From: a bacterium
GTDB taxonomy: Bacteria; Cyanobacteriota; Vampirovibrionia; Gastranaerophilales; JBAXKC01
Assembly: GCA_037137535.1 (NCBI GenBank)
Contig: JBAXKC010000025.1
Coordinates: forward strand, 1 to 42,334
Direction: 5' to 3'
Length of the DNA stretch: 42,334 nt
Position 1 is the first letter of the stretch. Each line of letters begins with the position of its first letter. The position numbers and the translations under genes were made by a program. The notes beneath the pieces are model-generated. The model had not been told where the DNA came from, did not search any database, and worked only from the letters and a program-made list of their open reading frames with translations. Of the stretch, positions 1 to 42,334 are shown in pieces.

Positions 1-64
1 CATTATAGACTCTATTTTACTGATTTTGTTTCATTTTTAACCAAACAGCTTCTAATTTATTTAT

Positions 65-1180
65 CTAAAAATTTTCCTCTAAAAAATTCCCTAAAATATT
101 TAACATGGGTTCAATGTTTTTTCTGCCAAACCCTAAACGGAAATTATTTCCCGAAAATCCATAAACAGAAGAAGGAAGAAGCATAAGCCCTTTTTCTTCA
201 ACAAGCTTCTTAGCAAAATCTGTAATGTTCATTTCTGCTTTTAATTCAGGAAATGCTATCGGACCTGCATTAGGTTGTTTCCATGTTAAAAATTCATTAT
301 ATTTATCAAAAAACGATTCAAGTATCACCAAATTACTTTTAATAATTTTTAAATTTCTTGAAATGATTTCATTTTTTGCCTTTAACGCAATTATTGCTAG
401 GATTTCACTTGGTGCAGAATTGCAAATTGTTGTATAATCCTTAAATTCTATAAATTTCTTCATTAATACTTTATTTTTTGTTGAAAGCCAACCTGTTCTT
501 AAACCAGGCAATGAAAAAGCTTTTGACATGCCAGACAAAGACACTCCATTTTCATATAAATCAGCCACCGCCTCTAATCTTTGAGCTTCATTATATTCAA
601 GCAATCTATACATTTCATCAGAAAAAATATAAATATTCTTTTTTCTTGCCAATTCAATAATCTCATTTAATGACTGCTTATCTATGGTTGCGCCTGTTGG
701 ATTATGAGGAAAATTCATAATAATTAATTTTGTTTTATCAGTTATCAAACTTTTTAAAGCTGAAACCTCAAAATTAAACCCATCCTTTATTTGTGGTGTC
801 CATTGACTGATATTACAGCCGATAGATTCTGCAATCTGATATAAAGATTGATAGGAAGGAAAAGTTGTAATTACATGATCATCTTTTTCCAAAATACAAT
901 TCATTGAAATAAATATACCTTCTTCAGGCACAAGTTCAATAATTTCATCCTGCTCAATATTTTTATATAAAGTTGATATTTCATTTCTTAACTTTGGGTG
1001 TCCTTGTGATTCCGTATAACCCAGCCATAAGTTTTCCCATAATTTTATAGTTTCATCATCAGAATACTCAAGTAATTCCTTTAATGTAAAAGGTTCGCAA
1101 TCTGAACAACTAAGCAAATAAGGAGCAGTAAATTCATATTTTGCAAAATATCTTTCAATTTGGAATGGTTTAATATTCAT
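65..1180 (-). CDS. PLP-dependent aminotransferase class I/II (capreomycidine synthase-like subfamily)
   Basis: Motifs NFPHNPTG, DEMY and SGMSKAFSLPGLRTGW (PLP lysine). Confidence 0.9.
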   Translation of the reverse strand: MNIKPFQIERYFAKYEFTAPYLLSCSDCEPFTLKELLEYSDDETIKLWENLWLGYTESQGHPKLRNEISTLYKNIEQDEIIELVPEEGIFISMNCILEKDDHVITTFPSYQSLYQIAESIGCNISQWTPQIKDGFNFEVSALKSLITDKTKLIIMNFPHNPTGATIDKQSLNEIIELARKKNIYIFSDEMYRLLEYNEAQRLEAVADLYENGVSLSGMSKAFSLPGLRTGWLSTKNKVLMKKFIEFKDYTTICNSAPSEILAIIALKAKNEIISRNLKIIKSNLVILESFFDKYNEFLTWKQPNAGPIAFPELKAEMNITDFAKKLVEEKGLMLLPSSVYGFSGNNFRLGFGRKNIEPMLNILGNFLEENF

Positions 1181-1373
1181 TGATATTACCTTTAAAATAA
1201 TTTATATATTTTGTTATTATAAATTAAAAATAAAAAATGAAAGTTAAGTTTAAAGCTTCTTGAAAAATTTTAAAGTTCAGAAAAAATAATTTAAAAGGGA
1301 CTTCACTTTTTATTGTGAATTATAAACAAATATGTTAAATTTAATCCAACAAAAAATTTAGTGAGTATAAAAA

Positions 1374-2570
1374 ATGAGAATAGCTGGGGCGGCAATATCA
1401 AATAAAAAATTTGATACGATTAATCAAACTTATATGTCGAACTTCACCAATAAAAAACCTCACAAATCAGTTTGCGTTAGTTTTAAAAATAACCAGTCTG
1501 TAATTCCAAGAGTTGCGGTTATTGACGAATTTAAAATTCCAACAATAGATATAAACTCAGACGGAATTAAAGATCTTCCCCACGGGTGTCTGGTAGAAGC
1601 GATAATTAAAAGTATTGTTAATGCAGATACCGTTGAATTTTCAAATAATAATAAAATTAAAATCCTTACTGATTTCATTCCCGAACAATTACAAAAAGTA
1701 GAAGAAGAAGGTAATTTTGATGCCGTAAACATATCGGCAGGTTTAAGCAAATCATTAAGAATACTTCGCAGTAAATTAAACATTCCTGAATTAAATAAAG
1801 ACAATCTTCATCGTTACAGAGAAGATATCAGACAATATTATCTTGATACTAAAGAAGACAATGTTTATAAAGTAATTGAGGCAGTAGAGAACGTAACAGC
1901 TAAAGGGATTCCAGTTTATTTTGCAGCAGGAAACAAAGGCTCTGATTATGTTAATTTATTTGGTGTGGCAAGAGGAGCAATTAACGTAGGTGCTGTAAAT
2001 ACAAAAAACGTAAAAGTAATTACCAGCGCTGAAAATTCAATGCTAGAGTATGACAGAGGAATTTATGGCGTTTCTAAAATACTCGATAAAATTGGAAATA
2101 TACTTGGATATAACGTAAGCGGAACAGATAAAGTTGAATTTACTCCAAATGAAATATCTTCTGGAAAGCCTCGAGTCGAGCAATACATAGGAAAATCAAT
2201 TAAAAACTTCTTAGCAAGCGCAAAAGAATATGAAATTAAAAAAATAAAAGAAAGTAATCCTTCAAGCATAGAAATTGATGAAAATACTTCAATTAAAGAC
2301 GCTTTATTCTCCGTAAAAGGTTTAGCTAAAAAAGATATATTAAAGCCGCAAGAACTAAACCTTTTATTAGCAAATGGCTATGACTATGTCACTTTCGACA
2401 ATAAATTACATTTTTCTATAGATAAAGATAAAAATATTCAATATGATCCTGATGGAAGCCACCGTCAAAACTTGGTAGGAGCCATAAGAGGTACATCTTT
2501 CGCTTCTCCTGCTGCATTAGCTCATGATTTGCTTAAGAACTTGAGAATTAAAAAACCTAAAACTAATTAG
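1374..2570 (+). CDS. S8 (subtilisin-like) serine peptidase, divergent, no Sec signal
   Basis: Catalytic motifs in order: VAVID (Asp), PHG (His), AAGN (oxyanion Asn), GTSFASP (Ser). Confidence 0.8.
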   Translation: MRIAGAAISNKKFDTINQTYMSNFTNKKPHKSVCVSFKNNQSVIPRVAVIDEFKIPTIDINSDGIKDLPHGCLVEAIIKSIVNADTVEFSNNNKIKILTDFIPEQLQKVEEEGNFDAVNISAGLSKSLRILRSKLNIPELNKDNLHRYREDIRQYYLDTKEDNVYKVIEAVENVTAKGIPVYFAAGNKGSDYVNLFGVARGAINVGAVNTKNVKVITSAENSMLEYDRGIYGVSKILDKIGNILGYNVSGTDKVEFTPNEISSGKPRVEQYIGKSIKNFLASAKEYEIKKIKESNPSSIEIDENTSIKDALFSVKGLAKKDILKPQELNLLLANGYDYVTFDNKLHFSIDKDKNIQYDPDGSHRQNLVGAIRGTSFASPAALAHDLLKNLRIKKPKTN

Positions 2571-2584
2571 AATAGGATTATAAA

Positions 2585-3865
2585 ATGAATATAGTGGGAT
2601 TATTAAATACTCATAATACTTATACAACAATAAAACCTAAAGAAAAAAACGAAAAAGTTTATCAGTTAAATAACAATGAAAAAGCCAATTCATCATCTGA
2701 GATTTCTATAAAAGAAGCTACTGTTATTTTTATGCAGGGAGCTGCTACTCAAATTAAAAATACAGCGTTATCAATTATTCATCATCCTATAAAGGTAGTC
2801 TCATCAATAGCTTTAACCTCCGCCGCCATAGCGGTTTTACCTATATTCGGAATTAGCATGGCTGTTGGTACTTCTACTTTATCGGTAGGGTTTCTTGTTC
2901 TGTCATCAATAAAATTAACTAAAGGTATAGCCCAAGGCATACACGATTATCAAAATAAAGATTACAATAATCTGCGGAAAGATATAAAAAATACCGGTGC
3001 TGATTCGGTTGATTTTGCTCTTGCTGCACCTTTTGCAAACGGCTCAATAAAAATGATAAACAGACAGTTAAAATATGGAAAAATAACCTTTAATAAATCC
3101 TTATGGGATAAAATAAAAGCCGAAAAAAGTATAAACAAAAAAATCATTGCTCTTATAGAAGAACAATACACCTTGACTTTTAACCAAATTTTAAAAGAAA
3201 GAAGTATTAAGCTTCAACCGAGATTGGAATTTGTTCATTTAAATAAAAACATGCAAGCGGTTGGCGGTTGGAATAATTCAGCAGCTACTATCAGCATTTA
3301 TGAAAACAATATACCGTTCAATCTGAAAAATTTTGGCGACATAAAAGAACGGACTAATATTATATATTTGCCTTATATAAAGGCATGCCTAAAAAAAATT
3401 AAAATTAATAATTTATCTCCGATAAAAGATATTGCAAAAACATGCAAAGACTTTATGAGTATGGCAAGCAGAAAATTAAATATATCAAGTATAGACAATA
3501 CAATTGCTCATGAATTAACACACATGGAACAATATATTAAAATTGCAAGAACAGAAGGACTCGGTATAGAAGCAATAAAACCAATGAATACCAAATTTTA
3601 TAAGGCCGCTGTTAAATCACTTGGAACAATAAAGAAAAATACTAAAGAAGCTGAACAGGCTCTTAAATATCTTGAAGCTAGAAAAAGTTATGTTTCAGTT
3701 AATCCTAAAGATTTTGAAAAATACTTAGACTCATATCCTAAATATAGAGCTAATTTATTAGAACAAGAAGCTTTTAAAGTAGGAGATGATTATACGAGAC
3801 TAAGAGCAAATATTCCACTCAATTATATTCAAGAAATGAATTTAGTTTCTACGAACGACAGATAA
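2585..3865 (+). CDS. Putative zinc metallopeptidase (HExxH) with N-terminal hydrophobic hairpin
   Basis: IAHELTHMEQ plus downstream LEQEAF (gluzincin-like third ligand); hydrophobic stretch at about aa 70-110. Confidence 0.6.
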   Translation: MNIVGLLNTHNTYTTIKPKEKNEKVYQLNNNEKANSSSEISIKEATVIFMQGAATQIKNTALSIIHHPIKVVSSIALTSAAIAVLPIFGISMAVGTSTLSVGFLVLSSIKLTKGIAQGIHDYQNKDYNNLRKDIKNTGADSVDFALAAPFANGSIKMINRQLKYGKITFNKSLWDKIKAEKSINKKIIALIEEQYTLTFNQILKERSIKLQPRLEFVHLNKNMQAVGGWNNSAATISIYENNIPFNLKNFGDIKERTNIIYLPYIKACLKKIKINNLSPIKDIAKTCKDFMSMASRKLNISSIDNTIAHELTHMEQYIKIARTEGLGIEAIKPMNTKFYKAAVKSLGTIKKNTKEAEQALKYLEARKSYVSVNPKDFEKYLDSYPKYRANLLEQEAFKVGDDYTRLRANIPLNYIQEMNLVSTNDR

Positions 3866-3895
3866 AATCAATAAATACCCGATAAAGTTCAACAC

Positions 3896-4010
3896 TGATA
3901 TGAGCCCAAAAACTGGACAGGTTACTAATCAAGAAGAAGATAATCTCTCTATTGAACAGAAGTTATTTTCTTTAACTATCTGTTTTTATATAAAATTGAT
4001 ATTTCATGTC
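3896..4010 (-). mobile_element. Decayed IS3-family (IS150-like) right end: terminal inverted repeat plus transposase C-terminal remnant
   Basis: TGATATGAGCCCAAAAACTGGACAG (3896-3920) resembles IS3-family TG-initiated IRs. The minus strand reads LKKITSVQ*RDYLLLD*, resembling the IS3 OrfB tail LKKMTPVQYRxxLL with an in-frame stop. Confidence 0.55.
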
Positions 4011-4090
4011 TTAACTTTGTAAATATTAAATGAATAATGAAAATTAGAACATCAATGAGCAATCTTTATAGCTTTACAATTTCAAGCTAT

Positions 4091-5215
4091 TTAAGAAATA
4101 ACAGCCAATCCCTTTTTAATCAAATCAAAATTAATATCATTAAAAATCTCAACGTCACCATAGCCGACAGGAACAACAAAACGTATTTTTCCGCTTTCTA
4201 CTTTTTTATCAAGAGTCATTGCATCTGCTAATTGTTCTGAAGATAAATTTTCGGGTAATTTATAATTTAAACCATAATCTTTTATTAGTTTTAAGCCTTG
4301 CTCATAATATTTAGAGTCGATTAATCCTCGCTCTTTTGCAATTTCAATTATGCCAACCATACCCATAGCAACTGCCTGACCATGAGTAAAAGCCTTATAA
4401 CCTGTGCATTTCTCGATTGAATGTCCGATAGTATGCCCAAAGTTCAATATTGCCCTTAATCCTGTTTCTTTTTCATCTTGATTAACGACAGAGGCCTTTA
4501 ATTTACAGCAATATTCAACAAGCGTTTCCATTGTAGCAGGTTCTAAGTTATAAATATTTTCACAATTATTTTGTAAAAATTCTATTAAATTCAAATTCTC
4601 TTCTTGAAGTCCACAACTTTCTTCGATAAAACCATATTTTAAAACCTCCGCAAGGCCTGTTTTAAAATCTTCAACAGAAAGAGTTGTTAATGTTTTTAAA
4701 TCCGTATAAACAAATTTAGGTTGATAAAAAGCCCCTATAAGATTTTTACCAAGTTTATGGTTTACAGCAACCTTTCCGCCAACCGAAGAATCCACTTGAG
4801 CAAGCAAAGTTGTAGGAACTTGAATAAAATCAACGCCTCGCAAATAACTTGCCGCAGCATATCCTGTAATATCACCAACAACACCGCCGCCTAAAGCAAT
4901 AAAAGCATCTTTTCTTTCAAATTTTAACTCGATAGCTTTACTTAAAATAGCTTCAAAAGTTTCAAAGCTTTTATGCTCTTCGCCATCGCCCATGATAAAG
5001 ACTTCTGACTTAATTCCAAATTTCTCAAGCGAAGCAATAACTTCTTTACCATATAAATCAAAAACTGTTCTGTTAGAAATAATAAAAACTCTTGAAGCCT
5101 TTGTATATTGACGTAAAGCCTCGGCAAAATCAGCTAAAATATTATAACCAAAGATTATTGGATAAGAATAAGCATTTACCGCAGGAATTTCAACATTAAG
5201 CACTCTGTTTTTCAT
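4091..5215 (-). CDS. aroB: 3-dehydroquinate synthase
   Basis: GGGVVGD, PTTLLAQVDSSVGGK, LNFGHTIGH; ATG at 5215 chosen over the upstream alternative at 5224. Confidence 0.97.
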   Translation of the reverse strand: MKNRVLNVEIPAVNAYSYPIIFGYNILADFAEALRQYTKASRVFIISNRTVFDLYGKEVIASLEKFGIKSEVFIMGDGEEHKSFETFEAILSKAIELKFERKDAFIALGGGVVGDITGYAAASYLRGVDFIQVPTTLLAQVDSSVGGKVAVNHKLGKNLIGAFYQPKFVYTDLKTLTTLSVEDFKTGLAEVLKYGFIEESCGLQEENLNLIEFLQNNCENIYNLEPATMETLVEYCCKLKASVVNQDEKETGLRAILNFGHTIGHSIEKCTGYKAFTHGQAVAMGMVGIIEIAKERGLIDSKYYEQGLKLIKDYGLNYKLPENLSSEQLADAMTLDKKVESGKIRFVVPVGYGDVEIFNDINFDLIKKGLAVIS

Positions 5216-5711
5216 AAGCTTCAATTATTTCTCCAACTATTTTATCAGGATTTTTATTATCGGTTTCTATTGTTATATCAGCTAAAAAATACTTATTTTC
5301 ACGTTTTTCAAGCAAGCCTTTTAAAGTTTCATAAGGATTCTCTGTCTTTAAAAGCGGTCTGTCCGACTGATTTTTTAATCTTTCATAAAGGGTTTGCACT
5401 GAAGTTTTTAAATAAAATACTATTCCGTTTTGTTTTAAATATTCCAAATTTCCAGAACGTTCAACGATTCCGCCGCCTGTTGAAATAATACAATCAAAAT
5501 CAGCTGAAACTTCTTTTATAAGTTGAGTTTCAATCTCTCTAAAATAGGCTTCGCCACTTTGGGCAAAAATTTCATTAATTGAACGCTCTTCTTTTTGAAC
5601 AATTAAACTATCCGTATCAATAAACTTCATTTTGAGTTTATCTGATAAAATAGCTGCAACTGTACTTTTTCCGCATCCCATCAGACCGATTAAAACAACA
5701 TTTTTTGCCAT
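5196..5711 (-). CDS. aroK: Shikimate kinase
   Basis: GLMGCGKST P-loop, GEAYFRE, STGGG, RPLL. Confidence 0.96.
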   Translation of the reverse strand: MAKNVVLIGLMGCGKSTVAAILSDKLKMKFIDTDSLIVQKEERSINEIFAQSGEAYFREIETQLIKEVSADFDCIISTGGGIVERSGNLEYLKQNGIVFYLKTSVQTLYERLKNQSDRPLLKTENPYETLKGLLEKRENKYFLADITIETDNKNPDKIVGEIIEAYEKQSA

Positions 5712-5712
5712 T

Positions 5713-6909
5713 TTATCTGCTCTGATACATTTTTAAATAATTATCATAATTATTTTTTATTTCTGTATAACTATCTCCACCAAACTTATCAAGAAAAGCT
5801 TCGAGTAATACAATTGCAAGCATTGCTTCACCGACAACAGCAGCAGCAGGAACAGCGCAAACATCAGATCTTTCATAATGAGCCACATGAGCTTCACCAT
5901 CTTCAAGATTGATTGAGTTCAAAGGCTTAATCATTGTAGGAATGGCTTTCATCGCAGCTCTAAGAACAATTGGCATACCGTTTGACATTCCGCCCTCAAT
6001 GCCGCCTGCATTGTTTGTTTTTCTAATATAGTCAGACCTGTTTTCTTTAGGATAAATCTCATCGTGCATCATTGAACCAAACAATTCTGCGGCTTTTTCG
6101 CCTGCTCCGATTGCTACGGATTTAATTGCAGGAATACTCATAATAGCTTGAGCAACTTTTGCATCGAGCTTCCTGTCCCAATGAACAAAACTGCCTAAAC
6201 CAACAGGAACTCCGATTGCTACAATTTCAAACAATCCACCAAGACTGTCACCCTGTTCTTTTGCCTTATCAATTTCAAGCTTCATTGCAATTTCAGCGTT
6301 TTTATCAGCACATCTTACTTCTGAATTTTCTGTTATTTCTTTTAACTCTTTAAAAGAGTGAGTAATATTTTTTGAATCAGCAACAGCATTTCCAATTTGT
6401 AAAACATGCCCGACAATATTAATTCCGAAACTTTTAAGAACACTTTTTGCAAAGCCTCCGACGGCAACTCTAATTGCAGTTTCTCTAGCACTAGAGCGTT
6501 CAAGAATATTTCTTACATCTTCATGGTTATACTTTAAAGCACCGGATAAGTCAGCATGTCCCGGTCTTACATGAGTAATTTTTCTTTTATTAACTGCTTC
6601 CTTAATTTCAGAATTATCCATATCCACAGGCAAAGGAGACATAGGGACTTCCCAATTTTCCCAATCCTTGTTCTGAACCCAAAGACAAACAGGAGCACCT
6701 GTTGTATATCCATGCCTTAATCCTGCAAAAAACTTGACGGTATCATTCTCAATAAGCATTCTTCCGCCACGTCCATAGCCTTTTTGCCTTCTTGAAAGCT
6801 GAAAATTAATATCATCAGGATTGATTTCAAAGCCCGCAGGAATACCCTCTAAAATAGCAGTTAAACCCTGCCCATGTGATTCACCCGACATTAAAAATCT
6901 AAAACTCAT
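5713..6909 (-). CDS. aroC: Chorismate synthase
   Basis: GESHG, RPGHAD, RSSARET, GGIEGGMSNG, RSDVC. Confidence 0.98.
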   Translation of the reverse strand: MSFRFLMSGESHGQGLTAILEGIPAGFEINPDDINFQLSRRQKGYGRGGRMLIENDTVKFFAGLRHGYTTGAPVCLWVQNKDWENWEVPMSPLPVDMDNSEIKEAVNKRKITHVRPGHADLSGALKYNHEDVRNILERSSARETAIRVAVGGFAKSVLKSFGINIVGHVLQIGNAVADSKNITHSFKELKEITENSEVRCADKNAEIAMKLEIDKAKEQGDSLGGLFEIVAIGVPVGLGSFVHWDRKLDAKVAQAIMSIPAIKSVAIGAGEKAAELFGSMMHDEIYPKENRSDYIRKTNNAGGIEGGMSNGMPIVLRAAMKAIPTMIKPLNSINLEDGEAHVAHYERSDVCAVPAAAVVGEAMLAIVLLEAFLDKFGGDSYTEIKNNYDNYLKMYQSR

Positions 6910-6941
6910 GATATTTTATCCTCGCAAAAAGCTATTTTGAA

Positions 6942-8006
6942 TTATGATAATTGATTGGCAATTGCATTATAGACATCGTCTATACTTACTCTAAGACATT
7001 TAATTTCATCGCAGGAAGTTTGCCTTTTATCCCACAAACAAGGTCTGCATTCGGCAGAAGGATTTCTTACCGCAACAAAACGGCTATCATAAAGCGGTAA
7101 TAATTTATTTTCGTCAGTAGGACCGAAAATACTGACAACAGCAGTTCTTACTCCAACTCCAACATGCATTGGAGCAGAATCAACACAAACCAATAAATCA
7201 GATAAACGAATTACAGCCGCTAATTGACCTATATTTTTTGTAGATCCATATAAATCAATTATATCTTCACTGTTTAAAATATCTTTGCCAAGTGATTCTC
7301 TGATATAAGAAATAACTTCATAATCATCAGGTCCACCTGTTAATATTACTTTGTATTTATCTGAGTCTAAAAGTTTTCTGATTAAATCACTCCAGTTTTC
7401 ATTCTTCCAGAATTTAATCATTTTCTTGTTTACACTTAGTTTGCTTACACCGGGATGCACGACAACAAGACTTTTCTCATGGTCAACACCTATTGCATTT
7501 TTAGCCCAGACAATATCTTCAGATCTTACATCTATTTCAGGGATTTCAGGATGCAACTCATTATCTATTGCTTTAACCAAATCAAAATACATATCGGCAG
7601 CATATTTATTTTTCTCTAATTTAGCTGTTTTAGAAAGTAAAATTCTACTTAATAAGCCTGTATTATACCCGTATCTTTTTCTTGAACCTGTTAAAAACAG
7701 TAATATAGATACCATTTGAGAACTACCCGAAGCTAAAGCTATTTTATAGCCTCGCCCCCAGACTTTTGTCAAAAGCTTAAACATTTCAATATATTTGTTT
7801 TTACCTTTAATATCACAAACGATTACTTTATCTATATTTTCATTAAGATCAATCGCTGCTTTACTTCTCGGCTCTGTCACAAGAGTAATTCTTGAATTAG
7901 GATAAAGTCCCTTTAACGCTTTTACAACAGGAAAAAATAAAATTTCATCCCCTAATCCGCCAAAATTAAATACAAGTATTTTAGTTTTCTTATTAAGCTT
8001 CTTCAT
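6942..8006 (-). CDS. Glycosyltransferase family 9 (LPS heptosyltransferase-like)
   Basis: GGLGD, HPG, DSAPMH, FGPT and C-terminal CRPC...C motifs. Confidence 0.9.
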   Translation of the reverse strand: MKKLNKKTKILVFNFGGLGDEILFFPVVKALKGLYPNSRITLVTEPRSKAAIDLNENIDKVIVCDIKGKNKYIEMFKLLTKVWGRGYKIALASGSSQMVSILLFLTGSRKRYGYNTGLLSRILLSKTAKLEKNKYAADMYFDLVKAIDNELHPEIPEIDVRSEDIVWAKNAIGVDHEKSLVVVHPGVSKLSVNKKMIKFWKNENWSDLIRKLLDSDKYKVILTGGPDDYEVISYIRESLGKDILNSEDIIDLYGSTKNIGQLAAVIRLSDLLVCVDSAPMHVGVGVRTAVVSIFGPTDENKLLPLYDSRFVAVRNPSAECRPCLWDKRQTSCDEIKCLRVSIDDVYNAIANQLS

Positions 8007-9441
8007 TTCTGTAACCTTTATGTGTAATAACAGCCAAAATAGAAACCGAAAGCCAGAAAATCATATTAACCTGCGGTCTAAACCAAATAGTATCAAACAT
8101 TCCATGTACAAGCATTCCTGTAATTGCAAGAATACAACTTGAAATAATTATCTTATTTTCTATAGGAATTGAAGAGATAACAGCTTTTATACTTTTAATA
8201 AAAGAAATTGCAAAAATCCAGACAAATGCAAACAATCCGAAAAGCCCCATCTCGGTAAATATCTCAAGTAAAATATTATAAGCACTTAACGCATCATAAC
8301 CTGTAACCATATAAAGCCCATAAGTGAGTCTAAATGTCTTATTGCCCGTCCCAATACCGATAAGCCAATTATCCATAGCCATTTTAAAAGTTGAAAGATA
8401 CACATTAAATCGGAATGAATTACTGCTATCACCTCTTGAGGCAAAAATAGAACCAATCCTATGCTGAATCGCACTTGATGAAGCAATTCCGCCTAAAACA
8501 CCTAAAACACCCAACATAATTGAATACTTCCAGCTATATTTCAGTATTTTATTATCACTGTATTCGTTATAAATAATATGCCCCGATATAGCGGTAAACA
8601 CAGCGAGCATAGCTGCTGTTGCAATATAAGCACCTCTTGAGCCTGTAAAGACAATAGCCGCAAGAATAGTTAATACTGAAACAAACGAAATTATTGAAAG
8701 TCTGACATTTTTACGTTTAAGGAATAAAAAAGCAAGTCCCAATGAGGAAGGGAATGTCGCTACAAGATAACCTGCAAGTAAATTAGGATTATACGGTTTT
8801 AACGAACCGTAAACTCTATCCATCAAGTCTTCAGGATTAGAATTTGATCTGTCCTGCCAACCTGCTAAAGGTTCTATACCGACAATTTGCTGATGTATCG
8901 CATATATAGATTCACAGGAAGAAGTAAGAGCTAAAACGCACATAAAATATATAATTCTTCTTGGATTTCCTTTTAATACATTTACAAAAGCGATATAACC
9001 GCCAAAGTAAACTAACATCTTTATATATCCTTTAATACTAGGGACTAACAAAGATGAAAAAGCGACACTTAATGCTGCTATTGATATATAAAGTAATATT
9101 GGAGCATCAAAACCTGTTATTAAAGGTCGTTCTCCTTTAACAAGCAAAAGTTTTGCAAGATAAGCAAGAAAAGCCAATAATACAAACCCACCGATAATAC
9201 CCGTTGAAGTAACGGGTATAGAAGCTAAAGCCAAGGTAAGCAAGGTTATAATTGCATAATCAATAAATTTAAGTAAAAAGCTATCTTTTACTATTTCATG
9301 AAAACAGCTTTGAACTTTATCAATTACTTTATCTAAGGTCTTAACTACAATTGAGTCATTTTTAATTTCATTTAACTTGAGTTCATCGACATCAAGTTTA
9401 TTAATCGCCTTAACGATTAGGGAAGTTTCTATAGCTTTCAT
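7993..9441 (-). CDS. IctB-like O-antigen ligase/Wzy_C family membrane protein
   Basis: Polytopic; RVYG..NPNLLAGY, TGSRG, DSSNSFRFNV, GIGTGN..F, ALSAY, HGMFDTIWFRP resemble cyanobacterial IctB. Confidence 0.8.
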   Translation of the reverse strand: MKAIETSLIVKAINKLDVDELKLNEIKNDSIVVKTLDKVIDKVQSCFHEIVKDSFLLKFIDYAIITLLTLALASIPVTSTGIIGGFVLLAFLAYLAKLLLVKGERPLITGFDAPILLYISIAALSVAFSSLLVPSIKGYIKMLVYFGGYIAFVNVLKGNPRRIIYFMCVLALTSSCESIYAIHQQIVGIEPLAGWQDRSNSNPEDLMDRVYGSLKPYNPNLLAGYLVATFPSSLGLAFLFLKRKNVRLSIISFVSVLTILAAIVFTGSRGAYIATAAMLAVFTAISGHIIYNEYSDNKILKYSWKYSIMLGVLGVLGGIASSSAIQHRIGSIFASRGDSSNSFRFNVYLSTFKMAMDNWLIGIGTGNKTFRLTYGLYMVTGYDALSAYNILLEIFTEMGLFGLFAFVWIFAISFIKSIKAVISSIPIENKIIISSCILAITGMLVHGMFDTIWFRPQVNMIFWLSVSILAVITHKGYRNEEA

Positions 9442-9465
9442 AAATAAATCTTTTTATTCTGTTAT

Positions 9466-9975
9466 TTAATATCTAACATCAGTAACAACGCCATTGATTC
9501 TATATTTCTCGCCTTCGAGAGAAACAATAAGACCAATTTTAACTTTATTTCCACCAATAATAGGACCGTCTTTTGTTATTAAAGCGTTATCTTTTAATGT
9601 TACTAAGAAATCATATGAATTTGTTTCAGACACATTAGGAACTGACAACAGCCTTGCAGGATTTTTGGGATCAGGAATAACTGTCATAATAGGAGTCTTA
9701 ACTGCCTTTACAACTTCAAGTGCTGTATATGGTACATTTCTTATGGTAATAAAAGATTTACCGCCTGCTTTAAACAAATCGGAATTATTTGAAAGTTTAA
9801 CTCCTCTTAATGAAACATCAAATTGAATTGATTCTTTTTTCTCAATCATTTTCTTAGATGTGATGAATTTACCTGATTTCACAAGGTAAACACCTAAAAC
9901 ACCAAGAACAACAAAACACATGATTAAAAAATCAATTACATTTACAAGACCAAATAATTTTCCGTTTTTAAACAC
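9466..9975 (-). CDS. DUF4330-like membrane-anchored protein
   Basis: N-terminal GKLFGLVNVID followed by a TM helix; IRNVP and GNKVKIG motifs; GTG start with GGAG RBS. Confidence 0.7.
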   Translation of the reverse strand: MFKNGKLFGLVNVIDFLIMCFVVLGVLGVYLVKSGKFITSKKMIEKKESIQFDVSLRGVKLSNNSDLFKAGGKSFITIRNVPYTALEVVKAVKTPIMTVIPDPKNPARLLSVPNVSETNSYDFLVTLKDNALITKDGPIIGGNKVKIGLIVSLEGEKYRINGVVTDVRY

Positions 9976-10007
9976 TTTTTATTTCTCCTCCCAGAGATTT
10001 TTTTAAA

Positions 10008-11042
10008 TTATACTGCTATTTCAAAAGTTTTTTCATTTAATTTGTCAAGGTTTGACTCTATTTCCTCAATTGAAGTGGTTGCACAGCCAAAATGCTTAAC
10101 AACAATACTGGCAGCCAAGTTTCCAAGGATTGAACAATCAGAATATTCAGCCCCTGCACACAATCCAAGAGTGAAAGTACCGACAACTGTATCTCCTGCA
10201 CCTGTTACATCGAATACTTCTGTTTTATTAAATACAGGAATTTCAGAAATTTTTCCTGTTTTTTCAAACAGAACCATTCCTTCACTACCTCTTGTTATAA
10301 GAATCATTTCGGCATTCGTTCTGTCTAAAAGCTCTTGACCACCTCTCATAAGAGTTTCTCTGTCTTTAAGCTCATAACCGAGAGTTCTCTCAGCCTCAGG
10401 CTGATTTGGAGTAATAACCGTAGCATCTTGAAATCTTGTAAGCTCTGTTTGAGCATCTACAGCTAAAATCAAACCGTTTTGTTTTGCAATTTTTGTAGAT
10501 TCTTTAATGACATCGGGTGTCATCATGCCTATTCCGTAATCAGAAAGAAGCATTGCATCAAAATTTGCGGCATTTTTTCTAATATTATCAATAACTTTAG
10601 CTTCAATATCGCTGTTTATAAACTCATTCACTTCTCTATCAAGTCTTACTATCTGTTGAGTCACCGACTGAGTGGAAGAGCCTGAAATTCTTGTTTTTAC
10701 AGTAGTAACTCTATCTTTATCAATAACCATAGAGGAAGTATCAATACCTGCTTCATTTAAAGCATTCAACAACACAGGTCCGTAATGATCTTCGCCATAT
10801 ACGCCTATTGTGCTAACCTGCCCGTTATTTAGTCTTGCTATGTTATGAGCAGCATTAGAAGCTCCTCCTAAGATAATCTTTGTATAACTGTGTTTTAATA
10901 TAAGAACAGGTGCTTCTCTTGAAATACGATGAGTCTGACCATAAATCATCTCATCTATGGCAAAATCACCTATTACGAGTACACGTCCTTTTGATAAATT
11001 TTGTATAATTGATTTTAGTTTTGTTTTATTTAAACTAAACAC
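10008..11042 (-). CDS. rfaE: D-glycero-beta-D-manno-heptose-7-phosphate kinase (RfaE domain I/HldA, PfkB family)
   Basis: RISREAPV, GGASN, SDYG, TPNQPEA, DVTGAGDT. Confidence 0.9.
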   Translation of the reverse strand: MFSLNKTKLKSIIQNLSKGRVLVIGDFAIDEMIYGQTHRISREAPVLILKHSYTKIILGGASNAAHNIARLNNGQVSTIGVYGEDHYGPVLLNALNEAGIDTSSMVIDKDRVTTVKTRISGSSTQSVTQQIVRLDREVNEFINSDIEAKVIDNIRKNAANFDAMLLSDYGIGMMTPDVIKESTKIAKQNGLILAVDAQTELTRFQDATVITPNQPEAERTLGYELKDRETLMRGGQELLDRTNAEMILITRGSEGMVLFEKTGKISEIPVFNKTEVFDVTGAGDTVVGTFTLGLCAGAEYSDCSILGNLAASIVVKHFGCATTSIEEIESNLDKLNEKTFEIAV

Positions 11043-11158
11043 TATCGCACCCCTAAACTTATTCCAGATAAATTGATTATACTTTTAAAAATTTTTCATG
11101 TACATATTTTATAATAAATTTTACTCAAGATGGTCAAACTTTATGAAGGTTAAATAAA

Positions 11159-11521
11159 TTGGACAAAATTCCCGAAATAGAAAACGAAGAAATAAACGAG
11201 AAACCCAAGTCTAAAAAATTTGTGTTCATGATTTACTCTGACAATATTGCCCCCATTGAAAGTTTAACTTATGACGAGAAAAATATACTTGTAAACGAAT
11301 TGCTTACAGATTATTTTAAAGAAAAAAACATAAGCACTCTTAGCCGTTTAAAACTTGAAAATGCACAAAATCAACTAAAAAAAGTAATTTTAACCATTAT
11401 CGCAATTCCCTTAATATTTGCACTTATCAGTGGCTCTATTTATTTAACCAAAAAGAGTTACATTGATATGCAGCGTAAGTTTGAAAAATTATTTGACAGT
11501 CATGAAATACCTTACAAATAA
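11159..11521 (+). CDS. Hypothetical single-pass membrane protein
   Basis: 120-aa ORF with TTG start and one hydrophobic helix (VILTIIAIPLIFALISGSIYL). Confidence 0.65.
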   Translation: MDKIPEIENEEINEKPKSKKFVFMIYSDNIAPIESLTYDEKNILVNELLTDYFKEKNISTLSRLKLENAQNQLKKVILTIIAIPLIFALISGSIYLTKKSYIDMQRKFEKLFDSHEIPYK

Positions 11522-11580
11522 GTTTATTCATATTATTGAACATTTTTACTTATTTCTTCAAATAAATTTATTATATTGAA

Positions 11581-12693
11581 TCAATGAAAACCTAAAAATT
11601 CTTTTACTTTTTTTACTTCATCGCCAACAGCCTTGGCAATTCCCGACTTTAAACCGTCTATACCACCCTTGGTAATATTAGGAAAAATTTGTTCTTTCTT
11701 TTTATCTATAAAATCCATTGTGGATTTAAAAGATTGTTCTGATACTGCTTCTAAAGCTTTATAAATATTAGGCTTTGCATAAAAAGCCTCCGAGCCATCA
11801 TCCATAGCTTTTTTAATACTTCCATTTTTCAAACCTTTAAGCAACTTTGAATGAAGTTCGGGTAAAAATTTATTAAATTTCTCTAAGGCAAACTCTTTAA
11901 CAAAAGGTATTTTCCCGATAGTTTCACTGATTATACTTTTTACAGCACCCTCAATTCCTTTTATAACAATCTTACTAAGCTCTTCGGGCGGCATTTTAAA
12001 TAAAGTATCAAAAACAACAGAATTAATATCTGAATTACTAAAACTTTTTACGCTAGACATTTCCATAGTGCCATTACGCATTTTGACAATCATTTCAGGA
12101 TTTGTTAATTTATTAATATCTTCAGGAGACAGCTTGTTTTTTATCTTTACGCAAAGCTCATCAATTATTGAATCGAATAGCTTTTTAACTTCTTTATCTT
12201 CAATATGGTTTCCAATATTTAAAAAAGCGCTGACTAATGATTTTTCAACAACACGAACGCTAACCATTTTATCAACAAAAAAGTCTGTAATCCCTTTTAT
12301 TAAAGGCTTGAAAAATTTAGTAACAGGATTATCCGCAATTGCTTTTGAAATTGTTGTTTTTATTCCATCACGAACATCATCGGTAATTATATTGAGTAAT
12401 CCGCCTTTTTTAATTCCTTCGTGCATTCCTTTTAAAGATTCTGCCATAAATTCTTTAGACATAGGAGCCGTTAATTTTTTAAATCCGTTTTTAATTGCAC
12501 CTTCAATTGTTTCTAATACAACTACTGCCTTTGTATCAATAACTGCCTTATTAACACCTTCAAAAACATCTGTTAATAAATTACCTTTGGAATGGATAAT
12601 TTGTTCAGCCTGCTTTCCCGTAACTTGCGATACAGTCCTTGCACTCTTAACAACAGAAGAAAACGAAGGCATAGAAATTTGCATATAATTCAA
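11581..12693 (-). CDS. Hypothetical helical Lys-rich protein (start possibly ATG 12684)
   Basis: 370-aa ORF with no recognisable motif; leader MQISMPSFSS. Confidence 0.7.
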   Translation of the reverse strand: MNYMQISMPSFSSVVKSARTVSQVTGKQAEQIIHSKGNLLTDVFEGVNKAVIDTKAVVVLETIEGAIKNGFKKLTAPMSKEFMAESLKGMHEGIKKGGLLNIITDDVRDGIKTTISKAIADNPVTKFFKPLIKGITDFFVDKMVSVRVVEKSLVSAFLNIGNHIEDKEVKKLFDSIIDELCVKIKNKLSPEDINKLTNPEMIVKMRNGTMEMSSVKSFSNSDINSVVFDTLFKMPPEELSKIVIKGIEGAVKSIISETIGKIPFVKEFALEKFNKFLPELHSKLLKGLKNGSIKKAMDDGSEAFYAKPNIYKALEAVSEQSFKSTMDFIDKKKEQIFPNITKGGIDGLKSGIAKAVGDEVKKVKEFLGFH

Positions 12694-12894
12694 ACTTTCA
12701 TTTTTTGTAAAGATTACTTAATTTAATTAAAAGACTTAGAAACTTTTATTTATTTAAAAAATTATTTTTATAATTCTAAAAACTTCAATAAAATCAAGGC
12801 TCTATCTTTATAAACGTTAAAACCATAAAAAAATTGATAGTAAATTAATCACATGAATACTGGTAATTTTAAGAAACATATGCAAGAATAAAAT

Positions 12895-13071
12895 TACTCC
12901 ATCGAGTCGTCAAGTTTTGATCCTTCAATACACTTAAGAGGGAGTCCCACGCTAAATATAATGACGTAAACTTAACAAAGCGAAAGCGGGTATTAAGAAA
13001 CGAATAATTATATGGGAGGACACCCACCTGCTGAGAAACCGCAGGTATCAAAACTCCGATTTGATGGAGTA
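12895..13071 (+). ncRNA. ssrS: 6S RNA
   Basis: 177-nt long hairpin: ends pair (TACTCCATCGAGTCG / CGATTTGATGGAGTA) and GTTTTGAT pairs with ATCAAAAC. Contains the typical GGGAG and GGACACCCACCTGCTGAG...GCAGGT..CAAAAC elements. Confidence 0.85.
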
Positions 13072-13112
13072 TTTTTATTGAAATTTCATCTTTTTCGGTT
13101 ATCTTATTATTT

Positions 13113-13598
13113 ATGGATAATTTAGAATTTTTAGCAAAAAATATTAACGATACTGAATCTGTAGCAAAAGCTATTGCACAAGCAACGAAAGATTCAGGCG
13201 GTTTAATATGTCTTTTTGGCGATGTCGGTGCAGGAAAAACCACTCTAGTAAAATTTATAGCCAAATATTTAAACATAAAAGAAACCGTAACCAGCCCGAG
13301 CTTTGTAATATTAAACGAATATCATTCAGGCGATTTAAGCCTTTATCATTTCGATCTATACAGACTTGAAACTGAAGGCGTAAAAACAATTTTAGACGAA
13401 CTAAGAGAATACTCCGAAAGCCCTAATTCTCTTGCAATAGTTGAATGGGCAGAATTTTCAGATGATGAACTTCCACCGCAAAGATTAGAAATACACATAA
13501 GTTATCTTGACGAAAATTCCAGAAAATTCAATTTTTCTGCAAAAGGAACTAAAAGTTTGACATCATTAAATAAAATAGAAACAGAATTAAAATTATGA
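13113..13598 (+). CDS. tsaE: tRNA t6A biosynthesis ATPase
   Basis: GDVGAGKTT, VTSPSF, HFDLYRL, VEWA. Confidence 0.96.
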   Translation: MDNLEFLAKNINDTESVAKAIAQATKDSGGLICLFGDVGAGKTTLVKFIAKYLNIKETVTSPSFVILNEYHSGDLSLYHFDLYRLETEGVKTILDELREYSESPNSLAIVEWAEFSDDELPPQRLEIHISYLDENSRKFNFSAKGTKSLTSLNKIETELKL

Positions 13599-14272
13599 AA
13601 ATATTAAGCATTGATACTTCGGCAAACACAACTTATATTTGTTTAAGCGAGAATGAAAACATTCTTGAAAGTGTTATTATGGAAAGCCTTAAAAATAATT
13701 ATTCAACGGCAAAGCTTGTTCCGTCAATTTTAAAAGTATTAAAAAACAACAATTTAACAGCTCAAGACCTGAATGCAATAGCAGTTAATATAGGTCCGGG
13801 CAGTTTTACAGGAATAAGAGTCGGTATAACGGTAGCAAGAACAATGGGACAAGCTCTTAATATTCCCGTTATCGGTCTTCCTTCTTTAAAAATATTATCA
13901 ACTCTGAATAAAACCGATAAAAAAGCCCTTATCTTACTTGACGCAAGAAAAGGAAAAACCTATCGAGGAGTTTACACTCAAGAAAATCATACCGAACTGT
14001 GTCCCGAAGCTATTGAATACGAACAGGGAATTAATCTTGCAAAAGAAAATGATTACTTTGTAATAACAGACAAAACAATGAAATCAATGTTTTCAGAGCT
14101 AAATACAGAAGCCGTTGATATCTCAGAAATAAAGCATGATTTTGGTATAGAATTATCAAAACTTGCTTTAATCCATTTAAAAAGCAAGCCCCATGAGGAG
14201 CTTGCCTGGTTCAAACTAAAACCTTTATACATTCAGCCACCGCCTATTTCTATGCCGAAAAAAGCAGTTTAA
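13595..14272 (+). CDS. tsaB: tRNA t6A biosynthesis protein
   Basis: ILSIDTS, GPGSFTGIRVG, DARKG, PLY. Confidence 0.95.
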   Translation: MKILSIDTSANTTYICLSENENILESVIMESLKNNYSTAKLVPSILKVLKNNNLTAQDLNAIAVNIGPGSFTGIRVGITVARTMGQALNIPVIGLPSLKILSTLNKTDKKALILLDARKGKTYRGVYTQENHTELCPEAIEYEQGINLAKENDYFVITDKTMKSMFSELNTEAVDISEIKHDFGIELSKLALIHLKSKPHEELAWFKLKPLYIQPPPISMPKKAV

Positions 14273-15327
14273 TGACAATACATCTTTACTAAAACAAAAG
14301 CAAAATATATCAAATAAAATAACCCACCCATAATTAGAGCATTAGGCTTTAATATGCCTTTATTTTTAACTATATTCAGATATACAACTATGACTGACAA
14401 GTAAACAACAATTACATTTACTACAGCATATTCGTTAAGCACCCAAGGAGTAAGGATTATACCTAAAGCAGTAGGAATACAGCTTTGAAATACCATTGCA
14501 CCCGTAATATTACCCAATGCAAGAGTATCTTTTTTTGATCTGATCCATAAAATACTGTTTAACTTTTCAGGCAATTCAGTAGCAATAGGGGTAAGTATAA
14601 GACTTAAAATTAACGGCGGAATTTTCATAATTTCAGCTAAATTTGTTAAATGTCCGACAAAAACATGAGCCAAGACAATAAGACCAATCAAGGAAAAGAT
14701 CAATTGAACAATAATTGCAGGCATTTCAAGCGCAGGTGAAGTTTTAATATATTTTGTAAAATAAAGTGCGGCTAATTCTTCTTCTCCGCCCTCTGACTCG
14801 GTGATTGCTTTTTTCAAGGTTTTAAATACATACAGACCATACATAAATAAAAGAGCAACAGCTACAAAGATTTTCAACTTATGAGAAGGGAGAAAAGAAG
14901 CACCTACGGCTAAAATAAAAGAAAATGCAAAATAATGCAGATCTCTGAACATTACAACTGTATCAACAGGCATATCCAAAGTACGTCTGCCTTTTTTAGC
15001 GTAAATATAAACAGCAGCACCAGTAACAAAGAAAGCTAATGTTCCAAGCATAAATGGAGCACCTAATATAGCGCCTATACCTATGTCATTACTTTTTTGA
15101 AGATCAGCTCCTGCAAAATAAGCACCTAAAATAGCAACAACAGGAACAATTGTTTCAGGTAAAGCCGTTCCTACCGCAGCAAGGACACTACCCACAGCTC
15201 CTTCAGAAAGATTTAACTTTTCACCTAAATGCTCAATCGCATTAGTAAAAATAACGCAAATTACGACAATAAACGCTAAGACTAAAGTTAAATCAAATAA
15301 TTGAATAAATACGTCCAATACTATCAC
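14269..15327 (-). CDS. Sodium:calcium antiporter (CaCA family)
   Basis: Alpha repeats AVGTALPE and PIATELPE; GAILGAP and GNITGA. Confidence 0.9.
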   Translation of the reverse strand: MIVLDVFIQLFDLTLVLAFIVVICVIFTNAIEHLGEKLNLSEGAVGSVLAAVGTALPETIVPVVAILGAYFAGADLQKSNDIGIGAILGAPFMLGTLAFFVTGAAVYIYAKKGRRTLDMPVDTVVMFRDLHYFAFSFILAVGASFLPSHKLKIFVAVALLFMYGLYVFKTLKKAITESEGGEEELAALYFTKYIKTSPALEMPAIIVQLIFSLIGLIVLAHVFVGHLTNLAEIMKIPPLILSLILTPIATELPEKLNSILWIRSKKDTLALGNITGAMVFQSCIPTALGIILTPWVLNEYAVVNVIVVYLSVIVVYLNIVKNKGILKPNALIMGGLFYLIYFAFVLVKMYCH

Positions 15328-15441
15328 CCTCCATATATATTATGATAAGATTTATACATTCTAACTTTATTAAGTTTACAAAAAAAATCAATTTGAATAA
15401 CAAAATAGTTTTAATTAAATAAAACGGGATAAAAATATCTA

Positions 15442-16416
15442 ATGGAAATAATAAAAAAAGTAATAAAATTAATAAATAGCTCTAAAAGTGTTGCTATTTT
15501 ATCTCATGTAAGTCCCGATGGAGATACTTTAGGCTCTATGCTAGCTCTTTATGAAGCTTTAAAAAATATTCCTTCAATTAAAAAACTTGATGCTGTAAAA
15601 GTAGGAAGAACTCCTGATATTTATAAGTATTTACCCTTTATAAACGAAACAAAAAGCCCATCAGATGACGCTCTTTATCAAAGCTATGATCTTGTTATTG
15701 CTATTGACTGCGGAGCTTTAGACAGATTATCAGAATCTTCGGAACTTTTCAAAAAGGCAAAAACTTCAATCAATATAGATCATCACATTAGCAATCCTAT
15801 GTTTGGAGATATTAATTGGATAGAACCAAAAGCAACGGCTACAGGAATTATTATCTATAAACTTTTAAAAGAAATGAATATTGAAATAACTCAAGACATA
15901 GCAATATGTTTATATACAGCAATTATGACCGATAGCGGAGGCTTTAAGTTTGAAAATATAAACCCTGAAGGTTTTAACATCTGTGCAAAACTTTTAGAGT
16001 ATGGAGCAAGACCCGATGTTATTTATAAACAATGCTATGAGTCTATTCCTCTTCCAATGGTAATGCTAAAAGCCAGAGCCATAAATGAGGCCATTTTCAC
16101 TAAAGACAATAAAATAGCATACAGCATAATAACAAGAAAAATGCTCGAAGAAGTAGGAGCAACAGATGACCATGTTGAAGGAATATCAGAAGAATTAAGG
16201 CAAATTGATTCAATTAAAGTTTCTATGGTCTTTAAAGAAACTCCTAAAGGCGACACAAAGGTAAGTTTTAGAAGTAATGGCCCCGATGTATGTGAAATTG
16301 CAAGATTTTTCGGTGGCGGTGGGCACAAACTTGCAGCAGGTTGCACAATACAGAAAAAACCTGACGATGCGGCAAATGAAATAATGCCGATAATTAAAAA
16401 ACAGATTAATAAATAA
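15442..16416 (+). CDS. nrnA: DHH family bifunctional oligoribonuclease/pAp phosphatase
   Basis: HVSPDGD, IDHH, TDSG, SFRS, GGGGH. Confidence 0.92.
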   Translation: MEIIKKVIKLINSSKSVAILSHVSPDGDTLGSMLALYEALKNIPSIKKLDAVKVGRTPDIYKYLPFINETKSPSDDALYQSYDLVIAIDCGALDRLSESSELFKKAKTSINIDHHISNPMFGDINWIEPKATATGIIIYKLLKEMNIEITQDIAICLYTAIMTDSGGFKFENINPEGFNICAKLLEYGARPDVIYKQCYESIPLPMVMLKARAINEAIFTKDNKIAYSIITRKMLEEVGATDDHVEGISEELRQIDSIKVSMVFKETPKGDTKVSFRSNGPDVCEIARFFGGGGHKLAAGCTIQKKPDDAANEIMPIIKKQINK

Positions 16417-16438
16417 AGCAACTTTTACTAATAACGCT

Positions 16439-16463
16439 AAAACCCTCATTAATTGAGGGTTTT
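16439..16463 (+). terminator. Intrinsic terminator after nrnA
   Basis: AAAACCCTCA-ttaat-TGAGGGTTTT hairpin. Confidence 0.75.
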
Positions 16464-16662
16464 CAACTATTCTAGCATTAAGTTTTTTTGAGCATTGTTA
16501 ATGCTACAAGACGAGCAGTATATATTTTTTATATATTTGTTAAGTCATGTTACAAAGTTATAAAACATGCAGCAATTTGCATAGCATTATTGTTTTTATA
16601 TATACAGAGGAAATATTGGAATTATAAAAAAAATTATTTTATATTATGGGGGTTATAACAAA

Positions 16663-16839
16663 ATGGCATTAAATTTTAATCCGATCAAAACAAAACCTGT
16701 TGACGTAACAGGAACAGTTGCAAACGTTCCGCCTGAAGTAACAGGCTCAGTTGCTTATTCCCCTTTATTTTCAACGTCATCGTCACCAATATCATCACCA
16801 AGTTCAAGCACGGGAGGTTCACTTAACATAATGTCATAA
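16663..16839 (+). CDS. 58-aa Ser-rich small protein with a duplicated [DE]VTG[TS]VA motif
   Basis: MALNFNPIKTKPVDVTGTVANVPPEVTGSVAYSPLFSTSSSPISSPSSSTGGSLNIMS; GGGGG RBS upstream; not in the ORF track. Confidence 0.7.
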   Translation: MALNFNPIKTKPVDVTGTVANVPPEVTGSVAYSPLFSTSSSPISSPSSSTGGSLNIMS

Positions 16840-16871
16840 GCTTGTTGTATTAAAAACGCAGGAGGGTAGGT

Positions 16872-17021
16872 ATGGCACAGGACAAAATGGTCAAAGGCTT
16901 TGTCTTAAGCTCACTAATGGTCATTATAACAGTCTTTACCAGTGTAATTTATCTAATAAATCAATATGATAACTATATTAAAGATGATCCGTCTAACATT
17001 ATCTCAGCATTTGAAGGTTAA
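16872..17021 (+). CDS. 49-aa single-pass membrane small protein
   Basis: MAQDKMVKGFVLSSLMVIITVFTSVIYLINQYDNYIKDDPSNIISAFEG; strong AGGAGG RBS; terminator follows directly. Confidence 0.7.
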   Translation: MAQDKMVKGFVLSSLMVIITVFTSVIYLINQYDNYIKDDPSNIISAFEG

Positions 17022-17029
17022 TAAAACAA

Positions 17030-17060
17030 TAAAAGCTCGTATACAAAATACGAGCTTTTA
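17030..17060 (+). terminator. Intrinsic terminator after the small-ORF pair
   Basis: TAAAAGCTCGTAT-acaaa-ATACGAGCTTTTA. Confidence 0.8.
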
Positions 17061-17095
17061 TCGCTTATATACTATTTATTTTATATTTAAAATTG

Positions 17096-17124
17096 TTGAC
17101 AAATCACCAAAACGTTTTTTTAAT
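17096..17124 (+). promoter_or_regulatory. Putative sigma70 promoter for the methyltransferase
   Basis: TTGACA-N17-TTTAAT upstream of the AAGGA RBS and ATG 17158. Confidence 0.5.
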
Positions 17125-17157
17125 TATACTTCATCTGATTTTGCAAAGGACTATATT

Positions 17158-17949
17158 ATGGACAAACATGTTTATTCAAAACAAAATAAGTTAATTTTAG
17201 AACAGTTTTCAAAAACGGCTGAATCCTTTATAAATATGCAGGAACATTCTAATGAAACTGCAATGAAACTCTTTATTGAACAGGTAGAATTAAATAAAGA
17301 AGATAATGTACTTGATGTTGCTTGTGGGCCTGGCATTGTGGGCTGTGCTTTTGCAGAAATAGCAAAAAAAATAACAGGAATTGATTTAACCCCTGATATG
17401 ATTACTAAAGCACAACAATTGCAATCCGATAAAGGTTTAAATAACATTTCTTGGGATATAGGAGATGTTTATAATCTTCCTTATAAAAATAATACCTTCA
17501 ATAAAGTAATTAGCAGATATGCGTTCCATCATTTTATTAATCCTGAATTAGTTTTAAATGAAATGATAAGAGTTTCTAAGGAAAATGGAATTATATGCGT
17601 AGCTGATGCAGCAACTTCTCCTGAAAAAAACAATGCCTATAATCAAGTCGAAAAGTTACGAGATCCTTCTCATACAAGAGCACTAACAATTTATGAATTA
17701 GAAAAGCTGTTTATTGATAAAGGTTTCTCAGATATAAAAATAGCATTTTATCGTCTTGAAATGGATTTAGAAGAAATTATTAGAAGTTCCATTATGGATG
17801 ATCAAAACATAGACAAAATAAAAACAATATTTCAAGAAAATTTAAAAGAAGATAAATTAGATATGAATGCATATTTAAAAGATGATAAAATACGTTTTTC
17901 ATTTCCCCTAATGATTATTTCAGGTAAAAAAATAAGCACTCCAGCTTAA
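17158..17949 (+). CDS. Class I SAM-dependent methyltransferase
   Basis: VLDVACGPG, GIDLT, SRYAFHHF, RDPSH. Start moved from 16966 to 17158 because of the RBS, promoter and upstream terminator. Confidence 0.9.
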   Translation: MDKHVYSKQNKLILEQFSKTAESFINMQEHSNETAMKLFIEQVELNKEDNVLDVACGPGIVGCAFAEIAKKITGIDLTPDMITKAQQLQSDKGLNNISWDIGDVYNLPYKNNTFNKVISRYAFHHFINPELVLNEMIRVSKENGIICVADAATSPEKNNAYNQVEKLRDPSHTRALTIYELEKLFIDKGFSDIKIAFYRLEMDLEEIIRSSIMDDQNIDKIKTIFQENLKEDKLDMNAYLKDDKIRFSFPLMIISGKKISTPA

Positions 17950-17967
17950 TGGAGTGCTTATTTTTTT
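17926..17967. terminator. Bidirectional terminator between the methyltransferase and pyrF
   Basis: AATAAGCACTCCA-gcttaa-TGGAGTGCTTATT flanked by A and T tracts. Confidence 0.75.
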
Positions 17968-17984
17968 AAAGAACAAATTTTTTA

Positions 17985-18731
17985 CTATAAACTCTTAACA
18001 GCCTCAGTTACTTCTTCAAGAACTTTTCTTGCCGCTTCTTTAGGATCAGTGGCATCAGTAATAGGTCTGCCTATCACAAGATAATCGGCACCCGCTTTTA
18101 TTGCATCAGTGGGAGTTACAACCCTTGTCTGATCATTTAATGATGACCATTGCGGACGAATTGCAGGACATACAATTACAAAATCTTCTCCACAATATTT
18201 TCTGACCTGTGAAACATCTGCAGCACTTGCTACAACACCATCAAGGCCTGATTCTTTTGCAAGAGCAGCAAGCTCTCCGACATATTCATGAATATTTTTT
18301 GTAATTTTTAACTCTTCTGTAATCATTTCTTGCCCAATGCTTGTTAATATTGTTACACCAAGAACAATCGGCTTTGGAAGATCATATTGTTTTGACGTTT
18401 CTTTAGCTGCTTTAATTGCGGAAGAAATCATTTTTGAACCGCCAAGAGTATGTACATTAAAGAAAGTTGCTCCATGCTTTACAATGTTTGTAGTGGCTTT
18501 TGCAACAGTATTAGGAATATCATGAAACTTTCCATCAAAAAATACCTGAGCGCCTTCATCATGGATAAATTTTACAATTTCAGGCCCGACTGCTGTAAAA
18601 AGCTGAAGACCGACTTTAAATATTCCGACATATTCTCTAAGATCAGACACAAGTTTTTTTGCTTCGTCAAGGGTATCAACGTCAAGCGCTAAAATTATTC
18701 TGTCTTTAGGTGTATTTTTTTCTAAAATCAT
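17985..18731 (-). CDS. pyrF: Orotidine-5'-phosphate decarboxylase
   Basis: ALD, FKVG, DGKFHDIPNT, PAIR, VIGRPI. Confidence 0.97.
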   Translation of the reverse strand: MILEKNTPKDRIILALDVDTLDEAKKLVSDLREYVGIFKVGLQLFTAVGPEIVKFIHDEGAQVFFDGKFHDIPNTVAKATTNIVKHGATFFNVHTLGGSKMISSAIKAAKETSKQYDLPKPIVLGVTILTSIGQEMITEELKITKNIHEYVGELAALAKESGLDGVVASAADVSQVRKYCGEDFVIVCPAIRPQWSSLNDQTRVVTPTDAIKAGADYLVIGRPITDATDPKEAARKVLEEVTEAVKSL

Positions 18732-18744
18732 AATTACCTCATAT

Positions 18745-19152
18745 TTATCCGGCTATTATTTTTATCCACACTTCTCTTGATCTAGGACCGTCAAACTCCG
18801 TAAAATAAATCCCTTGCCAAGTTCCAAGAGCTAATTTGCCTTCGCTGATTATTAAAGTCAATGAAGGCCCAAAAAGACTTGATTTAACGTGAGCATCGGA
18901 ATTTCCTTCAGCATGCCTGAATTCCGGATAATCAGGAGATATTTTATTCATGCTGTAAATGATATCAGTTTTTACGGAAGGGTCAAAAGCCTCGTTAATT
19001 GTAATCCCTGCTGTTGTATGAGGACAAAATATTACACATATTCCCTCTTTTATATTTTTTGACTCAATAAATGTTTTAAGTTCTGATGTAATTTCAATTA
19101 ACTCATTTTTCTTTTTACTTTTAATATTTATTTTTTCCATCATAAGCTCCAT
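18745..19152 (-). CDS. yjbQ: YjbQ/UPF0047 family protein (start may be 19143 or 19140)
   Basis: HTTAGITINE, HAEGNSDAHVK, LGTWQGIYF.EFDGPR. Confidence 0.92.
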   Translation of the reverse strand: MELMMEKINIKSKKKNELIEITSELKTFIESKNIKEGICVIFCPHTTAGITINEAFDPSVKTDIIYSMNKISPDYPEFRHAEGNSDAHVKSSLFGPSLTLIISEGKLALGTWQGIYFTEFDGPRSREVWIKIIAG

Positions 19153-19893
19153 TTATTCAAACAATTTACAGAGAAAAAGACCCAGTATATAAAATAATAA
19201 AGCGAAAACAAGTAAGAGAATAAATTCAAATAGAGGATTCATAAATGCGATTAGAAATGAAATTATTACAATCGACATAAATAAAAATTTAAACAGTTTT
19301 TTAAGCTTATATTGAGTTAATATCTGAGTCTTAGCACCATAAATCAACGTAGCTGGAACAGCAAGCATAAAGCCTGTGAATGTCATTATTTCAATACAGA
19401 AATTAATATAATTACTCAAAGTAAATATTATGGCTGTTGACTTTATTTCCGTTCCATAGCCATATAACAAGTAAGAAACAGCAGGAATTATCTTGCTATA
19501 AGCCAATGCAATACCCATTAAAAACATAAAATAAGCAATTATCAAACAAAGATAATTTTGTAAAATCTGCCTACCTTTAAAAAGGTTTTCATTAAATTTT
19601 ATATAATTATATACGGATACAGGAATTATAAAAATTAATCCTATTAAAAACGCTATTTTAAAAGATAAACCCCATGACTCCGTAAGATTTGTTTGAATAT
19701 AACCAATCGAATGAAACGGAAATATTCCAATCAAATAAGCAATAATCTTTTTTGCAAAACATAAACCGAATCCAAACGGTATTATAAAAGCCATAAAAGA
19801 GCCCAAAATCCTGCGTTTTAGTTCATTAATAATTTTATAAACGCCTTGAGCTTGCAAATTAATTGCTGAATTTTCTTTGTCTGACGGACTCAT
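19153..19893 (-). CDS. Divergent TatC-like membrane protein
   Basis: ELKRRI motif, about six hydrophobic helices, E....FK.AF..G..F..P pattern and 'LSNYINF' loop; the PGL and TPPD motifs are degenerate. Confidence 0.65.
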   Translation of the reverse strand: MSPSDKENSAINLQAQGVYKIINELKRRILGSFMAFIIPFGFGLCFAKKIIAYLIGIFPFHSIGYIQTNLTESWGLSFKIAFLIGLIFIIPVSVYNYIKFNENLFKGRQILQNYLCLIIAYFMFLMGIALAYSKIIPAVSYLLYGYGTEIKSTAIIFTLSNYINFCIEIMTFTGFMLAVPATLIYGAKTQILTQYKLKKLFKFLFMSIVIISFLIAFMNPLFEFILLLVFALLFYILGLFLCKLFE

Positions 19894-20653
19894 ATAATAT
19901 TACTCCTGCAGAAACACTTAAATTTAATGATTCAACGTTCTCTTCCATCGGTATATGTATAAAATTATCAGCTATTTCAGCTAAACTATCACTTAATCCT
20001 TCTGCCTCTGAACCAAACATAATTACTGTAGGCTGTTTATAATTTATATCATAATAAACAGTATTTTTATCATTATTTGAAACTTTTGTTGCTAAAAAGT
20101 TGAATTTATTAATCTTATTTAGTTTTGGTTTCAAATAATTTATATTTTTTTCGTACACAATAGGAATTTTCCAGAGATTTGCAACAGCAGAGCGAACAGT
20201 CTTAGGATTAAACATATCTACAGAATTTTCTGTAACTATAATTCCTGCAACACCGCTTGCAGCAGCTGTTCTTATTATCGTACCAAAATTCCCCGCATCT
20301 TTAATGCCTTCAAGCACTATTATGAGTGGATTATCAACTTTAAGCATATCCTCAATACAATGATTAAAGATTTTTGCAACTGCAATAACGGGAGGTGCCG
20401 TCTGTGTTGTAGATATTTTCTTTAATATCTCTTCGGGGACTTTATAGGTTATATTCTCAGGGAAATTAACAAATAATTCCGATTTATCCCTATCTACAAA
20501 AATATTTTTTATTTGAATATTATCTTTTATAGCTTCTGATACTCCTTTTTCTCCTTCTATGAGAAAAAGCCCTGTTTCTTCTCGAACTGATTTTTTTTCA
20601 AGAGAAGAAGCAAGTTTTATTAAAGGGTTTTTCAAACTGGAGATTTCATTCAT
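19859..20653 (-). CDS. TrmH/SpoU family RNA 2'-O-methyltransferase
   Basis: DAGNFGTIIRTA, FGSEAEG, IPM...ESLNLSVS. Confidence 0.93.
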   Translation of the reverse strand: MNEISSLKNPLIKLASSLEKKSVREETGLFLIEGEKGVSEAIKDNIQIKNIFVDRDKSELFVNFPENITYKVPEEILKKISTTQTAPPVIAVAKIFNHCIEDMLKVDNPLIIVLEGIKDAGNFGTIIRTAAASGVAGIIVTENSVDMFNPKTVRSAVANLWKIPIVYEKNINYLKPKLNKINKFNFLATKVSNNDKNTVYYDINYKQPTVIMFGSEAEGLSDSLAEIADNFIHIPMEENVESLNLSVSAGVILYESVRQRKFSN

Positions 20654-22389
20654 TTCCCTATAATACCCTGTTTATATTTATTCAGCCAAACTTTTTCATT
20701 TTCTGAAAGCATAGAATAATCAATTAAGTTTTCATCGAATCCGCTGCGTGTAAGACTTTTTATTCTAAAGCTGCCTTTCTCTTCTATGACAGTAACCGTA
20801 TTTTCAAGCCTCACACCGCCCCATCCTTCGCAATAAAGCCCGGGTTCTATGGTGAAACACATTCCTTCTTTTAATACTGTCTTAGAGAGCTCAGAAGAGC
20901 CTAATCTTGGAGGAGATTCATGAACTGAAATTCCAACGCCATGACCTGTTCCGTGAGGGAAGCTGAAACCTTCTTCAACTTCCTGTGTAACAACTTCTCT
21001 TACTTTTTTATCAATATCATAGCCTGTAGTTGTTTGATTTATAGGGTAATTAAGTCCGCTTAAAAGGCCTTTTAAGACTTTTGTGTATATTCTTTTTGCT
21101 TTTTCTTCAGGCTTGGCTATTTTTCCGCCTGCGATAAAAGTTCTTGTTATATCTGTTGCGTATCCACCATCAAAATATCCGCCACAATCTAATAAAAATA
21201 AATCTCCGACATTAATATTTTTATCCGGATTAGGACTTGAATAATGTATTATAGCCGAATTTGTTGCACATGCGGTTATCGGCTCAAAACTTAAAGATAA
21301 AGCTCCTTCTTGATCAAATATTTTTTTAACCATTGCCGAAAATTCTTTTTCTGTCATTTTTTGACCTGCTTCAAGTTTCTGATTTAAGGTCTGAATACAT
21401 CTGGCAACAACAATATCAGTTTTTAAGAAATTTTCTCTGAAATGCTCCAATTCAAATGTATTTTTAATAGATTTCATTTCAGAAAGAGGATTTGGTTTTA
21501 CATTTTTAATGTTTTTATCTAATTTCTCAAGTTTTCTATAATTAGATAAAGTTATAGAAGTTTCATCATAGCCGATTGTTTTAATTTCAGAATCAGCTTT
21601 AATTTTTTGAAGAACGGTTTCAAATTCCTCAAATTTTTTAAAAATAACATCAGGCGAAAATTTATTTCTTATTTCTTTGACGACATTCGCTACTTCCGTA
21701 AAGATATAAAGTTGATAATCATAAATAAGGGCAACCCCTTTAAAAGTTGAATTATAAGGAGTTGCAAAACTTCTTAAATTAGCAAGATAAGCTATTTCTT
21801 CAAGCTTTGTAATCAAAAAAGTATCAATTCCCTGCTTTTTTAATTCCGAGATTGTTTCCATATATTTTTCTTCTGTCAATTCACCTGAAATATCAGGATA
21901 AACAAACATTAATTCTTCTTTTGTATTATTTGAAGTCGATAAGATTGGGTCTTGCTCATATTCAATAATTTCAACATTTTTACCTAGCTTATTTAACTCT
22001 TCAATGAGTTTATTATAGAAATAAAGACTAGTTTTTGTTGATGGAATACCTATTTTTAAAGAATTTTTATTATTATTTTTAATTATTTGAACTATTGCCA
22101 TTAATTGAGTTATGCTTAAATCCAATTTCACTACATTAACAAGCTCAGAATCAGTTTCTTCATCGGCTTGAATGTGGTAACGACCATCTACAAACAAAAA
22201 CACTTCTTCATTACTGACTAAAGCATCACCTGTTGAGCCTGAAAAGCCTGTTAATAGATATCTCGAATTATTTTGAAGCTCTACATATTCATTTAAGTAT
22301 TCGTCCGTATATTTAACAAGAAAATAATCGAGATTTTCCTTTGTCAAAAAAGTTCTTAGATTATTAATAGCAGTTTTTGGATTTAGCAT
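20650..22389 (-). CDS. Aminopeptidase P family (M24B)
   Basis: GFSGSTG, DGRY, TDITRT, HGTGHGVG, HE, EPG, GVRLE. Confidence 0.93.
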   Translation of the reverse strand: MLNPKTAINNLRTFLTKENLDYFLVKYTDEYLNEYVELQNNSRYLLTGFSGSTGDALVSNEEVFLFVDGRYHIQADEETDSELVNVVKLDLSITQLMAIVQIIKNNNKNSLKIGIPSTKTSLYFYNKLIEELNKLGKNVEIIEYEQDPILSTSNNTKEELMFVYPDISGELTEEKYMETISELKKQGIDTFLITKLEEIAYLANLRSFATPYNSTFKGVALIYDYQLYIFTEVANVVKEIRNKFSPDVIFKKFEEFETVLQKIKADSEIKTIGYDETSITLSNYRKLEKLDKNIKNVKPNPLSEMKSIKNTFELEHFRENFLKTDIVVARCIQTLNQKLEAGQKMTEKEFSAMVKKIFDQEGALSLSFEPITACATNSAIIHYSSPNPDKNINVGDLFLLDCGGYFDGGYATDITRTFIAGGKIAKPEEKAKRIYTKVLKGLLSGLNYPINQTTTGYDIDKKVREVVTQEVEEGFSFPHGTGHGVGISVHESPPRLGSSELSKTVLKEGMCFTIEPGLYCEGWGGVRLENTVTVIEEKGSFRIKSLTRSGFDENLIDYSMLSENEKVWLNKYKQGIIGK

Positions 22390-22423
22390 AAAGTTTTCCC
22401 CGACAGACCTTATAATTTACATA

Positions 22424-22457
22424 AAAATAAGCAGAGTAGGGCATAAAAGCCCTACTC
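22424..22457 (-). terminator. Intrinsic terminator after pepA
   Basis: GAGTAGGGC-N6-GCCCTACTC stem with a T tract on the minus strand. Confidence 0.65.
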
Positions 22458-22471
22458 GCAAATCTCAACTA

Positions 22472-23962
22472 TTATTTTGTATTTAAAATGTAATTGATTA
22501 ATGTTCTTACTGCTGCTCCAGAAGCACCTTTGCCAAGTTCTTTCACCTCTTTGTCAAGCCATGCAGGTCCTGCAATATCAATGTGAGCCCATGGAACATT
22601 ATTCACAAACTCTTTTAGGAATAATGCAGCAGAAGAAGCTCCTGCTTCTCTTGAACCTGAGTTTTTAAAGTCAGCTATATCGCTTTTCATTGAATCAAAG
22701 TATTCTTCATACATAGGAAGTTGCCATAATCTTTCGCCACCTTGATTAGCAGAAGAAATAAGTTTATCGATAAGCTCTTGATTATTACCCATAATACCTG
22801 ATGCCATTCTACCGAGAGCAACCATACAAGCACCTGTAAGCGTTGCCACATCGACAATTTCATCAACATTAAGATCAACTGCATAACAGAGAGCATCTGC
22901 CAAAGTAAGTCTTCCTTCTGCATCAGTATTATCAATCTCAATAGTTTTACCGTTCATAGCTTTTACGACATCACCGGGACGATAAGCGTTACCGTCCAAC
23001 ATGTTTTCGCAAGCTGCTATAATAGCGTGAACTTCAACATTAGGTTTTAATTTCGGCAATGCTTTCATTACGGATAACACAGCGGCTGCTCCTGCCATAT
23101 CATCTTTCATAAGAACCATTCCGCTTGGAGGCTTAATACAAAGACCGCCACTGTCGAAAGTTACACCTTTACCAATAATAGCAACTTTCTTTTTTATCTT
23201 ACCACTTGGCCTATAAATCATGTGAATAAATTTAGGAGAATTTTCACTTCCCTTAGCAACAGCGTAGTATGCGCCCATTCCCATGTTTAAAATATCTTCT
23301 TTTCTGTATATTCTGCATTCTATATCCTCAATAGCCTTTGCTATTTCTGCCAGTTTAGCGGGATTAAGTTCATTTGCAGGCTCATTTGCAAGATTTCTTG
23401 CTTTATTTGTTGACTCAGCAATAATAATACCCTTTTTAATGCCTTTATTAATTGCATCAAGCTTACTTTTGTCTGATTCTACAATCTCAAAGTCCTTAAT
23501 AGCTTTTTCATCTTCTTTTTTAGATTTATATTTTGTAAATTTATAAGAACCTAAAATAGTTCCTTCGGCTAACATTTGTGCTGACTCTGCAACATCTAAA
23601 CAGGCAATTCCGGCACCATGTACTATACTACAAACTTTTTGAGCCTTTAATGAAATTGCTTTCTGTATTGCTTTAGACGAAACTTCTCTTATTTTAGCAA
23701 GATTAAACTCTTCAGACTTACCAAGACCGACAACAATTATTTTATCGGCAGGAATTTTCCCATAAGTCGGCAACACATAAACATCGCCTAACTTACCTTT
23801 AAAATCTTCTTTTTCAATAACATAGGAGGAAATAAAACTGTCTAATGCTTTATCAACCGCAGCGGCAGCCCCTCCAGGGGACTTAACACCTTCAAAAAGG
23901 TTTACTATTAAAACATCACAGGCGATATCAGTGATTGAGCCGTGCTTTACATTAATTTTCAT
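22472..23962 (-). CDS. pepA: Leucyl aminopeptidase (M17)
   Basis: GKGVTFDSGG, MKDDMAG, NTDAEGRL, ATLTGA, HIDIAG; ATG 23962 has a GAGG RBS. Confidence 0.97.
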   Translation of the reverse strand: MKINVKHGSITDIACDVLIVNLFEGVKSPGGAAAAVDKALDSFISSYVIEKEDFKGKLGDVYVLPTYGKIPADKIIVVGLGKSEEFNLAKIREVSSKAIQKAISLKAQKVCSIVHGAGIACLDVAESAQMLAEGTILGSYKFTKYKSKKEDEKAIKDFEIVESDKSKLDAINKGIKKGIIIAESTNKARNLANEPANELNPAKLAEIAKAIEDIECRIYRKEDILNMGMGAYYAVAKGSENSPKFIHMIYRPSGKIKKKVAIIGKGVTFDSGGLCIKPPSGMVLMKDDMAGAAAVLSVMKALPKLKPNVEVHAIIAACENMLDGNAYRPGDVVKAMNGKTIEIDNTDAEGRLTLADALCYAVDLNVDEIVDVATLTGACMVALGRMASGIMGNNQELIDKLISSANQGGERLWQLPMYEEYFDSMKSDIADFKNSGSREAGASSAALFLKEFVNNVPWAHIDIAGPAWLDKEVKELGKGASGAAVRTLINYILNTK

Positions 23963-24078
23963 GTTTAACCTCATTTTCAAACCAAAAACAATTATATATT
24001 TTATTTAACTGTGTATGAAAAGTATAAATTTAAACTCGGTATCAGGCAAGCTATATGTTTGGAGTATTTTTTAAAAAT

Positions 24079-24108
24079 AAAAAGCCCCGTGTATATTAAC
24101 AAACGGGG
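24079..24108 (-). terminator. Intrinsic terminator in the nblS-pepA intergenic region
   Basis: Minus strand CCCCGT-N12-ACGGGG followed by CTTTTT. Confidence 0.6.
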
Positions 24109-24430
24109 AAGAAGAGATCATGAGGCAGAATTTAATACTGAAAATACTTTTTATCCTCTAACTTCTAATTTATATGGTGTTTTTTATTTTCATTTCAACG
24201 TTTACTCTTCTATAATATTCATTCAAGGAAATTTGAGTATTAGTCTTTAGGACTAGAACATATTACTCGCAAGAATAATATTTTTATTAGCCTGAAACCC
24301 TTATAAATTGTCATCATTACACTTTATTGGTCAGTACAACAGCCGTAAACAAAAGAATATAGCATGTTTAAAACAACAACTCATTTGTAATAGCTAGTTG
24401 TTTAGTAATGCATTTTTGAAATTACATTTA

Positions 24431-26287
24431 TTAAACAGGCATTTTTTCGGAATTTATAACTTGCAAGGGAAGTCTAAATCCAAAAGTGCTGCCTTCTCCA
24501 TTTTTACTTTCCGCAAAAACCTGACCACCATGATGTTTTTCTATGGCAATCTTAACCAGATGCAAGCCTAGTCCTGTTCCTTTTATAGTATGGGCTTTTG
24601 TTTCCACCCTATAAAACCTGTCAAATATTTTTGGCAAGTGTTCTTGTGGTATTCCCATACCGTTATCCTCAACAGAAACTTGAAGATATTTACCTGTTCT
24701 GTCGACTTCAGCTCTGATTTTAACCCTTCCACCGGTGTAAGAATATTTTATGGCGTTAGAAATTAAATTTTTAATTACTCTTTCAATACTTTCAGAATTA
24801 AACATTACCTGCGGAAGATCTGACTCTAAAAGAACTGAGAACTGCAATTTTTTCTCATCAGCAAGCACTTTCATTGATCTTAAAGTTAGCTCAATAACGG
24901 GAGAAATATCACATAATGACTTATCAAGCTCTACATTAGGTGATTCCAGCCTTGAGAAGTCCAATATATCGTTCACCATTCTATTTAAACGATCTGATTC
25001 TTCATCTAATATAGACATAAACTCTTTTTTGGTTTTATCATCAAGATCTGCTCCATAATTATGAAGAGTGTCTATATAACTTCTTATTACTGTTACAGGA
25101 GTTCTAAGCTCATGACTAACATTAGAAATAAACTGATTTTTCATCATGTCAATTTCAGCTTCTTTTGTAATATCGTGAAGAACGGCTATATATCCTAAAT
25201 ACTCCTGATTATTAGTAAAAATTGGTGACATGATTAATTTTACGATTTTATTATTTAATTTAATTCTACTTAACTGAGGTCTAGCTTCAATCTCCTCAAG
25301 CGGAGTATCCTTAAATTTTCTTACTTCCTCTTTAAAGCTGATGTCACCGTTTCCATCATAATAATCGGTAATTTTAACATTTAAAATTTCCCTTGTTTTC
25401 ACTTCCATCATTTTTAATGCCGCGTTATTGACAAGAACGATTTTATCAAGATTATCGCAAACTATTACACCATTAGCAATTCCCATAAGAATAGATTCAA
25501 GTTTATTTCTCTCATAAGTAAGCTGATCAATATTTTTTTCTTCATACTCGCGAAGTTTTATCGACATATCGTTAAAAGCTTCAAAAAGTTGCTTTATCTC
25601 ACCCCATAAATCACGTGAAGCCAATTTATAGCCGAATTCACCCGTAGAAATCTTTCTGACGCCTTCAACAAGGAGTTTTACCTGTCTTGCTATCAACAAA
25701 GTATTAATAGAAACAGCAGCAATCGAAAGAATCCAGGCAATACTGAAAATAACCATCATCAGATATCTTGCCGCCTGTCCGACAATTTTCATTGTATAAC
25801 CGGTCAATCCAAGCTGAACAGAACCTATTGCACTTTTACCCTGTGCAGTATATGCCACAACGGGTTGACTTATCTCAATAAAACTTTCTGATTGATTATC
25901 AGAGCTTTGCTTATTTGAAAAGAGTATATTTCCTCTATTATCAAGGAAAACAATATATAGAATATCTTTATTTTCTCTGATAACAAGGTTTGACATATTT
26001 CTGAATTTATTTTCAGTTTCGGGATTGTCTTTATTTATTATAAAATCGCTGCCTTCGGTAGAAAGAGTTCTGGCAAGCATTATGCCAAAATCATGATAAC
26101 TTGAAAGAAGTGTTTTTTGAGTATTATCAATTACTATCCATGCAATAAAAATCACTAAAAAAGAGCTTAAAAAAGAGCCTAAAATAAGGATTTTATTGGG
26201 AGTTGTCATTCCCTTACCCTCATTTTGGTCATCAATCCGTTTTTTAATAATGTGTTTTATTAGATTACTCATTATTTTATCTGACAA
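24431..26287 (-). CDS. nblS: Sensor histidine kinase, NblS/Hik33-like (TM-HAMP-PAS-HisKA-HATPase); start may be 26272 or 26209
   Basis: YEEKNIDQLT.E..KLE, FISNVSHELRTP and FYRVE...HT..GTGLGL resemble cyanobacterial Hik33/NblS. Confidence 0.75.
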   Translation of the reverse strand: MSDKIMSNLIKHIIKKRIDDQNEGKGMTTPNKILILGSFLSSFLVIFIAWIVIDNTQKTLLSSYHDFGIMLARTLSTEGSDFIINKDNPETENKFRNMSNLVIRENKDILYIVFLDNRGNILFSNKQSSDNQSESFIEISQPVVAYTAQGKSAIGSVQLGLTGYTMKIVGQAARYLMMVIFSIAWILSIAAVSINTLLIARQVKLLVEGVRKISTGEFGYKLASRDLWGEIKQLFEAFNDMSIKLREYEEKNIDQLTYERNKLESILMGIANGVIVCDNLDKIVLVNNAALKMMEVKTREILNVKITDYYDGNGDISFKEEVRKFKDTPLEEIEARPQLSRIKLNNKIVKLIMSPIFTNNQEYLGYIAVLHDITKEAEIDMMKNQFISNVSHELRTPVTVIRSYIDTLHNYGADLDDKTKKEFMSILDEESDRLNRMVNDILDFSRLESPNVELDKSLCDISPVIELTLRSMKVLADEKKLQFSVLLESDLPQVMFNSESIERVIKNLISNAIKYSYTGGRVKIRAEVDRTGKYLQVSVEDNGMGIPQEHLPKIFDRFYRVETKAHTIKGTGLGLHLVKIAIEKHHGGQVFAESKNGEGSTFGFRLPLQVINSEKMPV

Positions 26288-26299
26288 ACCCTTCTTAAT

Positions 26300-26878
26300 C
26301 TACTGAAGAGAGGAAAGTATCATTGTACTTACTGACTTTAAACAGGCAAATACGCCTGATCCTTGACTAGCCATTGCTTCATAACTGGGGAAACCGTACG
26401 GATTAAACAAACGTTCAAGCTCTTCCAGCTCCATGGCATTATCTAAGTCTCTTTTATTATACTGTATAACTATAGGCAAAGTTTTCATTGAAAGACTAAA
26501 ACTTGTTAAATTCTCTTCAAGATTTCTTAAACTCTCAAGGTTTTCATCTTTTCGGTCTTTATTTGAGTCAATAACAAAAATAATACCGTCAACCCCATTT
26601 AAAAGCAGTTTCCTTGCGGCATTATATTCCGCCTGTCCCGGAGTTGAATATAAACTAAAAGTAGTTGTAAATCCTTTAATTGTTCCAAGATCTATTGATA
26701 GAAAATCAAAAAACAAGGTTCTTTCATTAAAACCTTTTAAATTAGTTATATCACTTCTTATTGAATGATTGAGCTGACTGTAAATATATTCTATATTAGT
26801 GGTTTTACCGGACTCTCCTGTCCCATAATATACAATTTTACAATTTACTTTTTGCTCCGCATAGTTAACTAATACCAA
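26300..26878 (-). CDS. mglA: MglA-family small GTPase
   Basis: KIVYYG...SGKTTN, RTLFFDF, TPGQ, GVDGIIFV.DS, QYNKRD. Confidence 0.88.
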   Translation of the reverse strand: MVLVNYAEQKVNCKIVYYGTGESGKTTNIEYIYSQLNHSIRSDITNLKGFNERTLFFDFLSIDLGTIKGFTTTFSLYSTPGQAEYNAARKLLLNGVDGIIFVIDSNKDRKDENLESLRNLEENLTSFSLSMKTLPIVIQYNKRDLDNAMELEELERLFNPYGFPSYEAMASQGSGVFACLKSVSTMILSSLQ

Positions 26879-27022
26879 TTTCTTAAATCTCTCAAACTGT
26901 CCTAATACAATAATATACCAAATCGATATAATTATTTCATTTTATCTGTCTAATATTATTTTAACAGAATACATTAAAACATCATAATTTGTAAAAATTT
27001 AAGAAATTCAAATTAGTAAAAA

Positions 27023-28978
27023 CTATAACTCATCAAATAATTTTTCTAATGCCTTCATATCATCACCACATTCATCTAATCTGGATCTAAGGTCACTTGC
27101 TGAATATTGTTCACGAAAAGCCATATAAATATTTGTTTTAAACTCATGAATCGCATCCAATTCTTTTGTCAAAGCATCAATTTTACCCTTTAAAAAAGCT
27201 TCTTCATTTTTTTTAGTTTCTTCAGACTCTTGCTTATCCTTAATTCCATCAAGCAATTTTTTACATTCTGCTATTTCTTGTTTTATTGATAAATTATATT
27301 CTTTAAGTTCTTTATTTTCTTTATAAATTTCTTCAAAATGCTTTGTTTCTTCTGCTTTGTGTGAGTTATGTCTTAATTCAATAATTTGCTTTGTGACAAC
27401 AGGAAGTAAATCTTGAAGAACCGTTTTATCTTTAAATGCGTTTATTACTTCTCTTGTATTTGTTGATAACCTTGCTATTTCTGTTTTTGCAAGCTCTCCT
27501 TTTATAGAATGTTCTATCTCTGGATTATCAGCCAAAAAGGCTTTTAACTCATTTACTTTATCCTGCACCGCATCTGCCGCTTGAAGATCTAACATATTAT
27601 TAATTTGATTAAACGCAACGGTAGTTAATAAAGCATCAAATAATATATTTGGAATATCTTTTTTGGGATCAAATTTTTCATGACTTTCAGATAAATGATG
27701 AGAAAGTGTAGTAATCAACGAGGCTGTAAATTGTCCGCCTAACGTATCAAAGCCCGCTTCATGAGCTGTATCATAAAGAGAAGCAAGCACTGAGGCATAA
27801 TCTTTAGGAAAAATATCTATAAGATTCTTTATCTGCTCTACATTTTCAGGACTTGCTATATCAGCCGCAACACCGACAAGTGTTCTCGCCCCTACATAAG
27901 CTACTGATTGAACAAGTTGATGCTGCCTGTCTAGTTTTTCACAATAAACATCTTTAACAAAAGTCCTGCCCATAGATGCTGTTGTTAAAAAGGTAAGTCC
28001 TGCATTAATACTTCTTACCGCTAAAGAAATAGGCACATGAGTCGCTCCTCCCGTTGCAGGACCTGACATTAAATGAGCCTTTACACCTGCTCCAGCAACA
28101 AGAGCCTTTGTTGCACTTAACCTTATGTTATGAGATTTATACCCCTCACGTCCCAAAAATATTAATGCTGACAATGTATCTATATTATTTTGCTTCGCTA
28201 GAGATAAAGTCATTAAAAGCTGAACAGCTGCAACTGGCAAAGTATCAGCCATTAAAGATGAAGTCTCACCTGCCATAAAAGATTGTCCTGCTGCTGCAAC
28301 AGCTGCAATATCAACTATGGCATATTCTTTATTTTCCTCCAGATTTTTCTTTAATTTTTCTATTTGAGCCTTTAGCGAATCTATAAAATTAAACGGTTTC
28401 TCATTACCTTTAAAACTAATAGGTGCATTGTTAAATTTAAGATCAGCTTTTTTCTCTTCTTCCATATCTCTAAGTGTTTGAGCCATAACTTTTTGCCACT
28501 TCGCCTGTCTTTCCAGCTCTTTATAATCGTCAGAATTTTTATCAAAAGTTGAATTTTCCAATTCCTTCAAAAACACATCTGAATTATTATCAAGAGCTTT
28601 GGATAAAAGTCTTGATACTTTAAAATCTTTAAAAACAAAAGCACAATATCTGGCAGAAAACTCGGGATCATAAAATATATTTTCTATATTTTCAGGTTTT
28701 CTATATCTAAGAATTAACTTTTTAACATTAGCCTTATCTTCATCAGTAAAATTTAACGCTTTTGCAACTTGTTGTTCCCAAGACGAAAAAATAATTCCAT
28801 CCTCTTTTTTAATTTTATGGACGGAATTAAAGTTAACCATATATCTTGGTGAACTTGAAAAAGAATGAAAATTTGATTCATTATGTAATGCAGTATCGCT
28901 GACATCCTTAATATTATTCTTTTTAATGCAATTATTATATTCTGAAAATTTAGACATACTTAAATTATTAATACGCAT
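27023..28978 (-). CDS. Hypothetical protein with a DUF697/YcjF-like hydrophobic core and C-terminal coiled coil
   Basis: AAVAAAG...AD.LP..AVQ..M...LA pattern; internal ISFKG motif; E/K-rich C-terminus. Confidence 0.6.
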   Translation of the reverse strand: MRINNLSMSKFSEYNNCIKKNNIKDVSDTALHNESNFHSFSSSPRYMVNFNSVHKIKKEDGIIFSSWEQQVAKALNFTDEDKANVKKLILRYRKPENIENIFYDPEFSARYCAFVFKDFKVSRLLSKALDNNSDVFLKELENSTFDKNSDDYKELERQAKWQKVMAQTLRDMEEEKKADLKFNNAPISFKGNEKPFNFIDSLKAQIEKLKKNLEENKEYAIVDIAAVAAAGQSFMAGETSSLMADTLPVAAVQLLMTLSLAKQNNIDTLSALIFLGREGYKSHNIRLSATKALVAGAGVKAHLMSGPATGGATHVPISLAVRSINAGLTFLTTASMGRTFVKDVYCEKLDRQHQLVQSVAYVGARTLVGVAADIASPENVEQIKNLIDIFPKDYASVLASLYDTAHEAGFDTLGGQFTASLITTLSHHLSESHEKFDPKKDIPNILFDALLTTVAFNQINNMLDLQAADAVQDKVNELKAFLADNPEIEHSIKGELAKTEIARLSTNTREVINAFKDKTVLQDLLPVVTKQIIELRHNSHKAEETKHFEEIYKENKELKEYNLSIKQEIAECKKLLDGIKDKQESEETKKNEEAFLKGKIDALTKELDAIHEFKTNIYMAFREQYSASDLRSRLDECGDDMKALEKLFDEL

Positions 28979-29126
28979 AAGCAACCCACCAATCCACTAA
29001 AAACATAGAAGTATTATTTGTAAATTTTTATCAAATCCAAGCCTAAAACAATTGAAAAAGAAAAAAAAGGTGTATAGAATACATTTGTAATTTTTTTTAA
29101 CACCTATTTACAGGGGAGTGGTAAAA

Positions 29127-29465
29127 ATGCAATTAACAACAGCTAATTATCCTACATATCAAAAAAACACAGCTAAACAGCAAGTGGCTTTTTCAGGGAA
29201 TATCGGAACTAAGATTGTTGATAAATGTTGGGAAAATCATGATAAGGCTTATAATGCTCTAGGTAAACAATACAATAAAGCCTGGGGTAGACATGCTTTA
29301 GTTTGTGATGAAATAGTAGTAAAAAATATAGCCCAAACTATAGAAAAAAAATGTCCTGCCTTACATAAATTTGCTAACAGTAAAGTTGGAGGTGCGGTTA
29401 TAATGGTTGCCGAAAGTATCGTTGGTGGCATAATATTTGGAACTTTATTTAATAAATTTTACTAG
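29127..29465 (+). CDS. Tandem-array paralogue 1 (modules A-X-P), 112 aa
   Basis: AGGGGAG RBS before ATG 29127; homologous to the next four ORFs. Confidence 0.85.
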   Translation: MQLTTANYPTYQKNTAKQQVAFSGNIGTKIVDKCWENHDKAYNALGKQYNKAWGRHALVCDEIVVKNIAQTIEKKCPALHKFANSKVGGAVIMVAESIVGGIIFGTLFNKFY

Positions 29466-29476
29466 GATTTAATAAT

Positions 29477-29812
29477 ATGCAATTAACAACAAGAACAACA
29501 GCTAATTATCCTACATATCAAAAAAACACAAATAAACATCAAGTAGCATTTTCTGGCAATATCGGAACTAAAATTGTTGATAAATGCTGGGAAAATCATG
29601 ATAAGGCCTATGGTGCTTTAACAAAAGCATGTAATGAAGGTAATGCCAGACATTATAAAGCTGTTATAGAAACACTTCCTAAATACATAGAAAAAAAATG
29701 TCCTGCTTTCTATAAATTTGCTAATAGTAAAACTGGATTTGTTGTCAGAATGATTGCAGAGGGTATTGTAGGCGGTATAGTAGGCGGAACTTTAATTAAG
29801 AAATTTTACTAG
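29477..29812 (+). CDS. Tandem-array paralogue 2 (modules B-Y-Q)
   Basis: Intact 111-aa ORF; AGGA RBS overlaps the previous stop codon. Confidence 0.85.
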   Translation: MQLTTRTTANYPTYQKNTNKHQVAFSGNIGTKIVDKCWENHDKAYGALTKACNEGNARHYKAVIETLPKYIEKKCPAFYKFANSKTGFVVRMIAEGIVGGIVGGTLIKKFY

Positions 29813-29823
29813 GATTTAATAAT

Positions 29824-30171
29824 ATGCAATTAACAACAAGAACAACAGCTAATTATCCTACATATCAAAAAAAAACAGCTAAACAGCAAGTGGCCTTTTC
29901 GGGAAATATTGGAACTAAAATTGTTGACAAATGCTGGGAAAATCATGATAAGGCTTATAATGCTCTAGGTAGACAATACAATAAAGCTTGGGATAGACAT
30001 GCTTTAATTTGTGATGAAATAGTAGTAAAAAATATTGCCAAAACTATAGAAAAAAAATGTCCTGCTTTCTATAAATTTGCTAATAGTAAACCAGGATTTG
30101 TTGTCAGAATGATTGCAGAAGGTATTGTAGGCGGTATAATAGGCGGAACCTTATTTAATAAATTTTACTAG
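29824..30171 (+). CDS. Tandem-array paralogue 3 (modules A-X-Q)
   Basis: Intact 115-aa ORF. Confidence 0.85.
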   Translation: MQLTTRTTANYPTYQKKTAKQQVAFSGNIGTKIVDKCWENHDKAYNALGRQYNKAWDRHALICDEIVVKNIAKTIEKKCPAFYKFANSKPGFVVRMIAEGIVGGIIGGTLFNKFY

Positions 30172-30182
30172 GATTTAATAAT

Positions 30183-30530
30183 ATGCAATTAACAACAAGA
30201 ACAACAGCTAATTATCCTACATATCAAAAAAACACAAATAAACATCAAGTAGCATTTTCTGGCAATATCGGAACTAAAATTGTTGATAAATGTTGGGAAA
30301 ATCATGATAAGGCTTATAATGCTTTAGGTAGACAATACAATAAAGCTTGGGATAGACATGCTTTAGTTTGTGATGAAATAGTAGTAAAAAATATTGCCAC
30401 AACTATAGAAAAAAAATGTCCTGCTTTGTATAAATTTGCCAATACTAAAATAGGCAAAGAAATCTGCTATATTGCTTATTTATCAGTTGGTGCAGCTGCT
30501 GGCTATTTCATGAGTAAATATTGGTATTAA
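30183..30530 (+). CDS. Tandem-array paralogue 4 (modules B-X-R)
   Basis: Intact 115-aa ORF with a unique C-terminus. Confidence 0.85.
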   Translation: MQLTTRTTANYPTYQKNTNKHQVAFSGNIGTKIVDKCWENHDKAYNALGRQYNKAWDRHALVCDEIVVKNIATTIEKKCPALYKFANTKIGKEICYIAYLSVGAAAGYFMSKYWY

Positions 30531-30545
30531 ACAGGATTTAATAAT

Positions 30546-30881
30546 ATGCAATTAACAACAAGAACAACAGCTAATTATCCTACATATCAAAAAAAAACAA
30601 ATAAACAACAAGTGGCTTTTTCAGGAAATATTGGAACTAAAATTGTTGATAAATGCTGGGAAAATCATGATAAGGCTTATAACGCTTTAACAAAAGCATG
30701 CAATGAAGGCGATGCTAGACATTATAAAGCTGTTATGGAAACACTTCCTAAATACATAGAAAAAAAATGCCCTGCTTTCTATAAATTTGCTAACAGTAAA
30801 GTTGGAGGTGCCATTATAATAGTTGCCGAAAGTATAATTGGCGGTATAATAGGCGGAACTTTATTTAATAAATTTTACTAG
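30546..30881 (+). CDS. Tandem-array paralogue 5 (modules A/B-Y-P)
   Basis: Intact 111-aa ORF. Confidence 0.85.
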   Translation: MQLTTRTTANYPTYQKKTNKQQVAFSGNIGTKIVDKCWENHDKAYNALTKACNEGDARHYKAVMETLPKYIEKKCPAFYKFANSKVGGAIIIVAESIIGGIIGGTLFNKFY

Positions 30882-30926
30882 GATTTAATAATATGCAATT
30901 AAAAATTTATCAGTTAAAATATAACC

Positions 30927-32630
30927 ATGATAAATTCAATTCATATTAAAAACTTTGCTCTTATTGATAAAATAGAAATCCCTTTTAACAAAGGGTTAAA
31001 TATACTTGCAGGCGAAACAGGAGCAGGTAAAAGTATTATTATTGATGCTATTGATGCGGCTTTTGGGGCAAGAACTTCAAAAGAGTTCATTAAATCGGGC
31101 GAAAAAAAAGCATTTGTCGAATTGACAATAAAACTTGAAGACAGCTTTCCCTTTGAATTATTGGCTGAAAATGAAATAGAAATTGAAGAAGATAATATTC
31201 TTACCGTTTCAAGAGAAATTTCTCAAAGCGGTTCTAAATCAAGAATTAACGGCATAATTGTAACTCAGAACTATATTAATAATTTAAGAAAATATCTGCT
31301 TGATATTCACAGTCAGCATGAAACTTATACTTATATTAATCCTAAAACACATCTGACTTTATTAGACAGTTATGGCGGAGAAAACCACAGAAAAATGATT
31401 GAAGAGTTTTCCACCGCTCATAATCAATTTAAAAGCCTAACAAAACAATTAAACTCTATAAAATCGGGAATACAGGAAAAAACAAGACGAATAGATTTTT
31501 TAAGCTATCAGGTTGAAGAAATATTTTCTGCAAAAATCAAAAATGCCGAGGAATACACACAATTAATTGAAGAACGAGAATTATTAATCAATGCCGAAGA
31601 GTTAAAAACCTCTTCATATTCAGGCTATGAATTAATTTACGGACAAGAAAACAGCGTAATAGATCTTTTAAGCGGTATAGAAAAGAAACTGGAAAAATTA
31701 TCGAGCTACGATAAACAATTAGGCGAAATAGCAGGGACAATCTCCTCTGCAAAAATAGAATTAAAAGATGCTGCTGAAACGCTTATGGATTACTCCGAAA
31801 ATATTGATGCAAATCCTTATAAACTTGAACAAATTGAAGAAAGAATTGAAACTCTCGAAAAATTAAAAAGAAAATATGGACCAGAGCTTAGCGATGTTAT
31901 TTCAAATCTTGAAAAATTTGAAACAGAACTTGAAGAAATCTCTTTCAGCGATGAAAAAATTTCTGAATTAGAAAATAAACTTAACTATATTGAAAAAGAG
32001 ATGATAAATTATGCCAATAATCTTTCTAAAAACAGAAAGATTTTATCTGAAAAATTATCATTATTAATTCAAAAGGAAATAAAAAAACTTGAAATGCCTC
32101 ATGCAAAATTCTTAATCGGAGTTAATTCCGATAATGACATCACTTCAAACGGTTTTGATAATGCAGAGTTCTTAATTTCAACCAATCCGGGGGAAGACTT
32201 AAAACCCTTGGCAAAAGTTGCGAGTGGGGGCGAAATTTCAAGAATAATGCTCGGAATGAAAACAGTTTTTGCAAAATCTGATAAAGTGAACACAGTTATT
32301 TTTGATGAAATAGATACAGGAATAAGCGGAAAAACTTCTCAGGCGGTTGCGGAAGAACTCGCAAGCCTATCAGCTTCGCATCAGATACTTTGTATAACTC
32401 ACCAGCCTATAATTGCAGCAATGGCGGACAAATATCTCTTTGTAGAAAAATTCCAAGAGGAAAATTCAACAAAAGTTGAAGTCAAAGAATTAAACAGGGA
32501 AGAAATAATCAGAGCCCTCGCAAAACTTGCAAGCGGCTCTGAAAATAATGATGAATCTATTAAATTTGCTCAAAATCTTATTGATAAAGCAACTGAATAT
32601 AAAGAAAATCTCTTAACCACCGCAAGTTGA
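30927..32630 (+). CDS. recN: DNA repair protein RecN
   Basis: GETGAGKSII, HSQHE, ASGGEISR, FDEIDTG, CITHQP. Confidence 0.97.
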   Translation: MINSIHIKNFALIDKIEIPFNKGLNILAGETGAGKSIIIDAIDAAFGARTSKEFIKSGEKKAFVELTIKLEDSFPFELLAENEIEIEEDNILTVSREISQSGSKSRINGIIVTQNYINNLRKYLLDIHSQHETYTYINPKTHLTLLDSYGGENHRKMIEEFSTAHNQFKSLTKQLNSIKSGIQEKTRRIDFLSYQVEEIFSAKIKNAEEYTQLIEERELLINAEELKTSSYSGYELIYGQENSVIDLLSGIEKKLEKLSSYDKQLGEIAGTISSAKIELKDAAETLMDYSENIDANPYKLEQIEERIETLEKLKRKYGPELSDVISNLEKFETELEEISFSDEKISELENKLNYIEKEMINYANNLSKNRKILSEKLSLLIQKEIKKLEMPHAKFLIGVNSDNDITSNGFDNAEFLISTNPGEDLKPLAKVASGGEISRIMLGMKTVFAKSDKVNTVIFDEIDTGISGKTSQAVAEELASLSASHQILCITHQPIIAAMADKYLFVEKFQEENSTKVEVKELNREEIIRALAKLASGSENNDESIKFAQNLIDKATEYKENLLTTAS

Positions 32631-32834
32631 ACAGCTAGAGCTTGAACAACTTCCGCATTTACTTGATGAAGAATCATCAGAGTTGCTTTTTCCTGCAACT
32701 ATAAATCCGCCCCAAACTTTGGAAACGTTTTCACTTTTACACTCAGGACAATCGGGAACGGTTAAATCGTTCATTGATTTAGTTATGGTAAAAGCTTTAT
32801 CACAATCCTTGCATTTATAATCATAGCTTGGCAT
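32613..32834 (-). CDS. FmdB family zinc-ribbon protein
   Basis: MPSYDYKCKDC...CPECKS with a Cys/Ser-rich tail. Confidence 0.9.
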   Translation of the reverse strand: MPSYDYKCKDCDKAFTITKSMNDLTVPDCPECKSENVSKVWGGFIVAGKSNSDDSSSSKCGSCSSSSCSTCGG

Positions 32835-32850
32835 TTAACTTGCTCCTTAA

Positions 32851-34227
32851 TTATAGTTTATTCATAAACAATGCAATTATATCGTTAAATATAATAAGCA
32901 CCATAAGGGTTATAAGTATAGCAAAACTCACTTTTGCGATATTTTCCTGAATTGTTTCATTAAGCGGACGTCCTCTTAGTTTTTCAATAAGTAAAAAGAC
33001 TATATGCCCACCGTCTAAAGCAGGAATAGGAAGAAGATTTACAATAGCAAGATCCATACTGATAAGTGCAGTTAATAAAAGTCCGTCCCATATTCCTTTA
33101 TGCTGAATCATATCACCGCCTATTTTAGTAATGGCAACAATTCCATGCATTTCAGAAAGAGGGATTTTATTTGTAAACAGCATACACAAACCCTTTAACA
33201 TAAATTCTGTATTGCTGGATAAATAATTCCATGAAAGTTTTACTGACTGACCAAAACTTTTTGAAGGAATTTTAATTTCATCCGATATTAATCTTATACC
33301 CAATAAACCTTCTTTATTAGGATAAGCAGGAAGCAAAGCAACTTCTTTTCCATCTCTTAAAACGGTTATATCAACAGGATGAGCATTATCAGATCGAGCA
33401 GAAGCTATATCAAATAAAGAAACTTTGCCATCGGCCGTAAGTTCATTTTTCTCTTCAAGACTATCTCTTAGTTTTAATTGATTATTATTTAATTTGTAGC
33501 CCGAAGGTTTATAGCCATACATAGCAGTGATTTTATCGCCCTTAAAGACAATAAGTTTTTCTGGAGTAGATTCAGGCAAAATTATTTTTATTCCTGACGG
33601 AATTGATGTTTTTTCATTTAGTCCATTTAAAGACGGGTTTTTAGCTATTAACTGTTTTTCATAGTCATTGATTTTTGCTGACTCAACATAACCGTCAAAC
33701 TTTTTACTTCTTTGAATTATATTTGTAAACTGAGAGGGTGTTTCTATCTTTGAACCATTTGCAGAAGCTATTATGTCACCTGCTTTTAGTCCTGCCGCAT
33801 AGGCTGAATATTGTTTTCCTTGCTGTAAATCTTTTACACTTACAATATAATTGCCTGACGGAAGTTTCCCCGACCCAACGGCAACAAGTAAAACTATAAA
33901 ATATGCAATAATTACATTTGCCGTAACTCCTGCCACAACAACGCAAAGTCTTTTCCATACCGGCTTATTTGCAAATCTGTCAGGTGAATCTTTAGGGATT
34001 TCAGAATCAGGATCATCATCAGGAAATGAAACATATCCACCCAATAATAGAGCATGAATACATAATGTTAAATCTCCGAATTTTTTTTCATAGAGAGTAG
34101 GGCCAAAAGGTAATCCAAAGCCGAATCGACTTACTTTAAAACCTAAAGCTCTAGCCACACCGAAGTGTCCTAATTCATGCACAAGCACGAGAATGCTTAA
34201 TAATGCCAGCATAGTTATAATATGCAT
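32851..34227 (-). CDS. rseP: RIP metalloprotease RseP (M50) with an insertion in the PDZ domain
   Basis: HELGH, GGYV, AGVTAN, NLLPIPALDGG. Confidence 0.93.
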   Translation of the reverse strand: MHIITMLALLSILVLVHELGHFGVARALGFKVSRFGFGLPFGPTLYEKKFGDLTLCIHALLLGGYVSFPDDDPDSEIPKDSPDRFANKPVWKRLCVVVAGVTANVIIAYFIVLLVAVGSGKLPSGNYIVSVKDLQQGKQYSAYAAGLKAGDIIASANGSKIETPSQFTNIIQRSKKFDGYVESAKINDYEKQLIAKNPSLNGLNEKTSIPSGIKIILPESTPEKLIVFKGDKITAMYGYKPSGYKLNNNQLKLRDSLEEKNELTADGKVSLFDIASARSDNAHPVDITVLRDGKEVALLPAYPNKEGLLGIRLISDEIKIPSKSFGQSVKLSWNYLSSNTEFMLKGLCMLFTNKIPLSEMHGIVAITKIGGDMIQHKGIWDGLLLTALISMDLAIVNLLPIPALDGGHIVFLLIEKLRGRPLNETIQENIAKVSFAILITLMVLIIFNDIIALFMNKL

Positions 34228-34324
34228 ATTTTTTCTACCCTTTTTTATAATAAGTCAGTTCTACTAAATTTTATCATATACAAAATACAAAAAAGAGTTA
34301 AATAGCCTTATTGGAATAAGCCAA

Positions 34325-35467
34325 TTAATTTTTAATAAATAAAAGACTATTAAATAAAAACGTGGTTATTAAAAAACTTATTATTATTTGGAAAAAACCC
34401 ATATTGAAAATTTTAAGAATTAAACCCGGTGTTTTATTGCTAGTATCTAATTTATGCTTATTTAAAAGTTCTTCTCCTGTTTTAATAGTACGCATAATTT
34501 GCTTTTCAGAGGCAGGAGCTGTTGTCAAATATTGTTGAACCCACATCCCCATTTGCCTCCAATAAGAAAGCATAAACATAAATCCAAAAACCAGCACAAG
34601 AAAGTTAAACGGAGGAGTTTTTAAAATACCTGACAATAAAATTAAAAGCTGAATACCCACAATTAAAATAACAATATTTGTACCGCAACGTTTATGCGGT
34701 CTCGGCTGCATTCTTATTGTGGTGACAGTTAAGGGCAAGCCTTTTTCTATTGCATGAATTGTCTGATGTTCTGCCGCATGATACCTAACCAAAGGGGTAA
34801 GCCTTAATAAGGCAACAAAAAATACGAGCTGAAGTATAACTGCAAAAAAAATCGGCAAATGAAAATAGTTTGAAATAGAAGCAGTAAGATATTGAGCAGA
34901 AATAGCCATAACAGCAAAAACTATTCCCAATGTAATAAAACCTAATTGCCCAAAAGCCCCTGCCGAATGTATTCCGTCAGTCAGATAAACGCCTAAAGGA
35001 GTAGCAAGGCCACCTATTGAAGACGGCTTTATCATTTTTGTAAGGTAACCAATCAATGCAGAACGTGTTATGCAATATCCTGTATATCTTTCAGCCTTAT
35101 CAATTACAGGAATAAAACGAGTATGCATTTCATGAACATTTTCCAAAATCTCTTCTATATTAGTATGGGCTGTTTCTGTCCATACGTTTGTAGTCATTAT
35201 ATCTTCAACAGTTATATTAAGCTTATAACTTTCTTCAGCAAAGCTCCATTCAGGGAGAAGTTGAGCAAGATCATATTCTGAAACGATTCCAACTATTTTA
35301 CCTTCAGCATTAATAACAGGAAGAGTATCATTATCAGCTTCTTTAAATGCCTCAGCAAGCTTAAAAGCTTCTAAATATTTAGCAACAGCGGGAATCGCCT
35401 CTGATACTTCCTCTATATTTGGAAGTTTGGGGTTTTTATTTCCATCATGAGATTTTGACCATACCAT
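34325..35467 (-). CDS. CBS-pair plus DUF1385-like membrane domain fusion
   Basis: CBS motifs (LPVI...GIVSEYD; VEDIMT..V); C-terminal YHAAEH, H.RCGT and Q..TT..P. Confidence 0.7.
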   Translation of the reverse strand: MVWSKSHDGNKNPKLPNIEEVSEAIPAVAKYLEAFKLAEAFKEADNDTLPVINAEGKIVGIVSEYDLAQLLPEWSFAEESYKLNITVEDIMTTNVWTETAHTNIEEILENVHEMHTRFIPVIDKAERYTGYCITRSALIGYLTKMIKPSSIGGLATPLGVYLTDGIHSAGAFGQLGFITLGIVFAVMAISAQYLTASISNYFHLPIFFAVILQLVFFVALLRLTPLVRYHAAEHQTIHAIEKGLPLTVTTIRMQPRPHKRCGTNIVILIVGIQLLILLSGILKTPPFNFLVLVFGFMFMLSYWRQMGMWVQQYLTTAPASEKQIMRTIKTGEELLNKHKLDTSNKTPGLILKIFNMGFFQIIISFLITTFLFNSLLFIKN

Positions 35468-35544
35468 ATAATTCCCCCTCGTGTAATTAATAAAATAGAC
35501 TTATAATTATTATATGTTTATAAAGTTAATTTTAAATCGCAGAA

Positions 35545-36192
35545 ATGATTAATTTATTTTCAAAAATATTAAACTGGATTTATCCTAAAAAATGCCTCAC
35601 CTGTAAAAAGTTCATTGAGCATGATTTTTTATGCGATGAATGCCTAAAAAAAATAAATTATAATTCCCCTAAACCTATAAAAATCGTACTTGATATCAAG
35701 GTTTACTCAGCTTGTCTATATATTCGTCCCATAAATAATCTTATAAAAGCCCTGAAATATAAAGGAAAAACAAAAACCACTAAATTAATAGCTCAAATAC
35801 TTTATGAATATCTTCAAAAAACAGAACTAAATCTTGAAAATACTGAACTTATTCCTGTTCCTCTACATAAAAAAAGACAAAAACACAGAAGTTTTAACCA
35901 TATGGAGCTAATTGCAAAAGAATTAAGCATATTAACAAGCTGTCCGATAAATAATAAACTGGTAAAAAGAATTAAAAACACTAAACCTCAACACGAATTA
36001 TCTACCGAACAAAGATCTGAAAATTTAAAAAACGCTTTTAAAGTCGAGAAAAAAAATTATAACGGTAAAACTATTATTATACTTGATGATATTTTTACAT
36101 CAGGTGCTACTGTTTCAGAAATTATAAAAGAACTTAAAAACCAAGAAATAGATAATATAATTACAGTTGTGCTTTCTAACCCAAAAAAATAA
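35545..36192 (+). CDS. comF: ComF family protein (zinc finger plus PRTase-like domain)
   Basis: CxxC...CxxC, PVPLH, RSFN, DDIFTSGAT. Confidence 0.9.
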   Translation: MINLFSKILNWIYPKKCLTCKKFIEHDFLCDECLKKINYNSPKPIKIVLDIKVYSACLYIRPINNLIKALKYKGKTKTTKLIAQILYEYLQKTELNLENTELIPVPLHKKRQKHRSFNHMELIAKELSILTSCPINNKLVKRIKNTKPQHELSTEQRSENLKNAFKVEKKNYNGKTIIILDDIFTSGATVSEIIKELKNQEIDNIITVVLSNPKK

Positions 36193-36236
36193 CTCAATTA
36201 AAAAATCAGCATTATCTGCTGATTTTTTAATTGAGT
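36192..36236. terminator. Bidirectional terminator with a perfect 20-bp stem
   Basis: ACTCAATTAAAAAATCAGCA-ttatc-TGCTGATTTTTTAATTGAGT between convergent genes. Confidence 0.8.
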
Positions 36237-36253
36237 ATAACATTATTTATAAT

Positions 36254-36613
36254 TTATTTGCTTTCTTTTGGCTTACTGCATAATTTAACGATTAATCCAA
36301 GTCCTGCACCTAGAGCAGCTGCCCCTGTTGCCCACATTACTGGATTTACAGTTAAAACTAATGGCACAAGTTTTTTTATATCCTCTTTGAAAACCATTTT
36401 ATTAAAATTATTTCTAAGGACTTTAATACTCTCATTAATAGCATTTTCTTGTTTTTCTTTATTCACCATAAACATTACAGAATCTACGGTACCTGCAGTT
36501 ACACCAAGTCCCGCTCCAATTAATGCTCCATTTTTGATGGGATGACTTTCTTTTTTTTCAATTTTATTTTGAGTTGTACCAAAAGAAACCAATTTATTTG
36601 AAATATTATTCAT
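36254..36613 (-). CDS. Hypothetical small protein with two glycine-zipper helices
   Basis: GAGGAGG RBS before ATG 36613; GALIGAGLG and GAAALGAGLG; leader ends in VSFG. Confidence 0.75.
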   Translation of the reverse strand: MNNISNKLVSFGTTQNKIEKKESHPIKNGALIGAGLGVTAGTVDSVMFMVNKEKQENAINESIKVLRNNFNKMVFKEDIKKLVPLVLTVNPVMWATGAAALGAGLGLIVKLCSKPKESK

Positions 36614-36853
36614 TTTAACCTCCTCTTCATCAAGATTTATCATAGTTATTAAAACAAATAATTCATAAAATTAATAGTAGTCGAATAAATAATAACTATA
36701 AATTTACATCTGATTTAAACTTTTTAAAATTAATTCTGAAAAATTTTTTTAAATAAATTATAATTATTTATGACATTTACCTGTAAAATATTTTAATAAA
36801 ACTTTTAATTATTAATAAAGATATAAGATTGTATTTTTTAGAGGAGCAAAATT

Positions 36854-37474
36854 ATGGCAAAAATAGCAATAATATACCACAGCGGAAAAGGTCATACTGA
36901 AAGACAGGCAAGAGCTGTAATGGAAGGTGCTTCTAAGGTTGAAGGAGTTGAAATAAGACTTATTTCAATAAAAGAAAAACCAAATAGTGCTGATATTATG
37001 CTTTTCTGCCAAGAAGACGAAACCATAGACGGATGGGATTATTTAAATAAAGCCGATGCAATTATATTCGGTTCTCCAACCTATATGGGATCTATTTCCT
37101 TTCAATTTAAAAAATTCATGGACATGAGTTCAAAAGTATGGTTCAGACAAGCGTGGAAAGATAAACTGGCGGCAGGCTTTGTGAATTCAGGCTGGCCAAG
37201 CGGTGATAAACTTAATTCTATGCTTCAATTCGTTATTTTTGCAGCTCAACATGGAATGATCTGGATAAATCCTGCGGTAATACCAGGCAATTTAGCTAAA
37301 AAAGACCCTGAATGCACAGATGTAAACAGATTAGGCAGTTTTATGGGTGCAATGGCAATGTCACCGTTTGATGAAAGTGCTGAAATAGCTCCGCCTGAAT
37401 GCGATTTAATAACAGCAAGAAGACTGGGTGAAAGAGTAGCAGTAAGCACACTTCGTTGGATCAAAGGAAAATAA
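36854..37474 (+). CDS. Flavodoxin-like NAD(P)H:quinone oxidoreductase (WrbA family)
   Basis: YHSGKGHT, FGSPTYMG, GF.NSG..SGDK, QHGM. Confidence 0.9.
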   Translation: MAKIAIIYHSGKGHTERQARAVMEGASKVEGVEIRLISIKEKPNSADIMLFCQEDETIDGWDYLNKADAIIFGSPTYMGSISFQFKKFMDMSSKVWFRQAWKDKLAAGFVNSGWPSGDKLNSMLQFVIFAAQHGMIWINPAVIPGNLAKKDPECTDVNRLGSFMGAMAMSPFDESAEIAPPECDLITARRLGERVAVSTLRWIKGK

Positions 37475-37475
37475 A

Positions 37476-38516
37476 ATGATAAAGCCGTTTTATTCACCTG
37501 TAAGCAATAAACTAACAGAAATAGGCCCCTCCACAACAGAAGATATAATTATTCTTGCAACAGAAACCAGCTGTGATGAAACAGCAGCTGCAGTTGTTAA
37601 AAATGGTCGTGAAGTATTATCAAATGTAATAGCTTCACAAGTAAAAACCCATAAACAATATGGCGGAGTAGTTCCCGAAGTTGCCGCAAGGGAACACCTT
37701 GAAGCCATAAATCTTGTAATTGACGAAGCAATCGAAAAAGCAGGAATAAAGCCGACAGATATAACTGCTTTTGCCTCAACAATGGGCCCCGGTCTTGTAG
37801 GAGCGTTACTTGTAGGACTAAATGCGGCAAAAACTTTAAGCATTGTCTACGACAAACCTTTTATCGGAGTTAATCACTTAAATTCACACGTTTGTGCAAA
37901 TTATTTAAAAAGTGACTTAGAGCCTCCTTTCATCTGCTTACTTGTAAGCGGAGGGCACAGCCAACTTATAAGGGTAAACTCCTATGACAATCAGGAATTA
38001 CTCGGAGAAACCCTTGATGATGCTATCGGTGAGGCTTACGACAAAGTAGCAAGACTTATAGGACTGGAATATCCCGGTGGACCTTTACTTGATAAACTTG
38101 CTCAAACAGGCGATAAAAAACGTTTCAAATTCACAAAAGCAAAAGTCGGTGAATATGACTTCAGTTTTAGCGGACTTAAAACAGCTGTTTTAAGGGTAGT
38201 TCAATCTTTTAAAGACCAAGAACTGCCTAAAGCAGATATTGCAGCTTCTTTCCAAGAAACTGTCAGCGAAATATTAATAAATAAGACGGTAAAAGCTGCA
38301 ATGGACAGCAATATAAATACTCTTGCAATTGCAGGCGGAGTTGCCGCAAATTCGGAAATCAGGAGAAAACTCTTTGCCCTTGAAGAAAAAGGATTCAAAG
38401 TGTCTGCTCCCGAATTCACATATTGTACTGATAATGCCGCAATGGTTGCAAGCTCTGCTTATTTTCTTGCGAACACTACCGATGATCTTGAAGTTGAAGT
38501 ATTTTCAAGACGTTAA
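37476..38516 (+). CDS. tsaD: tRNA N6-threonylcarbamoyltransferase
   Basis: ETSCDET, GGVVPE.A.R.H, GPGL, HxxxH, SGGH, GEAYDK, TDNAAM. Confidence 0.97.
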   Translation: MIKPFYSPVSNKLTEIGPSTTEDIIILATETSCDETAAAVVKNGREVLSNVIASQVKTHKQYGGVVPEVAAREHLEAINLVIDEAIEKAGIKPTDITAFASTMGPGLVGALLVGLNAAKTLSIVYDKPFIGVNHLNSHVCANYLKSDLEPPFICLLVSGGHSQLIRVNSYDNQELLGETLDDAIGEAYDKVARLIGLEYPGGPLLDKLAQTGDKKRFKFTKAKVGEYDFSFSGLKTAVLRVVQSFKDQELPKADIAASFQETVSEILINKTVKAAMDSNINTLAIAGGVAANSEIRRKLFALEEKGFKVSAPEFTYCTDNAAMVASSAYFLANTTDDLEVEVFSRR

Positions 38517-38884
38517 GGATTGTCTACAGGGACAGGAATTTTAACAGGAACAAGCTCTTTATTTCCTAACTTGCTAAATTCCTCAGCTTTGTTGCCTCCG
38601 CCACCACTACCACCACCTGGCCCTTTAGGTCCTTCACCGTCAAAGAATTTTTTAATAGCTTTCCATGCTTTTTGAGCATCTTCTTTTATAACTTCTGGCA
38701 CATCTTCAAGTGTAACCTGTGCTTTTTCAAAAAAATCCTTTTCTCTTTTCTCCATCTGACGATAAAATCTTTGTCTATCGACAGGATCTTGCATAATCTT
38801 TTTTGCTCTGTCTAAAATAGGCTTCTCTTTACCTTGAAAACTAACTTGATTTACTAATGGTGAACTTGCTCTACCTACATTCAT
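38513..38884 (-). CDS. Hypothetical protein with a Gly-rich linker and Pro/Val-rich tail
   Basis: GAGG RBS before ATG 38884; leader ends in VSFQG; C-terminus ELVPVKIPVPVDNP. Confidence 0.7.
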   Translation of the reverse strand: MNVGRASSPLVNQVSFQGKEKPILDRAKKIMQDPVDRQRFYRQMEKREKDFFEKAQVTLEDVPEVIKEDAQKAWKAIKKFFDGEGPKGPGGGSGGGGNKAEEFSKLGNKELVPVKIPVPVDNP

Positions 38885-38976
38885 AATCTGCCTCACTTTT
38901 TCATATTCTGTTTTAATAGTTCAACTGTTAATTGAATTATTACATGAAAAACAAAATAGAAAAAAAATTGCCCAAC

Positions 38977-39001
38977 AAAAAAAGCAGTTCCGAAGAACTG
39001 C
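38977..39001 (-). terminator. Intrinsic terminator with a cUUCGg loop after the response regulator
   Basis: Minus strand GCAGTTC-TTCG-GAACTGC-TTTTTTT. Confidence 0.85.
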
Positions 39002-39023
39002 CTAATCTTGTTTAAAAAATTAA

Positions 39024-39701
39024 TTATATAATATTTTCTCTGATTGATTTAACCGCTGCCTGAACTCTATCATCAACGCAAAGTTTTTGCAGAATACTAC
39101 AAACATGTGCTTTTGCAGTATGAACACTTACAATAAGGTCTTTTGCAATTTCTGTATTGCTTTTTCCTTTCACGAGAAGTCTTAATACTTCAAGTTCTCT
39201 TTCTGTAAGCTGGGCTCTTGCATCAGGAACTTCTGATGAGTTTCTTATTCTTGTTGATTCAGGTTTCGGGAAAAGATTAAGAGCCACTTTTGCAATTGCA
39301 GGATCTAACCATGCAGCACCTTGATCTACACTTTTAATAACACTTACAAGCGTATTAGGATCAATATCTTTCAAGCAATAAGCATTTGCACCTGAACCTA
39401 AAGAGGAAAGAACCTCTTCATCTCTGTCATGAGAAGTTAAAATAATAATTTTAATATTAGCATCAAACGCTTTTACCTGTTGAGTTGCCTCAATTCCGTT
39501 AATACCCGGAAGACCTAAGTCCATAAGAACAACATCAGGTTTTAGTTGTTTAATTACTTCAACACCTTTTTCACCATCTTCTGCTTCACCAACAACACTA
39601 ATACCGTCAAATTCGTTCAATGAGGATCTTAAACCAACTCTAGTAAGTTTATAATCTTCTACAATAACCACACTAACAGTTTTTACGCTTGTTACAGACA
39701 T
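39024..39701 (-). CDS. NarL/LuxR family response regulator
   Basis: REC domain (VED, LMDLGLP, T, K) plus LTERELEVL HTH; GGGAG RBS before ATG 39701. Confidence 0.95.
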   Translation of the reverse strand: MSVTSVKTVSVVIVEDYKLTRVGLRSSLNEFDGISVVGEAEDGEKGVEVIKQLKPDVVLMDLGLPGINGIEATQQVKAFDANIKIIILTSHDRDEEVLSSLGSGANAYCLKDIDPNTLVSVIKSVDQGAAWLDPAIAKVALNLFPKPESTRIRNSSEVPDARAQLTERELEVLRLLVKGKSNTEIAKDLIVSVHTAKAHVCSILQKLCVDDRVQAAVKSIRENII

Positions 39702-39851
39702 TTTTTTCTCCCGATTTATAATTTCCACTAATTTTTCAGATTAAAGTTTTTTAAACATAACAATTTAACTCTTGTATAAGTAAAGAATACATATAAAATA
39801 AAAAATATTCCCCGATTAGCTATTATTTTATATCCCACATGCCCAATCGGG

Positions 39852-41111
39852 CTATTTATTAATATAAGAAAGTGCCTCACCTGCCGAATATAAAGAACCT
39901 GCAACTATAACAATATCAGTATCTTTCCTTAGCTCTTCCGCATAATCTAAAGCTTCTTGCATAGATGTTTTAGCAATTATATGCATTTTATTATCAATAA
40001 GATTTAAGATATTTGTTTGTATATCTTGCGGTTCAGCAAAATTCATAGAAGACGTTTTAGTACAAATTACTATATCTTCTTTTTTCATTAAAAATTTAAT
40101 TACTTCAATATAGTTTTTATTTATCAAAGTGGAATAAACCCATATTCTTTTTTGTGAAGGAAAATAAATATCAAGACTTTCTCTAAGAAGTTTAGCCGCC
40201 GATGGGTTATGAGCTCCATCAATAATGATATTTCTGTCCTTTATATGTTGAAATCTTGCATTCCATTTAACCTGACCAAGTGCCGTAATAACAGACTTTT
40301 CCTCTATATTAAAATTATTTTCTTTTAATACTTCTAACGCTTTTAATACAAGTGAAAGATTTTTTAACTGCCAAATTCCTTTTAAAGACAGATTAACTTG
40401 ACCTAAATGAGTATGAAGAAGATCATTTTCGGATTTATAATCCATATACTCAGTTAAGAAAACAGGGGCAACTTTTTCAAGTGCAATTTCTTTTATTACT
40501 GCAACACCATTATTATCATTTAAAGTAAGAACAGGAGAGTTTATTTTTATTATTCCTGCTTTTTCAAAGGCGATCTGCTCAATTGTTTCGCCAAGTCGGT
40601 CAGTATGGTCAAAATCAATAGAAGTAATTATGGACATAAGAGGATTATCAACAACATTAGTTGCATCCAACCTACCTCCTAGCCCTGTTTCCATAATAAC
40701 TACATCAGCATTATTTTCATAAAAGTATAAAAAGGCCATAACCGTTAAAATTTCAAATTCTGTAGGATCAATATTATTGCTTAAAGCTGTTTCTATCACT
40801 CTGTTCGTTAATTCAGCAAACTCTTTTTCAGATATTTCAATATCATTAATTTTTATTCTCTCAGTATATTTAATAAGATGTGGACTTGTATATAATCCTG
40901 TTTTATATCCGCTGAATTCCAAGATTTTTGCAAGCATAGCACAGGTTGAGCCTTTTCCATTAGTACCTGCAACATGAATTACTTTTAGTTCAGTTTGAGG
41001 ATTATTAAAAATATTCAATAATTTTTCGACACGTTCAAGCCCAAGTGAAATTTTAAACTTTCCACAAGACATTAATTCTTTGACAGCTTCTGAATAAAGC
41101 ATATTTTCCAT
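39852..41111 (-). CDS. folC: Folylpolyglutamate synthase/dihydrofolate synthase
   Basis: GTNGKGS, TSPHL, ETGLGGRLDATN, EKAGI, DGAHN, GSLY. Confidence 0.97.
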   Translation of the reverse strand: MENMLYSEAVKELMSCGKFKISLGLERVEKLLNIFNNPQTELKVIHVAGTNGKGSTCAMLAKILEFSGYKTGLYTSPHLIKYTERIKINDIEISEKEFAELTNRVIETALSNNIDPTEFEILTVMAFLYFYENNADVVIMETGLGGRLDATNVVDNPLMSIITSIDFDHTDRLGETIEQIAFEKAGIIKINSPVLTLNDNNGVAVIKEIALEKVAPVFLTEYMDYKSENDLLHTHLGQVNLSLKGIWQLKNLSLVLKALEVLKENNFNIEEKSVITALGQVKWNARFQHIKDRNIIIDGAHNPSAAKLLRESLDIYFPSQKRIWVYSTLINKNYIEVIKFLMKKEDIVICTKTSSMNFAEPQDIQTNILNLIDNKMHIIAKTSMQEALDYAEELRKDTDIVIVAGSLYSAGEALSYINK

Positions 41112-41179
41112 TATTTATAAACCCGTTTAACTCTGCTCAATTATATTTCAGCATAAAAAAGTTTATTTATTAATATATT

Positions 41180-42121
41180 TTATTGATCTGCATTAGAAAT
41201 TTGTGTGGATGATTTCCCCGAAAGTGATTTTGCAAAAGTAAACTCGCTCTGACTTTGCTCATCACCGACAAATCTGATATGCCATGGCTCATAGCTCACA
41301 TGCTGTGAATTATTGCGAGGAAAAGAAAGTTCAAAACCATACTTTGACATATTTGCCATTAACCATTTTGAAGCCTGAGAATCCTCAAAAGACTTGCTAA
41401 GATAGCTTGAAGGATTACTTCCATCGCCTACATCTATTGCATAACCGGTATGATGCTCACTAAAGCCGGGAGGTGCACTTACAAAAGCTCTTTGGGCAGG
41501 AGTCTGACCTCTTTGTTTTGCAACTCCATAAAATAAGTCATTTTGATTATCAACTGACCTAAATCCACTAAGAGGAATAATATTTACTCCATCATTTTTA
41601 GCATCACTTACCATTTTTTTATACGCAACAGCAGCACTCTGCTTTAACGAAACATTATTTCCTACCGACTCCAACTCACTTTGTGATGCTTCATCATATT
41701 TTATGTGAATTATATTGCCAAATTTTGAAATTTCTCTAGGAGTAACAGTTTGAGCTTTTATCGTGTTATCAGGCGAAAGATCATCTTGAACAGGAGCTTC
41801 TAACTTACCCATTTCAACAGTTGTAACTGAACCAATAGGAGCGGTTGAAGGTTGAACAAGTTCGATTTTTTCTCCATTTTCAGGTTCTTTTTTAAAAATA
41901 TTATTTACTACATTACTTTTTAATGCGACAAATTCAGTCGCACATAAAGCCAATATAGCAGTTGCCGTAACAATACCATTTCTTAAATCAGAGCCTTTAT
42001 TTGAAGTAAAAGATATAGAATCAGAATGATTTAAATTTATATTTTGATTTGACTTTATAACTGAATTTTTAGGATTTTGATTTAATAATAAATTGTTTGA
42101 ATGAAAATTAGATACTAACAT
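41180..42121 (-). CDS. M15B VanY-like D,D-carboxypeptidase with an N-terminal leader and hydrophobic segment
   Basis: SGFRS, SAPPGFSEHHTGYAID, YEPWH. Confidence 0.9.
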   Translation of the reverse strand: MLVSNFHSNNLLLNQNPKNSVIKSNQNINLNHSDSISFTSNKGSDLRNGIVTATAILALCATEFVALKSNVVNNIFKKEPENGEKIELVQPSTAPIGSVTTVEMGKLEAPVQDDLSPDNTIKAQTVTPREISKFGNIIHIKYDEASQSELESVGNNVSLKQSAAVAYKKMVSDAKNDGVNIIPLSGFRSVDNQNDLFYGVAKQRGQTPAQRAFVSAPPGFSEHHTGYAIDVGDGSNPSSYLSKSFEDSQASKWLMANMSKYGFELSFPRNNSQHVSYEPWHIRFVGDEQSQSEFTFAKSLSGKSSTQISNADQ

Positions 42122-42334
42122 ATGAAAACTTCCTCTCTTATAAGTGATTTAAGTTCAAATATTTAAAAAATGAACAGATCAAATATTATTTTTATAATTT
42201 ATTTTTTACTATCGTAATATTAATATTTTTTACGATTATGCTACAAGTTTAGCCAATCAGACTATATTTAATTTTATTTTTCTTAGAAGCTGTTTGGTTA
42301 AAAACATTTTTTAACGGTAACCCTTATCATTGCT

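Follow-up and report, generated by a model that had tools for sequence, protein, structure and literature searches.

A tandem array of five small genes upstream of recN

How did five adjacent small genes come to carry the same few sequence modules in different combinations, and are these modules still being shuffled? The question is raised by positions 29127 to 30881 of contig JBAXKC010000025.1 (assembly GCA_037137535.1) from a member of the Gastranaerophilales; the whole analysed stretch of 42,334 nt is referred to here as the window. The array consists of five intact ORFs of 111-115 aa, all on the + strand and immediately 5' of recN, with a repeat period of 347-363 nt. It is also detected independently by TRF (period 359, 5.0 copies, 79% matches), and antisense ORFs within it do not exceed 60 aa. 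Our main reading, to which we give a probability of about three in four, is that these genes form an orphan tandem family of five paralogs that became mosaic by general recombination and whose products are predicted to be C-tail-anchored helical proteins.

The first gene, g1 (29127-29465, 112 aa, ATG start), combines a leader of type A with a middle module X and a tail P. It is followed by g2 (29477-29812, 111 aa; B-Y-Q), g3 (29824-30171, 115 aa; A-X-Q), g4 (30183-30530, 115 aa; B-X-R) and g5 (30546-30881, 111 aa), which has an intermediate leader, a middle Y and a tail P. The ORF list and the protein alignment reproduce exactly the order A-X-P, B-Y-Q, A-X-Q, B-X-R, (A/B)-Y-P given in the preliminary description. 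AGGA sites lie 9 nt 5' of each ATG and overlap the stop codon of the preceding gene, while g1 has its own GGAG ribosome-binding site and is missing 3 codons near the N-terminus. A GTG at 29118, upstream of the g1 ATG, is likewise open.

The best sigma-70-like promoter match (29052-29080, + strand, TTGAAA-17-TAGAAT, 10/12) lies 47 nt 5' of the g1 ATG; it is a consensus match only, in a region with 33 such matches vs 19.8 +/- 4.6 in shuffles. A 13-nt palindrome over its -10 hexamer is the only copy in the genome, where the degenerate form occurs 4 times. Downstream, recN (30927-32630, + strand; SMC_N, E = 1.5e-16) starts 46 nt 3' of g5, and no terminator-like site was found in the gap. The array and recN are thus arranged in a way that suggests that they are probably co-transcribed as one operon, the five isoforms being made together. 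A link of the array to an SOS response through recN and LexA was considered and dropped, no LexA_DNA_bind match being found in the genome. The [G + C] content of the array (30.7% vs 31.4% for the genome) indicates native DNA.

Module architecture and selection

Each protein is built from three variable parts separated by two conserved linkers. The leader reads TAKQQ in g1 and g3, TNKHQ in g2 and g4, and the intermediate TNKQQ in g5. In the protein alignment the first linker is an invariant stretch of 23 residues and the second is IEKKCPA..KFAN. Middle type X is found in g1, g3 and g4 and type Y in g2 and g5, the two being separated by a 4-codon indel; tail P is shared by g1 and g5, Q by g2 and g3, and R occurs in g4 alone. 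At the DNA level, middle modules of one type share 92-96% identity and those of different types 46-48%. Tails reach 87% (g1-g5) and 91% (g2-g3) within a type vs 71-77% between P and Q and 42-48% in comparisons with R. By comparison, the linkers keep an identity of 86-100%, whereas different module types share 42-48%.

In the first linker (26 codons), pairs of copies differ by 2-8 synonymous changes over about 16 sites (5-8 in nine of the ten pairs, 2 in g2-g4). Nonsynonymous differences, over about 62 sites, number 0 in six of the ten pairs and 2 in each of the four pairs that involve g2. The counts bear out the earlier statement that the linkers carry silent differences, and they show strong purifying selection on the conserved parts of five real protein-coding genes. 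Positions C34, H38, R55-H56, C76-P77, A95 and G100 are invariant in the alignment of the five proteins. The dN of the variable modules is much above that of the linkers; within a module type dN/dS is 0.16-0.5, i.e. there is no positive selection.

Incompatible genealogies within single genes

The preliminary description held that no two copies share a combination. This is true, but five distinct middle-tail pairings also arise in 12 of the 30 random pairings of three X and two Y with two P, two Q and one R, so that distinctness is unremarkable by itself; what is remarkable are the incompatible genealogies of the modules. The PHI statistic, computed on 348 ungapped columns with 58 informative sites, is 0.19-0.34 vs a permuted mean of 0.454, and none of 10,000 permutations was as low (p = 1e-4). 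Informative sites support mutually incompatible splits: 26 for {g2,g5}, 10 for {g1,g5} and about 7 for {g2,g4}. Maximum likelihood trees of the segments group g2 with g4 in the 5' part (98% bootstrap), g2 with g5 in the middle (100%) and g1 with g5 in the 3' part (85%). AU tests reject the middle tree for the 5' segment (p = 2.8e-5), both other trees for the middle segment (p < 1e-50) and both other trees for the 3' segment (p = 0.008 and 0.005). Runs of concordant sites are significant for g2-g3, g2-g4, g3-g4 and g1-g4, each with p = 2e-4 before any correction for the 10 pairs. An Rmin of 14 was set aside as inflated by saturated, poorly alignable columns.

The incompatible copy relationships of the preliminary description are thereby upheld, and the incongruent per-module trees speak against simple serial duplication. 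An account without any recombination would have the array grow by serial duplication, with independent divergence and parallel changes making modules alike. All that speaks for it is that tandem duplication did make the array; it would also have to explain multi-site modules of 26 and 10 sites supporting incompatible splits, the rejection of one common tree by the AU tests, and a parallel 4-codon indel accompanied by about 40 substitutions, which is not credible. We regard it as having a next to negligible probability.

The position of some switches can be narrowed down. In g4 the 5' part equals the g2 sequence across a 142-nt exact repeat and the middle resembles g3, the change from g2-like to g3-like falling at alignment columns 132-159, within the first linker. 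The tract common to g2 and g3 begins at a 45-nt exact repeat of the second linker, and the switch point of g5 lies inside the second linker. The proposal that exchange takes place at the linkers therefore holds for the three breakpoints that can be placed (g4, g2/g3 and g5), but not as a rule of confinement, because site patterns reveal finer mosaicism inside the first linker itself.

The intragenic combinations are not products of assembly

Mosaic genes in a metagenome could also be created by a short-read assembler that mis-joins or collapses repeats or merges strains. Some observations agree with this: the Logan k=31 contigs of the best-matching sequencing run (X1) end at every conserved stretch; another public assembly (ENA) contains a protein with the head of g2 and the tail of g3 on a 2056-nt contig; a contig of run X3 has a g1 with ten of the ten differences of the g5 tail; and the body of g4 (30266-30526) is uncovered by contigs from 4 runs, an absence which proves nothing. 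The ENA hybrid and the X3 contig can both be explained by collapse or bubble-popping at common words of 45, 31 and 48 nt.

On the other side, no two copies of a module type are identical (3-10 base differences) and exact repeats within gene bodies do not exceed 45 nt, so that intragenic pasting by the assembler is impossible, and SNPs of the linkers within 31-mers fix the links of X or Y to the tails. The Y-Q, X-Q and X-P junctions recur in three other runs from two studies with 0-1 differences up to the tail. For example, an X3 contig (29612-29822) links the Y of g2 to Q with 0 differences, and g3 is bridged by an X4 contig (29687-30075) and an X2 contig (29911-30162). The 142-nt repeat, having two copies, cannot reorder a linear path. 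The order of the g2 to g4 gene bodies can be established only by reads or k-mers that exceed the 63-73 nt junction between genes, a check that covers g2 to g3 only (X4 contig). We conclude from these sequence comparisons that the intragenic combinations are not assembly products, a chimeric origin being very unlikely. In X1, unique pieces have depths of 33-52 vs 38-39 for the flanks and look single-copy; such depths cannot rank the parts of a gene.

Conserved junctions and the mode of exchange

The junctions from one gene to the next are perfectly conserved. Each comprises a gene end, a spacer of 11-15 nt that carries the AGGA ribosome-binding site, and the 16 codons with which the following gene begins (for example 29801-29873, + strand), and recurs as exact repeats of 63-73 nt at 29454-29526, 30160-30232 and 30533-30599 on the same strand. 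Among g2-g5 the junction has no variable site in 63, whereas the first linker has 11 in 75 (Fisher p = 0.00096). The junction RNA folds less than shuffled sequences (z = +1.42) and matches nothing in Rfam (best E = 0.97). The perfect conservation could alternatively stem from selection for a translation start free of structure and not from conversion. The only other exact repeat above 45 nt is the two-copy repeat of 142 nt (29445-29586 = 30151-30292, + strand), in which the sequence from the g1 3' end through the spacer into the g2 5' part is the same as that from the g3 3' end through the spacer into the g4 5' part, and which marks the most recent exchange. A fifth junction match, at 30880-30902 (+ strand), is the remnant of a sixth unit: the junction and the first 10 nt of an ORF are followed by unrelated sequence, leaving an ORF of 18 codons (30893-30949) that overlaps the start of recN. 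A 10-nt direct repeat is still present on both sides of the array.

No reverse transcriptase (RT), recombinase or transposase family is matched by any of the 37 non-array ORFs of the window, in agreement with the preliminary description, and RVT_1 has no match in the whole genome (estimated 100% complete). All repeats of the array are direct, the only inverted ones being weak (16-18 nt at 78-82%). The lack of an RT in the genome and of a recombinase in the window, together with the weakness of the inverted repeats, argues for general homologous recombination as the mechanism. The array would thus have been shaped by repeated RecA-type recombination between copies, through unequal crossing-over and short-tract gene conversion. 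Exchange would start where selection keeps the copies alike, in the two protein linkers and above all in the junction, and would have brought long-standing allelic forms of the middle helix (X, Y) and of the C-terminal tail (P, Q, R) into new pairings. Modules in common between copies have dS from 0 to 0.32, and exchange events are therefore spread over a long period, presumably from very recent ones (142 identical bases; dS 0) to old ones (dS about 0.3). The array itself probably originated by unequal exchange at the flanking 10-nt repeat.

A programmed system, in which a diversity-generating retroelement (DGR), a shufflon-type invertase or silent-cassette switching shuffles the modules at high frequency, would fit the modular appearance and the sharp conservation of the linkers, the perfect junctions and the two possible variant combinations in other data. 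The likeness to DGRs and shufflons is one of outcome only, namely a constant frame with variant C-terminal parts. Unlike in a DGR, differences between copies involve all base types and are not adenine-specific; no RT was found in the genome and no invertase in the window, and the array lacks all but weak inverted repeats. Since all five copies are intact and have their own ribosome-binding sites, there are no silent cassettes; the dS values point to slow turnover, and runs X1, X2 and X4 are free of variant letters over the parts of the locus that they span. We find programmed diversification highly improbable.

A related reading sees an actively recombining combinatorial repertoire, a set of tail-anchored proteins whose middle helix and membrane tail would each determine specificity independently. 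In freshwater Melainabacteria such a set might encode, e.g., self/non-self identity, competition or immunity, with the junction as the preferred exchange site. The g2/g3 hybrid, and the second-lake contig in which g1 ends in the g5 tail, would then be genuine variants within populations. The idea of a device that generates a repertoire now, as initially put forward, is unsupported given events spread over so long a time, and we consider this reading quite unlikely.

An orphan family

No relatives of the family were found in 5.8 billion proteins, 1.84 billion proteins or 400 genomes of the class, so that by these searches it is known from one genome only. The earlier impression that it belongs to no named family is confirmed by the lack of matches in PADLOC, Pfam, NCBIfam and PHROGs; the Pfam scan, of three of the five proteins (g1, g2, g4), gave only a sub-threshold OATP match. 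A PDB sequence search had 0 matches at E <= 10, and the Atlas returned only sub-threshold Melainabacteria hypotheticals (0.80-0.84) and structure matches with TM below 0.5. The single outside match, a protein with repeats (P0007, 1747 aa), shares a 27-residue motif (hhalign probability 64.6%); it has no homolog in the genome of the array and is an unsupported lead.

Related loci were also sought by position and pattern. None was found in genome and metagenome contigs with protein patterns or a 27-nt junction pattern, nor in a recN-based scan of genome contigs, and 60 relatives gave only three chance-level matches (E 0.002-0.005). Upstream of recN, none of the 29 relatives compared has tandem small ORFs, and 12 have a NAD kinase. 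No link to the array was found for a divergent 653-aa neighbour, homologs of which, in 2 of the 60 relatives, are either fused to AAA ATPases or lie beside them, with no small-gene array next to them.

Predicted properties of the proteins

The proteins have one hydrophobic segment, at the C-terminus (KD19 of 2.07 for P, 1.59-1.66 for Q and 1.14 for R), and a hydrophilic N-part with a net charge of +6 to +8 and no signal peptide. AlphaFold2 models are all-helical and of low confidence (pLDDT 41.2 for the whole protein, 44.0 for the N-part). We infer a basic, helical, cytoplasmic N-part with invariant Cys, His and Cys-Pro; the C-terminus would be a single hydrophobic helix with GxxxG, which would make each product a small C-tail-anchored membrane protein. 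Topology, oligomerisation and metal binding are all predicted from composition and conserved residues. Tail R is weakly hydrophobic and possibly does not cross a membrane, and the five isoforms probably associate through their tails. Our best guess for their role is an oligomeric regulator or stress protein that is tethered to the membrane and possibly binds a metal or a cofactor.

With the same recombinational history, the products could instead be membrane-active toxins, bacteriocin-like peptides or their immunity proteins. They would then form a polymorphic repertoire used in competition, its specificity residing in the middle helix and the tail. Toxin/immunity loci typically contain small genes in diversified tandem sets, and the high dN of the variable modules is in line with this. 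Moreover, glycine-zipper or GxxxG C-terminal helices are described as the toxic part of several membrane-depolarising toxins, such as the T7SS LXG effectors TelE and EsxX, whose hydrophobic C-terminal helices have a similar spacing. Against this, the array lacks an LXG domain, nearby type VII genes and an immunity partner, and the window has no secretion system, double-glycine leader, C39 transporter or partner gene, its neighbourhood being housekeeping. The lack of a signal peptide, of positive selection and of any match in the four family collections also weighs against toxins. An array of class II bacteriocin or RiPP precursors would differ in addition by its variation: here this is sorted into discrete allelic classes, and the 'core' is interrupted by a second conserved linker. 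No leader, maturation or export Pfam family was found in the window. We judge a toxin or immunity role unlikely.

Comparison with known systems

Partial gene conversion and concerted evolution are known between tandem bacterial paralogs, e.g. babA/babB of H. pylori. The array resembles these in its patchwork identity, with recently homogenised tracts beside old diverged ones; it differs by its five copies, discrete allelic module classes and a combinatorial look vs simple homogenisation.

A close parallel is provided by the lpl (lipoprotein-like) cluster on nuSa-alpha and the SA1317 cluster of S. aureus, in which tandem paralogs are described as diversifying through homologous recombination in conserved stretches inside the genes (Tsuru & Kobayashi 2008, PMC2568036). 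As in that description, the array has three or more same-strand tandem paralogs (five ORFs), conserved intragenic sequence between variable regions, and incongruent trees for variable regions of one ORF, which homologous recombination at conserved sequence explains. The conserved stretch reported there over the gene end, spacer and next start corresponds here to the junction and the 142-nt repeat, the latter being the one unit spanning adjacent genes and known within the array of a single genome. Rearrangement between strains would fit the ENA hybrid and the X3 contig, assembly-graph artefacts being possible for both. Unlike in lpl, the genes are only about 340 nt long, yet have two conserved linkers and three variable parts; the products are no lipoproteins; and the family is found in one genome and not on a genomic island.

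In their architecture the proteins recall YqjD, ElaB and YgaM (DUF883), reported as C-tail-anchored ribosome-binding proteins of E. coli (10.1101/2024.08.16.608256; PMC6389858). Like these, the array proteins are of about 100 aa, with several paralogs per genome, and are predicted to have a basic helical N-part, a single C-terminal membrane helix and no signal peptide. However, g1, g2 and g4 match no Pfam family, DUF883 included, at E <= 0.01, and the DUF883 paralogs are described as dispersed, whereas the array is a recombining tandem.

Significance of the array

The pattern is best read as the product of ordinary RecA-type recombination among tandem paralogs, as known elsewhere from the clusters described in PMC2568036. 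The array reveals no new mechanism and follows a well-known route of tandem-family diversification. It is a compact example: within 1.75 kb, linkers under purifying selection stand beside old allelic versions of modules and beside traces of exchange that differ in age. Its host belongs to a little-known sister lineage of the cyanobacteria that does not photosynthesise. About 15 billion predicted proteins include no detectable relative of the family, which is nevertheless clearly under selection; this makes it a candidate for studying the origin and expansion of lineage-specific, predicted small membrane proteins.

Organization and coding status of the array

The five genes are intact ORFs on the forward strand (g1, 29127-29465; g2, 29477-29812; g3, 29824-30171; g4, 30183-30530; g5, 30546-30881) coding for products of 111-115 aa, and antisense ORFs in the region do not exceed 60 aa. 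TRF describes the array as 5.0 copies of period 359 with 79% matches. Alignment of the proteins exactly reproduced the modules of the preliminary description: the first linker is invariant and the second conserved, middle X is present in g1, g3 and g4, and middle Y, four codons shorter, in g2 and g5. Tail P is shared by g1 and g5 and tail Q by g2 and g3, tail R being that of g4, while the leader of g1 pairs with that of g3 and the leader of g2 with that of g4, g5 being intermediate. DNA identity is 87-96% between modules of the same type, 42-77% between different types and 86-100% in the linkers.

Every gene has a ribosome-binding site (GGAG at g1; AGGA 9 nt before the ATG at g2-g5, overlapping the stop codon of the preceding gene), and the GC content of the array (30.7%) matches that of the genome (31.4%). 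The array is flanked downstream by recN (30927-32630, +) and on the other side by a divergently transcribed orphan gene (27023-28984, -). Co-transcription of recN with the array is predicted as likely, since the best match to a promoter is found 47 nt ahead of g1 and nothing resembling a terminator precedes recN. The -10 hexamer of this promoter match is overlapped by a 13-nt perfect palindrome (29071-29083) that forms part of a longer inverted repeat (GGTGT...ACACC); the palindrome is unique in the genome and could be an operator. No LexA is present in the genome.

The 26 codons of the first linker (about 16 synonymous and 62 nonsynonymous sites) were compared in the 10 gene pairs. Synonymous differences number 5-8 in nine of them (dS 0.42-0.86) and 2 in g2-g4 (dS 0.14), whereas nonsynonymous differences are absent from six pairs and number 2 in each of the four that involve g2. 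The silent differences reported earlier in the linkers are thus borne out, with 2-8 synonymous against 0-2 nonsynonymous per pair in the first linker, and they indicate strong purifying selection on the frame and a linker whose likeness is due mainly to selection on the protein, not to recent homogenisation. The five ORFs are real genes.

The 653-aa product of the divergent gene has a Gly/Ala-rich hydrophobic core and matches no Pfam family. Two of 60 relatives have homologs (24-25% identity), with the domain either fused to an AAA+ ATPase or followed by one (locus L014, 730-3087; locus L013, 1072-2784 plus 1-1068). Directly downstream of this gene lies a small Arf/Ras-like GTPase gene (26300-26878, -), followed by a HAMP-PAS histidine kinase gene (24431-26287, -), and the two could form a signalling module (24431-26878).

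Conflicting genealogies of the modules

The 348 ungapped columns of the alignment contain 58 parsimony-informative sites, of which 26 (in the middle) join g2 with g5, ten (in the tail) set g1 and g5 apart from g2 and g3, and about seven (in the 5' part) join g2 with g4, three splits that are mutually incompatible. PHI was 0.19-0.34 against a permuted mean of 0.454, and none of 10,000 permutations gave a value as low. This result, from one of the recombination tests proposed in the preliminary description, points the same way as the maximum likelihood trees of the three segments, which are not congruent and carry conflicting splits with support of 98% (5'), 100% (middle) and 85% (3'). By AU test, the middle segment rejects both other trees (p < 1e-50), as does the 3' segment (p = 0.008 and 0.005). 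The 5' segment rejects the middle tree (p = 2.8e-5) and tolerates the 3' tree (p = 0.12), because there, too, g2 is paired with g4, whose branch is long. In a GENECONV-like run test of the 10 pairs, g2-g3, g2-g4, g3-g4 and g1-g4 were significant (p = 2e-4 each, uncorrected); g1-g2, g2-g5 and g1-g3 were not. Congruent module trees, the result that by the preliminary description would have spoken against a mosaic, were therefore not obtained. The mosaic is genuine.

The breakpoints that can be placed fall in the conserved linkers, where exchange had been proposed. Genes g2 and g4 share 142 identical nt (29445-29586 = 30151-30292), a stretch that begins in the 3' end of the gene before, crosses the spacer and reaches the first linker; in g4 it is followed by a g3-like middle (80/83 positions, dS 0) and a tail of its own. 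The second linker and tail of g3 are common with g2 from a 45-nt exact repeat onwards (dS 0-0.17). In g5, a middle resembling that of g2 (dS 0.26) is joined to a tail resembling that of g1 (dS 0.32), and the changeover occurs inside the second linker. The site patterns of the first linker are themselves mosaic, which suggests that short conversion tracts also took part. The exchanges differ in age, with dS between essentially zero and about 0.3 where the background is 0.4-0.9; the history of exchange is a long one, not a single burst.

It is very unlikely that these combinations are assembly artefacts arising inside the genes. The contigs (Logan, k=31) of X1, the sequencing run in which the array is best represented, break at every conserved stretch and therefore neither confirm nor contradict the gene order. 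Same-type modules, however, are always 3-10 bases apart, so none was duplicated by the assembler, and exact repeats within gene bodies do not exceed 45 nt, the only longer ones being the gene-to-gene junction (63-73 nt, five copies) and the two-copy 142-nt repeat. Any ambiguity could thus concern only the order of the bodies of g2-g4 and would not affect their composition. Moreover, contigs of other runs bridge module combinations with 0-1 differences: Y to Q in g2 (29612-29822, run X3, from a second study), the g2 tail into the g3 leader and X module (29687-30075, run X4) and X to Q in g3 (29911-30162, run X2). A further X3 contig bridges X to a P tail in g1 (29282-29568), likewise with 0-1 differences up to the tail, and departs from g1 at exactly the ten sites where g5 differs (10/10). 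Another public assembly carries, on a 2056-nt contig, a protein whose sequence is that of g2 as far as the second linker and that of g3 beyond it. These two could be real variants; they could also be artefacts of bubble popping or collapse, since each is bounded by shared words (31-48 nt or 45-73 nt).

Distribution of the family and predicted properties

A profile of the five proteins recovered, among 5.77 billion sequences, only the products of the locus and the g2/g3 hybrid. Exhaustive HMMER search of 1.84 billion cluster representatives added to their own cluster one marginal match (P0007, E = 1.3e-5). P0007 is a giant repeat protein of 1747 aa, and the match consists of a motif of 27 residues (hhalign probability 64.6%). 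This motif is 44% identical to the start of the first linker and is carried by Cys-containing repeats of roughly 145 aa; no homolog of P0007 is present in this genome. In six-frame searches, 60 relatives from the order yielded no credible match (three at E 0.002-0.005) and 400 genomes of the class none at E <= 1e-4, and scans of genome and metagenome contigs found no relatives. As previously noted, no named family is recognised: there is no significant match in Pfam (g1, g2 and g4), NCBIfam, PHROGs, PADLOC or PDB sequences, and the family is an orphan. None of 29 relatives has tandem small ORFs in the 1.5 kb upstream of recN, which in 12 of them hosts an NAD kinase gene preceded by tlyA. Here tlyA-ppnK lies on another contig (C1:164548-165760) and the array takes its position, and therefore sits at a lineage-specific rearrangement.

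The organism is probably a freshwater Melainabacterium, judging from the Atlas neighbours of the proteins and from the descriptions of the sequencing runs. The genome has other tandem paralog sets, of three type IV pilin-like (C14:28577-30984), three flagellin (C44:12398-15601) and three small acetyltransferase-like genes (C3:13338-15368), as well as giant ORFs on contigs C20, C2 and C46 with long intragenic repeats (TRF period 243).

The proteins have a hydrophilic N-terminal part of about 85 residues (net charge +6 to +8), no signal peptide, and a single hydrophobic segment at the extreme C-terminus (Kyte-Doolittle 19-residue mean 2.07 for P, 1.59-1.66 for Q and 1.14 for R). Structure models are all-helical, with low confidence (pLDDT 41 and 44). 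Invariant residues are C34, W35, H38, R55-H56 (the sole conserved pair within the variable middle), C76-P77 and, in the tail, A95 and G100; GxxxG spacing is kept in every tail type. The simplest reading would be inner-membrane proteins anchored by their C-terminal tail, which would also mediate helix-helix association. On the cytoplasmic side they would have a small helical domain, in which the Cys/His set may serve to bind a metal or a cofactor. YqjD/ElaB/YgaM are described with a similar architecture (10.1101/2024.08.16.608256) but show no sequence match. The main functional alternative is that of membrane-active toxin or immunity proteins, comparable to what is described for glycine-zipper toxins.

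Gene-to-gene junction and possible mechanism of exchange

The junction is made up of the final bases of one gene, the spacer and 16 codons at the start of the gene that follows. Among g2-g5 it shows 0/63 variable positions, compared to 11/75 in the first linker (Fisher p = 0.00096), and at third codon positions 0/16 compared to 9/25 (p = 0.0068). The junction may be where conversion occurs most often, or its nucleotide sequence may itself be under constraint. It is A-rich, matches no Rfam family, and folds more weakly than 189 of 200 shuffles, as expected of an open translation start. At its end (30880-30902) the array has a 23-nt remnant of the junction plus the initial 10 nt of a sixth ORF. 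The same 10 nt begin g1, for which reason the first duplication probably arose by unequal exchange at this short direct repeat. The truncated sixth unit has left an 18-codon ORF (30893-30949, +), which overlaps the start codon of recN but is read in a different frame.

The reported absence of reverse transcriptase and recombinase from the window holds, with none of the 37 non-array ORFs of at least 100 aa matching reverse transcriptase, recombinase or transposase families. The neighbourhood is one of housekeeping genes (shikimate pathway, TsaBDE, pyrF, TatC, an RseP-like protease and others), RVT_1 has no match anywhere in the 81 contigs of the genome, whose completeness is estimated at 100%, and inverted repeats at the locus are limited to 16-18 nt at 78-82%. 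With dedicated machinery eliminated, the exchanges would have occurred by general homologous recombination. An analogous model has been published for the tandem lpl cluster of S. aureus, where crossing-over at conserved intragenic sequence is described as bringing the variable parts of an ORF into new pairings (PMC2568036). The preliminary proposal of a repertoire made by recombination therefore stands as regards recombination at conserved stretches, but overreaches if taken as a repertoire-generating device. Mosaic tandem paralogs are of an already known kind; what is particular to this array is its compact three-module layout, its perfectly conserved gene-to-gene junction and its complete lack of relatives.
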